Assembly: GCA_965228735.1 (NCBI GenBank)
Contig: OZ245838.1
Coordinates: 2,080,001 to 2,144,000, forward strand
Source of the DNA: Planctomycetota bacterium
GTDB taxonomy: Bacteria > Planctomycetota > UBA1135 > UBA2386
DNA length: 64,000 nucleotides
Direction of reading: 5' to 3'
Made by a program: the position numbers and the translations under genes. Shown here in pieces: positions 1-64,000 of this stretch. The notes beneath the pieces were generated by a model, which did no database searches, was not told where the DNA came from, and saw only the letters and a list, made by a program, of their open reading frames with translations. How positions within the stretch are numbered: position 1 is the first letter of the stretch; every line of letters starts with the position of its first letter.

Positions 1-617
1 ACGGCGTCGGCCTTGGCCGCCCCGAACGCGCAGAGCACGAGCCGTCTCGCCGCGAGGATCGTCCCGACGCCGGAGGTGATCGCGCGGCGCGGCGGTTCGT
101 TCGGCGCGAACCGCGCGAGCGCGTCGCGCCGGGTCGCCTCGGCCAGATCGGTCGCGTGGAAACCGCTGTCCAGCGGCGTGCCCGGCTCGTTGAACGCGAT
201 GTGGCCGTTACGCCCGATCCCGAGCAGCTGCAGCTCCACGCCGCCGTGCTGCGCGAGCGTCGCCGCGTGCGCGTCGAGCGCGGCCTGGTCCTCGACGTGC
301 GGGACGGGAACGAACGAACCCGCCGCCAGCATGTCCGCGAGCGGCGGGCAATGCGACACGAGCTCGTGCACCATGCCACCCGCGCGCTCCGGCCCGAAGC
401 CGACGTACTCGTCGAGGTGCGTCGCGACGAACTCGCCGCCGAGGCCGGCCCCGGCGAGCTCGCGCGCCAGCGCCTGCAGCATCGCGCTGAACGTGCCGCC
501 CGTCGCGAACGAGATCAACGGCCGCGGCCCGCGCGCCACTGCACGGCGCAACTCGTCGAGCAGCAGCGGCACGGCATCGCTTGCCGAAGCGAGGATCCGG
601 GTCTGGGGCTTGGTCAC
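1..617 (-). CDS. nagB: Glucosamine-6-phosphate deaminase (3' end runs off the window)
   Basis: Not in the ORF track; translated by hand from GTG at 617: MTKPQTRIL...SFATGGTF...THLDEYVG...GGVELQLLGIGRNGHIAFNEPG...AITSGVGTIL. These are NagB signature motifs, and the gene lies downstream of murQ. Confidence 0.93.
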   Translation of the reverse strand, partial: MTKPQTRILASASDAVPLLLDELRRAVARGPRPLISFATGGTFSAMLQALARELAGAGLGGEFVATHLDEYVGFGPERAGGMVHELVSHCPPLADMLAAGSFVPVPHVEDQAALDAHAATLAQHGGVELQLLGIGRNGHIAFNEPGTPLDSGFHATDLAEATRRDALARFAPNEPPRRAITSGVGTILAARRLVLCAFGAAKADA

Positions 618-788
618 GGCCGGCAGACTGTGCAACAACCGCGGTTCGGCGGCAAGCCTCGAGGGTGGCGGTACCGAACCCGCTTCGAATCCGCCACGCG
701 CCACGATCGAGCCTCCGCCCCGTGCCACGGCCGATTACGTGTCGTCTGCGATTCGCGCAACCGCGATCCGAACATCACGCAGCCGCGC

Positions 789-2018
789 TCAGACCTTCCA
801 CACGATCCGGAACCGGAAGAGCACGAGCAGGACGACGAACCAGCCGAGCACCCAGGTCAGCGCGAACGCGAGCGACGCGTCCTGCGGTTCGAACTGCGGC
901 ACGAAGACGCTCTCGTAGACCCAGTTCTTGAGCGTCATCGTCTTTGTCAGCGCCGGTGCTCCGACTTCGACCTCGACCGTGATCAGCCGCCCAACGATCT
1001 GCCCGAGCAAGCTGCTGCCGACGAACACGAGCAACGCGTTGACGCCGTAGACCTGCAGCGGCACGAGCAGCGGCCGGCCGATTCGGAACGCGGCGACGAA
1101 CTGGAACACCGCGAGCGCGACCATCGCGATCCCGGCCGTCCAGACCGCGTAGCTGCTCGTCCAGAGCGGCTTGTTGAACGGCAGCCCGAACGACCACGCG
1201 TAGCCGACGACGAGCAACACGGCACCGATGCCGAGCAGCCGCTTCGTCGCCGCCGCCGGGTCGGCCTTCAGGATGCGACCGGCCTCGAGTCCGAACAGGC
1301 AGGTGGCGAGCGCGGGGATCGTGCTCAGCAAGCCCTCGGGGTCGTAGGTCGTCTTCCAGATGTGCGTGCCGAACACCGCGCGGTCGACGTAGCCCTGCAG
1401 TGTCGACGCGGGACCGTCGATGTCGGGCGGGCCGACGCCCGGCACCGGTACGAGCGTGATGAGCGGCCAGTAGAGCAGCAGGCAACCGACGAGGACGGCG
1501 CGATGGGTCCGCACCCCGGTGTAGAGGAACAGCAGCGCCGCGATGCCGTAACACACGCCGATCCGCTGCAGCACGCCAGGGAAGCGCGTCGTGAGGAGCG
1601 GCTCGAACCATTCCGCCACGCCGGCATTCTCCGGGACGCTGAACGTCACGAACGGAAAAGCCGACAGCATCATCCCGAGCAGGACGAGCACGACGACACG
1701 ACGCACGATCTTCCACGCGAGCTGCGACCGTGGCACATCGCGCCCGAGCTGCTTGCCGAGCGCGGGCGCGATGGCGACCCCGGCGACGAACAGAAACGTC
1801 GGGAAGACGAGATCAGTGAACGTGCAGCCGTGCCAGTCCGCGTGGCGCAACGGTCCGTACTGGGTCTCAGGTCCCCACCGCCCCGGGTTGTTCACGAGGA
1901 TCATCGCGGCGATCGTCAGACCGCGCAGCGCGTCGAGTCCGAGCCAGCGCCCCGGCCGTCCAGCGGCCTGCGGGCCAGCTGCCGGCGAATCCGCGGCCGG
2001 CGATGCATCCGAACTCAC
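789..2018 (-). CDS. DUF5009 / heparan-alpha-glucosaminide N-acetyltransferase-like (NagX-type) membrane protein
   Basis: Motifs LDALRGLTIAAMILVNNPG, HADWHGCTFTDLVFPTFLF, GVLQRIG, DPEGLLSTIPA and NKPLWTSSY; multiple TM segments; GTG start overlaps the murQ stop (GTGA). Confidence 0.88.
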   Translation of the reverse strand: MSSDASPAADSPAAGPQAAGRPGRWLGLDALRGLTIAAMILVNNPGRWGPETQYGPLRHADWHGCTFTDLVFPTFLFVAGVAIAPALGKQLGRDVPRSQLAWKIVRRVVVLVLLGMMLSAFPFVTFSVPENAGVAEWFEPLLTTRFPGVLQRIGVCYGIAALLFLYTGVRTHRAVLVGCLLLYWPLITLVPVPGVGPPDIDGPASTLQGYVDRAVFGTHIWKTTYDPEGLLSTIPALATCLFGLEAGRILKADPAAATKRLLGIGAVLLVVGYAWSFGLPFNKPLWTSSYAVWTAGIAMVALAVFQFVAAFRIGRPLLVPLQVYGVNALLVFVGSSLLGQIVGRLITVEVEVGAPALTKTMTLKNWVYESVFVPQFEPQDASLAFALTWVLGWFVVLLVLFRFRIVWKV

Positions 2019-2917
2019 GATTCGAGCGCTTCCCGAACGCTGCCGGTGCAGTGGAACAGCCGCGTGCGAGCCTCGGCCGGCGCGACGCCGCGCACGAGCG
2101 CGACGATCGCCGTCTTGACCTCGCCATCGCAGTCCGCGAGGGCGCTCTCGGCCTCGGCGCGCTCGCGCCCCGTCGCGGTCATCACGATGCGGATGCTGCG
2201 TTCGACGAGCTTCTCGTTGCTCGCCTGCAGATCGACCATGAGGTTGCCATACGTCTTGTTGAGCCGGACGAACGCGCCCGTGCTCAGCATGTTCAGCACC
2301 ATCTTCGTCGCCGTGCCCGCCTTCAGGCGCGTGCTGCCGGTGATGACCTCCGGACCCGTCACCACCTCGATCGGGATCCGGGCCGCCGCGCTCGCCGGAC
2401 TGCCGGCGTTGCACGTGAGTGAGATCGTCGGCGTGCCCTGCTTCTCGGCGTAACGCAGCGCTCCGAGCACGTACGGCGTGCGGCCGCTCGCGGCGATCCC
2501 GACGACGACGTCCTTCTCGCGCAGATCGAGTTTCTCGAGGTCCGCCGCCGCGAGCGCCGGATCGTCCTCCGCGCCTTCGACGGCCGCGAGGAACGCGCTC
2601 GGCCCGCCCGCGATGAGCCCGAGGACGTCGCGTGGCGAGGCCGAGAACGTCGGCGGGCACTCGGCCGCGTCGAGCACTCCGAGGCGCCCGGACGTGCCGG
2701 CCCCGACGTAGATCAGCCGCCCACCCTTCCGCATCTGGGTCGCGATCAGGTCGACGGCCTCGGCGATCCGCGGGACGGCCGCGGCGACCGCATCAGTGAC
2801 GCCGCGGTCCTCGTCGTTCATCGCGCGCACCAGATCAACGGTCGTCATCGCGTCGAGCTCGGCCGTCCGCGGATTGCGGGTCTCGGTGGTCAGCGAACTC
2901 AGATCCGGTCGATCCAT
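2015..2917 (-). CDS. murQ: N-acetylmuramic acid 6-phosphate etherase
   Basis: Motifs TTETRNPRT, GAGTSGRLGVLDAAECPPTF, GPEVITGSTRLKAGTATKMVLNMLST and GNLMVDLQASNEKL; start placed at ATG 2917. Confidence 0.96.
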   Translation of the reverse strand: MDRPDLSSLTTETRNPRTAELDAMTTVDLVRAMNDEDRGVTDAVAAAVPRIAEAVDLIATQMRKGGRLIYVGAGTSGRLGVLDAAECPPTFSASPRDVLGLIAGGPSAFLAAVEGAEDDPALAAADLEKLDLREKDVVVGIAASGRTPYVLGALRYAEKQGTPTISLTCNAGSPASAAARIPIEVVTGPEVITGSTRLKAGTATKMVLNMLSTGAFVRLNKTYGNLMVDLQASNEKLVERSIRIVMTATGRERAEAESALADCDGEVKTAIVALVRGVAPAEARTRLFHCTGSVREALES

Positions 2918-3082
2918 GACGTTGCGACGATGCAGTATAGCGCCGCGGCCCGCCGCATCACGGCTGCGGATTCGGGCTTCGGACAAGTTCACGGTAACGG
3001 GCGGATCACCCGGGGATAGTCCCTTGTACGCCCGGACGCGCACATCGCCGCCGGACATCGACGTTCATTCGAGGACCCCCGA

Positions 3083-4063
3083 ATGCTGCCCAGACACCCG
3101 CTCGCTCCCGTTCTTCTCGGTCTCGCCACCGTTCTCCTCGGCAATGACTGCGCCGCGCAGACCGCGCCGTGTCTCGCGGCGAACGCGGCGACGACCAGCG
3201 TCGGCACCGCGACCTCGGCGTTCAGCTTCAGCGGCCAGAACTACTTCGCCTGGCGCTTCACGCCGCCGAGCGCGACCACGATCCACGCCGCGCGGGTCTA
3301 CACGGAGAACGTCGGCTACCCGGGTGACGTCTTCTGTGCCGTCGAGATCTGGGACGAGCAGAACGGCGGCCCCGGCGCGCGCCTCGGCGGCGGCGCGTGG
3401 AAGATCGACAACAACCGCCCGCTCGGCTGGCACGGCGCCAACTTCGACACCCCGGTCGCGCTGCAGCCGGCGACACCGACGTGGTTCGTCTTCGTCGACC
3501 CGGCCTACAGCGTGGTGCCGATCGATCCGAACGGGTCGCTCGTGCTGCAGCACGTGAGTCGCAGCGGCCCCGGCGCCTGGCTCTCCCAGGGCACGAACGC
3601 GCCGAAGTTCCAGCTCTTCTGCAGCCTGCTCGACGACGTCAACGTCGCTCCCAACGGCCAGGGCTGTCCGCTGTCGACGGGCGAGACGCCGACGCTCTAC
3701 TGCAACGAGGCCCCGACGCTCGGCAACTCGGCGTTCCGCTGGGAGAGCTGCGGCCTGCCGTCCGGCGGCGCGGTGTTCGCCGTGATCGGCAACGACCCGT
3801 CGTTCGCGCCGATCCCCGTGCCGGGCCTGCCGGCCGGTTGCCTGCAGAACACCAACGCGCTCGCGTCGGTGCTGCTGTTCGCCGGCACGGGCGACACGCG
3901 CGGCCCGAGCTTCGACGGCTACACGAGCATCGGTTTCGCGATCCCGAATAACCCGAGCCTCGGCGGTGCCCGCCTGTCGATGCAGATGGTGCCGATCGAC
4001 ACCGGCGCGACGTCGCAACTGCCGTTCTCGACGAGCAACGCGCTCGGGATCACGCTCTACTGA
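3083..4063 (+). CDS. Secreted hypothetical protein with a lineage-specific C-terminal domain
   Basis: Signal peptide ending CAA-Q; C-terminal GxGC...IPNNPSLGGARLSMQ...TSNALGITLY domain shared with 46387-48882 and 61695-62858. Confidence 0.8.
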   Translation: MLPRHPLAPVLLGLATVLLGNDCAAQTAPCLAANAATTSVGTATSAFSFSGQNYFAWRFTPPSATTIHAARVYTENVGYPGDVFCAVEIWDEQNGGPGARLGGGAWKIDNNRPLGWHGANFDTPVALQPATPTWFVFVDPAYSVVPIDPNGSLVLQHVSRSGPGAWLSQGTNAPKFQLFCSLLDDVNVAPNGQGCPLSTGETPTLYCNEAPTLGNSAFRWESCGLPSGGAVFAVIGNDPSFAPIPVPGLPAGCLQNTNALASVLLFAGTGDTRGPSFDGYTSIGFAIPNNPSLGGARLSMQMVPIDTGATSQLPFSTSNALGITLY

Positions 4064-4095
4064 ATCGCGGGATCGCGCTCCAGGGGGCCGCGGAC

Positions 4096-5274
4096 TCAGC
4101 GCTGCCGCAGTTGGGCGATGAGTCGCTGCAGCTCGAAGCGCGCGTTCTCGTCGAGCCCGGGCCGGGCCGCGTAACCCTCGAGTCCGGGCACGTGCGCGGC
4201 GGTGCCGTACTGGCCGAGTCGGCGCAGGCAGCGCTCCCGCCACTGCGCGCCGCTGCGGGTCTCGAGCAACCGCAGGTAGGCGTCGGCGACGACCGCACGA
4301 TCCGCGGCGTCGACGCCGTAGCCGAGTCCCCAGTCCGCCCGACCGGCGACCTCGAAGTTCGGGTCCGTGAGTGCTGAGACGAGCGCGGCGACGACCGCGC
4401 TCGACTTCTGTTGAAACGTGCTGAGGCCGAAGTAGATCGCGTCGTGGCGCCGCTCCCGGTCGGCCGTCATCGCGATCAGGCGCTCGACGATGCGTTCGTC
4501 GGGCCTGGCGCCCCACAGCCCGTTCAGCGTCATGCGTCGAACGTCCTCGTCCGCATCGCCGAGCAGACGCAGGACGGCGTCGGCCGCCGCGCCCTCGAGC
4601 CGGTTGTCGCTGAGTCGCATCAGCTGATGCGTTAGCCCGGAGCGCACCTCGGGACTGTCGTCCGCTACGAACCCCAACACGAGTTCGAGGTCCCCCGGCA
4701 GGGTCCCGGTCACACCGAGCGCCGTGAGCGCCCGCGCCCGCACGGCCGCGTCCTCCGAGCGCAGCGCGTCGAGCACGTAGCCGCGGAAGCGGGCCTTGTC
4801 GAAGTCGAGCTCGCGCAGCCGGGCGAACGCCGCAAGCGCTGCGGCGACCATCGTCGGATCGCCGGAACGGAGCGCGGCCTCGAGGCTGTTGAGCGCGGCG
4901 GCTCGCAGCCCCGGGTCCGCCGTCTGCAGCGCGTCCTGCACCCAACCGTCGTAGAGCTTTCTCATCCGCTGCATCCGAGCCCGTTGCTCGGCCGCGGCCG
5001 CGCGTTGCGCCGCCTCGACAGCAGCAGCATCATCGCCGCCGGCAAGTGTGGCAGTGTCGGCCGACCGACGCTGCCGCGCCGCCGCGACCGCGCTCTCGTG
5101 CTCGGCGATCGCGGCCCGCGCCACGCACAGTTCGTCTTCGAGCTCGGCGATGCGCATCGCCAGGGCGTCATCGATGTCCGGCGCGGGAACCGCCGTCGTC
5201 CCGCTGCCGAGCAGCCAGGCGAGGTTGCTGCCGACGAGCGCGACGATCAGCACGAGTACCCATACGCTCCGCAT
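4096..5274 (-). CDS. Membrane-anchored coiled-coil plus HEAT-repeat protein
   Basis: N-terminal hydrophobic segment, Ala/Glu/Arg-rich coiled coil, and HEAT-like units (DAAVRARALTALG, DSPEVRSGL, DADEDVRRMTLNGL); TACGAT lies 7 nt upstream of ATG 5274. Confidence 0.75.
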   Translation of the reverse strand: MRSVWVLVLIVALVGSNLAWLLGSGTTAVPAPDIDDALAMRIAELEDELCVARAAIAEHESAVAAARQRRSADTATLAGGDDAAAVEAAQRAAAAEQRARMQRMRKLYDGWVQDALQTADPGLRAAALNSLEAALRSGDPTMVAAALAAFARLRELDFDKARFRGYVLDALRSEDAAVRARALTALGVTGTLPGDLELVLGFVADDSPEVRSGLTHQLMRLSDNRLEGAAADAVLRLLGDADEDVRRMTLNGLWGARPDERIVERLIAMTADRERRHDAIYFGLSTFQQKSSAVVAALVSALTDPNFEVAGRADWGLGYGVDAADRAVVADAYLRLLETRSGAQWRERCLRRLGQYGTAAHVPGLEGYAARPGLDENARFELQRLIAQLRQR

Positions 5275-5347
5275 GGCCGGCATCGTAGCGGATCCCGCTT
5301 CCCGCTGTTCCACGCGCCGCGCCGACCTTACCGTCCCGGGCCGCGCC

Positions 5348-6823
5348 ATGACCATCGGCCCCATCGACCTCGCGATCCTCGTCGTCTACGTCCTGCTGAC
5401 GATCGCGTTCGGGATCTGGATCAGCCGGGGCCAGAAGAACGCGGCCGATTACCTGCTCGGCGGCCGGTCGTTGCCGTGGTGGGCGCTGCTGATCTCGATC
5501 GTCGCGACGGAGACGAGCACGGCGACGTTCCTCAGCGTGCCGGGCGTCGCCTTCAACAGCGGCAACATGCTCTTCCTGCAGCTGCCGCTCGGCTACATCA
5601 TCGGCCGGGCGATCGCGACGAGCCTGCTGCTGCCGCTCTACTTCAAGGGCGAGCTGTTCACGGCATACGAGGTGCTGCGGGTGCGCAGCGGTCCGGCCGT
5701 GCGGACGATCGCGAGCGCGCTGTTCCTGGTCACCCGCACGCTCGCCGACGGTCTGCGCCTGTTCCTCGCGGCGCTCGTGCTCGAGATCATGCTCGGCTGC
5801 GAGACCTGGGTCGCGGTCACCGCGGTCGGCACCGCGACCGTCGTCTACACGGTGCTCGGCGGCATCAAGGCGGTCGTGTGGACGGACGTGATCCAGTTCA
5901 TCGTCTACATGCTCGGCGCGGTTGCGGCGCTGGTCGTGCTCGCGGGCCGGATCGAGGGTGGCCTCGGCGCGCCGCTCGCCGAACTCGAGATCGCTGACTT
6001 CGTCGATCTCGGGTTCGACCTGAGCTCGACCTACACGCTGTGGGCCGGCCTCATCGGCGGCGCGGTGCTGTCGATCGGCAGCCACGGCGTCGACCAGCTC
6101 ATCGTGCAGCGCTACCTGTCGGCCAAGAGCCTCGGTGACGCGCAGAAGGCGCTGTTCTGGAGCGGCCCCGTCGTGCTGCTCCAGTTCCTCGTCTTCCTCG
6201 TCCTCGGTCTCGGCTTCGCGAGGTTCTACGCCGCCAACCCGCCCGCCGAGGCGTTCGGCTCGAACGACGCGGTGTTCGCGCACTTCATCATCAACCACCT
6301 GCCGATCGGCCTCGTCGGCATCGTGCTCGGCGCCGTGTTCTCGGCGGCGATGTCGACCCTGTCGAGTTCGCTCGCCGCGTCGGCCTCCGCGCTGGTGAAC
6401 GACTTCGTCCTGCCGATCACCAAGCACAAGCCCGACGCGCCGTTCGCGCTGCGGGCCTCGCGCATCGCCACCGTGCTCTTCGCGATCCTGCAGATGGCGG
6501 TCGGCATGAGCGACATCGACCCGAAGGCGCCGATCGTCGGCCAGGTTCTCGGCATCGCGACGATCACCACCGGCATCATCCTGGGCCTCTTCGTCCTCGC
6601 GCTGCTGCCGCGGCGATCCCCCGGCGGTTCGCTCGTCGGCCTCGTCGCCGGCATCGGCTCGATCGTCTTCGTGCTGTTCGTCGTCCCCGGGCTAGAACTG
6701 CTCGGCAGCAACGACGCCGGCGCGCCGCGCGGTCTCGCGTGGCCGTGGTTCGGCGTCGTCAGCTGCGGCAGTACCTGTCTCGCCGGCATGCTCGGCAACC
6801 TCGTCTTCCGCCCCCGCTCATGA
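5348..6823 (+). CDS. Sodium:solute symporter (SSS) family transporter
   Basis: Motifs DYLLGGRSLPWW, SIVATETSTATFLSVPG, GGIKAVVWTDVIQ, DQLIVQRYL and AAMSTLSS; many TM helices. Confidence 0.93.
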   Translation: MTIGPIDLAILVVYVLLTIAFGIWISRGQKNAADYLLGGRSLPWWALLISIVATETSTATFLSVPGVAFNSGNMLFLQLPLGYIIGRAIATSLLLPLYFKGELFTAYEVLRVRSGPAVRTIASALFLVTRTLADGLRLFLAALVLEIMLGCETWVAVTAVGTATVVYTVLGGIKAVVWTDVIQFIVYMLGAVAALVVLAGRIEGGLGAPLAELEIADFVDLGFDLSSTYTLWAGLIGGAVLSIGSHGVDQLIVQRYLSAKSLGDAQKALFWSGPVVLLQFLVFLVLGLGFARFYAANPPAEAFGSNDAVFAHFIINHLPIGLVGIVLGAVFSAAMSTLSSSLAASASALVNDFVLPITKHKPDAPFALRASRIATVLFAILQMAVGMSDIDPKAPIVGQVLGIATITTGIILGLFVLALLPRRSPGGSLVGLVAGIGSIVFVLFVVPGLELLGSNDAGAPRGLAWPWFGVVSCGSTCLAGMLGNLVFRPRS

Positions 6824-8001
6824 GACCCGCGCTCGCCATCCTCTTCGCCATCCTCTCCGGCACCGCGACCGCCCAGGTCCGAACGGGCGTCGACGTGCTC
6901 GCCGAAAGCGGCTGCAAAGCCCTGGCCGGCCGCAAGGTCGGACTGATCACCAACCACACGGGCCGCACCGCGGACGGCCGCCGCACGGTCGACGTCCTCG
7001 CCGCCGCGAAGAACGTCGAGCTCGTCGCGCTGTTCTCGCCCGAGCACGGCTGGGACGGCGTCCTCGACGAGAAGGTCGACGACACCCGCGACAGCAAGAC
7101 CGGGCTGCGCGTGTTCTCGCTCTACGGCAAGACCCGGCGCCCGACGGCGGCGATGCTCGCGGGCGTCGACACGATCGTGTTCGACATCCAGGACATCGGC
7201 TGCCGCTTCTACACCTACGTGTCGACGATGCGGAACGCGATGACGGCCGCGGCCGAGCACGGCCTGCGCTTCGTCGTCCTCGATCGCCCCAACCCGATCG
7301 GCGGCCGCGCCACCGCTGGCCCGATCGTCAGCGGCGACCGCCTCGACTTCGTCGCGGCCCACCGCGTGCCGTTGCGCCACGGCATGACCGCGGGGGAACT
7401 CGCGCGCATGATGGCCGGCGAGGACGGCATCGATGTCGATCTGCACGTCGTGAAGTGCGAGGGCTGGCAGCGCGCGGATCTCTACGACCGCACGGGGCTG
7501 CTGTGGATCAACCCGTCGCCCAACATGCGCTGCCTCGCGCAGGCGCTGCTCTATCCCGGCATCGGGCTCATCGAGTTCACCAACGTCTCCGTCGGCCGCG
7601 GCACCGACACGCCGTTCGAGGTCGTCGGCGCGCCGTGGCTCGACGGCAAGAAGCTCGCCGCGACGTTGCGGGACCAGAAGCTGCCGGGCGTGACCTTCGT
7701 CCCCGTGCAGTTCACGCCGACGAGCAGCAAGCACAAGGGTGAGACGTGCTCCGGCATCAACATCGCGATCACCGACTGGCGCACGTTCGAACCCGTGCGC
7801 ACCGGCATCCACCTCGCGTGCGCGCTGCGGCGGGTCAGCCCCGACGACTGGGACACCAAGCGCCTCGATCGCCTGCTGCTGCACGCGGCGAGCACGGCCG
7901 CGATCCGCGCCGGCACGCCCGCCGACGAGATCATCGCCGCGTGGCAGAAGGACCTGAAGCTGTTCAACATCCGCCGCCAGGCGTTCCTGCTCTATGAGTG
8001 A
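6820..8001 (+). CDS. namZ: Exo-beta-N-acetylmuramidase NamZ family (DUF1343), with signal peptide
   Basis: Motifs VGLITNHTG, LFSPEHG, FDIQDIGCRFYTY, VLDRPNPIGG, RHGMTAGELA, PSPNM and SVGRGTDTPFE; ATGA overlap with the SSS gene; signal peptide ending ATA-Q. Confidence 0.9.
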   Translation: MRPALAILFAILSGTATAQVRTGVDVLAESGCKALAGRKVGLITNHTGRTADGRRTVDVLAAAKNVELVALFSPEHGWDGVLDEKVDDTRDSKTGLRVFSLYGKTRRPTAAMLAGVDTIVFDIQDIGCRFYTYVSTMRNAMTAAAEHGLRFVVLDRPNPIGGRATAGPIVSGDRLDFVAAHRVPLRHGMTAGELARMMAGEDGIDVDLHVVKCEGWQRADLYDRTGLLWINPSPNMRCLAQALLYPGIGLIEFTNVSVGRGTDTPFEVVGAPWLDGKKLAATLRDQKLPGVTFVPVQFTPTSSKHKGETCSGINIAITDWRTFEPVRTGIHLACALRRVSPDDWDTKRLDRLLLHAASTAAIRAGTPADEIIAAWQKDLKLFNIRRQAFLLYE

Positions 8002-9163
8002 CGCATCCATCGGGCTCGAGGTCGCGTGTGACTCGCCGCCCGCGATCCTCGCCGGCTGCCGCGCGGCCGGGCTCGTCTGCAACCAGGCCTCCGTCGACCG
8101 CGACTTCCGCCACGCGGCCGATCGCCTCGCGGAACTGCTCGGCGACCGGCTCGCGGCGCTGTTCGGCCCGCAGCACGGGTTGTGGTCGACCGAGCAGGAC
8201 AACATGGTCGAGACGCCGCACGCCCGGCACCCGCGGCTCGGCATCCCCGTGCACAGCCTGTACTCGGAGACCCGGCGGCCGACCGCCGCGATGCTCGACG
8301 GCCTCGATCTGCTCATCGTCGATCTGCAGGACGTCGGCACGCGGGTCTACACCTACGCGTGGACGCTGACGAACTGCATGGCCGCGGCCGCCGAACGTGG
8401 CTTGCCCGTGCTCGTCCTCGATCGCCCCAACCCGCTCGGCTGCGCGATCACCGAGGGCCGCGAGCTCGACATGGCGTTCCGGAGCTTCGTCGGCGGCGCG
8501 CCGATCCCGCTGCGCCACGGCCTGACGCTCGGCGAGCTCGGGCTGCTCGCCAACGACCGGCTCGGCATCGGCGCCGACCTCCACGTCGTCCGGATGGCGG
8601 GCGTGCCGCGCACCGCGTTGTGGCCTGCCACGGGCCGCGCCTGGGTGCCGCCATCGCCCAACCTGCCGCGCTTCGAGGGCGCGCTCGTCTACCCGGGCCA
8701 GGTGCTGCTCGAAGGCACCCGCCTCAGCGAGGGCCGCGGCACGACGACGCCGTTCGAACAGTTCGGAGCGCCGTTCATCGACCCGTTCCGCCTCGTCGAC
8801 GCGCTGCGCGAGCACGACCTGCCGGGCGTCGCGCTGCGCCCGCTGCACTTCGAACCGACGTTCCAGAAGCACAGCGGCCAGCCGTGCGGCGGCCTGTTCC
8901 TGCACGTCACCGATCGCGCGACGTTCCGCTCGGTCCGCACGACCGCGATCGTTCTGCGCTGCATCCGCGAGCTGTGGCCGAACGAGTTCGAGTGGCTGCC
9001 GCCGCCGTACGAGTACGAGACCGAGAAGATGCCGATCGACATCCTCAGCGGCGATTCGGCGCTGCGCGAGTTCGTCGACGGTGCCGGTGGCATGAGTGAT
9101 GTCGACGCCGTGATCGCCGCCCCGGCCGAGGGGCGGACGAGCCCGTCACCGCTCTACGACTGA
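7994..9163 (+). CDS. namZ: Second NamZ family (DUF1343) protein, no obvious signal peptide
   Basis: Motifs LFGPQHG, DLQDVGTRVYTY, VLDRPNPLG, RHGLTLGEL, PSPNLP, SEGRGTTTPFE and PPPYEYE. Confidence 0.88.
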   Translation: MSDASIGLEVACDSPPAILAGCRAAGLVCNQASVDRDFRHAADRLAELLGDRLAALFGPQHGLWSTEQDNMVETPHARHPRLGIPVHSLYSETRRPTAAMLDGLDLLIVDLQDVGTRVYTYAWTLTNCMAAAAERGLPVLVLDRPNPLGCAITEGRELDMAFRSFVGGAPIPLRHGLTLGELGLLANDRLGIGADLHVVRMAGVPRTALWPATGRAWVPPSPNLPRFEGALVYPGQVLLEGTRLSEGRGTTTPFEQFGAPFIDPFRLVDALREHDLPGVALRPLHFEPTFQKHSGQPCGGLFLHVTDRATFRSVRTTAIVLRCIRELWPNEFEWLPPPYEYETEKMPIDILSGDSALREFVDGAGGMSDVDAVIAAPAEGRTSPSPLYD

Positions 9164-9188
9164 GCCGCGCCGGTCGACCTGCGGCCGA

Positions 9189-9243
9189 TTCAGCGGCCGC
9201 TCCGTTCAGCGGCCGGCCCGTTCCGCGGCCGACCGGTTCAGCG
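9189..9243. repeat. 16-nt-period minisatellite (TTCAGCGGCCG core, about 3.5 copies) between convergent genes
   Basis: Units start at 9189, 9205, 9221 and 9237. Confidence 0.7.
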
Positions 9244-10554
9244 AACGGTGACGGCGACGCGGATCGTGCGATCCGCGACGAACGTGCGCACCACGACGTC
9301 ACCCGGGATCTCCTTGGCGCCCGGACCGAGCTTGGGGATCGCCTGCCCCATCGCCCCGATCATCCGCCGCAGATCCATGCGAAACGAGGCGATCGCGCCG
9401 TCCTCGAGCGGCTTGCGCCGACCCTGACCCGCCGCGACGCGCTCGACGAGGTCACACGCGATCGCCTTGCTGCCGCCGACCACGAGCAGATCCCCCGTGC
9501 CGCCGATGAACTGGTGCATCTCGTCGTTCGGCATCATCGGATTCGGCGGCCCCTCGTTGTAGAGGCTCATCCGGGTGAACTTGACGCCCGCGTGTTCCAT
9601 GGCGTCGCGCTCGACCTCGATCTCGACGTTGCGGCCGAGGTCCTGCGCGGCGATCATCCGCTGATAGTCCTCCGACGCGATGAGTTCGGCGGGCGACTGG
9701 CCGGCGCGGAAGCCGTAGAGCGCCGCCATTCGCATGTTCTGGTCGAAGCCCACGACCAGCCCGCCGTCGTACATCGCCATCATCGCGCGCGACATTTTCG
9801 CGGCCTCGGCGCGCGCCTCGGCGTCGGGGAACCCGAACGCCAGGCCGAACTCGAGGAACGGCCCGAGCAATGCGTCGAGCGATTCGGGCGCGACCGCGAT
9901 GCGGCACTCCATGACCCGCCCGGGGTCGGCCGACAACTGCGGCGCCCCGAGGGCGCTCGGCTTGATCTTCGTCAGCAAGCCGCCGAACGCCGACCCGGCC
10001 TTGGCCGTGATCGAGCACTCGAGTTCGAAACCGTTGTCCTCGTAGTCCTGCGGATCGGACAGCACCGCGACGCGCGCGCTCTCGAGCGTGTACGGGAACT
10101 CGAACACGGATTTGAAGAGCTTGACCGCGTCCGGCGCCTTCATGCCGTACTGGGTCATGGCGAGCACGCCGAAGCCCTGCACGAGGCCGCGCACCTCGCC
10201 GATCTCGTCGGCGAAGAGCTCCATCGTCGCGCCGGGGTCGACCTCGAGGACGAGGTGCCCGACCTGCCCGCTCGCGGCCCGCACCGTCACCCGCCGGTCC
10301 GAGTCGACCGCGGCGACCCAGTGTTGACCCGGCTCGAGCTCCGGCAACCCACCGACGAGATCGAACGCGTGGCCGAACCCGAGCACCGGTCCGCGTTCCG
10401 CGGTGCGCAGCACGAGAGCCGGCTGCGAGGCCCGCGTCGCGCCAGCCGCATCCGAGGCCGCTCCGCTGCCCTGCGATTGCGCTGCAACCGAATCCGGGAT
10501 GGTCAGCGCGAGCGCGGCCGCGCAGGCGTTCAGGATCGTGAGGGGTCGGCCCAT
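9238..10554 (-). CDS. Secreted hypothetical protein
   Basis: Long ORF with typical GC3 bias and a signal peptide ending VAA-Q; no recognisable family. Confidence 0.75.
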   Translation of the reverse strand: MGRPLTILNACAAALALTIPDSVAAQSQGSGAASDAAGATRASQPALVLRTAERGPVLGFGHAFDLVGGLPELEPGQHWVAAVDSDRRVTVRAASGQVGHLVLEVDPGATMELFADEIGEVRGLVQGFGVLAMTQYGMKAPDAVKLFKSVFEFPYTLESARVAVLSDPQDYEDNGFELECSITAKAGSAFGGLLTKIKPSALGAPQLSADPGRVMECRIAVAPESLDALLGPFLEFGLAFGFPDAEARAEAAKMSRAMMAMYDGGLVVGFDQNMRMAALYGFRAGQSPAELIASEDYQRMIAAQDLGRNVEIEVERDAMEHAGVKFTRMSLYNEGPPNPMMPNDEMHQFIGGTGDLLVVGGSKAIACDLVERVAAGQGRRKPLEDGAIASFRMDLRRMIGAMGQAIPKLGPGAKEIPGDVVVRTFVADRTIRVAVTVR

Positions 10555-10737
10555 CGGCAAGGAGGTTGGGGTCGTGGGGCTACGGCAACCCGGCGGGCAT
10601 GGCCCACGTGGGTGTCCATCCGGGAAGTGGCCAGTTCCGCCGCGGAACCGTCACGAACTTTCGTCCGGGCGAGAGCTTACCGCCGGGCCGCCGCAATCTC
10701 CGGTGGTGTCGGCAGAAGCGCCGGCTACGGTGCCCGC

Positions 10738-12423
10738 GTGCCGGCCCATGACCTCAACGAGCACCTGCAGCGCCTCTACGGCTACGGCACGTTCCGCGGC
10801 CGGCAGCGCGAGGTCATCGAGCACCACCTGGCCGGCGGCTCGGGACTCGTTCTGATGGCCACCGGCGAGGGCAAGTCGCTGTGCTATCAGCTGCCCGCAT
10901 TCGTCGGCGACGGCCTCACCGTCGTGGTGTCACCGCTGATCGCCCTCATGGACGACCAGGTCGCCGCGCTGGCTCGGCGCGGCCTGCCGGCGACGTGCAT
11001 CCACAGCATGATCGAGCGGCACGAGCGCGAGTCCCGCCTGGCCGCGGTCGAGAGCGGCGAGGTGCGGCTGCTCTACGTGACCCCCGAGCGGTTCCGGGTC
11101 GCTGGGTTCCTGGAACGGCTCACGGCGGTCGGGGTGACGCGGTTCGCGGTCGACGAGGCCCACTGCGTGAGTCAGTGGGGCCACGACTTCCGCCCCGAGT
11201 ACCGGCGGCTCGGCGAAGTGCGCGAGCAGCTCGGCGACCCGCCGTGCCTCGCGCTCACCGCGACCGCGACGCCGCCCGTGCAGGCCGACATTCGCAGCGC
11301 GCTCCGCCTGGGCGAGGCGCCGCGCTTCTGCACCGGCATCGCGCGCGACAATCTCTTCCTGTCCGTCGCCCAATGTCACACCGATGACGACAAGCGTGAC
11401 CGGCTGAAGGCGGTGCTCGACCGCACCGGCGGACCGGCGATCGTCTACTGCGCGCTGATCAAGGACCTGCTGCAGCTCGAGAACGAGCTGCTGCGCGACG
11501 GCGTGCGGCCGCTCGTCTACCACGGCAACATGTCGGCGCACGAACGCCGCACCCAGCAGCGCGCGTTCCAGGCCAGCGACGACGCGCTCGTGCTCGCGAC
11601 GAACGCGTTCGGCATGGGCGTCGACAAGGCCGACATCCGCGCCATCGTCCACTGGCAGATTCCGCGCACGCTCGAGGCCTACTATCAGGAGGTCGGACGC
11701 GCGGGCCGCGACGGCGACGGCGCGTTCTGCGAGCTACTCTACCGCGAAGAGGACCTCGTCATCCAACGCAACTTCACCGAGTGGGCCAACCCGACGGCCG
11801 AGCTCGCCGAACAGATCGCGCTGCACCTGCAGGGCCTCGGCGATCGGCTGCACGCCCTCGACCTCGACACGTTGCGCGACACGTTCCTGACCAAGCAGCG
11901 CCACGACGGCCGCGTCGAGACCGTGGTTCGACTGCTGCGGAGCGGCGGCTGCCTCGAGGGTGACATCCAGCAGGGCGGCCTGCGCTTCGTGCGGCTGCCG
12001 ACCGCGGCCGAGCTCGACGAGTGGTTGCCCGAGGACAAGCGCCAACGCGACCTCATGGGGCTGCTGCACATGGTGCGTTACGCAACGGACGCGGAGTGCC
12101 GGAAGCGGACGATCCACGCGCACTTCGGCTTCGACGACCTCGATGGGCCGTGCGGCACGTGCGATCTCTGCGCCGAGACGGTCGGGTGGCAGGACGCCCA
12201 TCTGCCGGCGAGCAAGCCCGTGCGGAACGCCGCTTCGAGCTCCGCGGACGCGCCGGTCGCCCGCGGGGACTGGATCGAGTCACAGCGGTTCGGCCTGTGC
12301 CATATCACGCGCGTGCACCGCCGCGGCCGGCGCTGGCGCGTCGACGTCGAACTCGCACGCGATCTCTCGGAGCGTTCGTTCGACCTGCGCGACGGCCAAT
12401 GGCGCCGCGTCGAGCGGGAATGA
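10738..12423 (+). CDS. recQ: RecQ-family ATP-dependent DNA helicase
   Basis: Motifs ATGEGKSLCYQLPA, DEAHCVSQWGHDFRPEY, ALTATA, ATNAFGMGVDK, YYQEVGRAGRDG and the Zn-binding CR...CGTCDLC; GTG start 6 nt after TACGGT. Confidence 0.92.
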   Translation: MPAHDLNEHLQRLYGYGTFRGRQREVIEHHLAGGSGLVLMATGEGKSLCYQLPAFVGDGLTVVVSPLIALMDDQVAALARRGLPATCIHSMIERHERESRLAAVESGEVRLLYVTPERFRVAGFLERLTAVGVTRFAVDEAHCVSQWGHDFRPEYRRLGEVREQLGDPPCLALTATATPPVQADIRSALRLGEAPRFCTGIARDNLFLSVAQCHTDDDKRDRLKAVLDRTGGPAIVYCALIKDLLQLENELLRDGVRPLVYHGNMSAHERRTQQRAFQASDDALVLATNAFGMGVDKADIRAIVHWQIPRTLEAYYQEVGRAGRDGDGAFCELLYREEDLVIQRNFTEWANPTAELAEQIALHLQGLGDRLHALDLDTLRDTFLTKQRHDGRVETVVRLLRSGGCLEGDIQQGGLRFVRLPTAAELDEWLPEDKRQRDLMGLLHMVRYATDAECRKRTIHAHFGFDDLDGPCGTCDLCAETVGWQDAHLPASKPVRNAASSSADAPVARGDWIESQRFGLCHITRVHRRGRRWRVDVELARDLSERSFDLRDGQWRRVERE

Positions 12424-12519
12424 CGTTGGGGCAGCTGCCCCGTCGATCCGATACCCGAATAGGCTCCCCTTCACCGCGTCCTTGGAGCCGCGCACAACGG
12501 GCCGAACCACAGATCACCA

Positions 12520-14040
12520 ATGGGACTCTACACCCGCATCACCCGTGACTGGCTCGAGCACCGGTTCCGGCAACACTCGACGGCGGGAGTGTTCCAGGCG
12601 CACATGCCGATCTACGGGGTCGGTGCGGGCGACTGCGAGGGCAACCACGCGGGCCGCCTCGCGCGCATCCTGCGGATCCTGCGGCGGCTCGACGAGCTCG
12701 AGTACGCGACGCTGCTCGATGTCGGCGGCGCCGAGGGCTACCTGCCGCATCTCGCGGCCACGATCCACGGCGCCGACGGCACGAGCGTCGACCTGTCGCA
12801 CGAGGCCTGCCGGCGCGCGAACGAGCTCTTCGGGCTACCGAGCGTGGCGGTGGACAGCCACCTGCTGCCGTTCGACGCCGGCGCGTTCGACGTGGTGGTC
12901 TGCAGCGAGGTCATCGAGCACCTCGAACACCCCATCGAGACGATCCGGGAACTGCGTCGGGTCGCGCGCGTCGCCGTGATCCTCACGACGGAGGAAGTGC
13001 ACTTCGACCGGGCGCACATCGACGGCTATCTGTTTCGTCGGCCGGGCTGGCCGCACATGGACCGCAACCTGTTCCACCCGGACGACCTCGCGCTGTGCTT
13101 TCCCGGCGGCGTGCTGGAACCGCAGTGCGACGAGAGCCCGCCGACGAAGACCGAGGACACGACCGCCGATCCGGTCGCGGTGCGGACGTGGCTCGAGTCC
13201 CACACCTCGGAGCCGGAGCTGAGCCCGCGCCACCGTGGCGTCGTGGTGACGGAGTGCTTCGAACCGGCGGCGAAGCGGCCGCGACGGCACACCGACCACG
13301 AGCTGCTCGACCGGCTGTTCGCGACCACGGTCGCGAAGGGACCGCGGCAGGCGCGACCCGAGGCGCTCGAACGGCTCGTGTCCCGGCTGCGCGACCCCGT
13401 GACCAAGACCCCGCTCCGTCTCGCCGACGACGAGCTCGTCTCGACGGACGGGCAGAGCTACCCGGTGCAGCACGGCGTACCCGATCTCGTTCGGTTGCAA
13501 AACCCGCCGCCGTCGCGCGTCGAGCTCGCCGAGCAGCTCCGGCGCGAGTACGCCGACCGCGCCGACGCGATCCTCGCGCTGCGCGACCGACTCTTCCTCC
13601 CCGAGCGCTGGACCAACGAGTTCTTCGACCTGCGGCGCGAGGAAGACCGCCGCGGCTTCTGGCCGAACGACCATCTGCGGGCACGCCCGAACCAGGCACC
13701 CGACGCGGGGTTCTCGTGGCACGCGGTCGGTCCCGACCCGTGGGTCGTGACTCCGTGCCTGCAGCGGCCGATTCGCGAGATCGAGATCGAGATGCGGGTT
13801 CATGCCCCGGACGTCGACGTTCTGCAGGGCACGGGTCAGGTGTTCTGGAAGGGGCCGGGCGACGCGACGTTCGTCGAGGCCAACAGTGTCAAGTTCGATG
13901 TTCCGAACGACGGGAACGTGCACACCCATCGCGTGTCGCTCGCGGCGCACCCGGACCTGCCGGACGAGATCCAGTGGCTGCGCCTCGACCTGATCGACGG
14001 TCAGTGCGAGGTCGACTTCCTGTCCCTACGGCTCATCTGA
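12520..14040 (+). CDS. Class I SAM-dependent methyltransferase fused to Trm112-like and C-terminal beta-sandwich domains
   Basis: LLDVGGAEG and FDVVVCSEVIEHL (methyltransferase); LRDPVTKTPL...YPVQHGVPDLV (Trm112-like); C-terminal DPWV...QVFW...LRLD domain. Confidence 0.75.
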   Translation: MGLYTRITRDWLEHRFRQHSTAGVFQAHMPIYGVGAGDCEGNHAGRLARILRILRRLDELEYATLLDVGGAEGYLPHLAATIHGADGTSVDLSHEACRRANELFGLPSVAVDSHLLPFDAGAFDVVVCSEVIEHLEHPIETIRELRRVARVAVILTTEEVHFDRAHIDGYLFRRPGWPHMDRNLFHPDDLALCFPGGVLEPQCDESPPTKTEDTTADPVAVRTWLESHTSEPELSPRHRGVVVTECFEPAAKRPRRHTDHELLDRLFATTVAKGPRQARPEALERLVSRLRDPVTKTPLRLADDELVSTDGQSYPVQHGVPDLVRLQNPPPSRVELAEQLRREYADRADAILALRDRLFLPERWTNEFFDLRREEDRRGFWPNDHLRARPNQAPDAGFSWHAVGPDPWVVTPCLQRPIREIEIEMRVHAPDVDVLQGTGQVFWKGPGDATFVEANSVKFDVPNDGNVHTHRVSLAAHPDLPDEIQWLRLDLIDGQCEVDFLSLRLI

Positions 14041-14433
14041 GGGCGGCCGATCTGAGGACGGCTGATCTGGGGATCGGCGCGGTCCGATGCCGGGGCAACG
14101 CCGGCGCATCGCGGCGAGCAGTTCCGGATCCGTCAACGCCTCGGGCCAGAACGGCCAGTCCCGACACTTCTGCGGGCGAACGGGGTAGATCCCGCAGCCC
14201 GCCTGCCCGGGCGGGCCATCGTCGAGAAACACGCAGCGCGAACCGAAGCCATCGCGCAGGCGATCGCCGCGAACGTCCAGGTACCGCCCGCGGACGGCGG
14301 TCTCCGACATGCCGAGGTGACCCGCGATCGCCGCGATGTCGGCCGCCCCCACCCGCACGACCCCGCCGGGAATCGCGCAACAGTTGCCGGACCGCTGGCA
14401 GGCGAACTCGAAGGGATACTGCGATCGCGTCAT
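14026..14433 (-). CDS. YkgJ / UPF0153 family cysteine-cluster protein
   Basis: Motifs FACQRSGNCC, RCVFLD, CGIYPVRPQKCRDWPFWPE and CPGIG; ATGA overlap with the kinase gene. Confidence 0.88.
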   Translation of the reverse strand: MTRSQYPFEFACQRSGNCCAIPGGVVRVGAADIAAIAGHLGMSETAVRGRYLDVRGDRLRDGFGSRCVFLDDGPPGQAGCGIYPVRPQKCRDWPFWPEALTDPELLAAMRRRCPGIGPRRSPDQPSSDRPPSDEP

Positions 14434-15542
14434 CGCCGCCGCCGCCGACGCCCGCCCAGCCCCGTGCCCCGGGTGCGCTGACCCGTTCCCCTGGCGCGCT
14501 GCCGACTGCGATCGCCGAGCCGCGGCCGGCCGCTCGCCGAGCGCTCCTCGAGCTCGCGCTGCCGCTGACGTTGGTCGAGGAAGGCCTGGATCTCGCGCTG
14601 CAGCTGCTGCGGATCCTGGAACCGCATCTCCGGCTCCTTCGCCATCATCTTCTCGAGGAAGTAGTGCAGCTGCGGCGACAGCTGCAGCGCACGGATGCGT
14701 TCCCCGGACAGCGACTCGAGCACCTGCTTGGCCAGCACCTCCTCGCTGGTCTTGCCGTCGAACGGCAGCGAACCGGTCGTGAGGTGATAGAGCGTCGCAC
14801 CGAGCGCGTAGATGTCAGCGCGCACGTCGAGGCCGCCGCCTCGCGCCTGCTCGGGCGCGATGTAGTGCACGGTGCCGGCAGTCGTCGCTTCCTCGCCACC
14901 GCTGCTGCCCTGCTGCACCGCGAACCCCAGATCGATCAGCACGGCGCCGCGCTCCTCGCTCCACAGGATGTTGCCGGGCTTGACGTCACGGTGCACGAGG
15001 CCGCGCGCATGCAACGAGTCCAACGCGCCCGCGACCTCGACGACGATGCGCAGCGCATCCTCCTCGTCGAGGCGTTCGCGATCGTTGAGCACGTCCTGCA
15101 GGCACTCGCCGTCGACGAGCTCCATCGCGAAGAAGATCGTCTGGCCCTCGCGCGCAACGCGGTAGCCACGCACGAGGTGGTCGTGCTCGAGCTCCATGAG
15201 CAGCCGCGCCTCCTGCACGAACCGCTCCGCCTCGCGCTTGTCCGAGGCCCGCTCCGGGCGCAGCACCTTGAGCGCGACCTGCTGCTGATCCGTCTTGTCG
15301 ACCGCTGCAAACACCCGGCCAACGCCGCCCTCGCCGATGAGTTCGCCGAGATCGTAGCGCGACAGCTCGGGACGGGTGTCGCCCTCCGTGCGCTGCCACC
15401 GCTCCCACTCCTCGGCAGTGCAGATATTTTGGGCAATCAGGTGCTTGCCCACGTCACCCGAAGCCAATGCGTCACGCGCGACATCTGGCGGCACACGTCC
15501 ACCGTGCACCAACATCGCGAGGAGCTTGGTCTCGGGGGTCAT
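14430..15542 (-). CDS. Cytoplasmic Hanks-type Ser/Thr protein kinase
   Basis: Motifs IGEGGVGRVF, VALKVL, HRDVKPGNI, IDLGFA, GTVHYIAPEQ and DIYALGATLY; no TM segment; Arg-rich tail. Confidence 0.93.
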   Translation of the reverse strand: MTPETKLLAMLVHGGRVPPDVARDALASGDVGKHLIAQNICTAEEWERWQRTEGDTRPELSRYDLGELIGEGGVGRVFAAVDKTDQQQVALKVLRPERASDKREAERFVQEARLLMELEHDHLVRGYRVAREGQTIFFAMELVDGECLQDVLNDRERLDEEDALRIVVEVAGALDSLHARGLVHRDVKPGNILWSEERGAVLIDLGFAVQQGSSGGEEATTAGTVHYIAPEQARGGGLDVRADIYALGATLYHLTTGSLPFDGKTSEEVLAKQVLESLSGERIRALQLSPQLHYFLEKMMAKEPEMRFQDPQQLQREIQAFLDQRQRQRELEERSASGRPRLGDRSRQRARGTGQRTRGTGLGGRRRRRR

Positions 15543-15645
15543 GACTTGAGCGAAAAAGCGACGTCAGAAAGGCTGCCCGCGGCTCCAGTCGTCAGCCGCA
15601 TCGACCCGAAGAGAGTAGCGCCTACGCGACCACCGAGGGAACTGA

Positions 15646-17001
15646 ATGAAACAACCAGGAGCGGCATTCGTGATCAAGTACTTCGACTTGATCGACGAGT
15701 TCATCAAGGTCCGGTGTTGCTCGGACGACCTCCTGACGGGGCTCCAGACAACGACCCTCACCAACAAGTCCGCCTACCGCAGCCGTATCGTCGAGACCTG
15801 CGTCCCGACGTTCGAGAACGAGATCCTCGCGGTCGTTCAGCGCATGGACGAGGGCTACGACCTCGAGATCGTCGAGGAGCTGCTCTACCAGATCTGCATC
15901 GACGTCAACCCGTCGCTCGAGATCCACCAAGTCAGCATCCCGTCCGAGAACGGCGAGGCCGGCAGCGACGAGAACGAGGACCCGTTCCTGCCGCGCCCCG
16001 GGAACGACGCCGCGCGCCACGCGCTGTTCCGCCGCGTCAACTCCCTCGACCGCTCGCTGCGCCAACAGATCATCGGCCAGGACGAAGCGATCAGCACGCT
16101 CGTCCGCGCCGTCAAGAAGGCCGCCGTCGGCCTCAAGCGTCCGAGCAACCCGGTCGGCACGTTCCTGCTCGTGGGCCGAACGGGCACGGGCAAGACCGAG
16201 CTCGCGAAAGCCGTCGCGCGCAACCTGTTCGACGACCCGTCGGCGATGATCCGCGTCGACTGCAGCGAGTATGCGCTGCCGCACGAATACGCCAAGCTCA
16301 TCGGTTCGCCGCCAGGCTACATCGGCCACAACGAAGGCGGCTTCCTGACCGAGGCGATCAAGAAGAAGCCCAACAGCGTCGTCCTGTTCGACGAGGTCGA
16401 GAAGGCGCACTACAAGGTCCACAACCTGCTGCTGCAGCTGCTCGACGAGGGCATCATCACGGACAGCAAGGGCCACACGGTGTCGTTCCACCAGGCGCTG
16501 ATCCTGATGACGAGCAACCTCGGCATCGAGAAGATCGACGCCGTTCGCACGCGCATGGGCTTCAGCTCCGCGCACGTGCGCCAGAGCCTGCAGGACCTCG
16601 ACGTCCGCACGCTGACGCTCGAGGCGCTGCGCGAGTCGTTCCGCCCCGAGTTCGTCAACCGCATCGACGAGGTCGTGGTGTTCAACGCCCTCGACGAGAA
16701 GGTCTGCCAGCGCATCGCGCACAACATGCTCAAGGAAGTGGCGGAACTGCTCATGCGCCGCGGCATCGAGCTGACCTGGTCGCAGGGCGTCAAGGCCCGC
16801 CTGGCCCGCGAGGGTTACTCCGAGGAGTTCGGCGCCCGCGAGCTGCGCCGCCTGATCAAGCGCGAGATCGAGGACCCGCTGACCGAGATGATCCTCGACA
16901 ACGAGCTCGGCGCCGGCTCGAGCGTCAGCATCCGCGTGCAGCGCGGCGCCTACGCGCTGTCGTGCGAAGCAGCCAGGGACGACGCCCTCGCGACGGTCTG
17001 A
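15646..17001 (+). CDS. Single-ring ClpA/B-D2-like AAA+ ATPase with an uncharacterised N-terminal domain
   Basis: IIGQDEAI, Walker A GRTGTGKTELAK, pore loop LIGSPPGYIG, Walker B VVLFDEVEKAH, ILMTSNLG, FRPEFVNRID and FGARELRR; no D1 ring and no Clp-N repeats. Confidence 0.88.
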   Translation: MKQPGAAFVIKYFDLIDEFIKVRCCSDDLLTGLQTTTLTNKSAYRSRIVETCVPTFENEILAVVQRMDEGYDLEIVEELLYQICIDVNPSLEIHQVSIPSENGEAGSDENEDPFLPRPGNDAARHALFRRVNSLDRSLRQQIIGQDEAISTLVRAVKKAAVGLKRPSNPVGTFLLVGRTGTGKTELAKAVARNLFDDPSAMIRVDCSEYALPHEYAKLIGSPPGYIGHNEGGFLTEAIKKKPNSVVLFDEVEKAHYKVHNLLLQLLDEGIITDSKGHTVSFHQALILMTSNLGIEKIDAVRTRMGFSSAHVRQSLQDLDVRTLTLEALRESFRPEFVNRIDEVVVFNALDEKVCQRIAHNMLKEVAELLMRRGIELTWSQGVKARLAREGYSEEFGARELRRLIKREIEDPLTEMILDNELGAGSSVSIRVQRGAYALSCEAARDDALATV

Positions 17002-17098
17002 CGACCGTCCCCCGACGCGTGCCGTTCAGTACACGGCACCAGCGTAGAACTTCGCCGGCCCTTGGCCTAACGTGCGCGGCGCTCCGCGCCCGTCGCTC

Positions 17099-18358
17099 AT
17101 GCTGTTGTTCTTCCTGGCCGTCGGCTTCTCGCTGCTGTCCTCGTTCCTCTGCTCGCTCGCGGAGGCAACCCTCCTCAGCGTGAGCTCGGCGCGCATCGCG
17201 ACGCTCGCGCGCTCCGGCAGCCGCGCCGGCCTCCTGCTCGAGCACTGGAAGACCGAGCCCGACCGGCCGATCTCCGCGATCCTGGTGCTCAACACGGTCG
17301 CCAACTCGGGCGGCGCGGCGATCGCGAGCGTGCAGTTCGGAATCGCGTTCCCGGGAGTCAACGACCTGTGGTTCGTCATCGCGTTCGTCGTCTCGGTGCT
17401 GACGTTCACGGAGATCGTGCCGAAGACGATCGGCGTCGTGCACGCCAACCGGCTCGCAGGCCCGATCGCCCATTTCGTCGCCGTCACGATCATCCTGATG
17501 CTGCCCGCGCTGCTGCTCACCCGGATGCTGTCGCGCGCGATCAGCAAGCACGCGAACGCCGCCTCGATCTCGCTCGAAGAGATCCGGGTGCTCACCGCGG
17601 TCGGCGAGAAGGAAGGCGCGTTCGGTTCGATCACGGCATCGCTGATCGACGGCGCCACCCGCCTGCGCGACACCAAGGCGCGCGACGTCATGGTGCCGCG
17701 CAACCGCGTGACCTACGTCTCCGGCACCGACGATACGGCCACCAACCTCGATCGCATCCGGCGATCGGGCCACAGTCGATTCCCGTTCACGCCAACGGGC
17801 GAGCTCGACGACTGCAGCGGTGTGATCCTGACGAAGGAACTGCTGTTCACGCTGCGCGAGGACACGGAGCCGGACTGGGAGAACCTGCGCATTCCCGTGC
17901 TCGTCGTGCCCGAGAGCGCGCTGCTCAATCACCTGTTGCGGCGCTTCCAGGTCGAGAAGCGCCACATGGCGATCGTGGTCGACGAGTACGGCTCGACGGT
18001 CGGCCTGCTGACGCTCGAGGACGTGCTCGAGGAGATCGTCGGCGAGATCGAGGACGAGCTCGACACGGTCGAGATGCAGTATCTGCAGCGTTCGGACGGC
18101 TCGCTGCTGTGCCGGGGCAGCGCCGAAGCACGCAAGGTCTTCCAGAAGCTCGAGATCGCGGAGGACATCGAGACGTCGAGTCAGACGCTCGCGGGCTTCG
18201 TCACCGAGCTGCACGGCGGCCTGCCCGTCGCCGGCACGCACGTCGACGCGGCGGGCTACCGCTTCCTCGTGACGAAGGCGAACAACCGCCGGGTCGAGCG
18301 GGTACGCGTCACCGCGGTCCCGGCCGAGACCGAGACGAACGGCGGCCAATCCGGGTAG
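17099..18358 (+). CDS. CNNM/DUF21-CBS-CorC hemolysin-family (Mg2+/Co2+ efflux-type) membrane protein
   Basis: Motifs FLCSLAEATLLS, EIVPKT, DVMVPR, GHSRFP and VVDEYGSTVGLLTLEDVLEEIVGEIEDE. Confidence 0.92.
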   Translation: MLLFFLAVGFSLLSSFLCSLAEATLLSVSSARIATLARSGSRAGLLLEHWKTEPDRPISAILVLNTVANSGGAAIASVQFGIAFPGVNDLWFVIAFVVSVLTFTEIVPKTIGVVHANRLAGPIAHFVAVTIILMLPALLLTRMLSRAISKHANAASISLEEIRVLTAVGEKEGAFGSITASLIDGATRLRDTKARDVMVPRNRVTYVSGTDDTATNLDRIRRSGHSRFPFTPTGELDDCSGVILTKELLFTLREDTEPDWENLRIPVLVVPESALLNHLLRRFQVEKRHMAIVVDEYGSTVGLLTLEDVLEEIVGEIEDELDTVEMQYLQRSDGSLLCRGSAEARKVFQKLEIAEDIETSSQTLAGFVTELHGGLPVAGTHVDAAGYRFLVTKANNRRVERVRVTAVPAETETNGGQSG

Positions 18359-18428
18359 CGGGACAACCCGTAGCCCCCCACCCGGGCCCAGCTGCGAAGC
18401 CCGACGAGCTCGCCCGCGCCGGATCCCC

Positions 18429-21400
18429 ATGACAGCGCGGGTTCAGGGCCCTCACAGGTCCACCTTGTCGAATGCCGATACAGTCGGCGTGGCGACCCGC
18501 GGGAACAGGGCCCCCAAACCGGCGTCATCGCCCAGCCGGGACGAGGCGGAGAACGTCGCGCGCGCGTTTGCGCTCGCGCTCCGCAACGTCAGCGTGTACC
18601 CAGCGGACCATCCGCGCTCGACCTCCGCTGCCAGCGACTGCCTCGAGCTGATCCGGGCCCGCGGCGGCGTCATCCTCACGACGCACGATCGCCAGCTCGG
18701 ATGCAACGGTCTGCGCCTCGGGGACGACACCCAGTTCGCGTGGGTCGTCGAACGACTCCGCGCCGGCGGCCTGCGCGGCGTGGTCGCGAGTCCGAAGTGT
18801 ACGGGCGAAGACCTGCTCGCGCTCGCGCGCGAACTCGTGCAGACCAAGGGGGTGAAGGCCGGCGAGACCCTCGACTGGCCGGACGACCACGCGCGGCTGC
18901 AGATCATTCCGCTGCTGTTCACTGGCACGTTCGTGCGCGATGGCCGCACTGCGAAGAGCGCGGGCGGCGACGGCACCGGTACCGCGAGCGGCGGCGGCAC
19001 CACGGGCACGGGCGCCAACGACACCAACGCGCAGCAGGGAACCGACCGCCCAGGGATCGGCACCGGACGCAACACCGGCGGCACGAGCACGGGCCACGGC
19101 ACCGCGGGTTCTGGCAGCGGCGGCGGGACGGGTGCGGGGATCGGGCGGGGTATCGGTGGCGGTGCTGGCGCCGGCACCGGCTCGGGTGTCGGGCGCGGCC
19201 GTGGCGGCAACGCCGGGACCGGCCAGGCGACGGGCGACGCTGCGTCGGGCACCGGCACGGGCAGCGGTCCGGGCAGCGAGCTCGGCGCCGGCCCGGGAAC
19301 GGGCGCCGGCAGCGGTAGCGGCGACGGCAGCGGCAGCGGCGCCGGTAGCGGCAACCCTAGCGGTAGCGGTAGCGGCAGTGGCAACGGCGGCGGCAGCGAC
19401 AGTGGCAGCGGCAGTGGCAACGGCGGCGGTAGCGGCAGCGGTAACGGCGACGGCAGCGGCAGCGTCAACGGCAACGGGGAAGGCAGCGGCGACGGCAGCG
19501 GCGCCGGCCCGGGAACGGGCGCCGGCAGCGGTAGCGGCGACGGCAGCGGCAGCGGCGCCGGTAGCGGCAACCCTAGCGGTAGCGGTAGCGGCAGTGGCAA
19601 CGGCGGCGGCAGCGGCAGTGGCAACGGCAGTGGCAACGGCGGCGGTAGCGGCAGCGGTAACGGCGACGGCAGCGGCAGCGTCAACGGCGACGGGGAAGGC
19701 AGCGGCGACGGCAGCGGCGGCGGTGGCGGGGAAGGCAGCGGCGCCGGCTCCGGCATGGGCAACGGCGCCAGCGACACCTCGAAGCCCGCCACCGGCAACG
19801 GCCATGGCACTGCGCACTGCGACGACGACACCGGCCGCGCTCTGACACCTGGCGGTGGCGGCAGCGCGGGAATCGCCTCTGGCTTCGACAGCGGGACGAG
19901 CGACGCCGCCAGCGTCGGCGGCGTCGGTGGCGGGGTCGGCGGTGGCTTCGGCGTCGGGGTGGGAACCGGACTGGGCAGCGGGGTCGGCAGCGGCAGCGGC
20001 ACCGGCGTCGGCGACGAAGCCGGCGGCATGGCGATTCCACCCGAGGAACCCGGGGACGCCGACGACGACAGCGGAGCGGCCACCGAATTGGGCGCGGACC
20101 CTGCGGACACCTCGGCGGCGAGCCCGGCCTTCGGCCTCGGACGCGCCGGGATGGAACTGATGTTCCAGGGCACGATCGGCACGCCCGATGTCCTGTTCTC
20201 GGACTCGACGTCGTCCGCGGAGCCGACCGACCTGGTCGACGCCACCGCGATCCAAGAACCCGGATCTCCCCGCGCGAACCCCGCGCTTTCCGGACTGCTC
20301 GCCGACATGCTCGGCGACGTCATCGACGGCTCCGCGCATCGCGCACTCGCGGACGCGCTCTCGGGTGAAGCCGACACCGCGCCCGAATCCGTCGACCGCG
20401 AGACCGACGAACCCGGCGCGGCGCCAGCGATGGATTACGACGTGGCTGGCGGGACGTCGCTCGACGATCGCACCCTCGATACCGCGCGGCGGAGCGCCGA
20501 GATCGCGCAGCGCTACTTCGGCCGGCCCGAGCCAGAACAGGACACGACCCTCGAGAAGCCGAGCGGCCGCCCCGAGGACGCGGCGATCGTGGGCGACATC
20601 GACTCGCTCCTCGAGGAGATCGCCGCACTCCCGGACACTGCCAACCCCGCGCTGCAGCCGCCGGGCGAAACCCGCACGGACCTGGCCGGAATCGCGGAGC
20701 AACTGCTCGGCGTCTACCTCTACCTCTGGGTCACCTACCCCGAGCCGGACGCCCGGCAGCGACTCGAGCAGCCTCTGATTCGCGCGCTGGCTTCGTGCCG
20801 CGACGACATCACCGTGCTCGATCCGTACCTCGGCGACGGCGACTTCGCGGAGATCTCGAGCCCGGCCGAGCGCCGCGCGATCCTCGACCTCGCCGCTCAG
20901 GCCGGCCGCGGTCGCCTGCTCGCGGAGCGCGACTACTTCAGCGCCGCGCTCGTCACCGAGGAGTTCCCGCAGTCGTTGCCCGCCGCGGTGCGCGTGCTCG
21001 GCGGCTCGGACAAGGGCATCGTCGTGCTGCGCGAGGCGGTCGACAAGCTGCTGCAGGAACACGGCCGCCAGGCGTTCATCGATCTGCTGCGATCCGAAGA
21101 ACTGCAGGACGCCGCGATGATCCGCGGACTCGTTGCCCTGGGCGGCGAGATCGCGTCCGTGGCCCTGACCGCGGCGACCTGGTCCGGGCGGCTCGAGCTC
21201 TACGACGAAGTGCTCGAGCAGGTGCGCTCGATGGACGTCCCGGGTCCCGAACGGCGGGCGCTCAAGCTGCTGCGCTCGCAGGACCGCGGTTCGACGTCGT
21301 ACCTGCAGCAACTCGTGCGCGACCTCTCGGACGGCAGCGTCTCGCAGGAGCTGCGCCGCCGGACCGCCGAGATGCTCCGCGCGCAGGTTCACCGCGCGCG

Positions 21401-21590
21401 CGAGAACGACGACATCGACCGCATGCGATCCGCCATCGAAGACCTGGCGCTCGTGCCGGACACCCAGACCCGATCGCTGCTGCGCGAGATCGGCAGCAGC
21501 GACCGCTGGCTCCGCGTGTTCGACCCACTCGGTCCCGCCCGTGCCGCGGCCCGCGACGTTCTGCGCAAGATCGAGAGTGCGACGCCATGA
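18429..21590 (+). CDS. Large Gly/Ser-rich protein with N-terminal YPxxHP domain and helical C-terminal region
   Basis: N-terminal ALRNVSVYPADHPR domain; several hundred residues of G/S/T/N low-complexity sequence; helical C-terminus; ATGA-coupled to the HD-GYP gene. Exact start uncertain. Confidence 0.7.
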   Translation: MTARVQGPHRSTLSNADTVGVATRGNRAPKPASSPSRDEAENVARAFALALRNVSVYPADHPRSTSAASDCLELIRARGGVILTTHDRQLGCNGLRLGDDTQFAWVVERLRAGGLRGVVASPKCTGEDLLALARELVQTKGVKAGETLDWPDDHARLQIIPLLFTGTFVRDGRTAKSAGGDGTGTASGGGTTGTGANDTNAQQGTDRPGIGTGRNTGGTSTGHGTAGSGSGGGTGAGIGRGIGGGAGAGTGSGVGRGRGGNAGTGQATGDAASGTGTGSGPGSELGAGPGTGAGSGSGDGSGSGAGSGNPSGSGSGSGNGGGSDSGSGSGNGGGSGSGNGDGSGSVNGNGEGSGDGSGAGPGTGAGSGSGDGSGSGAGSGNPSGSGSGSGNGGGSGSGNGSGNGGGSGSGNGDGSGSVNGDGEGSGDGSGGGGGEGSGAGSGMGNGASDTSKPATGNGHGTAHCDDDTGRALTPGGGGSAGIASGFDSGTSDAASVGGVGGGVGGGFGVGVGTGLGSGVGSGSGTGVGDEAGGMAIPPEEPGDADDDSGAATELGADPADTSAASPAFGLGRAGMELMFQGTIGTPDVLFSDSTSSAEPTDLVDATAIQEPGSPRANPALSGLLADMLGDVIDGSAHRALADALSGEADTAPESVDRETDEPGAAPAMDYDVAGGTSLDDRTLDTARRSAEIAQRYFGRPEPEQDTTLEKPSGRPEDAAIVGDIDSLLEEIAALPDTANPALQPPGETRTDLAGIAEQLLGVYLYLWVTYPEPDARQRLEQPLIRALASCRDDITVLDPYLGDGDFAEISSPAERRAILDLAAQAGRGRLLAERDYFSAALVTEEFPQSLPAAVRVLGGSDKGIVVLREAVDKLLQEHGRQAFIDLLRSEELQDAAMIRGLVALGGEIASVALTAATWSGRLELYDEVLEQVRSMDVPGPERRALKLLRSQDRGSTSYLQQLVRDLSDGSVSQELRRRTAEMLRAQVHRARENDDIDRMRSAIEDLALVPDTQTRSLLREIGSSDRWLRVFDPLGPARAAARDVLRKIESATP
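19284..19715 (+). repeat. Direct tandem duplication, 2 x 216 nt (72 aa), inside the Gly/Ser-rich CDS
   Basis: GGCGCCGGCCCGGGAACGGGC starts at 19284 and at 19500; I counted three substitutions between copies. Confidence 0.9.
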
Positions 21591-23263
21591 CCGCGAACGA
21601 CGACCCGAAGAGTCAGATTCTCACGAAGGCCACCGAGCTCGTCGACGAGTTCGTCACGGCGCTCGTCAACTCGCGCATCTACGAGCTTTCGCATCCGCGC
21701 CTGCAGACATCGCTGACCCGAGTGGTCGATCACGTGCGCGCGCTGGCGCGCGAGACGCGCAGCGACCGGGTCCGCATCGTCTGCAGTGAAGGGATGGTGT
21801 TCTTCTCGGGTCAGCCGCTGCTCGGCGCGAGCCTCGCCGCGCCCCGGCTGTTGCGGCTCGTCGACGGCTGGAATGCCGGTGGCGTCGAACTCGCCCGCCA
21901 GATCGACGCCACGGAGCTCGCGACGTTCTTCGCGTGCATCGTCGCGAGCAAGGAACGGCCGGAACACGACTACCGCCACGTCAATCGCCAGACCAGCTCG
22001 CGCCGCTGCCTGCACGCGCAGCTGCTCCCGCCGGCGGGTGACCGGCGCGGCTCGCGCGGCGCCGGCGGCGGTAGCAGCGGCGGCGGCGGTGGTAGCGGCG
22101 GCGGCGTCGGTAGCGGCGGCGGCGGCAGCGGTTCGGGCCCCGGCGGCGGTGGTTGCGGCGGCGGCAGCGGTGGCGGCGGCGGCGGCGGCGGCAGTGGAGG
22201 CGGCGGCGGCGGCAATGGCGGCGGCGCGGACGGCTTCGACCTGGCTGCGTTCGACGATGCCGGACCGGGCGGCGGCGGCGGCGGCCGGAGCGGCCGCCAG
22301 AGCTACGAAGAGGAACAGATGCGCATCGGGATGCGCAGCTACCAGGGCGTGATGGACATGTTGCAGTCCGTGACCGTCTCGGTGTGTCGCGGCGGCACGA
22401 TCGACTTCTCGCCGGTGTTCGAACAGGCGGAGCTCGTGCTCGAACACCTCGAGATGAACGGCACCGCGCTGCTCGGTCTCGCCCGCCAGGAGCAGTACGA
22501 CGCGTTCACGTTCGGCCACTCGATCCGCGTCGCGATCCTCGCGATGAACTTCGCGCGCGCGCTGACCGCCGATCGCGAACTGCAGATCCGCATCGGCGCA
22601 GCGGCCCTGCTGCACGACGTCGGCAAGTCGCTCGTGCCGTTCGAGATCCTGCACAGCAACAAGCGCCTGAGCGAGGACGAGCGCCGCGAGATGGGACGCC
22701 ACGCCGAGCTCGGCGCGAAGTGCCTGCTCGACCACCACGACTCCGACCCGCTCGCGATCGTCGCCGCGTTCGGTCACCATCTCTCGCCCGACGGCACCGG
22801 CTACCCGCGCACGGTGCACGAGCACCCGATCACGTGGATCACGAGCATCGTCAAGATCTGCGACATCTTCGAGGCCCTGACCGCAGCGCGCCCCTACAAG
22901 AGCGCGATGGCGCCGATCCGGGCGTATCGCATCATGCTCGCCATGGGCGAGAAGCTCGATCGCGGCCTGCTCAAGCGCTTCATCGAGATCAACGGCATCT
23001 ACCCGGTCGGCCAGCGCGTCGAGCTCGAGGACGGCGTCATCGCGGTCGTGGACCGGCAGACCGACGACCCGCTGCACCCGGTCGTCGTGATCGTGCAGCA
23101 TGGTGACGGCTCGGAGCCCGACCCGGAGGACAACGAACCGTTCGACCTCCGCGAGATCGCGTGTCCGAACGTGCGGATGATCGTGCGCGAGGTGCTCGGC
23201 GAGACCGCGCCGACGCCCGACGTGGATCACGCCGAGGATCCGAACCCGGCGAACCGCGACTGA
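21587..23263 (+). CDS. HD-GYP domain cyclic-dinucleotide phosphodiesterase with a poly-Gly insert
   Basis: Motifs HSIRVAILA, AALLHDVGK, HHLSPDGTGYP and CDIFEALTAARPYK; (GGC)n tract at about 22057-22290. Confidence 0.87.
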   Translation: MTANDDPKSQILTKATELVDEFVTALVNSRIYELSHPRLQTSLTRVVDHVRALARETRSDRVRIVCSEGMVFFSGQPLLGASLAAPRLLRLVDGWNAGGVELARQIDATELATFFACIVASKERPEHDYRHVNRQTSSRRCLHAQLLPPAGDRRGSRGAGGGSSGGGGGSGGGVGSGGGGSGSGPGGGGCGGGSGGGGGGGGSGGGGGGNGGGADGFDLAAFDDAGPGGGGGGRSGRQSYEEEQMRIGMRSYQGVMDMLQSVTVSVCRGGTIDFSPVFEQAELVLEHLEMNGTALLGLARQEQYDAFTFGHSIRVAILAMNFARALTADRELQIRIGAAALLHDVGKSLVPFEILHSNKRLSEDERREMGRHAELGAKCLLDHHDSDPLAIVAAFGHHLSPDGTGYPRTVHEHPITWITSIVKICDIFEALTAARPYKSAMAPIRAYRIMLAMGEKLDRGLLKRFIEINGIYPVGQRVELEDGVIAVVDRQTDDPLHPVVVIVQHGDGSEPDPEDNEPFDLREIACPNVRMIVREVLGETAPTPDVDHAEDPNPANRD

Positions 23264-23281
23264 GCGCCCCGGCCGCGCCGG

Positions 23282-25165
23282 TCAGTCGTCGCGGCCCGGC
23301 TCACCATCGACCCGTTCGGACGGTGACTCCGCGACCGCGGGACCGTGCAGCGCCTCCCACACGGCGCGCGCGACGTTCGCCGGCACGCCCGGGCTCTGCT
23401 CGAGCTCCTGCCGCGTCGCGTTCTTGAGCGCCGTGAGCGACCCGAAGTGCCGCAGCAGCGCGCGGCGTCGCGCCGGCCCGACGCCCGCGATGCCGTCGAG
23501 TTCGCTGCCGAGCCGACCGCGCTGCTGGCGGTGATAGGTGATCGCGAAGCGGTGCGCCTCGTCGCGCAACGCCGCGATGAGCAGCGTCTCCGGAGCCTGC
23601 TCCTCGAGCCCGACCGAGGTCTCGGCGGTCGGCAGGAAGACCCGTTCGCCGCTCTCGCGCCGCTCGTCCCCCACGCCGCGCAACCGGCTCTTCGCGAGGC
23701 CGCAGATCTGCAGGTCCCCGTGCAGGCCGAGGTCCTCGAGGGCGCGCATCGCCGCCGTGAGCTGTCCGCGACCGCCGTCGACGACGAGCAGATCCGGCAG
23801 TTCCTCCGTGTCGCGCTCCAGGCAAAGGCGCAGGCTGCGCCGCACCGCCTCGGTCATCGCGGCGAAGTCGTCGCCCGCGTTCTCCGCCGAGATCTTGAAG
23901 CGCCGGTACTGACCCTTCGCCGGCGTGCCGTCGACGAAACAGACCCGCGACGCGACGGTGCTCGTGCCCTGGATCGTCGAGACATCGAGGCAGTGCAGGC
24001 GCTCGGGCACGTCCGGCAGATCCAGCAGCGCCGCGAGCCGCACCGCACCCGCACGCCGGCGCGACGCCGCATCGGTCGCCATCTCATCGGCGAGTCGCGC
24101 GTTCTCCTGCGCGAGGTCGAGATGCCGGCGCTTGCTGCCGCGCTGCGGGACGACCACCTCGACCTTGGCGCCGCGCTTGCCGCGCAACCACTCGGCAACG
24201 ATCAGGGGCTCGGACGGCAGCTGCGGCACGAGCACGGTGCCAGGCACGTAGCGATCACCCTCGTAGAACCGCCCGAGCAGGTCGTCGAGCAGCAGCTCGT
24301 CGGACAGCTCCGTCTGCAGCGCGAAGCGCCGCGTGTTCTCGAGCGCGCCGCCGCGGAACGCGAGCAACGCGACGGTCACCTCGTCCCCCGCGCGATGGAT
24401 GCCGATGGCGTCCTCGTCGCCACCCGCCGTCACGACGGCCTGCGGCTGCGCGACCGACTGCAGCGCGCGAATCTGCTCCTTGATCGCCTGCGCGCGCTCG
24501 AACTCGAGCTCGTCCGCGGCGTCCTGCATGCGGTCGCGCAGGTCCGCGAGCACGGGACCGACCTCGCCCTTGAGGATGCGGACGGAGCGATCGAGCAGCT
24601 CATCGTAGGCCGAGCGGTCGATCAGGTCGACGCACGGCGCCGGACAGCGGCCGATCTGATGCTTGATGCACGGCCGCGACCGGTTGTCGAACACCGCGTC
24701 CTTGCAGTCCCGCAGCGGCACGATCTTGTGCAGCAACCGCAGCGTGCGCCGCACGGACTTCGCCGACGCGTAGGGCCCGAAATACTGTGCCCCGTCGTTC
24801 TGGCGCTTGCGCACGAGGCGATACCACGGCCACGCCTCGCGGCGATCGAGCCGCAGCAACAGGAACGCCTTGTCGTCCTTGAGCTTGACGTTGTAGCGCG
24901 GCTTCTTCTTCTTGATGACCGTGTTCTCGAGCAGCAGCGCCTCGGTCTCGCTCGCGGTCGCGATGAACTCGACGTCCGCGGCCTCGGCCGCGAGGAACCG
25001 CAGCTGATAGCGCCCGTCGCCCCCCGGCGTGAGGTAGCTCCGCACCCGCGCCCGCAGGTTGGCCGCCTTGCCGACGTAGAGCGTCTTGCCCTCCGCGTTG
25101 GAGAACACGTACACCCCGGGCCCGGTCGGAAAGCGCGCGACCTTGGCCGTGATGTCGGGGTGCAT
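23282..25165 (-). CDS. uvrC: Excinuclease ABC subunit C
   Basis: GIY-YIG N-terminus PGVY...YVGKAANLRARVRSY, Cys cluster, UVR domain, PDLLVVDGGRGQL, LRDEAHRFAI and HhH GVGP. Confidence 0.96.
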   Translation of the reverse strand: MHPDITAKVARFPTGPGVYVFSNAEGKTLYVGKAANLRARVRSYLTPGGDGRYQLRFLAAEAADVEFIATASETEALLLENTVIKKKKPRYNVKLKDDKAFLLLRLDRREAWPWYRLVRKRQNDGAQYFGPYASAKSVRRTLRLLHKIVPLRDCKDAVFDNRSRPCIKHQIGRCPAPCVDLIDRSAYDELLDRSVRILKGEVGPVLADLRDRMQDAADELEFERAQAIKEQIRALQSVAQPQAVVTAGGDEDAIGIHRAGDEVTVALLAFRGGALENTRRFALQTELSDELLLDDLLGRFYEGDRYVPGTVLVPQLPSEPLIVAEWLRGKRGAKVEVVVPQRGSKRRHLDLAQENARLADEMATDAASRRRAGAVRLAALLDLPDVPERLHCLDVSTIQGTSTVASRVCFVDGTPAKGQYRRFKISAENAGDDFAAMTEAVRRSLRLCLERDTEELPDLLVVDGGRGQLTAAMRALEDLGLHGDLQICGLAKSRLRGVGDERRESGERVFLPTAETSVGLEEQAPETLLIAALRDEAHRFAITYHRQQRGRLGSELDGIAGVGPARRRALLRHFGSLTALKNATRQELEQSPGVPANVARAVWEALHGPAVAESPSERVDGEPGRDD

Positions 25166-25296
25166 GCGTGCAGTCGTATCGCGATGCCGACACCCGGTCC
25201 ACGGCGCCGGGCCACGCGAACGGGTTGACGCCTCACCCGGGACGGTCGAGGATGCTACGCGACCCCACTGCTCGCGAGCCGAGCGAAGGAGATGCC

Positions 25297-26898
25297 GTGA
25301 CTGCACGATGGACGCTGCTGTGCGTCGTCGAAGCGATCGTCGTCGCGCTGCTGTGCTGGCAGGTGTTCGGCGGTGCGCCGGCGCAGGGCGCCGCGTCGCC
25401 CGAGCCGGCGACCCGACTGACGCTCGACGGCGCGACGCCGGACGCCGGAGGCGGAACCACGGTGTCGGGAACGACGCCGGACGAGGCGCTATCCGCGATC
25501 GCGCCGCCGACCCGCGAAGCCGTCGCGTCGAACTGGGATCCCGACAGCCCGTTCGGCGTGATCCTTACTGGCGAACTGCGGCTGAGCGACGGCAGCCCCG
25601 TCGAGGCGCATCTCACCGCCGCCCAGGAGGGCGAGTACGCCGGGCAACGCTCCGGCGCACCAGGCACCTACGTGTTCTCGGGGCTGCGACCCGGCGACTG
25701 GACGATCAAGGTGCGCGGCGACCGCATCGCCGCACACGAGGAGACGATCACGCTCACGACGACGGCGATCCAGCGGCACGACCTCGTCCTCGAGCCGTCG
25801 TTCCCTGTCCGGGTCACCATTGTCACGCCCGACGGCGCTGACGCACGAATGGCGGCGATGCGGGCGCTCGGCGACATGACGCCGTTCTCGATCGTCGGCC
25901 AGCGGGAACGGTTTGCCGAACGCTACGCCGCGAACGACTACGGCGCCGTACGGATCGGCGACGCGCGCTGGGACCGGGCGCGCACGCAGCAGGATGGGCT
26001 CCTCGGCACGCTCACGTTCCGTTCGCTGCCGGCGCACATCGCGGTGATGATGCGTCATCTCGTGCTGCAGCAGCAGGTCGTCTCGCCGGGCCAGGAAGAG
26101 GTCCGGTTCGTCGTCGACGTCGAGGAACTCCAGACCCAGATGGCAAGCGCGACGATCCGGGTGCTCCACGAGCCGGCAGGACTCCCGCTCGCGGGCGCAC
26201 GCGTGAGGCTCAAGTCGTCGGGCGGCGGCGGCATCGGCGGCCAGGCAACCACGGACGACAGCGGCCGAGCCATCGTGGAGCGGGCGATGCCCGGCTTGCT
26301 GAGACTCTCCGTGTCAGCGTCGAACTGCGAGACCCTGTGCCGGACCGTCGAGCTTCAGCCCGGCCAGCAGCTCGACCTCGGCGAGATGCGACTCGGGCGC
26401 CGAGCCGAGTTCCGCGGCGTCGTTCTCGGCCCCGACGGTCAACCCGCCGGAGCGCGCGTGCAGTGGCAACCGCTCAAGGGCTTGGATGGGCCCACCCCGT
26501 TCCGCCACAACTACTCGACGACGCCAGACTCCGAGGGCGCGTTCGAACTGCCCGACGTCGGGCCAGGCCTCGTCGCGGTCCAGGCGTACGGCGATGGCGA
26601 TCTGAGGGCGCTCGGAGTGTTCGACTGCCCGACGACCGATCCGATCACCCTGCAGCTCGCCCCAACGGGCAAGTGTCGCTTCACGCGAGAACCGGACCCG
26701 ACCCGGGCCTTCGTCGTGACCATCTACGACGCACAACGCCGCCCACTCAACGGCTACGCGATCGCCCCGAGCGCCGACGACTATCCGGTTCGTCTGCCGC
26801 ACGGCACGTATTCGTTCGAGATCCACGAGGGGCGTAAACTGCGTCGCAGCGGCACGCTGCAGATCGGCTCAGAACCCATCGAGGTGGTGATCCAATGA
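25297..26898 (+). CDS. Membrane-anchored protein with carboxypeptidase-regulatory-like (Ig/prealbumin-like) repeats
   Basis: N-terminal TM segment; FSGLRPGDW, GLPLAGARV...TTDDSGRA and GVVLGPDGQP; GAAGGAG ribosome-binding site before GTG. Confidence 0.72.
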   Translation: MTARWTLLCVVEAIVVALLCWQVFGGAPAQGAASPEPATRLTLDGATPDAGGGTTVSGTTPDEALSAIAPPTREAVASNWDPDSPFGVILTGELRLSDGSPVEAHLTAAQEGEYAGQRSGAPGTYVFSGLRPGDWTIKVRGDRIAAHEETITLTTTAIQRHDLVLEPSFPVRVTIVTPDGADARMAAMRALGDMTPFSIVGQRERFAERYAANDYGAVRIGDARWDRARTQQDGLLGTLTFRSLPAHIAVMMRHLVLQQQVVSPGQEEVRFVVDVEELQTQMASATIRVLHEPAGLPLAGARVRLKSSGGGGIGGQATTDDSGRAIVERAMPGLLRLSVSASNCETLCRTVELQPGQQLDLGEMRLGRRAEFRGVVLGPDGQPAGARVQWQPLKGLDGPTPFRHNYSTTPDSEGAFELPDVGPGLVAVQAYGDGDLRALGVFDCPTTDPITLQLAPTGKCRFTREPDPTRAFVVTIYDAQRRPLNGYAIAPSADDYPVRLPHGTYSFEIHEGRKLRRSGTLQIGSEPIEVVIQ

Positions 26899-28511
26899 CC
26901 AGTCCAACGCGCTCCGCGTGGGCGCTGCGCATGCTCGCCGCCCTGCTCGCCGTCGCGATCCTCGGGTTGTTCGCGGCGTGGGTCGCTGCGGAGGACGCGA
27001 TCGCGCCGCGGCCCGCCGCCGCAGCGACAAACCGCGAAGCCCCCACCTCGCCACCGACGGCTTCGGCCGCCACCACCCCTCATCCCGCCACCCCGCGGCC
27101 GAACGAGTCTCGAGAATCGGCAGCCGAACCCGAGGCGATGCCAGCGGCCACAGCATCGACGGCCCTGCTCTACGGCATCGTGCGCGACAGCGCCGGCAAC
27201 GCCCCGATCAGCGGCTCCGTCGAGCTGTCTCGCGCCGACGAGCGCATTGCCTTCTGCCGGCTGACCGACGGCACGTTCGCGTTCTCGGGTCTGGTGCCGG
27301 GAACCTATCGCGCCCTGTGCCGAGCCGAGAACGAGTTGCCGCTGGAGCGCGAGATCACGGTGGCCGCGCCGGCGACGCGAGTGGATCTCGAACTCGACGA
27401 GCGCTGGGTGCTCACGGTCGAAGCCGTGACTCCCGCCGGCAAGCCGCTCCGCGACGAGTTCGAGGGCATGGCCAACTTCCGGCTCACGCGCGCGCTCGCC
27501 GCGGCCGCGTTCCCCGAACCGCTGGCCGGCACCCTGCCGCTCTCGGATCGCCAGTACGCCTCCGCCGGTCTCGGGACGTTCGCAGGCAACCGAATCTTCC
27601 GGATGCGAGCTGGCGAGAAGGCCAAACCGACCCAGGTCGTTGGCACGCTGACGTTGCCCCCGCACGAGCCCGTTCACGTCGTGCTACTGCTGCGCAGCAC
27701 CGTGCTCGCGCAGGCGCAGGCGACACCCGGCCAGGAGCAATTGACGTTCGCCATCGATGCCGAGGCCGTGACCGCGGCCCTCGGTTCGGTGCAACTGCGC
27801 GTGGTCGACCCGAGCGGTGCGGGCATCCACGGCGTCAAGCTCGCGCTGAACGGCGGCTGGCTCGCCCCCGAGAACGCGGCGTCCGATCACCTCGGGCGCA
27901 TCCGCGCGGACGGTGTCATTCCGGGCGTGCATCGACTCTCGCTCCGTCACGCTGACGTCGTGGGCCCGGCCCTCGAAGTGCCGGTGGAGAGCGGCTCTGC
28001 CATCGACCTCGGAGACATCGTGATGCGCCCGGGGTTCCTCTTGCGGATTGACATGCGCAACTTCGAAGGCGAAGGGAGGGTGCGCTACACCTGGCTCGAT
28101 CCTGGTCCGGCGGGAACGATCCCTGAGGACTCGTTCCTCTCCAACAACAGCATGGACGAGTATCCGCTGATGCTGCTGCCCGGACGCTACGGCTTCCTCG
28201 CAACCGCGGAGAACGGCGCCGCAGTCGTCGAATTCGACCTCGCCGAAGCCCCGACCGAGCCGGTCCGATTCGACCTTCGCCCAGCGGGTCCGCTACGCAT
28301 CACGTACGACCTCGGCCCCGCGTCCGCGAAGCTCGAGCTCTCGACGAAAAGCGGTCTCGTGATTCGTCGCTACGAACTCACCGGCACGAACACGACCAAA
28401 CTCCGCCTGCCGCCCGACACCTACATCGCGACGATCACCGACATGACCGGCAACGTCGAGCGCCGCAGCGTCGCGGTGAGTGCGGCCGGCGGCACGCTCG
28501 AAATCCCTTGA
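26895..28511 (+). CDS. Paralogous carboxypeptidase-regulatory-like domain protein
   Basis: ATGA overlap; N-terminal TM segment; GIVRDSAG..PI, FSGLVPGTY, PGQEQLTFAID and IDLGDIVM are shared with the upstream gene. Confidence 0.72.
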   Translation: MTSPTRSAWALRMLAALLAVAILGLFAAWVAAEDAIAPRPAAAATNREAPTSPPTASAATTPHPATPRPNESRESAAEPEAMPAATASTALLYGIVRDSAGNAPISGSVELSRADERIAFCRLTDGTFAFSGLVPGTYRALCRAENELPLEREITVAAPATRVDLELDERWVLTVEAVTPAGKPLRDEFEGMANFRLTRALAAAAFPEPLAGTLPLSDRQYASAGLGTFAGNRIFRMRAGEKAKPTQVVGTLTLPPHEPVHVVLLLRSTVLAQAQATPGQEQLTFAIDAEAVTAALGSVQLRVVDPSGAGIHGVKLALNGGWLAPENAASDHLGRIRADGVIPGVHRLSLRHADVVGPALEVPVESGSAIDLGDIVMRPGFLLRIDMRNFEGEGRVRYTWLDPGPAGTIPEDSFLSNNSMDEYPLMLLPGRYGFLATAENGAAVVEFDLAEAPTEPVRFDLRPAGPLRITYDLGPASAKLELSTKSGLVIRRYELTGTNTTKLRLPPDTYIATITDMTGNVERRSVAVSAAGGTLEIP

Positions 28512-28517
28512 TCCCGC

Positions 28518-28769
28518 CTACCCAGCCTCCGCGAGCTCCTCGAGCCGCGTGATGTGCATGATCGAGCAGTACTGCAGCTCGTCCACGAATCCAGCCTGGG
28601 TCGCAGACGGCACGCCGATGACCATGCGGTCCGACATGAGCATCGCGAGTTCCGGGTGGCGCACGTCGAGGCAGCTGCCGTCCGACATGTGGATGCGGAA
28701 GGGTTTGAACGGCCGGCGCTGGGTCAGCGCGGCGACATCTTGTGCTCGTATCACACCTTTGGGTGGCAT
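28518..28769 (-). CDS. Small hypothetical protein (PFxPFxIxMSDG...VxHPE family)
   Basis: Clear paralog of 34443-34694; promoter-like element directly upstream. Confidence 0.8.
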   Translation of the reverse strand: MPPKGVIRAQDVAALTQRRPFKPFRIHMSDGSCLDVRHPELAMLMSDRMVIGVPSATQAGFVDELQYCSIMHITRLEELAEAG

Positions 28770-28775
28770 GACCCC

Positions 28776-28813
28776 ATTGTCTTTCGGCCCGAGAGTCCGT
28801 CAATCGGCCGAAA
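28776..28813 (-). promoter_or_regulatory. Putative sigma70 promoter TTGACG-N16-GACAAT overlapped by an 8-bp inverted repeat
   Basis: -35 at 28803-28798, -10 at 28781-28776, ATG 6 nt later; inverted-repeat arms TTTCGGCC at 28782-28789 and GGCCGAAA at 28806-28813. Confidence 0.45.
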
Positions 28814-28833
28814 AAAACACCGACTCCCACCGG
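28811..28833 (-). terminator. Putative intrinsic terminator of the exporter operon
   Basis: Minus strand reads CCGGT-GGGA-GTCGG then TGTTTTTTT, immediately after the permease stop; the stem is short and has wobble pairs. Confidence 0.5.
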
Positions 28834-28835
28834 GC

Positions 28836-30104
28836 TCAGTCCGACCGCAAGGCGCGCACCGGATCCATGAGGGCCGCGCGGCGGGCCGGATACAGCCCGA
28901 ACAGCACGCCCGTCAGGCACGAGATCGCCATCGCCAGCGACACCGCCCAGGCCGTGATGACCGGCTGCCACGCGGTGAACTGCTCGATGAGGAACGCACC
29001 GCCGATGCCGAGCGCCACGCCGAGCGCGCCGCCGATCAGGGTGAGCGTGATCGTCTCGACGAGGAACTGGAACGTGATGTCCCACTGCGACGCACCGATC
29101 GCGCGGCGGATGCCGATCTCGCGCGTTCGCTCCGTCACGCTCGCGAGCATGATGTTGAGGATGCCGATGCCGCCGACGAGCAGCGAGATGCCGGCGATCA
29201 CGGGCAGGACGAGGTCGAACGTGCGTTGGGTCTGCGCGCGCTGCTGCAGCAGCTCGATCGGCACCGTCACCGTGTAGTCCTTGCGGTCGTGGAACGTCTC
29301 GAGGATCGCGTGGATCGCGCGCGCCATCGCCGGCACGTTCTGCTCCTCGTCGACGCGGCAGACGATCTGGTGCAGCTCCACGCGCGACGCCTCGCGCGAG
29401 CCCTCGTCGTTCTTGTAGTTGGTGAAGCCGAGACGGTCCGTGACGGTCTCGAACGGCACGTAGACCTCGAGCGCGCGGTCGTCGATGCCGAGGATCTCGC
29501 GGTCGGGGTTCTTCGTCGTGAAGTCCGGCAGCACGCCGACGACGCGGTAGAACTCGGATCCGATCTTGAGGTCGAGCTCGAGCGGATCCCCGAGGTACTT
29601 GGCCTCGTGGATCACGCGCGCCCGCACGACGCAGACCCGCGCGCGCGACCGCGCGTCGACCTCCGTGAGAACCCGGCCGTGGATCGGCGTCATGTTGAGG
29701 TTCTCGAAGTAGTCCGTGGTGACGCCGTGGATCTTGGCCTCGACGCGCCGACCGCGGAACCAGATCCAGTCCTCGACGTCGTGCACGGGCAGCGCGGCGA
29801 CGACGGGACGGAGCGTCGCCTGGATCTGCTTCAGATCCTCGAACGTGAGCCCGTACTCGAGCACGTAGCTGCCCTTGGCCTTCGTCGCATCCTCCTCGGC
29901 CGGCGGCTTCTGCGCGTTGATGATGATGTTCGTCGTGCCGAGCTCCTCGATCTGCGCGAGGATCTGGCGCCGCGCGCCCTCGCCGGCCGACACCATCGAG
30001 ACGACCGATGCGATGCCGAAGATGATCCCGAGCGCGGTCAGCAAGGACCGCAGCTTGTGGCGGCGCAGGTTGCGCAGGGCTTCGACGATCAGTTCACCGA
30101 ACAT
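28836..30104 (-). CDS. MacB/FtsX-family ABC transporter permease
   Basis: Motifs LRSLLTALGIIFGIASVV and ISLLVGGIGILNIMLASVTERTREIGIRRAIGA. Confidence 0.93.
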   Translation of the reverse strand: MFGELIVEALRNLRRHKLRSLLTALGIIFGIASVVSMVSAGEGARRQILAQIEELGTTNIIINAQKPPAEEDATKAKGSYVLEYGLTFEDLKQIQATLRPVVAALPVHDVEDWIWFRGRRVEAKIHGVTTDYFENLNMTPIHGRVLTEVDARSRARVCVVRARVIHEAKYLGDPLELDLKIGSEFYRVVGVLPDFTTKNPDREILGIDDRALEVYVPFETVTDRLGFTNYKNDEGSREASRVELHQIVCRVDEEQNVPAMARAIHAILETFHDRKDYTVTVPIELLQQRAQTQRTFDLVLPVIAGISLLVGGIGILNIMLASVTERTREIGIRRAIGASQWDITFQFLVETITLTLIGGALGVALGIGGAFLIEQFTAWQPVITAWAVSLAMAISCLTGVLFGLYPARRAALMDPVRALRSD

Positions 30105-30832
30105 GCACCCTCCTCGGCCGCGCCGGCCGACGCCGCGCTCACCCCGTCACCGTCGACGGCGGCGACCTGGCCGTCGCGCAGCGTGATCCGCCGCTGTGCG
30201 ACCGCCGCGACGCCCGGGTCGTGCGTGATCATCACGATCGTGCGGCCGCCGTCGTGCAACTCGACGAACAGCTCCATGATCGCCTTGCTCGTGCGACTGT
30301 CGAGGTTGCCCGTCGGCTCGTCGGCGAGGATCAGCGCCGGGTCGTTCACGAGCGCGCGCGCGACCGCCGTGCGCTGACACTCACCGCCCGAGAGCATCGT
30401 TGGCAGGTGGTCGAAGCGGTGGCCGAGGCCGACCCGTTCGATGAGCTCGCGCGACCGCGCGCGGCGCGCCTTGCGCGGCACGCGGGCATACAGCAGCGGC
30501 AGCTCGACGTTCTCCTGCACGGTCAGATGCGACACGAGCTGGAAGGACTGGAACACGAAGCCGATGCGCGTCTTGCGCACGCGCGAGAGCGCGAAGTCGT
30601 CGAGCGTCGCGACGTCCTCGCCCACGAGGTGATACGACCCGCCCGTCGGCCGATCGAGACAACCCAGGATGTTCAGCAGGGTCGACTTGCCCGAACCCGA
30701 CTGCCCGACGATCGCGACGTAATCGCCGTCGCCCACCGTCAGGTCGACGCCACGCAACACGGGGACGGGGTTCTCGGTCGTGCCGTAGTCCTTCTCGATG
30801 CCATCGAGCTGCAGAACGGGCGTCGCGGTCAC
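30089..30832 (-). CDS. ABC transporter ATP-binding protein (MacB/LolD type)
   Basis: Motifs GQSGSGKSTLLNILGCLD, LSGGECQR and ILADEPTGNLD. Confidence 0.95.
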   Translation of the reverse strand: MTATPVLQLDGIEKDYGTTENPVPVLRGVDLTVGDGDYVAIVGQSGSGKSTLLNILGCLDRPTGGSYHLVGEDVATLDDFALSRVRKTRIGFVFQSFQLVSHLTVQENVELPLLYARVPRKARRARSRELIERVGLGHRFDHLPTMLSGGECQRTAVARALVNDPALILADEPTGNLDSRTSKAIMELFVELHDGGRTIVMITHDPGVAAVAQRRITLRDGQVAAVDGDGVSAASAGAAEEGACSVN

Positions 30833-32376
30833 GACTTCTGGTCCCCGGCCGCGACCTTGTCCTTCTCGGGGCCGGCCTCGCCCGTCTCGTCGTCCGCCTT
30901 CCCGTCCCCCGACCTGCCGCCCGTCTCCGGCAGCACCGGGTTGTAGAGCAGCACGTCATCGCCGGCTTCGAGTCCCGCCGTGATCTCGACGAAGTTGTCG
31001 TTCGACGGGCCGATCTCCACCTCGCGGCGCACCGGCCCCTGCTCGCCCATGATGTGACAGAACTGCGCGCCGTCCTCGGCGAACACGCTCTGCAGCGGCA
31101 CGTAGAGGCTGTCCTCGCGCGTCTCGATCTCGATCTCCGCCTTCGCGCTGATGCCGGGTCGCATCTGCTTGCCGATCTCGGCGCTCGCGATGGTGATCTC
31201 GACGTCGAACTTCTTGACGTCGCTGTTGCCGCCGTAGCGGCCCTGGTTGCCCGCGACGCTCGCGATCTTGCTCACCTTGCCCTCGAGCACGAGACCCGCG
31301 TAGGTGTCCATCGTGATGCGCGCCGTCTGGTCCGGCTTGACCTTGTCGATGTCGGCCTCGTGGACCTGCACCTTGACCTGCATGACGCGCAGGTCGGGGA
31401 TCGTCATCACCGTGTGGCCACCCCAGATCTCGCCGCCGATCTTGATGTCCTCGCGATACCACGGCTGGTGCGGGTCGCCGTACAGCACGATCCCGGGGCA
31501 CGGCGCCTTGAGCGTCATGTTCTCCAGGTCCTCCTTGCGCTCCGTGAGCTGCTTTCTCTGCGCCTGCAGCCGCTTCTCGCTCTGCGTGACGCTGACGCGC
31601 TTCTGCGCGAGCTCCGACTCCCCGCGCTTCTCCGCCGTCGTGAGCTCGCGCCGGCTGTCCTCGACCTTGACCCGCAGGTCGACGAGCTTCATCGGGTGCG
31701 TGTACTTCTCGAAGATCCGCATGTCGAGCTCGGCGCCTTCCTTCTGCACCGTCGCCCGCTCGAACTGGATCTGGTGGTCCTCGAGCTCGGACTTCTTGAT
31801 GAAGTTCTCGGCCAGCAGCTTCTTGCTGTCCGCGAGGTTCTTCTGCTTGCGGTTGAACTCGGTCTCGGCGTCCTTGATCGCCACCTGCAGCTTCTTGCGT
31901 TCCTGTGGCGCCTCGCCGTCGCGGTACTTCTCGAGCTCCTTCTCCGCGCGGTCGACGGCGGCCTTCGCCTTCGCGATCGCGGCGACCGTCTCGACCTCCT
32001 TGATCTCGAGCTCGGTCTTGGCCGCCTTGAGCGCCGCGTCCGACTCGAGCACCTCGAGCTCGAGCGTCTCGATCTTCGACTCGATCTCGGTCGGGTCGAG
32101 CTTGCAGATCACCGCGCCCTCCTCGACCTTGGTCCCCTCCTCCACGAGGAACGTGATCTTGCCGCGGCCGCGGATCTTCGGCGTCACCTTCTGCGACTCC
32201 TTCGCGACCATCGTGCCGTTCTCGGTCAGCGTGATGCGCAGGTCGCCGCGCGCGACCTCGAACAGCTCCCCGGGCTTGCTCGCCTCAGTCGCCTCGACGT
32301 CCGACGCGACGCTCCACCACCAGCCGCCGCCGCCACCGAGCACCGCGAGAACCCCTGCCGTCAGCTTGATGTTCAT
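30829..32376 (-). CDS. Efflux periplasmic adaptor / membrane fusion protein (HlyD/MacA family)
   Basis: N-terminal TM segment, lipoyl half-motifs, long coiled coil, LKAPCPG and VHEADIDKV; ATGA overlap with the TolC-like gene. Confidence 0.9.
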   Translation of the reverse strand: MNIKLTAGVLAVLGGGGGWWWSVASDVEATEASKPGELFEVARGDLRITLTENGTMVAKESQKVTPKIRGRGKITFLVEEGTKVEEGAVICKLDPTEIESKIETLELEVLESDAALKAAKTELEIKEVETVAAIAKAKAAVDRAEKELEKYRDGEAPQERKKLQVAIKDAETEFNRKQKNLADSKKLLAENFIKKSELEDHQIQFERATVQKEGAELDMRIFEKYTHPMKLVDLRVKVEDSRRELTTAEKRGESELAQKRVSVTQSEKRLQAQRKQLTERKEDLENMTLKAPCPGIVLYGDPHQPWYREDIKIGGEIWGGHTVMTIPDLRVMQVKVQVHEADIDKVKPDQTARITMDTYAGLVLEGKVSKIASVAGNQGRYGGNSDVKKFDVEITIASAEIGKQMRPGISAKAEIEIETREDSLYVPLQSVFAEDGAQFCHIMGEQGPVRREVEIGPSNDNFVEITAGLEAGDDVLLYNPVLPETGGRSGDGKADDETGEAGPEKDKVAAGDQKS

Positions 32377-34220
32377 TGCCACCTTCCCTGGTCGTCGATG
32401 AAGAACAGCCCCATGTCACGCAACAGCGAGAGCCGGGCGATGAAGTGGTCGACCTTGAGCCGGATGAGCGCGTTCTTGTTGTTCACGAGCGCCTGGCGCG
32501 CTTCGAGCAGGTCGCGGTTGTCGAGCGACCCCGACTCGTAGCGGATCTCGGTGACCGTGACCGCGGCGCGTTCCTGTTCGATCTGGCCTTCCTGCAGCAC
32601 GATCCGCTCCTCGATCGTCCGCAGCTGGCGTAGCGCGTCGCGGATGTCGAGCGCGAGCTGGTCGTAGCGCAGCGACAGTGCGCGCTTGCTCTGCTCGAGC
32701 CGGATCTGGGTGAGCCGATAGCTGTTGCGCTCCGGCTTGCGCTGCAGTGGGACCTCGAACTCCAGCCCGATCGACGAGTTCCAGGTATCGGGACCGAACT
32801 GGTCCTCGCCCGTCCCGCCACCCGTGAGCCCGTAGCTCGCGGTGAAGTCGAGGTCCGGCAACAGCGCGTTGGCCGCGATCGTCAGCTGGCGTTCGGCGTC
32901 CTCGACCTGCTGCCGCTGCGTGATGATGTCGAGCCGGTTATGCCGCGCCGCGGCGACCGCCGAATCGAGCTCGAGCCGCACCGGTTCGAACGGCGGCTCC
33001 GCGTCCGCGATGACGATCGCGTCGGTCGTCGGCAGGCCGAGCAGGATCTTGAACTCGTCGACCGCGCGGTCGTAGGCCGCGCGCGCGCTGATCAACTGGT
33101 CCTTCGCCGTGATCTCACGACGCCGCGCGCGAAACACCTCGGCCTCGGTGTTGCGATCCATCTGGTAGAGCGCTTCCGACTTGCGCCGGTCGAACACCGC
33201 GCCCTGGTAGTTGGCGTCCTCGATCGTCAGCGACTGCCGCTGGCTCACGAGGTTGAAGTAGGTCCGCGCGATCGTGATCGAGAAGTTCTCGCGGAACAGC
33301 TGGAAGTCGCGGATCGAGTACACGAACGACCGTTCGGCCTGCGTCAGCGGCTCGTGCGACGGGATGTAGCCCGCGCCGCGCAGCAGCGGCTGCCGCAGCG
33401 ACGCGCTGACCGAGCTGCCGTAGTTGTCGAGCAGGCCCTGCGAGCCGTACGGCCACACCGCGTTGGCCGACGACGTGAGCGCGAGCGTGCCGCCGGTCGG
33501 CAGGATCTGACTGACGCCGAGGCTCGCCGCGACCTCGCTCTGCGCCACGCCGTCCTCGGCGTCGGAAACGAGCGTGCGGATCGCCGAGTTGAACTGCGGC
33601 CCGAAGTTGAACCGCGCGAGCGACAGCGACAGACCCGCGGAGTACAGCTGTTCGCGTTGGGTCAGGTACTGGCGGTTGTGCTGCACCGCGGTGCGCAGCG
33701 CGCGCTCGAGATCGTAGGTCTCCGCGGCCTGCACCGCGGCCTCGGGCACGCCGGCCGCGCGACGCAGGACGCGGTCGGGCAATTCACCCGACCCATCCCC
33801 GGCCGACTCGACCGGCGGATCGACGGCCTCACCGGTCTCGCTCTCCTGCCCCGCCGCCTCCCCCCTGGCGGGCGCCTGCTGCGCGGTGTCGTCCGGCGCC
33901 TTGATCTCGTCGGCGCCCGGCGGCCGGATCCCCGGCTGCTCGATCGGCGGCGCGGCCTCGGGCGGCGGCAGCTTGTCGGGGTAGAGCGCGCGCTGCCGGC
34001 GGTCGCCGAGCGTGCGGTCGATGCCATCGTCGAGGATCGAACCGACCTCGCGATCGGCATCAGCGACCCAATACGTGGTCGAACAGCCGGCCGTCATCAC
34101 CGCGGCGACAGCGGCGATGGCGACCGACAGGTGTCGGAGACCTGGAGTTGGCATCAGGGGCAGGGCCCGGTCAGACGCCCGGACACTCGATTCCCATGGA
34201 CGTAGGGCCGGACGGCTCAT
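32373..34220 (-). CDS. TolC-family outer-membrane channel (probable lipoprotein)
   Basis: Lipobox-like MTAGC, repeated outer-membrane efflux helices (LLPDLDF, RYESG...DLLEARQAL); heads the MFP-ABC operon. The true start may be ATG 34154. Confidence 0.85.
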   Translation of the reverse strand: MSRPALRPWESSVRASDRALPLMPTPGLRHLSVAIAAVAAVMTAGCSTTYWVADADREVGSILDDGIDRTLGDRRQRALYPDKLPPPEAAPPIEQPGIRPPGADEIKAPDDTAQQAPARGEAAGQESETGEAVDPPVESAGDGSGELPDRVLRRAAGVPEAAVQAAETYDLERALRTAVQHNRQYLTQREQLYSAGLSLSLARFNFGPQFNSAIRTLVSDAEDGVAQSEVAASLGVSQILPTGGTLALTSSANAVWPYGSQGLLDNYGSSVSASLRQPLLRGAGYIPSHEPLTQAERSFVYSIRDFQLFRENFSITIARTYFNLVSQRQSLTIEDANYQGAVFDRRKSEALYQMDRNTEAEVFRARRREITAKDQLISARAAYDRAVDEFKILLGLPTTDAIVIADAEPPFEPVRLELDSAVAAARHNRLDIITQRQQVEDAERQLTIAANALLPDLDFTASYGLTGGGTGEDQFGPDTWNSSIGLEFEVPLQRKPERNSYRLTQIRLEQSKRALSLRYDQLALDIRDALRQLRTIEERIVLQEGQIEQERAAVTVTEIRYESGSLDNRDLLEARQALVNNKNALIRLKVDHFIARLSLLRDMGLFFIDDQGRWQ

Positions 34221-34442
34221 TCCCGAGAATCCCGATTCAGAGGGGTGGGATGTCGGGTAGGAGCCGGGCCCGGCCTGCGCCGTAAGGGATGATTGTTCAA
34301 CGTTCTGAAGCGTCGAACGGTTGGGTTCCCCTCCCGGTTTCGCGTCAGGAAGTTGTCAAGATCAAGAGCACCCCCGACGACGATCAGCCGCGACACCGAG
34401 TCCTGACCGAACTGGCCGCCGACACCACGCCGGCGATGCCCT

Positions 34443-34694
34443 TCAGCCCGCGTCCGCCAACGGCTCGAGTCGGCTGATGTGCATGATCGCGCACAGGTGG
34501 ATGTTCTGCATCACCCCAGGGCGGCGCTCTGACGGCACACCGACCTGCACGGTCCGCACCGAGACCATGACCTGCTCGGGGTGGCTGACCTCGTATTGGC
34601 TGCCATCGGACATGTAGATCCGGAACGGCACGAACGGCCGCCGCCGAACGAGCTCCAGCACATCTTCGGGACGAAACATCGCTTCATCAGTCAT
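34443..34694 (-). CDS. Small hypothetical protein (PFxPFxIxMSDG...VxHPE family)
   Basis: [23 protein letters not shown]...[10 protein letters not shown]; paralog of 28518-28769. Confidence 0.8.
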
Positions 34695-34730
34695 GGCTCG
34701 ACCTATCTCGCCAGTCTATCCGAGATTCTC

Positions 34731-36797
<2,067 letters not shown>

Positions 36798-36842
36798 GGC
36801 TCCGGTTTACGACATGGCGGGCGCGGCGCATACTCCTCCGCG

Positions 36843-39098
36843 ATGCGCAAACTGCTCGCCGCCGCTCTGCTCTGCAGCCTCGCTCCGGTCGCGCTCGTCA
36901 CGGCCCAGGAGGTGCCCGCGCCCGAACGGTATGCCGCGGCCAAGGCCGTGATCGAGCAGGCGATCGAGAACGGCGAAACGCCGTCGATCGCCGTCGCCGT
37001 GCTCGACGACGGCAAGATCGTCTGGGCCGAGGGTTTCGGCCTCGCCGACGTCGAAGCCAAGACGAAGGCGACGCCCGACACGATCTATCGGCTCGCGTCG
37101 ATCAGCAAGCCGTTCACGGCAACCGCGATCATGCAGCTCGTCGAGCGCGGACTCGTCGATCTCGACCGGCCGGTGAACGAGTACCTGGCCAAGGACGCGC
37201 AACTGCGCGCGTATCGCGGCACGGCCGATCAGATCACGGTGCGGCGCCTGCTCAACCACACGGGCGGGCTGCCGACGCACTGGAACTTCTTCTACGAGGG
37301 TGAGACGCCGCCGAGTCGCGACGAGTCGATCCGGCAGTTCGGGTTCGCGGGATACGAGCCCGGTTCGCGGACCCAGTACAGCAACTTTGCGTTCGGGATC
37401 CTTGATCACGTGGTCGCGCGCCTTGGCGGGCAGAGCTACCGCGATTGGCTGGTGAGCGAGCTCTGCGACCCGATCGGGATGACCCACACCGACCTCGGCG
37501 TTCGCCCAGGCGCAGCGGCGCTCGCAGCGCACGGCTACCGCAAGCAAGGCGACGCGTGGCAGCAGGTGAAGGACTACGGCTTCGATCACGACGGCGCGTC
37601 GGCAGTCCGCAGTTCGGCGCTGGACCTGATGCGATTTGCGCGCCTGCAGATCAACCGGGGGCAGGTCGACGGCGCCCGCGTGCTGTCCGAAGCGGGTGCG
37701 CTCGCGATGCGAAAGAAGCGCGGCACCGCGGCGCGGAGCCGCTTCGGGATCGGCTGGAGCATCAGCGAGATCGCCGGCAATCTCGTTCTCGGCCACAGCG
37801 GCGGCATGCCTGGCGTGAGCACGCAGCTGGTCGTGTCGCCCGAGATCGGATTCGCCGCGGCAGTGCTGACCAACAGCAGCAACCGCGGCCCGACGAATCG
37901 CGTGCTGCGCGCGATCCGTGAGGCGCGCTTCGGAAAGGCCGGAACGCCAAGCGACCCGGCGACCCCGGACAGAACGCGACTCCCGATCAGCGGCAAGTAC
38001 CGCGGCCATGTCGCACATCCCGACGGTCCGATCTCGATCAGCATTGCGTTGGATGCCGGCGGGACCTCGAGCTATGCGGGAAGCCGCCGCGCCATGGGCA
38101 CGTTCGCCGGCAAGAACCGCCGCTTCGAACTGGAGGCGGTCGACAAGAGCGTGTCGCTCGTGACCAACGAGCGGCTGACGCTCGGCCACGCCGAACCGCT
38201 CGACGCGCGACTGCGCTTTGACCTCCGGATCGAGGACGACGGCCTCCGCGGCGTCTGCTACGCGCAGGCTGACAGCATCTGCCAGGTGCCGCTCTGGGTC
38301 GAACTCGCGCCGGTGCCGCCGCGGCCGAGCAACGCCCTGCGCGTCATCTCCTACAACGTCCTCGTCGGTTTCCAGGACAGCTCGATCGGCCGCTTCCTCC
38401 CGGGCTGCCAACGCGAGGCGCGCATCAGCGCATGGCTCGCGGCGCAACGCCCGGACGTCGTCGCGTTCCAGGAGATGAACGGCTTCGACGAAGAACGGCT
38501 GAAGGAGCTCGCGCGCGCCTGGGGTCACGAGCACGTCGCCCTGCTCAAGGAGGACGGCTACCCGGTCGCGCTCACGTCGAACGAGAAGATCCAGGTCATC
38601 GCCCGCCACCGCCAGAACCTGCACCACGGGCTGCTGCACGCGCGCACCCACGACGTCGACTTCATCGTCGTCCACTTCGCGCCGATGCCCGGCGTCCCGC
38701 GCAAGGTGCTCGAGGTCGCCGCGGCGCTCAAGTGTTACCGACTCGCGACGAGCGTCGATCACGACGCGATCGTGCTCGGCGACTTCAACTCGCTCGCGCC
38801 GCACGACGTCGATCGCTTCTCCGCCGCGGCGACCGAGCGCTACCGCAAGTGGCAGTACCTGATGCACGACGGCAAGCCCGCCGAGATCGCCATGGGACCG
38901 CTGCTTTCGGCCGGCGCCATCGACGTCGTGCACGACCAGCGGGCGCTGCCCGACGAACTGCCGCTGCCGCGCATCGACTTCATCCTGAGCAGCCCGGACC
39001 TCGCGGCCGAGTGCATGGGCGCCCGTTGGTTGGCCGACCCCGCGATGCTGCGGCTGTCCGACCACCCGGCCGTGGTCGCGGACTTCCGCCGCCGCTGA
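36843..39098 (+). CDS. Secreted serine hydrolase (beta-lactamase/class C-like) fused to an EEP endonuclease/exonuclease/phosphatase domain
   Basis: Signal peptide; SxxK (LASISKPF), LLNHTGG, YSN and HSGG; C-terminal [25 protein letters not shown] and SDH. Confidence 0.87.
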
Positions 39099-39280
39099 GC
39101 CGCCCCCCGGGCGCCGCCCCGGGGCGCCGAATCACGCCGAACCGAACCGCGGGCGGCCGCCCGCCGTTGCGCCCGTAGGGCCATCGGCTTACCGTGCTTC
39201 ATCCCTCTGCGGGCCCCCGCTTCCCTGGTCCACCAACTCCGGGGCCCTCGCAACCCCCTCATCTACAGGCAGGTCTGACC

Positions 39281-40645
39281 TTGGCGCGCCGTTCCTCCGC
39301 AGCCCGTTCCTCTCGTTCCCGGACCACCGGCGGCCGCTCGGCCGGCACTCGTTCGGCGGGCTCGCGTGCTGGTCGCGGGCGGCAGTCCGGCGAAATGCGC
39401 GTCAGCCCCGACGGCAAGGTCGACGCGCCGTGCCCGCAGTGCGGGACGAAGTATCGGGTGAGCGTCGAGGTCCTCGACGATCCGCTCGAGTGCCAGGCGT
39501 GCCACCGCGTGTTCATTCCGAAGACGACGGCGGGCAAGCGCGGCAAGCAGCAGGACAACACCAAGGTCTACGTCGGGTTCGGCATCGGCGCGCTGTTCAT
39601 CGTGATCACGTTCGTGCTCATGTCGGGCGGCAGCAGCGAACCGAAGAAGGCACCCCCGCCGGTGCAGAACGCGCCGCGCAACCCCTACACCAAGAGCAGT
39701 CACCCGCGCGCGCAGCAGATCGCGGCGTGGGCGGCCGCGTTCCACGGCCCGGCGCCCGACCGCCTCACGATCTCGCAGCGCAGCGACCTGCAGGCGCTCG
39801 CGACGATGATCGAGATGCCGGACGCCGGCACCGCGGCCAACCAGGAGATCGTCGCGGCGCTGCTGAAGCACCCGAGCACGCAGTGGCTGCGCGACATCAA
39901 GTGCGAGACGGCCGAGCTCATGTCCGACGACATGATGAAGACGGCGACCGGCAACGCGCTCGTCTACCTCGTGCCCGAGCCCGGCAACAAGGACTACGAG
40001 AACAACGACCGCGCCGAGCTCGACGTGACGTTCACGGCCAACGGCGACGACGTGCAGGTCACCGGCTGGACGATCGCGCGGCACATCATCCGCAAGACGC
40101 CCGACCCGAACCGCAAGCGCGTCGCGGTCAACAAGAACATCAAGGTCGCCGAAGAGACCCAGATCACGGACAGCGCGGGCACCCGCAAGGTGCTCGAGTC
40201 CGAGCCGGGCCCGATGCCGCACCGCGAGGGCACCGATGCCGCGCTCAAGGCCAAGGTCGACGAGGTCATCGCCGGCGTGCTGCGCAGCGCCGACCCCGAC
40301 GGCCCGCCGCTGGCGCGCTTCACCCTCAAGCTGCGCACGCTCGAGGAGCGCAAGGCCGGCGTCAATCGCGGCCTGAATGCGATGTACGAGCTCTACGGCG
40401 ACGTCAACGGCAACAAGATGAAGCTGAGCCAGCTCGATCGCGCGCTGCGCGACTGGACCGGCTACGCCGTCAACTTCCAGATCCGCGACTCGGAGGACCC
40501 GGCCCGCGACAAGAAGGAGCGCGAATCCTGCGTGCGCCAGTGGTTCGGCTTCTGGTGGCGCTTCTCCGAGAGCGGCCTCGAGGACTTCTTCGACATGAGC
40601 GAGAACCTCGAGGACGACGAAGGCGAGGGCGACAAGGGCAAGTAG
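39281..40645 (+). CDS. Zinc-ribbon, single-TM hypothetical protein
   Basis: CPQC...CQAC ribbon, TM segment VYVGFGIGALFIVITFVLM, large soluble C-terminus; strong codon bias. Start uncertain (TTG 39281 or ATG 39395). Confidence 0.75.
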   Translation: MARRSSAARSSRSRTTGGRSAGTRSAGSRAGRGRQSGEMRVSPDGKVDAPCPQCGTKYRVSVEVLDDPLECQACHRVFIPKTTAGKRGKQQDNTKVYVGFGIGALFIVITFVLMSGGSSEPKKAPPPVQNAPRNPYTKSSHPRAQQIAAWAAAFHGPAPDRLTISQRSDLQALATMIEMPDAGTAANQEIVAALLKHPSTQWLRDIKCETAELMSDDMMKTATGNALVYLVPEPGNKDYENNDRAELDVTFTANGDDVQVTGWTIARHIIRKTPDPNRKRVAVNKNIKVAEETQITDSAGTRKVLESEPGPMPHREGTDAALKAKVDEVIAGVLRSADPDGPPLARFTLKLRTLEERKAGVNRGLNAMYELYGDVNGNKMKLSQLDRALRDWTGYAVNFQIRDSEDPARDKKERESCVRQWFGFWWRFSESGLEDFFDMSENLEDDEGEGDKGK

Positions 40646-40712
40646 CCGCGCCGCCGCCAGCCGACGACCTCCACTCCGAACCCCTCCGTCTCCCCGCCCC
40701 CTCTCCCACGGA

Positions 40713-41912
40713 ATGAGCACGATCCAGATCCAATGTGACAACTGCGGCGCCAAGTACAAGCTGCCGGAGTCCTTCTCGAGCCCGAAGGCCAAGTGCCAGA
40801 AGTGCGGCAGCGTCATCGACGTCGCGAGCCAGCGCGCCGCCGCCGAGGCCGGCGACTCGCCCGCCGCGAGCACGCCGGCGGCCGCCGCCAAGCCCGCCGC
40901 CGCGGCGCGTCCAGCGGTCGATCGCAGCAAGCAGACGGCCGGCGCGCGCGGCGCCAAGGCCGCGAGCAGCAAGACTGGCGCCGCCAAGGCCGGCGGTCGG
41001 GCGAGCTCGCGCCGCCGCGGCGGCGGGGACGACGGCGACGATGGTGACGGCGGCGGTCGCGCCGGCCGCCGCGGCCGCCGCGAGCCGGAGAAGAAGAACA
41101 ACAACGCGATGATCTTCGGCGGCATCGGCCTCGCCGCCGTCATCGTCGTCGTGCTCGTCGTCGTCATGACCGGTGGCAACGGCGAGAACGGCAACCAGGA
41201 GAACACGGCCCAGAACAGTGGCACCCAGAACAGTGGGACCCAGAACAGTGGGACCCAGAACGACAACGCGGCCAAGCCCGCCGACGACAACGGCGCCGAT
41301 TCGGGCACCGGCAACGACGACGCGAGCAAGCCCGATGCGGGCAGCAAGCCCGAGGACGGTGACGCCGGCACCGGCAAGCCCGACGCCGGGGCTGCCAAGC
41401 CGGCCGAAGCGAGCACGCCGAAGCCCGACGTCCCGAAGAACGCCCCGCGCTGGATGAAGCTCAAGGTCAGCTCGATGGACGAGGTCGATCTGAACTTCAC
41501 CGACGTGCCGTGGGATCGCCTCTCCGCCGAGGACCAGGACAAGTTCAAGAACCTCGCGGCCGACTACGCGGCCGGTGGCCGCCCGGGCCTCGACGCCCAG
41601 AAGGACCTGCAGGAGAACCCGTACGAGGCGATGTTCGGCCTCATCGACTACCTCCGCGGGCTCGACCACACCGATCCGTTCGAGATGAGCCAGGCCTACC
41701 CGATCAACCGCTTCATGACGGAGATCACGCACGGTCTGTCACCGGGCTTCGTGCCGGTCGCGATGGACGAGACGATGGATCCGCGCAAGGCCGAACACAA
41801 CGCCGACACCACCCGCGCGTGGCTCAAGTTCTTCGATCAGCACCCGGACAAGGCCACGTTCGAGAGCAAGAACGAGGAGCGTCGCAAGGCGATGCTCAAC
41901 AAGGACAAGTAG
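40713..41912 (+). CDS. MJ0042-like zinc-ribbon, single-TM hypothetical protein
   Basis: IQCDNCGAKY...KCQKCG, disordered linker, TM segment, (QNSGT)x3 repeat at 41211-41255. Confidence 0.8.
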   Translation: MSTIQIQCDNCGAKYKLPESFSSPKAKCQKCGSVIDVASQRAAAEAGDSPAASTPAAAAKPAAAARPAVDRSKQTAGARGAKAASSKTGAAKAGGRASSRRRGGGDDGDDGDGGGRAGRRGRREPEKKNNNAMIFGGIGLAAVIVVVLVVVMTGGNGENGNQENTAQNSGTQNSGTQNSGTQNDNAAKPADDNGADSGTGNDDASKPDAGSKPEDGDAGTGKPDAGAAKPAEASTPKPDVPKNAPRWMKLKVSSMDEVDLNFTDVPWDRLSAEDQDKFKNLAADYAAGGRPGLDAQKDLQENPYEAMFGLIDYLRGLDHTDPFEMSQAYPINRFMTEITHGLSPGFVPVAMDETMDPRKAEHNADTTRAWLKFFDQHPDKATFESKNEERRKAMLNKDK

Positions 41913-41915
41913 CCC

Positions 41916-42491
41916 CTGTCGACGCCGCCCCCACTGCCCGAGACCGAGCCGGCGGGGTCCCCGCCGCGGCGGCGTTCGTTCTGGCGCACGCCCGCCGGCA
42001 TCGTCGCCGGCGTGCTCCTCGGGTTCGGCGCGCTCGCGCTCGCCGGGCTGGTCGCCATCGGCGTCGCGGCGGAGATGGGTTACCTGCCGCCCACCGCGGT
42101 GGTGGAACGCGCCAAGCTCCGCACCAGCGTCGTCGAACTGCTGCGCGAACACGGCATCCTCGAGCCCGGCGAGACGGTGCGCTACTACTACAGCACCGGC
42201 TTCCTGAGCTACCTCGAGGACGGCAACATCGTCACCGACCGGCGGGTGATCAGCTACTGGCAGCCGCTCGGCGAGACGGCCATCGAGGTCGCCGCCGCGA
42301 CCTACGCGGAGATCGCGGACGTCGCGGTCGACTGGGGCGATTCGTTCCTGGACGACACGGTCATCACCGTGACGCTGCGCGAGGACGAGAACGGCATTGC
42401 CGGCGAGATCGAGCTCTGGGCCAGCACCGAGGATGGCGGGGACAAGAAGTTCCACGCCGAACTCGAACGGCTGTGGGCCCAGCATCGCTGA
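41916..42491 (+). CDS. Membrane-anchored hypothetical protein (possible CTG start)
   Basis: The track starts at 42012, inside the hydrophobic segment; the frame is open back to CTG 41916, with AAGGA upstream. Confidence 0.65.
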   Translation: MSTPPPLPETEPAGSPPRRRSFWRTPAGIVAGVLLGFGALALAGLVAIGVAAEMGYLPPTAVVERAKLRTSVVELLREHGILEPGETVRYYYSTGFLSYLEDGNIVTDRRVISYWQPLGETAIEVAAATYAEIADVAVDWGDSFLDDTVITVTLREDENGIAGEIELWASTEDGGDKKFHAELERLWAQHR

Positions 42492-42547
42492 GCCCAGAAT
42501 CGCGGAGTCCGCAGCCCTGAATCCTGGGCCGCCGGGCCGCCCGCGGT

Positions 42548-45500
42548 TCACTGCACCGTGTGCATCACCCGCTGGTTGAGCGCGGACAGCTCTTCGAACT
42601 CGGCGTGCTCGACGATCTCGATCACGAGGTCGTCGCCCGGTGTCACCGCGACGAACAGCGGGAACGTCACGACCACACTCGATGGGTCGAGCCCTTGCGG
42701 CGCCGGCACGACCGGCAGCACGGCGCCGCCGATCAACGCGCCGTTGCGGTAGGCGAAGACGCGCGAGTTGTAGCTCAGCCCCATCGCGGCCGGGTCGTAG
42801 TCCGCCGTTCCGAGGTTGTGCACGGTCAGGGTCATCGAGCCGGCCGCCACGTCGACTTCGACGGTCTCGGGGTTGAGCGCGAGATCGACCTGAGCGCCCG
42901 GTGAGCCGGGCGCGGCGGCCACGAACCGCAGCTCGCAGACGACGTTCGTCCGCGCCGGCAGCGCCGGCACGTCGATCGCGGTCGCTCCCCGTCGCACGGT
43001 CACGGGCGTCGATTGCGGCACGCCCGCGACCGGACCGTCGATGATCTGGTCGCCATCGTTGTCGACGCCGATCTCGAGCGTGTAGTCACCGGCGGGGTAG
43101 CCGCCGCGCACGAACAGGGTCAGCTCGGTCGATGGCAGCGATGTCATGCTGTAGACCAGCGCCCGCATGCCGAGGTCCCCGGCGGCCGTCAGCGCGGAGT
43201 CCGCCTCCGTCACGACGAGGGCGACATCATCGAGCCGGAGCGCGCCGCCGGAACGGTCTCCCCAGGAGATCGGCGCGCGGTTGCTCGTCTCGAGCGCCCC
43301 TCCGCCGGCGAGGACCTGGGTCGTGAAGAGGGCGGGCACATCGACCGTCGCGCGATCGGTGTAGGTGACCCAGTCGGTCGCGAGCGGCCACAGGACCTGC
43401 CAGTGCGTCGCGCCGTGCGCGAGGGTATTGGTGACGACAGTGAGGTCCTTGCCGTTCCCCGGGCTGGCGGGCGGCTGCGCAAGCAGGCCGGTATACGCGT
43501 CCTCGGAGAGCGCCAGCAGACCGTCTACGACCATCGCGTCGTAGATCGCGGCGACCTCGATCGCGAGTTGCCCACGCATGCGCAGCGCGAGCCGCGACAT
43601 GGTCGCCGCGAGCCGCTGCGCGACCCACTCGTCCGTCCCCTGGTTCGGGGTCGAACCGACTGGCGGGATGTTGTTCGCCACGAACTCGATGGCCGAGTAG
43701 AGCGCGCCGAACATGCGCTGACGCTTGACGGGATCGGTTTCCGCGTCGGCCGCCATCGCGATCATCGTGTAGATGCCGTCGACGTAGTAGTTGATGCCGC
43801 CCGACAAGCTCGGCACGGTGTACCAGTTGCTCGTTCCGATCGCCCCGGTCGAGGGCTGGAACCCCGGCGGCGCGATTCCATACGGCTTGGTCGTGCCCGT
43901 CGACCCGAGGGTCGGCCCGGTGCTCATCGCCGCCTCGGCCCAGACGCGACCGAGTTCGATCAGGTACCGTTCCGCGGTCTCGTTGCCGGAGTAGGCGACG
44001 AGCTCGAACGAGGGCAGCAGCGCCTTGGTGATCAGCGTGCCCGTGAAGTCGTCGCTCTGCTTGACCCGGTAGGCATCGAAGTGCCACGCGGTGAACGTGC
44101 GACCGACGTAGCCCGTGCCGTAGGGGATCGTCCACGACTCGTCACCGGGCGGATCGTTGCCGAGGGCGTCGCGCTGATCGACGTTGCGCGTGAGGCGCAT
44201 CGCGAGCTCGACGTAGCGAGGATCGCCGAGCCGCGTCGGCATGAGGAACGACAGCGGCAGGCTCGTGTGCTCCGAAGCGTGCTCGACATCGTTGATCCCC
44301 AGCGCCCCGGCGTCGTAGTAGTAGCCCTGGTCGAGGTCGACGGTCGCGTTGGGCCCGCGCATCGTGAGGTCGAGGAGACCGAGGGTGAACGCCCGCACCG
44401 GATCGGCCGCATCCTCGATGCGCGAGACGAGCAGACGCCCGAGGCCGGACGCCAGCTCCACGTCGTCACTGTCGCCACCGCCGATCTCACCGACGCCGAA
44501 CGCACCGATGCTGAACTGCCGGCGCTCCCGCCACCAGTTGCCGAGCGACCAGCCGAGACGGGCCATCCGGTGCGCGGCACCGGCCCAGGCCGGATCGGAC
44601 GGCAGATCGGCCGTCGCGATGCGATCGGCCCACCAGGCTTCGTCGAAGTCGTTGCCCGGCGGCATCGCGCCGTCGTAGGGCTGGATCCAGCGCGGCTCGG
44701 TGCTCAACGGGTCGACGTAGTTGCGGACGAACCACGTCACCGTTCGCACGCCGTGCGCCTTGGGAAAGAGCAGGTCGCTGCTCGCCGGATCGACCCGCGG
44801 CCACAGCGCATCGAACAGCGCGAGACGGTAGTGGTTCCAATCCGCGAACTGCGCGTGGAAGTAGACGTTGCGGCCGAGTGTCGCGCGCGCGATCCAGGCG
44901 CGGCTCTTGGCATGGAACGGGCTCGGGAACGCGGCCGCTCCGGCGACGTCGGCGACCACGTCGCCATCGACCTGCGTGAGCAGCGCTTCACCCGTGCAGA
45001 GACTGGCGAGCAGCCGGTTCTCGTACTTCTGACCGGCGCCGAGGCTCGTGTAGTAGGTGTCATCGAGCGGGAACTCACCGTTGCTGCCATCGCCATGCTC
45101 GTAGCCGCGCGCGAGCACGCGATGCGCGCCCCGGCGGAAGTCGCGAACGTCGAGCAGCAGCGAGTGCACGCGCGCGTCCCCCGGCAGCTGCGACTGCAGA
45201 CTCACGAGTTCGGCCGCCAGCGCCTCGAGCCGCGCCGCGTCCCGCGGATAGCCGTTCTCGAACACGAACCCGAGGTCCTCGTCACCGCGCAGCCAGCCGA
45301 GCCACCAGGCCCGGGCCCACGCCACGGCCAGCCGCTCGTTGGCGTTGCTCGGGACCGCGTTCTCGAGGTCCGACCACGCACCGTCGTAGTCCGGCGTGCT
45401 CGCGTTGATCTTGTCGAGCGCGGACTGCACGAGCGCGTTCATCGCGGCCGAACCCTGCGCGACGAGCTTGTTGCTCGCAGGATCGAGAACGACGGGCACG

Positions 45501-46168
45501 GGGTTCGCCAACTCGACGACCTCGAGTCCGAGCACCGGCGTGTCGAGCAGCGGGTTCGCGCCGTTCTGGAACTCGAACACCAGATCCTGGGCGGTCGTCG
45601 CGTCCACGACTCGCGAGAAGCGCCGATAGCTGCCCCACGACTCGTCGAAACCGGCTTTGCGAGTCGGCTGCCGCGCCGCGGCTCCCACCGCGAACGCGCT
45701 GCCGTTGAGCAGCACACCGAGCTCCTCGATCGGCGCGCTGCCGCCGTTCTGCGCGGCGGCGTCGTTGTAGGCCCGACCGACGACCAGGCGGATCTGGTAC
45801 GTGCCGTCCGCCGGCACGTCGACGCGGAACTGCATCGCCGCCCCGGATTCGATGCCGTCGACGAGCAGGGCATCGGGCAGGTTCCGCAGCTGCTCGGGCT
45901 CGATCGATGGCACCGAGAACGCCGTCTGGGTGGTGAGGAACCCGTAACCCGTGGGCGCGCCGTAGGTGTCCGTCGGACCGACGGCCGTGAATCCGGCAGC
46001 GATCGTCTGACCGGTCGGGCCGAAGTCGAGTCGGACCGACCACGGCGGCAACGGGACCGGGGTCTTGGGGTTCTGCGCCGCCGCAGACGTAGAGAACGGG
46101 AACGAGAAGAGAGTGAGCGCGAGCACGGGTGCAACGCGACGCACTCCGAACGGAGTCAGTCGTGTCAT
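42548..46168 (-). CDS. Large secreted multidomain protein, possibly carbohydrate-active
   Basis: Signal peptide AAA-Q; N-terminal DFGP...GF..V...YG...GYGF resembles a galactose-binding-like module; C-terminal VHNLGT...E.SALN resembles a CARDB/Ig-like domain. Confidence 0.7.
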   Translation of the reverse strand: MTRLTPFGVRRVAPVLALTLFSFPFSTSAAAQNPKTPVPLPPWSVRLDFGPTGQTIAAGFTAVGPTDTYGAPTGYGFLTTQTAFSVPSIEPEQLRNLPDALLVDGIESGAAMQFRVDVPADGTYQIRLVVGRAYNDAAAQNGGSAPIEELGVLLNGSAFAVGAAARQPTRKAGFDESWGSYRRFSRVVDATTAQDLVFEFQNGANPLLDTPVLGLEVVELANPVPVVLDPASNKLVAQGSAAMNALVQSALDKINASTPDYDGAWSDLENAVPSNANERLAVAWARAWWLGWLRGDEDLGFVFENGYPRDAARLEALAAELVSLQSQLPGDARVHSLLLDVRDFRRGAHRVLARGYEHGDGSNGEFPLDDTYYTSLGAGQKYENRLLASLCTGEALLTQVDGDVVADVAGAAAFPSPFHAKSRAWIARATLGRNVYFHAQFADWNHYRLALFDALWPRVDPASSDLLFPKAHGVRTVTWFVRNYVDPLSTEPRWIQPYDGAMPPGNDFDEAWWADRIATADLPSDPAWAGAAHRMARLGWSLGNWWRERRQFSIGAFGVGEIGGGDSDDVELASGLGRLLVSRIEDAADPVRAFTLGLLDLTMRGPNATVDLDQGYYYDAGALGINDVEHASEHTSLPLSFLMPTRLGDPRYVELAMRLTRNVDQRDALGNDPPGDESWTIPYGTGYVGRTFTAWHFDAYRVKQSDDFTGTLITKALLPSFELVAYSGNETAERYLIELGRVWAEAAMSTGPTLGSTGTTKPYGIAPPGFQPSTGAIGTSNWYTVPSLSGGINYYVDGIYTMIAMAADAETDPVKRQRMFGALYSAIEFVANNIPPVGSTPNQGTDEWVAQRLAATMSRLALRMRGQLAIEVAAIYDAMVVDGLLALSEDAYTGLLAQPPASPGNGKDLTVVTNTLAHGATHWQVLWPLATDWVTYTDRATVDVPALFTTQVLAGGGALETSNRAPISWGDRSGGALRLDDVALVVTEADSALTAAGDLGMRALVYSMTSLPSTELTLFVRGGYPAGDYTLEIGVDNDGDQIIDGPVAGVPQSTPVTVRRGATAIDVPALPARTNVVCELRFVAAAPGSPGAQVDLALNPETVEVDVAAGSMTLTVHNLGTADYDPAAMGLSYNSRVFAYRNGALIGGAVLPVVPAPQGLDPSSVVVTFPLFVAVTPGDDLVIEIVEHAEFEELSALNQRVMHTVQ

Positions 46169-46386
46169 GCTGAACCGACGGCATCACGGCGACGACCGTC
46201 ACGCGGTTTTGCGGACCGAATCGAGCCGAGCGACGCGGACCGCTCCCCCGCCGCGACCCAACGATCGCCGCCTGCCCCCCGATCAGCCCATCACTCCGCC
46301 GGTCGCCCCATTCACGCGCCCGCCGATGCCTCGGCGGCCGGTGGCGCGGGCCCCAACCCCGCGTCCATCCGGTATCATCGTCGATC

Positions 46387-48882
46387 ATGCGCGCAATCGT
46401 GTCGGGGCTCACCGTTCTCCTGACCGCCAGCCTCGCCGCTCAGTGCGACACCGAGTGGTTACCGGGAAAGGGCGTGCGTGGCGTCGACTTCTTCGTCAGC
46501 GCCTCGGTGCTCTGGGATCCCGACGGGTCGGGCCCGCAGTCCGAGCTCTGGGTGATCGGCGGCCGGTTCTCGATCGTCGGCGCGACGCTCGCGAACCACA
46601 TCGCGACCTACGATCCGGCAACGGACACGTGGGGCACGCTCGGCCAGGGCTTCGACCGGGAGGTTTTGAGCCTCGCCGTGTTGCCCAACAACGACCTCGT
46701 CGCGGGCGGCATCTTCCAACACGCCGACGGCGCGCCGGCGCGCGGCGTCGCGCGCTGGAACGGGTCCGGTTGGCAGCCGATGGGCGCGGGCCTCGACGGC
46801 TCGGTCCGCGCGCTCGCGGTGCGTGCGAACGGTCAGCTCGTCGCTGCCGGCTATCTGACGGGCACGGGCGGCGTGAACCTCAACAACGTCGCGTTCTGGA
46901 ACGGGACCTCGTGGTTTCCGGGGCTGCACATCCAGCTCGGCTCCGTTTCGTGCATGCAGGCATTGCCGAGCGGCGGCCTCGTGTTCGGCGGCTCGTTCGG
47001 CTACGCGGGCGGCAACCCGGTCGGCAACATCGCGATGTGGGACGGCAGCCACTGGTCGAACCTCAACGGCGGCTGCGTCGGCGTCGTCAGCGACCTCGAG
47101 TTCATGCCGAACGGCGACCTCGTCGCGGCCGGCAACTACACCGTCACGAACAGCCCTGGCGTGCGCCACCTGGCGCGCTGGGACGGCAGCCAATGGACCG
47201 CGCTCGGCTCGACCCTGCCCGCCGGCGCGATGACCGTGCGCAGCACCGGCGAGCTGATCGTCAGCGCCGATGGCTTCCAGTTGCCCATGGGCCAACACAG
47301 CGGTTTCGTCGCGTTCGACGGCGCCACCTGGACCGCGATCGGCGGCCCGATCGAGCTCGCAGCCACCGTCGCCGCGCTGCCAAACGGCGACCTGCTCGCC
47401 GGCGGCATCTGCGAGGTCGTCGGCGAACCGGCCAACGGCATCGCACGCTGGGACGGCACGCAGTGGCGGCCCCTTGTACGCGAAGGCTTCGATCGCGCAC
47501 CGTCGACCGTGACCACGCTGGCCAACGGCGACCTCGTCGTCGCCGGTGAGTTCCGGGTCATCGATCAGACGATGGCGCGGCGCATCGCGCGCTGGGACGG
47601 CAACCAATGGTCCGCTCTGGCCGCGGGCCTGGACGAGCCGCCGTGGGCGATGACGAGCATGGGCAACGGCGACCTCGTCGTCGCCGGCCCGTTCTTCGAT
47701 GCCGGCGGCCAGGGCATCGAACGACTCGCGCGATGGGACGGCGCGGCGTGGTCGGGCATGGGGCTCAACTGGCCCTATCCCTACAACTTCATCAACAACA
47801 TCATGAGCCTCGTGACGCTGCCGAACGGCGACCTCGTCGTCGGCGGGCAGTTCGGCTTCATCGGCAGCTCGACGGCGAGTGGTATCGCCCGCTGGGACGG
47901 CTCGCAATGGAGCGCCGTCGGCAACGCGCCGAGCTATGGCTTCCGGGCGCTTGCCGTCGCGCCGGACGAAACCCTGCACGCGGCGGGCTGGTTCCAGTTC
48001 AGCGGCGGCCCGACGCATGCCGTCGCGCGCTGGGACGGGTCGTCGTGGCAGCCGCTCGGGTCCCTCCTCGGCACGGTGTGGTCGATCGGATTCTTGCCGA
48101 CCGGCGAGGTGGTCGCCGGCGGCACGCTACAGGTCGGCGGCTCACCGCACGGCGTTGCCGTGTGGAACGGCACCGACTGGACCGCTCCGGGCGGCGGCGT
48201 GCCGCTGACCGGCAACCAGACGGTAAACGCGGTCATGGCGGTGCCGAACGGCGACCTGCTCGTGGGCGGCGACTTCGATTCGGCCGGCGGGGTTCAGGCG
48301 CGCGGGGCCGCGCGCTGGGACGGCACCGACTGGTCGGAGGTCGATCTCGGCACCAACGGCCCGATCCGCGCGATGACCCGGCGCAACGGCGGCAGCGTCA
48401 CCGCGGTCGGCTCGTTCACGACGGCGGGCGACACGACGTCGGCGTACCTCGCGACGCTCGCGTCGAGCTGTCCAGCGAGCATCGCAAGCAGCGCCCCGGG
48501 CTGCAGCGGCAGCGCCGGCCTCAACGAACTCACCGCGCTGAACCTGCCCTTTGCGGGCGCGACGCTACGCGCGCGGGCCTCGGGGCTGACGCCGACCGCG
48601 CTCGCGCTCGGCGTCTTCGGCCTGCAGACGACCTCGCTGCCGCTCGGGCAGCTCACGCCGCTCGCCGGCGCTGGCTGCACGCTCGCCGTCGCGACCGACA
48701 TCGTGAGGGCCTACCTGCCGGTCGGCGGCAGCTTCGAGACCGAGGTCGAGATCCCCAACGTCGCGGCACTCGCGGGCATCCAGGCGCACCAGCAGGTGAT
48801 CGCCGCGGAGCTCGACGCGCAAGGCGCAATCACAGCGGTCACGGCGACGAACTCGCTGAGCGCCACGATCGGTGCGTTCTGA
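46387..48882 (+). CDS. Secreted beta-propeller-type repeat protein with the shared C-terminal domain
   Basis: About a dozen (LP)NGDLVxxGxF...IARWDGxxW repeats; C-terminal GC...IPNVAALAGIQAHQQ...ATNSL. Confidence 0.82.
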   Translation: MRAIVSGLTVLLTASLAAQCDTEWLPGKGVRGVDFFVSASVLWDPDGSGPQSELWVIGGRFSIVGATLANHIATYDPATDTWGTLGQGFDREVLSLAVLPNNDLVAGGIFQHADGAPARGVARWNGSGWQPMGAGLDGSVRALAVRANGQLVAAGYLTGTGGVNLNNVAFWNGTSWFPGLHIQLGSVSCMQALPSGGLVFGGSFGYAGGNPVGNIAMWDGSHWSNLNGGCVGVVSDLEFMPNGDLVAAGNYTVTNSPGVRHLARWDGSQWTALGSTLPAGAMTVRSTGELIVSADGFQLPMGQHSGFVAFDGATWTAIGGPIELAATVAALPNGDLLAGGICEVVGEPANGIARWDGTQWRPLVREGFDRAPSTVTTLANGDLVVAGEFRVIDQTMARRIARWDGNQWSALAAGLDEPPWAMTSMGNGDLVVAGPFFDAGGQGIERLARWDGAAWSGMGLNWPYPYNFINNIMSLVTLPNGDLVVGGQFGFIGSSTASGIARWDGSQWSAVGNAPSYGFRALAVAPDETLHAAGWFQFSGGPTHAVARWDGSSWQPLGSLLGTVWSIGFLPTGEVVAGGTLQVGGSPHGVAVWNGTDWTAPGGGVPLTGNQTVNAVMAVPNGDLLVGGDFDSAGGVQARGAARWDGTDWSEVDLGTNGPIRAMTRRNGGSVTAVGSFTTAGDTTSAYLATLASSCPASIASSAPGCSGSAGLNELTALNLPFAGATLRARASGLTPTALALGVFGLQTTSLPLGQLTPLAGAGCTLAVATDIVRAYLPVGGSFETEVEIPNVAALAGIQAHQQVIAAELDAQGAITAVTATNSLSATIGAF

Positions 48883-49039
48883 TCGTTCGCGATCTGCGAG
48901 GCGCCGACCTGCGCCGATCGACGTGCTCGCCGAGCAGGATCGCGGATCGCCCTCGCGCACGACCAGGTCTCGTTCGGCACCTGAATGCTGCCGGCACCGT
49001 TCCTGCGCAGAGCGGCGTCGCTATGCTGTTCGCCCCCAC

Positions 49040-50500
49040 ATGACCGACTTCGCCCGCGACCTCACTCCCCGCGAGATCCAGAAGCGCCTGGACGACTACA
49101 TCGTCGGCCAGCCCAAGGCCAAGCGCGCGGTCGCCGTCGCGCTGCGCAATCGCTGGCGGCGCCGGCAGCTCGGCCCCGAGCTCGCGGCCGACGTGTATCC
49201 GAAGAACATCCTGCTCATCGGCCCGACGGGCGTCGGCAAGACCGAGATCGCGCGCCGGCTCGCGACGCTCGCGCGCGCGCCGTTCGTCAAGGTCGAGGCG
49301 ACGAAATACTCCGAGACCGGCTACCACGGTCGCGACGTCGAGTCGATGGTGCGCGATCTCGTCGACAACTCCGTCGCGCTGGTGCGCGCCGAGAAGGTCA
49401 AGGAGGTCGAGGCCAAGGCGACGCAGGCCGCGAACGATCGCGTGTTCTTCGCGCTCGCCGAAGAGGAGGGGCTGCACGACTACCAGGGGCTCGTGGGCGA
49501 AGGCTACGGCGATGATGACGACAACGACGGCGAGCCCGAGATCTGGCGCGCGCGTCCGCTCGACGGCGAGACGCCCGGCAACGTCGGCGGCAGCGAAGAG
49601 CTCGCCCAGCGCGAGCAGCGCCGCGTCGTTCTCAGAAGCGACCTCGAGGCCGGCAAGCTCGATGACCGCGTCATCGAGATCGAGGTGCAGGACAGCAAGA
49701 CGCCGACGCTGTCCGTCATGGGACCGCAGGGCAACGAGACGATGGGCATCGACGCCCAGGCCCTGCAGGAGATGTGGGGTCGCGCGCCGGGCAACCGCAT
49801 GAAGGTGCGCAAGCTCACGGTCAGCGAGGCGCGCGCGATCTGCCATGACGAGGAAGCCGACAAGCTGCTCGACCAGGATCAGATCGTCGCCGAGGCGCTC
49901 GACCGCGCGCAGAACGACGGCATCGTGTTCGTCGACGAGATCGACAAGATCGTGAGCTCGGGCGGCAGCGACGGCCCGGACGTGTCCCGCGAGGGCGTGC
50001 AGCGAGATCTGCTGTCCGTCGTGGAGGGCTGCGCGGTCTACACCCGCTACGGTCACGTGCGCACGGATCACGTGCTGTTCCTGTGCGCCGGCGCGTTCCA
50101 CTTCCACAAGCCGAGCGAGCTGATCCCCGAGCTGCAGGGCCGCTTCCCCGTGCGCGTCGCGCTGCAGTCGCTCACCGAGGCCGACTTCGTCCGCATCCTG
50201 ACCGAGCCGAAGAACGCGCTGACGCGGCAATACGTGGCGCTGTTCGACACCGAGGGCGTGACCCTGAAGTTCACGGCCGATGGGGTCGAACGCCTCGCCG
50301 GCGTGGCGTTCCGGGCCAACAAGACGACGCAGGACATCGGTGCCCGGCGGCTCATGACGATCCTCGAGAAGTGCCTCGAGGATCTGTCTTTCGACGCCAG
50401 CGAGCGGCGCGGCGAGACCATCGTCATCGACCGGTCGGTGGTCGACGACCGGCTCGGCGAGTCCGGCGATGACGAGGACCTGATCCGCTACGAGATGTAG
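49040..50500 (+). CDS. hslU: ATP-dependent protease ATPase subunit HslU
   Basis: Motifs TPREI, ALRNRWRR, PKNILLIGPTGVGKTEIARRLA, GIVFVDEIDKI, VSREGVQRDLL, PELQGRFPVRV and IGARRL. Confidence 0.95.
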   Translation: MTDFARDLTPREIQKRLDDYIVGQPKAKRAVAVALRNRWRRRQLGPELAADVYPKNILLIGPTGVGKTEIARRLATLARAPFVKVEATKYSETGYHGRDVESMVRDLVDNSVALVRAEKVKEVEAKATQAANDRVFFALAEEEGLHDYQGLVGEGYGDDDDNDGEPEIWRARPLDGETPGNVGGSEELAQREQRRVVLRSDLEAGKLDDRVIEIEVQDSKTPTLSVMGPQGNETMGIDAQALQEMWGRAPGNRMKVRKLTVSEARAICHDEEADKLLDQDQIVAEALDRAQNDGIVFVDEIDKIVSSGGSDGPDVSREGVQRDLLSVVEGCAVYTRYGHVRTDHVLFLCAGAFHFHKPSELIPELQGRFPVRVALQSLTEADFVRILTEPKNALTRQYVALFDTEGVTLKFTADGVERLAGVAFRANKTTQDIGARRLMTILEKCLEDLSFDASERRGETIVIDRSVVDDRLGESGDDEDLIRYEM

Positions 50501-50510
50501 CGGGCCCCGC

Positions 50511-50596
50511 CTCCCCAAGGGCCCGGACCAGCGCCCCGGCTCCCCAACGGCCAGTCTCCCCAACGGCTGGGTTCCCCAACGGCTGGGCTCCCCAAC
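50511..50596. repeat. Intergenic 16-nt-period repeat (CTCCCCAACGG core)
   Basis: Cores at 50540, 50556, 50572 and 50588, plus a degenerate copy at 50511. Confidence 0.8.
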
Positions 50597-50721
50597 GTTC
50601 CGGCTGCCCGGCGGCGCCGGGCCCGCCCCGAGGCGGATTTCCGGGAACGGCAGCCCCGGACCGCCCTACCATCCGCCGTTGCGGCCTAGGCGGCCGCGGC
50701 CTATCGCTCGATGGAGGCCCC

Positions 50722-51306
50722 GTGATCGAAATCTCGAACGAGACAGTGATGGCAGCCCGCCGCGGTGACCAGGAGGCCGCGCGGGTGCTCGTGGAGCTGC
50801 TCCACCGCCCCGTCATCGCGACGATCTACCGCTTCCTCGGCACGGGCTTCAAGAAGGACGTCGAGGACATCGCGCAGGACGTGTTCCTCAAGATCTTCCG
50901 CGCGATCGACCGCTTCGACAGCAGCCGTGCCAAGTTCACGACCTGGGTCTACACCTTCGTGCGGAACCACTGCTTCGACGTGCTCAAGCGCCGGCGGCTG
51001 CCGACGACGAGCATGCACGCGGTCACGGACGACGACGAGCCGCAGCGCGACTTCGCCGATGGTCGCGAGCTGCAGCCCGTCGCCGAGGCCGAGAACGAAG
51101 AGCTCGGTCGCCGCATCGGCGAGGCGCTGCAGAAGCTCGGCGAGGACCAGCGCATGGTGTTCATCCTGCGCGAGTACGAGGGCCTCGACTACCGCGAGAT
51201 CGCGGACGTGACCGGCGTGAACGAGGGCACGGTCAAGTCCCGCCTGTTCCGCGCGAAGGAAGCCCTGCGCAACCAACTCGAACCCTACCTCAAGGCCGGA
51301 GCATGA
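50722..51306 (+). CDS. ECF RNA polymerase sigma factor
   Basis: Region 2 (DIAQDVFLKIFR...FTTWVY) and region 4 (EGLDYREIADVTGVNEGTVKSRLFRAK); GGAGG ribosome-binding site. Confidence 0.95.
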   Translation: MIEISNETVMAARRGDQEAARVLVELLHRPVIATIYRFLGTGFKKDVEDIAQDVFLKIFRAIDRFDSSRAKFTTWVYTFVRNHCFDVLKRRRLPTTSMHAVTDDDEPQRDFADGRELQPVAEAENEELGRRIGEALQKLGEDQRMVFILREYEGLDYREIADVTGVNEGTVKSRLFRAKEALRNQLEPYLKAGA

Positions 51307-52052
51307 CGCGCAACGCCTGGAACGACGACGACCGGATGATCGACGCGAGTGCATTCGATGAAGCTGCGGGCACGTTCGAAGGCCGGAGCTTTCCGACCGA
51401 GGACGAGTGGCTCGGACTCGCGCCGTCCGCGGACCTGACGATCGACGACGACTTCGTCGCTCGCACGATCGCGGCGATTCGCGCGCCGACCGAGGAGCAA
51501 CTCGAGCACTTCGAGCCGCCGGCCGTGAGCGACGACTTCGTGAGCCGCACGCTGTTCGCGATCCAGGACGATCGACGGCGCCGCTGGCGCGAGCTGCTCG
51601 CGCGCTACGTCGCGCCGGAGCCGTCCGCGGAGTTCGTGTCGCGCACGCTCCACGCCCTGGCCGCCCGATCGGATGGCCGGGAATCAGATGTTCGCGAATC
51701 GGATGTTCGGAGAGCCGGCGGCTCGCGGGGACGAGAGGGAACAGCGGACCGCTCGACGCCGAGCGCGGCGGAAGCTGCTCCCGAACGGCGACCCGGCGCC
51801 GTCCTCCGCATGTGGGCGCTGCCGCTGCTCGCCGCGGCGGCCGTCCTGATCGTGGCGTTCCTGCTCCCGCAGGACGAGGTGCTGCCGATCGAACGGCGCG
51901 CGGCGGAGACGCAGCCCGCGGCGTTCGGCGTCGCCCACGCGGCGTCGCCGTTGCCGGCGCTGCTCGTCAAGATGGACCAGGACGATGACCCGTACGGCCT
52001 GCCCAACACGGGTGGCGACGGGGTCTGGCTGATGCTGCAGAGGAGCCGCTGA
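51303..52052 (+). CDS. Putative membrane anti-sigma factor
   Basis: ATGA-coupled to the ECF gene; single TM segment; three internal (D/E)FVxRT(I/L)xA(I/L) repeats. Confidence 0.65.
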   Translation: MTRNAWNDDDRMIDASAFDEAAGTFEGRSFPTEDEWLGLAPSADLTIDDDFVARTIAAIRAPTEEQLEHFEPPAVSDDFVSRTLFAIQDDRRRRWRELLARYVAPEPSAEFVSRTLHALAARSDGRESDVRESDVRRAGGSRGREGTADRSTPSAAEAAPERRPGAVLRMWALPLLAAAAVLIVAFLLPQDEVLPIERRAAETQPAAFGVAHAASPLPALLVKMDQDDDPYGLPNTGGDGVWLMLQRSR

Positions 52053-53626
52053 TGGCAACGGCCGGGAGCGAGCAGAACGGCTGTATCGCGCGGTGGAGCG
52101 CGCTCGGCGGGCTGTGGAGCGTGCTCTTCGCGTTCTTCGGCGCCGCGCTACCCAGCCAGGAAAACGCGTCTCAGGAGAGCGCGTCTCTCGGGAACGCGTC
52201 TCAGCACCTGACGCGCATCAAGAAGGTGCTCGTCGAGCTCGACCGGGCCTTCGATGCGGGCGACGTCGCGGGCTTCCTCGCGGCGTTCGAGCCCGACCAC
52301 CCGGGGGCGCACGCGATGCTCGAGGATCACCTGCGCCAGCTGTTCCCGGCGGCGTCGCCGACAGCGCGCTCGGATAACCGTCGGGGCGCATCGAAGCCGA
52401 GCGCCCCGCCCCACTACACGCGGCAGTCCGAGATCATCGGCGCTCCGCGCGCCGTCGGACCGCGCACCGTGGTGCGAGTCCGCCACCAGGTGTTCCGCGA
52501 CGGCAAACGCGTGCGGGCCCAGCTGCGAGACTCGATCATCGCGTTCCGCACTCCGGCCGGGCAGGCCCCCGTGCCGACCTTCCTCGTGGAAACGCCGCGG
52601 AGCAACGACTGTCCGGCCGGCAACACGTTCCGCTGCCCGCCTTGCAACTACGAGGTCGGCGGCGTTCCCGGCTGGCTGTGCGTGCCCGTCGGGCGCGACC
52701 GCGCGCAGGCCCTCGAGGCCTCGAGCTTCTACCTCGCGGGCACCGACCTGGCATGCGACGTCTCGGTGCGGATCGACGGCTCGGGTCGCTCCCCGACGCA
52801 GCTCGTCGAAGGCCTCGCCGCGGCGCTCCGTGACATGGAGCCCGGCGCCGAGGTCGGCCTCGCCACGCATTGGCTGCCGCCGGCGCACGCCGACAACGAC
52901 ATCGTCGAGGACCCGCCGTTCCCCGGCCTCACGGGCGCGCGCATCGAGATCCGCCTGCCGGCCACCGGCGACGCGAGCGGCAACGTGGCGCTGTTCCACG
53001 TCGTTCAGTTCGGCGCGTTGCAGCACCTGTTGCTCGTGCGCGGCAGCCGCACGGCGATGACGAACCACGCCGACGCGCTGCAGGGTCTGCTAGCGAGTTT
53101 CCACCTCATCGACATGGACGCCGAGCGCGCCGCCGCCGGCGCACGCGCGTTGCTCCACCACGTCGGCGGCGTCGTCAAGGACGGCCGCTACGAGAACGAC
53201 AAGCACGGCATCCGGATGCAGGGGCCGAAGGACTGGCGGGTCTCGCAACGCTGCGGCGGCGCGCTGCTGCGCGTGATCTGGCGCGGACCGCGCGACAGCC
53301 GGCTGTACCTCACCGGGTTCGCCGTTCCCGCGGGCATGGACCACTGGTGCGAGAAGACGGCCGAGCACTGGGTCAAGCGCCTGTGCGACACGGCGGGCAT
53401 CGACCTTCCAGCTCGCGTCGAAGGCTGGCGCGATGATGCCGCGTGCGAAGCGCAGGCCCGCACGCTGCGCTGCAAGGCCGCCCGCCCTGACGGCGCCCCG
53501 GGCAAGGCCGACCGCATCCTGCGCGTCATGTTCCGCAAGAACCTGCTCGTCGTCGCCGACGGCACCGCGATGCACGACGCCGACTGGGACGCGATCCACG
53601 CCGCCCTCGCGACCCTCCGACTCTAG
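52052..53626 (+). CDS. Secreted hypothetical protein in the ECF operon
   Basis: TGATG overlap; signal peptide ending LPS-Q; several Cys pairs. Confidence 0.7.
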   Translation: MATAGSEQNGCIARWSALGGLWSVLFAFFGAALPSQENASQESASLGNASQHLTRIKKVLVELDRAFDAGDVAGFLAAFEPDHPGAHAMLEDHLRQLFPAASPTARSDNRRGASKPSAPPHYTRQSEIIGAPRAVGPRTVVRVRHQVFRDGKRVRAQLRDSIIAFRTPAGQAPVPTFLVETPRSNDCPAGNTFRCPPCNYEVGGVPGWLCVPVGRDRAQALEASSFYLAGTDLACDVSVRIDGSGRSPTQLVEGLAAALRDMEPGAEVGLATHWLPPAHADNDIVEDPPFPGLTGARIEIRLPATGDASGNVALFHVVQFGALQHLLLVRGSRTAMTNHADALQGLLASFHLIDMDAERAAAGARALLHHVGGVVKDGRYENDKHGIRMQGPKDWRVSQRCGGALLRVIWRGPRDSRLYLTGFAVPAGMDHWCEKTAEHWVKRLCDTAGIDLPARVEGWRDDAACEAQARTLRCKAARPDGAPGKADRILRVMFRKNLLVVADGTAMHDADWDAIHAALATLRL

Positions 53627-53661
53627 CCGTACGGTACCGGGTTCATCCTGCCGGCAACGCG

Positions 53662-54543
53662 TCAGTTCGTCAGACTGCCGAGCCAGGCATCCGCGAAGCG
53701 GTCGCCCGCGGCCGGCGCGTGGCGGAAGAACAGCGACGGCTCCACGAGCTCGAGCTCCACGAGCCGCGGCCGGTCGTGCTCGTCGACGAGCCAGTCGGCG
53801 CGCGCGTAGAGCAGGTCGACGTCGAGTTCGGCGCTGGCCGCCGCGACGGCTCCACGCGCGAGAGCGAGTTCGGCGGCGCTCGGCTCCCATGGCTCGTCCT
53901 GCCCGCCGTAGTCGTCCTGCACGCGATAGTCGCCCGCCTGGGGCACCTTGCGGACGCAGTGCGACAGTTCGCCGCCGAAGAACATCGCGGACGTCTCACC
54001 GTGGCTCGTCACGCTCTTGACGAACGGCTGCAGCATGTAGTCGCGCTCCCCGATCACGGCATCGATGTGCGACTGGCCGCGCGCGATGCCGGCGTGGTCG
54101 AAGCTGAACCGGACGGTGCCCTCCGCGGTCGCGCCGACGCACGGCTTGAGGAAGCCTTCGCGGCCGCCGATCGCCGTCGTGAGCGCGGCGAGATCGGGGC
54201 GACTGCCGCGATCGAGCCACACGGTCGGCACGGTCGCGACGCCGGCCTTGCCGAGCGCGCGCAGGTAGCTCTTGTGCGTGTTCCACTCGACGACCCGCGC
54301 AGGGTTAGCGAGTCGCGTCACGGCCTCGACCCGGCGCGCCCAGTCGCAGAACGCCCCGACCCGCGCGGTGTAGTCCCACGTCGTCCGGATCAGCACGGCG
54401 TCGTAGCGCGCCCAGTCGACCGTATCGTCGTCCCATATCGCGTGCTCGAACGCGACGCCGCGCCGCTCCAAGGCCGCGTGGAACGGTCGATCGTCGGCCT
54501 CGTGGGCCGGCAGTTCCCGGCAGGTGGCGAGCGCGAGCAGCAC
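53662..54543 (-). CDS. ATP-grasp protein (RimK / glutathione synthetase-like)
   Basis: Motifs IRTTWDY, WNTHKSYL, FLKPCVG, MLQPF, DYRVQDDYGG, YARAD and ELELVEPSLFF; start GTG 54543. Confidence 0.85.
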   Translation of the reverse strand: MLLALATCRELPAHEADDRPFHAALERRGVAFEHAIWDDDTVDWARYDAVLIRTTWDYTARVGAFCDWARRVEAVTRLANPARVVEWNTHKSYLRALGKAGVATVPTVWLDRGSRPDLAALTTAIGGREGFLKPCVGATAEGTVRFSFDHAGIARGQSHIDAVIGERDYMLQPFVKSVTSHGETSAMFFGGELSHCVRKVPQAGDYRVQDDYGGQDEPWEPSAAELALARGAVAAASAELDVDLLYARADWLVDEHDRPRLVELELVEPSLFFRHAPAAGDRFADAWLGSLTN

Positions 54544-54606
54544 GCGATGAGCATGCCCGTGCCCGGCCCGAGTTGCCACCGCGGCGAGCCGCCGTAGACT
54601 GCGCCC

Positions 54607-54957
54607 GTGAACATCCCGCACGGCATGCGCCTCCTGGTGCACGGACGCGCCGACTTCATGCGCGAGGTCGCCGACGCGATGAAGGCCGCCGACATCCGCG
54701 TCGTGACCGGTCCGATCCCGGGCGGCGGCTGAAGCCCGCGCGCCTGGCTCGCGGTCGCGAGCGACGACACCGAACGCGCGCAGGCGGTGCATCAGCTCCA
54801 CCTCGATCGCATGGTCCGCCGCGAAGGCGTTCCCGCCTCCACCGGCAGCGAGTGCGCCGACTTCGATGCGGAGGAGACCAGCTGCCCCGCCTGTGCGACG
54901 CCGTTCCGGACGGCCGGCACGACGCGATGTCCGGAGTGCGGGCTCAACTTTGGCTGA
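54607..54957 (+). CDS. Candidate selenoprotein: 116 aa, in-frame TGA (codon 42) and C-terminal double-CxxC zinc ribbon
   Basis: Translates as MNIPHGMRLLVHGRADFMREVADAMKAADIRVVTGPIPGGG-U-SPRAWLAVASDDTERAQAVHQLHLDRMVRREGVPASTGSECADFDAEETSCPACATPFRTAGTTRCPECGLNFG. GC3-biased codons on both sides of TGA 54730-54732; TAGACT -10 box 6 nt before GTG; SECIS-like hairpin downstream. Confidence 0.75.
54733..54786 (+). promoter_or_regulatory. Putative bacterial SECIS element
   Basis: Perfect stem GCTCGC (54747-52) / GCGAGC (54757-62) with GGTC loop (54753-56) starting 20 nt after the TGA; further pairing possible with CGCGCG or CAGGCG downstream. Confidence 0.62.
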
Positions 54958-57403
54958 CCGTACCGCTGCAGGTCGCGACCGACTGCCGGGCGCCGCGACC
55001 GCGCGGATCGTCGCGCTGGCCGTCCCGCAGGTCATCCCGTTGGCCATTCTGCGGGCCATTCTCCTGGCCATTCTGGGGGCCGGGGCGCTGCCGGCGCAGA
55101 ACGCGTGGGACATCCCCCACCGCGGCGCGATCGTCTACGACCGTGAGGTCAGGACGTTCGCCGTCTCACCGCCGCAATCGCGCCTCGACGGCGACGTCGT
55201 CGTGGCCGGCGCCGAACGCGGTGGCCACGATTGGCGCTATTGGTCGGGCCCGACGAAGTCGGCGCCTGCCGGATTCGAGCAGCCGGGCTTCAACGACAGC
55301 GATTGGCAGCGCGGTCGCGGCGAGTTCGGGACCAACGTCGCGGAGGCCGCCACGGTCCGCACGTTGTGGAACCAGGAGACGATCTGCCTGCGCACGGAGA
55401 TCGAGCTGCGGCAAAGGCCCAAGGCCCTCGTGTTCGACGTCGATCACGACGACGGCGTCACGATCTGGCTCAACGGCACGCAGCTCGTGAGCAACACGGG
55501 CTACGGCCGCAACCGGCGCTACATCGTGATGGGCCGCGCGCTCGATGCCTGGGACCGCGGCCTCAACCTGCTCGCCGCACGCTGCGTGAACACGGGCGGC
55601 GCGCAGTACGTCGACCTCGAGGTCACCGCGCTCGGCAAGCTTCCGCGCGGGGTCCGGACCCAGCCCGAGCTGCAGGCCGCGCTCACGAGCTCGCTGGATG
55701 GCGCGAACAAGGTCCGCCGCGAACTGTTCGCGGCGTTCCGCCCGCCGGCGTTGCTGCTGCAGGGTGAACTCGACGAGGAACAACAGCGCGTGCGGATCGC
55801 GCCGGCCGACCTCCGCGAGATCGCGTGGTGGATCGCCACGGACCTGTCGATCGGCAGCAGCGGCGGCAGCGTCAAGGCGGACAGCAACCGCATGGCGCGG
55901 CTCGGCGACCTGCTGATCCGCGGCCGCGCGTCGAGCGTGGGCCAGGACGGTTGGCAGACGATCACCGCGCGCGTGCAGAACCGCCGCGAGCCCGACCGCA
56001 GCGAGGACAGCAAGCGATACGTGCAGCGCTTCGTCGTGCCGCACGTCTGGTACGGCTTCGACGGCGAGCTCACGATCCGACGCAAGCTCGGCGCCGCGAC
56101 GCCGACGCCGGGGAAGGATCGGCAGCGGGTGGTCGAGTTCGAGAGCCGCCTCGACGGTCGCATCCTGCAGCGCGAGGACAAGCGCTGGAAGAAGCACGCG
56201 GCCACCGTCGCGCAGCACGAGGTGTGGAAGCTCGGCGCCGTGCGCGACGGGCAGGACGCCGAGTTCCGCGTGCTCGTCAGCCGGTCGATCGAGCGGGGCA
56301 TCGCCCGCCTCAAGGACCAGATCAAGGCGCCGGCCGAGGGCGACACCAAGGCGGAGGCGGCGGACGCCGATCGCACCTACCACACGGGCCGGCTCGCGCT
56401 CGCCCTGCTCGCGCTCGTGAAGGCCGGAGTGCCGCCCGAGGACCCGGTCGTCGCGGCCGGCTACGCCGAGCTGCGCAAGCGCCGCGTGTACGACACCTAC
56501 TCGCTCGGCAACGCGATGATGGCCGTGAGCGCGCTCTACGCGCAGAAGAGCGAGCTCGGCGACCTGAAGCGCGGGCTGCTCGAGAAGCCCGCGCGCCGCG
56601 AGCCGACCGCGGCGGACAGGGAGCTGCTGACGACGTGGACCGCCGAGCTGCTCGACAACGTCGACGACAGCGTCGACCCGGCGTATCTCCTGCGCTTCCA
56701 CTACATCGGCGCCCCCGACTACGACAACTCGGTCAATCAGTACGGCCTGCTCGGGTTGTACGCCGCGCACCTGTGCGGCGTCGAGATCTCGCCGCAGGTC
56801 TGGGAGGCCGCGGCCAATCATCTGCTCGCGTCACAGAGTCCGGACGGCAAACGCCGCAGCGTCACGCTCGTCGACTACGGCACGCTGGCGCAACAGGGCG
56901 ACACCGCTCGCGCCGTCGAGTTCCCGGCGCGGGTCTGCGGCTGGAACTACAAGGAACCGAAGTCCGACGGCGAACTCACGCCGACCTGGGGCAGCATGAC
57001 CGCGGCCGGCATCACCGGGCTCGCGATCTGCGAAGGCGCCCTCCGCGACTATCCGAAGCTGCGCCGGAACAAGCTGTTCGAGGACATCACGCGCGCGCGC
57101 CGCGACGGCTTCGCGTGGCTCGCCGAACACATGACGCTGCGCTGCCACGCCGGCGCGATCGAACGCCAGCCGCGCTGGTTCTACTACTACACCTACAGCC
57201 TCGAACGCGCGGCGCTGCTCAACGGCATCGCGCTGATCCAGGACCGGGACTGGTACTTCGAAGCCGCGATGGTGCTCGCGCTGGCGCAGCTCGAGAACGG
57301 CGACTGGCCGGGCGAACTGGTGGCCGAGGGCCAGGTCGAGACCAACGCGATGGCGCTCCTGACGCTCATCCAGAGCACGCGGCCCGTCATCACCGAGAAG
57401 TGA
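54950..57403 (+). CDS. Secreted protein: galactose-binding-like N-terminal domain plus prenyltransferase/squalene-cyclase-like alpha/alpha C-terminal domain
   Basis: WRYW...FNDSDWQRGRGEFG and DDGVTIWLNG; C-terminal DNSVNQYGLLGL, GWNY, SMTAAG, YYTYSLER and DWY...Q..NGDW. Start uncertain (TTG 54950 or 55040). Confidence 0.7.
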   Translation: MADRTAAGRDRLPGAATARIVALAVPQVIPLAILRAILLAILGAGALPAQNAWDIPHRGAIVYDREVRTFAVSPPQSRLDGDVVVAGAERGGHDWRYWSGPTKSAPAGFEQPGFNDSDWQRGRGEFGTNVAEAATVRTLWNQETICLRTEIELRQRPKALVFDVDHDDGVTIWLNGTQLVSNTGYGRNRRYIVMGRALDAWDRGLNLLAARCVNTGGAQYVDLEVTALGKLPRGVRTQPELQAALTSSLDGANKVRRELFAAFRPPALLLQGELDEEQQRVRIAPADLREIAWWIATDLSIGSSGGSVKADSNRMARLGDLLIRGRASSVGQDGWQTITARVQNRREPDRSEDSKRYVQRFVVPHVWYGFDGELTIRRKLGAATPTPGKDRQRVVEFESRLDGRILQREDKRWKKHAATVAQHEVWKLGAVRDGQDAEFRVLVSRSIERGIARLKDQIKAPAEGDTKAEAADADRTYHTGRLALALLALVKAGVPPEDPVVAAGYAELRKRRVYDTYSLGNAMMAVSALYAQKSELGDLKRGLLEKPARREPTAADRELLTTWTAELLDNVDDSVDPAYLLRFHYIGAPDYDNSVNQYGLLGLYAAHLCGVEISPQVWEAAANHLLASQSPDGKRRSVTLVDYGTLAQQGDTARAVEFPARVCGWNYKEPKSDGELTPTWGSMTAAGITGLAICEGALRDYPKLRRNKLFEDITRARRDGFAWLAEHMTLRCHAGAIERQPRWFYYYTYSLERAALLNGIALIQDRDWYFEAAMVLALAQLENGDWPGELVAEGQVETNAMALLTLIQSTRPVITEK

Positions 57404-57405
57404 TC

Positions 57406-58110
57406 ATGGCGATGCCCATCCGTTCGATCTCCAGCCGTTCGAGCTTCAGCCGTTCGATCTTCTGCCGCTCGGTCTCACGCCGTCGGGACGTCGCGCTCCT
57501 GCTCGCGGCGTTCGCCGCGAACGGTTGTCAGCAGCCCCCGCCCCCCGGACCGGCGACGCCGTGGCGCATTCTGTTCGACGGCAGGGAGCTCGGCGCGTTC
57601 ACCAGCAGCCGGTTCGGCGGCGACGGTCCGATCACGATCGTGGACGGCGCGATCCAACTCGACATCGGCAGCCCGCTGACCGGCGTGACATGGACCGGCG
57701 ACGCCCCGACCGGCGACCGGCCCTACGAGCTCGAGCTCACCGCGACGCGCGTGAGCGGCACCGACTTCTTCTGCGGCCTCACGTTCCCCGTCCGCGACGC
57801 GCACCTGACGCTGATCCTCGGCGGCTGGGGCGGCGCGCTCTGCGGCCTCTCGTCCCTCGACGGCGACGATGCCGCCCGCAACGACACCCGCACGCTGCAC
57901 CGGTTCGAGAACGGCCGGCCCTATCGCGTCCACCTCGCGGTCTCGCCGGAACGCGTCACCGTGCAACTCGACGGCAAGCCGCTGCTCGCAGCCGACGTCG
58001 CCGGCCGCGAACTGTCACTCCGACCCGAGGTCGAGCTCTCGACCCCGCTCGGCATCGCCGCGTTCACGACGGTCGCCCAACTCCGAGACATCCGCTGGCG
58101 CCCGCTGTGA
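57406..58110 (+). CDS. DUF1080 (3-keto-disaccharide hydrolase-like) lipoprotein
   Basis: Lipobox-like ANGC; LFDGRELGAF, YELELTATRVSGTDFFCGLTFPV and GGWGG..CGLSSLDG.DA. Confidence 0.78.
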   Translation: MAMPIRSISSRSSFSRSIFCRSVSRRRDVALLLAAFAANGCQQPPPPGPATPWRILFDGRELGAFTSSRFGGDGPITIVDGAIQLDIGSPLTGVTWTGDAPTGDRPYELELTATRVSGTDFFCGLTFPVRDAHLTLILGGWGGALCGLSSLDGDDAARNDTRTLHRFENGRPYRVHLAVSPERVTVQLDGKPLLAADVAGRELSLRPEVELSTPLGIAAFTTVAQLRDIRWRPL

Positions 58111-58144
58111 ACATACGGAGCCACTGCTGGCGGGTTCCCCATGT

Positions 58145-59761
58145 TCATCGCACCCTTTCGAGGTGGGCCTTCATCGCCTGCGCGCGCTGGTGGTCGGGGA
58201 ACTGCCGCAGGACCGCGTCCAGCAGTTCGGCGGCCTGATCGAAGCGCCGGCGCTGCGGGTCCATGCTGTAGCCGGCCAGCGCGAGGTTGGCCTCGCCGAT
58301 GTCGAGACGGCCGCGTGCGGCGAGCGCGTCGAGCAGCGCCGCCTCCGACTCGGCATGACGGCCGAGCGCGTGCAGCACGAGGCCCTTCCGTTCCAGGACG
58401 CGCGGATCGTCGATGAGGTCCCACGCGAGCGCGCGGTCCGCGGCCGCGAGCGCTTCTTCGAGCTCCTGCGGCGCCAGCGTCGCCTCGCCGGCAAGCGCCT
58501 CGACCTGGGCGACCGCCGCCAGCCGATAGCGCTGGGATCCGAACGTGTGGGCCGTGAGCAGCAGCCACCCGCCGATCAGCACGAGCGCGAGCCAGCCGGC
58601 GCGCGTGAACCGGCGGCCGACTTTGAGCGCGGTGTGTTGGAACGTGAGGTCCGGCCGGCGAACCAGTCGCAGCAGCAGCACCGCAAACACCGCGGTGATG
58701 ACCCCGAGTCCGACGGACAACAGCAGCGGCACGCCCTCGAAGAACCACGCATCGCGGAATGCGAACTGCACGGCCACGATCGCCACCACTGCCAGCAGCA
58801 CCTCCTCGCCCCACGAGAAGTCGGCCCGCGCCCGCTGCCGCTGTTGACTCAGCACGAACGGCGTCGGCTTGCTCCCGCCGAAGTAGAGCGCGTCCTTCGG
58901 GCACACGGACACGCAATCGAGGCACTTCATGCAGCCGGGATCGACGACCTGCCCGTACTTGCCCACCTCTTCGTGCACGCGCACGTTGCTCGTGCATACG
59001 CTGGTGCAGTGGCCGCAGTGTTCGCACGCATCCGTCACCCGGATGCGCATCGGCGCGACCCGATCGGCGACCGCGAAGAACGCGCCGTAGGGACAGCCAT
59101 AGGTGCAGAAGCCCTTGGCCCCGAGCCACCAGACGATGAGGAACCCGACGACGACGAACGTCGCGATCGCCATGATCCACCCCGGGAACGTCACCCAGAG
59201 CTCGTCGGTCGTCAGGTGGAGCTCCCAGTCCGAGACCGCGGGCATCGGCTTCGCCACCGGGTCGAGCCAGTGCTGCAGGACGGGCCAGAAGAACATGTAG
59301 CCCGCCACGACCCACGGAGCGAAGACGAGCAGGCGCGAGCGCACCGGCCGCGGCCGCAGTCCGAAGCGGCCGAGCAGGAACGCGCAGAGATCCTGCAGCG
59401 CGACGACGTGACACGCCCAGCCGCAGAACCAGCGCCCGAGGATCAGCGTCGTCGCGATCAGCCCGGTGAACAGCAGGAAGCCGGCGTTCAGGCGCCCGGC
59501 CTCGATCGTCTGCATCGACTCCGACGGCTCGAGCGGCGTCATCGACCGCCCCGTGAGCCACCAATGCAGGAAGTGCAGCCCGACGAGCACGTGCACGGCG
59601 ATCAGCACCACGGCCCGCCGCCGCCCGGACTTCGACGGCCGCACGGCCACTCCCTTCGGCCGATGCCGGTCGACGCGCGGCACGCTCGCACGCGGGTCCC
59701 CGTGGCTCTGGTCCGGGCGCTGGTCCGTTCGGCGCTGGCCAGGGTCGGCGGTGGAAGTCAC
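58145..59761 (-). CDS. NapH/MauN-like 4Fe-4S membrane protein with C-terminal TPR-like helices
   Basis: [29 protein letters not shown] and [12 protein letters not shown]; multiple TM segments; TATGCT 7 nt before GTG 59761. Confidence 0.85.
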
Positions 59762-59820
59762 GGCGGGGAGCATACGCCGGCCGTTGCTTTCGGCGCGACC
59801 GTCCGCGATGTTCTCGCGCG

Positions 59821-61581
59821 ATGACCGACCAGCCGACCGAGCCCACCAACCCCACCGACTTCGTGCGCGAACGCATCCGCAAGGACGTCGCGAGCGGCAA
59901 GGTGCAACAGGTCGTCACGCGCTTCCCGCCGGAGCCCAACGGCTACCTCCACATCGGCCACGCCAAGGCCATCACGGTGTCGTTCTCGATCGCCAAGGAG
60001 TTCGCTGGCCGCTGCAACCTGCGGTTCGACGACACCAACCCCGAGAAGGAGGACCAGGAGTTCGTCGACGCGATCCAGGAGGACGTGCGCTGGCTCGGGT
60101 TCGAGTGGGATGGACTGTTCCACGCGTCCGACTACTACCAGCAGCTCTACGACTGGGCGGAGCAGCTCGTCGAGCAGGGCGCGGCCTACGTCGACGACCA
60201 GGACGCCGAGACGATCGCGGCGATGCGCGGCACGGTGACCGAGCCGGGCACGAACAGCCCGTGCCGTGACCGCACCGTGCAGGAGAACCTCGACCTGCTA
60301 CGCCGCATGAAGGCCGGCGAGTTCGGTGACGGCGAGAAGGTCCTGCGCGCCAGGATCGACATGGCGCACCCCAACCTCAACATGCGCGATCCGGTGCTCT
60401 ACCGCATCAGGAAGCAAGCCCACCAGCGCACGGGCACGGATTGGTGCATCTATCCGATGTACGACTGGGCCCACGGCCAGAGCGATTCGATCGAGGGCAT
60501 CACCCATTCGCTGTGCACGCTCGAGTTCGAACACCACCGCCCGCTCTACGACTGGTGCCTCGATCAGCTCGGCATCCACCACCCGCAGCAGATCGAGTTC
60601 GCGCGGCTCAACGTCGAGTACATGCTCACGAGCAAGCGCCGGCTGCTGCAGCTCGTGCAGGACGGCCACGTCGACGGCTGGGACGACCCGCGCATGCCGA
60701 CGTTGCGGGGGATGCGCCGCCGTGGGTATCCGCCCGAGGCGCTCGTCGCGTTCTGCAAGCACGTCGGGCTCAACAAGTTCAACAGCACGCACGAGGTCTC
60801 GCTGCTCGATCACTTCGTGCGCGACTGGCTCAACAAGCACGTCCAGCGCCGCATGGCCGTGCTCGATCCGGTAGAGCTCGTCATCGACAACTGGCCGGAG
60901 GGTCAGGTCGACATGGTGACCGCCATCAACAACCCCGAGGACGAGAGCGCGGGAACGCGCGAGGTCCCGTTCTCCGGGCGGCTCTACATCGAACGCGAGG
61001 ACTTCATGGAGGAGCCGGTGAAGGGCTTCTTCCGCCTCGCACCGGATCGCGAGGTGCGCCTGCGCTACGGCTACTTCGTGAAGTGCACCGGCGTCGACAA
61101 GGACGGCGACGGCAACGTGATCCGCATTCACTGCACCTACGACCCGGAGACCCGCGGCGGCAACGCGCCGGACGGCCGCAAGGTCAAGGCGACGCTGCAC
61201 TGGGTCTCGGCCGATCATGCCGCGGAGTGCGAAGTGCGGCTCTACGACCAGCTGTTCACCCACCCCAGTCCGGCGGAGCTCGAGGGCGACGAGTTCGTCG
61301 CGCACATCAACCCGGACAGCCGCAAGGCCGTGACGGGCAAGCTCGAACCGAGCCTCGCGTCAGCGCCCGCCGGCGAACGCTGCCAGTTCGAACGCCTCGG
61401 CTACTTCTGCGTCGACCGCGTGGACAGCACGCCGGACCGCCCCGTGTTCGTGCGCACCACGACGCTCAAGGACCCGTGGAAGAAGAAGCAGGGTGGCGGC
61501 CAGAAGAAGGGTGGCCAAAAGGGCGGCGGCCAGAAGGGCGCCAACAAGCCGAAGGGCGGTGACCAACCGCGCGGCAGCTAG
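59821..61581 (+). CDS. glnS: Glutamine--tRNA ligase
   Basis: Motifs [46 protein letters not shown] and QFERLGYF. Confidence 0.97.
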
Positions 61582-61617
61582 ATGGTGTAGACGGGCCCCT
61601 CCGGGTCCAGCGACCTA

Positions 61618-61645
61618 CGCTGGGGTTTCACAACAAACCCCGGCG
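61618..61645. terminator. Stem-loop between convergent genes (possible terminator or REP-like element)
   Basis: CGCTGGGGTTT-CACAAC-AAACCCCGGCG, an 11-bp stem with one G-U pair; no flanking U-tract. Confidence 0.45.
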
Positions 61646-61694
61646 GGCCAATTGAACGAAGTAACGTCCCGCAGCATCGGCCACGGGAGCCAGT

Positions 61695-62858
61695 TCAGCG
61701 CAGGAATCGCACCGCCGGGTTGCTCGCCTGCAAGCCCACCGTCGCTTCGAAGGTAAACGCCTGCCAAGCCAGTTCGAGACCGCGAAGCGTCGGGTCGTTG
61801 GGGACCGTCGTCACTGTCGTCACCGGCTGCAAAGGCGCGGGCGTGCCGATGCCTTGCACGACGACGCTCACCGGATCCAGCCAGACCGGACCAGGAATCG
61901 GCGGCACGGCACTCACCAGGCTCGGGAAGCTCACGGCAATGGCGCCGAGGTGACCGAGCGGCCCATACAAGCGCGCCGGAATGTTGCCGCCCAGGGCGGC
62001 CGTGCCGGCCTCGAGGATCGGCATCTCGATGGTCGTGACCGAGATGGTCGATGGAATCAGCGGCCCCGAGCCCGACAATCCGGCGCGCGGATCCAGGCGC
62101 ATCGTTCCGAAGCCGACGAAGCACGGCCCTCGATTCGACAACGGCAGCTGCACCCCGCCCCGGACACTGGAATCGCCATCGACGACCACTTCACCACCCT
62201 GCAGCCGATATGCCGTGGCCGGCGCACCGAAGTTGAAGGGCGGACCAGCGACCGACGAGCCAACCAGCTGCACGCGGCCGCCGGTTTGCACGCACAGGAC
62301 CTGGTAGAAGCCGCCGATCCCGCAGCTGTCGAGCACGACGTTCGAGTCCGTGCAACGAACTGCGCCCTCGTGAAACGCGCAATGGGATGCGATCAGCCAA
62401 TCGCAGTCGGTCGCGCGCAGCCCGCTCGATGAGTCCACGCCCGGGAAGTTCGAGAGCAGGACGCGCCCCCGGTTGTCGACGCACTGGATCTCGACGACCC
62501 CGTTCACCGCCGACGATTCGACGGCGCAATCGCTGAGCACGACCCGTTGCGACGCGACCAGCGTCTCGACGCGAACTGCAGCGCCGGGCGGCAACACGAT
62601 TCGGGTCACTTGGGGGCCGAACGACGCGGCTCCGTGAAGCGCGATCGACTTGCCCGTGATCGTCAGCGCTGGCTCCACGTACTGACCGGATCGCACCAGG
62701 ATCGTGCTGCCATCGGGCGCCGCCGCCAATGCCGCGGCGACGCTGGTGTGGGTCGTTCCCGGACCGTTGTTGATGTCGACCACGAGTGTCTGCGACGGCA
62801 GAGCACTCGAGAGGGTCGAAAGAGAGAGAACCGCCGTGAACAAGAACCGGAGCGTCAT
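61695..62858 (-). CDS. Secreted protein, possible beta-helix N-terminus plus shared C-terminal domain
   Basis: Signal peptide LPS-Q; VVD...GPGTTHTSVAAALAAAPDGSTILVRSGQY start typical of pectin-lyase-fold proteins; C-terminal VPNDPTLRGLELAWQ...ASNP. Confidence 0.75.
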   Translation of the reverse strand: MTLRFLFTAVLSLSTLSSALPSQTLVVDINNGPGTTHTSVAAALAAAPDGSTILVRSGQYVEPALTITGKSIALHGAASFGPQVTRIVLPPGAAVRVETLVASQRVVLSDCAVESSAVNGVVEIQCVDNRGRVLLSNFPGVDSSSGLRATDCDWLIASHCAFHEGAVRCTDSNVVLDSCGIGGFYQVLCVQTGGRVQLVGSSVAGPPFNFGAPATAYRLQGGEVVVDGDSSVRGGVQLPLSNRGPCFVGFGTMRLDPRAGLSGSGPLIPSTISVTTIEMPILEAGTAALGGNIPARLYGPLGHLGAIAVSFPSLVSAVPPIPGPVWLDPVSVVVQGIGTPAPLQPVTTVTTVPNDPTLRGLELAWQAFTFEATVGLQASNPAVRFLR

Positions 62859-63023
62859 GCCGATCGCACGATATCAGGCGAACGAACTCGCGGGCCTCGC
62901 GAACCGCCAACCCGGCGAGAAGCCCGGTTCGAAGCCCGCCCCTTGTCGGGGCTGGCGACCCCAAAGCCCGGCGGACTACGATTGTCGCGCGCGCGGTGGC
63001 CTGAATCCCCTGCAGCGACACAG

Positions 63024-64000
63024 ATGGTGAACGCACGACGAACTCCTTCCCGCACGCCGACGCGCTTCGGTGTCATTGCACTCGTCGGAGTCGCGATCGT
63101 CGCGCTGCTCTGGCTGCTGCAGTCTGGCGCCGGCGCCGCAGGCGAACGGCCGGCCGAGGTTCGACCCGAGCGACTCGAACGCCGCGACCTCAACCCAAAC
63201 GCAGTCCCGGCCAACTCCGGGGCGCAGCCGGAGCGCGCCCTGGTCGCCGCGGTCGAGAGCTCGGAGGCGACGACCTCCCCCGCGCCGGGACACATTCACG
63301 TTCGCGGAACCGTCGTCGTGGTCGACCCCCGCGGCGAGCACCACCGCGAAGAAGATGGCCAACTGGAGTTCATCCTGTGGGAGGGCGACATCGGCACCAA
63401 CGCGACGGTGACCGTGCAACACGGCCGGTTCTCGGTCGACGTGCCAGCGGACCACGAGCTCGAGCTCAGCAGTGCGATCCTCGGCAACCGACCCGCGAAA
63501 CCGTCGGCCGAGCGGCTGCCGGTGGGCGAACGTCTCGAGCTACGGGTGACCTGGTTGGCGCCGACGGTTCTCCGTGTGGTCGACGCCGAAACCGGACACG
63601 ACCTCACCGAGATCACCGCCGTCGCCGCGACGAACTGGATCACGGACGACTGCGCTCATCCGGGGACCTACGCGCCCGATGCGGTGCGCGTCGAACACGG
63701 ACGCTCCCCCCTGACGCTGATGAGCGACGCCGAGCAGGCGTTTGGCATGCGTTGGGAGGAGTCACTGTGGCTTCACTCACCCGGCTACGCCTGGGGTCAA
63801 CTCACGCTCGACTACACCAATCCGACCGAGCGCCGGATCGAACTCCAACGTGGCGGAACCCTGGAGGTCAGGATCGAGGGGCCCTTGCCGGCACAGCCGA
63901 GACTTCAACGCCAGCGCGTCACGTTCGGCGAGCGCGACGACCAACCGTGGCTGCGGCTTCGCGAGTCGACGGCAGCGCCCGATATCGAAGGCCAGGTGCA
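63024..64000 (+). CDS. Membrane-anchored hypothetical protein, carboxypeptidase-regulatory-like style (runs off the window)
   Basis: Not in the ORF track; translated by hand: MVNARRTPSRTPTRFGVIALVGVAIVALLWLLQ...VRGTVVVVD...LRVVDAETG. The frame appears open to the window end. Confidence 0.7.
   Translation, partial: MVNARRTPSRTPTRFGVIALVGVAIVALLWLLQSGAGAAGERPAEVRPERLERRDLNPNAVPANSGAQPERALVAAVESSEATTSPAPGHIHVRGTVVVVDPRGEHHREEDGQLEFILWEGDIGTNATVTVQHGRFSVDVPADHELELSSAILGNRPAKPSAERLPVGERLELRVTWLAPTVLRVVDAETGHDLTEITAVAATNWITDDCAHPGTYAPDAVRVEHGRSPLTLMSDAEQAFGMRWEESLWLHSPGYAWGQLTLDYTNPTERRIELQRGGTLEVRIEGPLPAQPRLQRQRVTFGERDDQPWLRLRESTAAPDIEGQV

Follow-up and report, generated by a model that had tools for sequence, protein, structure and literature searches.

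Closest described systems

In Escherichia coli fdhF, selenocysteine (Sec) is encoded by a UGA that is followed, within the coding sequence, by a SECIS hairpin, and this type of recoding through SelB needs selA, selB, selC, and selD. The sequence of E. coli K-12 reads TGA, 18 nt, and then GCA-GGTC-TGC, in agreement with the GGUC loop that the original prediction for the locus described here had named at a similar distance in this gene. The accepted distance between UGA and SECIS in bacteria ranges from about 16 to 37 nt.

At the protein level, the closest described family is that of "hypothetical protein DG", which a deep-Sep study from 2025 presents as a new selenoprotein predicted in Desulfosediminicola ganghwensis (PMC12013277). 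Protein DG also appears, with the motif GUxG, in a 2026 review whose main text contains no word starting with "Planctomyc" (PMC13188914). This family is represented by the NCBI model NF049953 ("zinc ribbon-containing (seleno)protein DG"), the full-length architecture of which covers 172 positions and includes a second, N-terminal ribbon.

A system of a different kind has been engineered in E. coli. According to Xu et al. (2013), the native tRNA-Sec(UCA) and SelB decode a UGG codon placed before a SECIS, yielding a mixture of Sec and Trp with no truncation, which to the authors' knowledge had not been described before (PMC3834832).

We analyzed a stretch of 64,000 nucleotides (hereafter the window) from contig OZ245838.1 of a Planctomycetota genome, in which a short gene with an in-frame TGA encodes a protein similar to DG. 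Residues 35-116 of the read-through protein matched positions 91-172 of NF049953 (E = 7e-13), so that the C-terminal part of the model was matched alone. The score of the window protein was 48.8 bits for the read-through protein and 43.4 bits in a genome search, which does not reach the curated cut-off of 130 bits; a relative with Cys at the Sec position (P0053) scored 69.3 bits. A comparison by eye placed U 76 residues from the end in DG and 75 residues from the end in the window protein, both of which displayed a G-U motif with a hydrophobic strand and a C-terminal CPxC...CPxCGL(R/N)FG. The published DG sequence reads GC-x3-U-GG, and the C-x3-U-G part of this motif is common to distant planctomycete members of the family. 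The Sec motif in the window is GGGU-SP, that is, GUxP, and many of its relatives display GUGG, GUGP, or GUGT.

DG carries an extra N-terminal CxxC...CxxC ribbon that is absent from the 116-residue window protein. Meanwhile, the window protein lacks a Cys upstream of Sec, its TGA-free relatives have Trp rather than Cys, and it derives from another phylum (Planctomycetota MAGs). This pattern suggests that the window protein is a distant relative of DG, namely a new, shorter planctomycete variant of the family that lies below the NCBI membership criterion. The original prediction had proposed that the Sec form might be undescribed in this lineage. For Planctomycetota this may hold, but the wider family was already predicted in 2025 and has a model of its own. 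The part of the BSepDB supplement that was searched has no "protein DG" entry, and a database may already list planctomycete members.

A conserved gene with an in-frame TGA

The coding sequence of this putative small selenoprotein spans positions 54607-54957 of the forward strand (116 residues plus the stop codon). From a GTG start at 54607, the frame runs for 41 codons to ...VVTGPIPGGG and meets a TGA at 54730-54732 (codon 42, the predicted Sec codon). It then continues for 74 in-frame codons, which include CPAC...CPEC, to a terminal TGA at 54955-54957. On re-reading the sequence, we found the start, the in-frame TGA, the final stop, and the downstream hairpin exactly where they had originally been placed. 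Gene callers had been expected to split such a gene, and the table-11 ORF listing indeed cuts it into ORFs of 41 and 56 amino acids.

Relatives of the read-through protein were detected in 37 of 61 related genomes, which represent numerous genera within the same family as well as several additional families in the order. Scanning one genome per species yielded 66 further loci, nearly all of them from Planctomycetota MAGs. We compared the column of codon 42 among 67 distinct homologues from Planctomycetota genomes. Conservation of the TGA had been the first thing to look for under the original prediction, and TGA was found in 48 of these genes (in four of them offset by one extra codon), TGG (Trp) in 14, and a Cys codon in five. 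Exactly one TGA, at this same column, was present in 25 of the 30 best genomic homologues. The occurrence of TGA at an identical column in 48 genes means that it is not an error of the assembly, and also not a nonsense mutation private to one genome. TGA or TAG also serves as the terminal stop of these genes, which indicates that TGA has not been reassigned genome-wide.

The pattern of sequence variation is that of a single coding frame. The GC content at third codon positions (GC3) is 0.95 on the 5' side of the TGA and 0.86 on its 3' side. In the 34-member subclade that includes the gene from the window, pairwise diversity at the three codon positions amounts to.28/.22/.43 upstream of the TGA and.24/.20/.42 downstream, and the first five codons after the TGA already display the coding pattern (.18/.26/.42). 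Third positions are the most variable on both sides, which together with GC3 indicates that both halves are under protein-coding selection in one frame. The region 54607-54957 (+) is a genuine conserved gene of 116 codons.

Upstream of the gene, a sigma-70-like promoter is located at 54573-54600 (+), with TTGCCA as the -35 box (54573-54578), a spacer of 16 nt, and TAGACT as the -10 box (54595-54600). It is the sole sigma-70-like site within 54350-55150, where shuffled sequences are expected to have 0.0. On its upstream side the ORF is delimited by an in-frame stop, namely the TAG inside TAGACT. The -10 box had been proposed from the window, 6 nt 5' of the GTG, and comparison bears this out, as TAGACT lies 6-8 nt 5' of the start codon in nine of ten near homologues. 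Because the box ends only 6 nt before the GTG, we infer a transcription start that would make the mRNA leaderless or nearly leaderless. The gene order around the locus is conserved: a gene for a 524-aa protein lies upstream in 35 of the 91 loci searched, a gene for an 845-aa secreted protein lies downstream on the same strand, likewise in 35 of 91, and an ATP-grasp gene is found on the other strand in some loci (25 of 91).

A hairpin under RNA-level constraint

The TGA is followed by a SECIS-like hairpin at 54747-54762 (+), which consists of a GCUCGC arm (54747-54752), a GGUC loop (54753-54756), and a GCGAGC arm (54757-54762). There are 20 nt between the A of the UGA and the first base of the loop, and the hairpin encodes the peptide (W)-L-A-V-A-S. 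The fold energy of 54725-54790 was unremarkable for DNA of 70% GC (z = +1.37, with 186 of 200 shuffled sequences folding at least as well), which means that the window alone cannot show the hairpin to exceed chance; the comparative data do so. A search of 54500-55100 against Rfam at E <= 10 returned no SECIS family, just chance matches to microRNA and snoRNA families.

Among the TGA forms, the codons of the stem-loop are CTC in 48 of 48 genes, GCG in 45 of 45, GTC in 48 of 48, and GCG in 47 of 47, and each of the four codons is identical in 14 of 14 TGG forms. Synonymous variation of CTC GCG GTC GCG is zero in both groups. Meanwhile, comparably conserved Ala, Pro, Gly, Leu, and Arg columns of the same genes display 1-1.65 bits of codon entropy. 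Third-position diversity is 0.012 over LAVAS versus 0.42-0.45 elsewhere. The contrast is just as sharp in the TGG forms, with 0.000 over the five hairpin codons and 0.397 elsewhere, in a comparison of 14 genes whose amino-acid identity goes down to 50%. The stem codons are under RNA-level constraint.

The core of the hairpin was present in 61 of the 62 TGA and TGG forms, and every one of these 61 genes has GGUC as its loop. Codon and loop are separated by 20 nt in 57 genes, and the extra codon of the other four brings this distance to 23 nt. Changes in the stem that keep the pairing include C-G to U-G (3 genes) and U-A to U-G (14 genes), along with one double change among the 61 genes, a replacement of G-C by U-A on both sides in locus L044. 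Mismatches are U-C in three genes and C-C in one, and a single TGA form (L086) displays one mismatch in the 3' arm. Since the core is nearly invariant, support for the hairpin comes from extreme conservation at synonymous sites and not from rich covariation. The conservation that the original prediction required of TGA-bearing homologues is thus found, in the form of invariant synonymous sites with sparse covariation. Moreover, as the hairpin is kept in the TGG forms, its role cannot be just the rescue of a stop codon.

Selenocysteine machinery and related hairpins in the clade

The genes on which decoding of UGA as Sec depends were originally expected in this genome, and they are there. It encodes a tRNA-Sec with anticodon TCA (76.6 bits), selB (336.6 bits), selA (454.3 bits), and selD (367.1 bits), all of which score above the curated cut-offs, and selA was detected in 60 of the 61 relatives. 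The selD gene itself carries a TGA. The hairpins in the context of this TGA look different, which implies that the GGUC loop is not common to all SECIS elements of the genome.

We searched the open frames of the genome for a TGA with a downstream hairpin made of a GGTN loop on a stem of 6 bp or more. Among the 50 matches obtained, three look like real genes by their translation, namely the gene in the window and two deiodinase-like genes. A match in a DnaE-like gene was discarded, as it consists of a true stop followed by a terminator-like hairpin. The two deiodinase-like genes match PF00837 (T4_deiodinase) with 77-79 bits and read FGSYT-U-PPF, and both display a GC stem of 6-7 bp with a GGUC loop 21 nt 3' of the TGA. 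At 29 deiodinase-like loci of relatives, the hairpin was found at 21 nt in 22 and at 17 nt in two, with GC stems of 5-9 bp at the former, and compensatory changes from GCC/GGC to GCU/AGC were observed. The hairpin of the window closely resembles these elements in stem, loop, and distance, although the deiodinase-like genes belong to an unrelated protein family in which Sec is catalytic (T-U-P-P-F) and in which no Trp form occurs among 57 matches.

The element is also reminiscent of the one in E. coli fdhF, as in both cases the UGA is closely followed, within the coding sequence, by a hairpin with a GGUC loop (18 nt in fdhF versus 20 nt here), in a genome that contains selA, selB, selC, and selD. 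It differs in that the conserved part is a stem of 6 bp, and neither a bulged U nor a longer lower helix can be recognized throughout the family.

Forms of the family with Cys in place of Sec were also anticipated, and five were identified (L095, L096, L097/P0053, L100, and L103), the wider spread of such forms being drawn from a word-based search and two contig scans. They display C-x3-4-C at the column of codon 42. In L095 the peptide AWLAVAD is kept, and the codons GCC GAC break the stem, leaving 2 bp. In the other four Cys forms the peptide has changed as well, and there is no hairpin. The core of the hairpin was likewise missing from 12 CxxxC(C) forms that come from metagenomes, are more distant, and were placed by eye. 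The GCCG-type loop that had been named for similar proteins is present at two loci of Deltaproteobacteria type (L114 and L115). Distant members of the family display C-x3-5-U, with a Cys three to five residues N-terminal of Sec. Meanwhile, the protein of the window has no Cys near position 42, and the classical redox pair is missing.

Identification of the hairpin as a SECIS is supported by the Sec machinery of the genome, by the same design in the deiodinase-like genes, by its absence from the Cys forms, and by the match to NF049953. We consider it very probable that the UGA at codon 42 is decoded as Sec and that the locus is an unannotated selenoprotein gene. The Sec reading of the original prediction has thereby gained support from the conserved TGA, the constraint on the hairpin, the Sec genes, and the Cys homologues. 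Under the mechanism that we infer, SelB with Sec-tRNA(UCA) would bind the GCUCGC-GGUC-GCGAGC hairpin 20 nt 3' of the UGA and would hand over Sec once the UGA enters the ribosomal A site. In the predicted product, the loop between beta2 and beta3 of a small beta-alpha-beta-beta-alpha domain would carry Sec at its tip, and a linker would connect this domain to a zinc ribbon with four cysteines.

Tryptophan forms and alternative explanations

The nearest homologues without TGA have Trp at this position, including the 14 genomic forms and nearly all of 52 called proteins from a large protein collection, which is biased, as gene calling does not recover TGA forms in their full length. When the 67 genes are placed on a maximum-likelihood tree, the Trp state requires at least five changes, of which strongly supported branches force at least three, and none of the bootstrap trees unites the Trp forms as a single group. 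Trp and Sec forms are interleaved within the subclade of the gene from the window. Trp in place of the usual Cys is atypical for the closest TGA-free relatives of a selenoprotein, and would be expected if a tRNA-Trp simply reads the UGA.

Loss of the Sec machinery does not account for the TGG forms, as selA was found in all five TGG-form genomes. The tRNA-Sec(UCA) was found in four of these five and was not found in the remaining one (G012), which is 69% complete, and no tRNA-Sec with a CCA anticodon was present among the matches at E <= 1e-8. Neither is alternation between TGA and TGG a habit of the clade, as 54 of the 57 deiodinase-like matches have TGA. Of the three that do not, one has Cys at the Sec site, and the matches of the other two do not extend over it.

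The best-surviving alternative is a programmed read-through, in which a near-cognate tRNA-Trp decodes the UGA at codon 42, perhaps with help from the hairpin, and in which the TGG forms are constitutive versions of the gene. It would explain the alternation, being favored by the Trp state of the close TGA-free homologues, by the repeated swaps between TGA and TGG on the tree, and by the missing partner Cys near position 42 of the window protein. Yet it leaves two observations unexplained. TGG forms need no stimulator of read-through and nonetheless keep the hairpin perfectly, and the form, loop, and distance of this hairpin match the SECIS of deiodinase-like genes in the same genomes. It also sits poorly with the C-x3-5-U of distant members and the C-x3-4-C of Cys forms at the same column, and with the relation to DG, a predicted selenoprotein family with Cys homologues. 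Our literature searches, which were aimed at other questions, found no case of hairpin-driven Trp read-through in bacteria. We regard this explanation as unlikely. Homologues with Trp had been named at the outset as evidence that would count against Sec, and such relatives do exist; they do not overturn the Sec reading, because TGA occurs widely and the hairpin is kept in the Trp forms and absent from the Cys forms. Decoding as Sec requires one addition, however: since the TGG forms keep the hairpin, it must still matter at UGG.

A second alternative is true termination, by which the gene would end as a peptide of 41 residues, the remainder being a separate gene (from the GTG at 54787) or a remnant, and the TGA a nonsense mutation or an assembly error. 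The split into two ORFs under table 11 is what such an arrangement would produce, and the gene does use TGA as its own terminal stop. This is hard to reconcile with the TGA at an identical column in 48 distinct genomes. It is equally at odds with the 18 codons that lead from the TGA to the following start codon (GTG 54787), as these codons vary in a coding pattern and are conserved as protein, including RAWLAVAS; neither the ORF listing nor the alignment contains a start codon between the TGA and this conserved peptide. A structural model folds as one domain across the TGA (pLDDT 88-96 nearby), and we find true termination very improbable.

Least credible of all is that the conserved 12-16 nt are an element other than a SECIS, such as a sequence bound by the zinc-ribbon product of the gene or by a different regulator, and that their location is coincidental; retention in TGG forms, which need no recoding of a stop codon, and a near-invariant core with sparse covariation and one double change among 61 genes would fit it, but the element keeps a fixed, in-frame distance from the codon, its loop is the very one seen in the deiodinase-like SECIS and in E. 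coli fdhF, and no Cys form carries it, not even L095, where the peptide is kept.

Protein fold and possible role

The protein is predicted to contain an N-terminal beta-alpha-beta-beta-alpha domain (54625-54822 (+), residues 7-72), with codon 42 in the beta2-beta3 loop, and a C-terminal CPAC...CPEC zinc ribbon (54883-54939 (+)) formed by C93, C96, C108, and C111, which are invariant in the alignment of homologues. Zinc-ribbon models of Pfam matched the whole protein below threshold (PF13248, 16.7 bits versus a cut-off of 27, E 0.005). The AlphaFold2 model had a mean pLDDT of 83, with values of 88-96 around residue 42, and formed one unit across the TGA. It displayed strands at residues 7-14, 32-37, and 45-51, helices at 15-27 and 52-72, a weakly predicted linker, and the ribbon at 90-116.

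The order of elements in this model is compatible with a PII-like or ACT-like fold. When the PDB was searched with Foldseek, no structure matched at E <= 0.001, and weak matches were obtained to PII, PstA, GlnK, and ACT-like structures (E 0.016-0.1; TM 0.35-0.39 for the best, at E 0.016). If the resemblance to PII is real, residue 42 of the model would be located in the loop that matches the T-loop of PII.

The C-x3-5-U of distant members suggests, with low confidence, a selenylsulfide redox site or a chalcogen- or metal-binding site carried by this loop. The zinc ribbon would perhaps serve as a docking module. Within the subclade of the window, the partner Cys has been lost and Trp is tolerated, suggesting that the role of the protein there may be non-catalytic or changed.

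UGG as a possible selenocysteine codon

The retention of the hairpin in TGG forms raises the possibility that UGA and UGG are near-equivalent Sec codons in this family, with SelB delivering Sec at UGG through U-G wobble in competition with Trp-tRNA. We offer this as a tentative proposal, which is more likely wrong than right. The likeness to the engineered E. coli system lies in a UGG at the Sec position, an intact bacterial-type SECIS, and a tRNA-Sec with a UCA anticodon (in four of five TGG-form genomes). The two also differ, as the E. coli system needed overexpression and extra selA, selB, and selC (PMC3834832), and decoding of UGG in the present family is proposed from the conservation of the hairpin in 14 TGG forms. 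In the literature that we searched, no natural case of UGG decoded as Sec was found.

Biological relevance

This family extends a selenoprotein predicted in 2025 in Desulfobacterota to another phylum, in a shorter form that has lost the partner cysteine. In dozens of Planctomycetota genomes, annotation probably overlooks this gene or truncates it, and the NCBI family model scores it far below the cut-off.

If UGG is indeed read as Sec, members of the family would have toggled repeatedly between "Sec or truncation" at UGA and "Sec or Trp" at UGG. This would be the first natural SECIS-directed recoding of a Trp sense codon by the native tRNA-Sec, and a sense codon would have two meanings in a wild organism. 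Surveys based on pairs of TGA and Cys forms would then undercount selenoproteins. The alternation of TGA and TGG next to an invariant hairpin, which is gone in the Cys forms, makes the family a natural test case for the handling of UGG by the Sec machinery.

Genomic neighbourhood of the predicted small selenoprotein gene

The predicted small selenoprotein gene is divergently transcribed from an ATP-grasp gene (window 53662-54570, minus strand), whose top NCBIfam match is the D-cycloserine synthetase DcsG (208.6 bits versus a cut-off of 360). Among the 91 related loci, 25 have this neighbour beside the small gene, and others retain the genes on either side without it, a pattern that resembles an insertion into conserved synteny. 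Downstream lies a long open reading frame encoding a secreted-looking protein (window 54866-57403, plus strand), to which Pfam and NCBIfam assign no family; in 35 of the 91 related loci such a frame follows the small gene in the same orientation. Since conservation sets in near 55100, translation probably does not begin at the listed ATG (54866), which lies within the small gene but in a different frame. Three further long open frames overlap the small gene, namely two of 483 and 126 residues on the minus strand (window 54390-55113) and one of 305 residues in a different plus-strand frame (window 54573-55490). These are Arg/Ala/Pro-rich artefacts of high GC content, except for the genuine ATP-grasp part of the 483-residue frame.

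A typical planctomycete-type small gene with its neighbours (L085) was found on contig JBERSB010000288.1 of a MAG labelled Luminiphilus sp. (Pseudomonadota), suggesting that this contig is probably mis-binned. The homologue on contig NYVR01000089.1 (L086) is the sole TGA form with a broken hairpin core, its 3′ arm reading GAG instead of GCG (peptide AWLAVES). The change may stem from a sequencing error or from decay of this copy, or the mismatch may be tolerated.

Other selenoprotein genes

Outside the window, the genome to which the window belongs has adjacent selA and selD genes on one strand (L017 and L018, C1:121367-123694). Here selD also encodes a selenoprotein (GSG-U; TGA at C1:122801), and the hairpins downstream of this TGA lack a GGUC loop. 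Also outside the window are two deiodinase-like selenoprotein genes (PF00837, FGSYT-U-PPF) at C1:2173844-2174959 and C1:2538284-2539531 (L052/L053), each with an in-frame TGA and a SECIS whose GGUC loop lies 21 nt downstream; both proteins have EF-hand repeats in their N-terminal part and appear to carry a signal sequence.

In G040, a member of another family within the order, a deiodinase-like selenoprotein gene is followed, after about 50 nt, by the small selenoprotein gene in the same orientation (C1:3783371-3784260, minus strand; L039, L164). This arrangement suggests that the two genes may be functionally connected.
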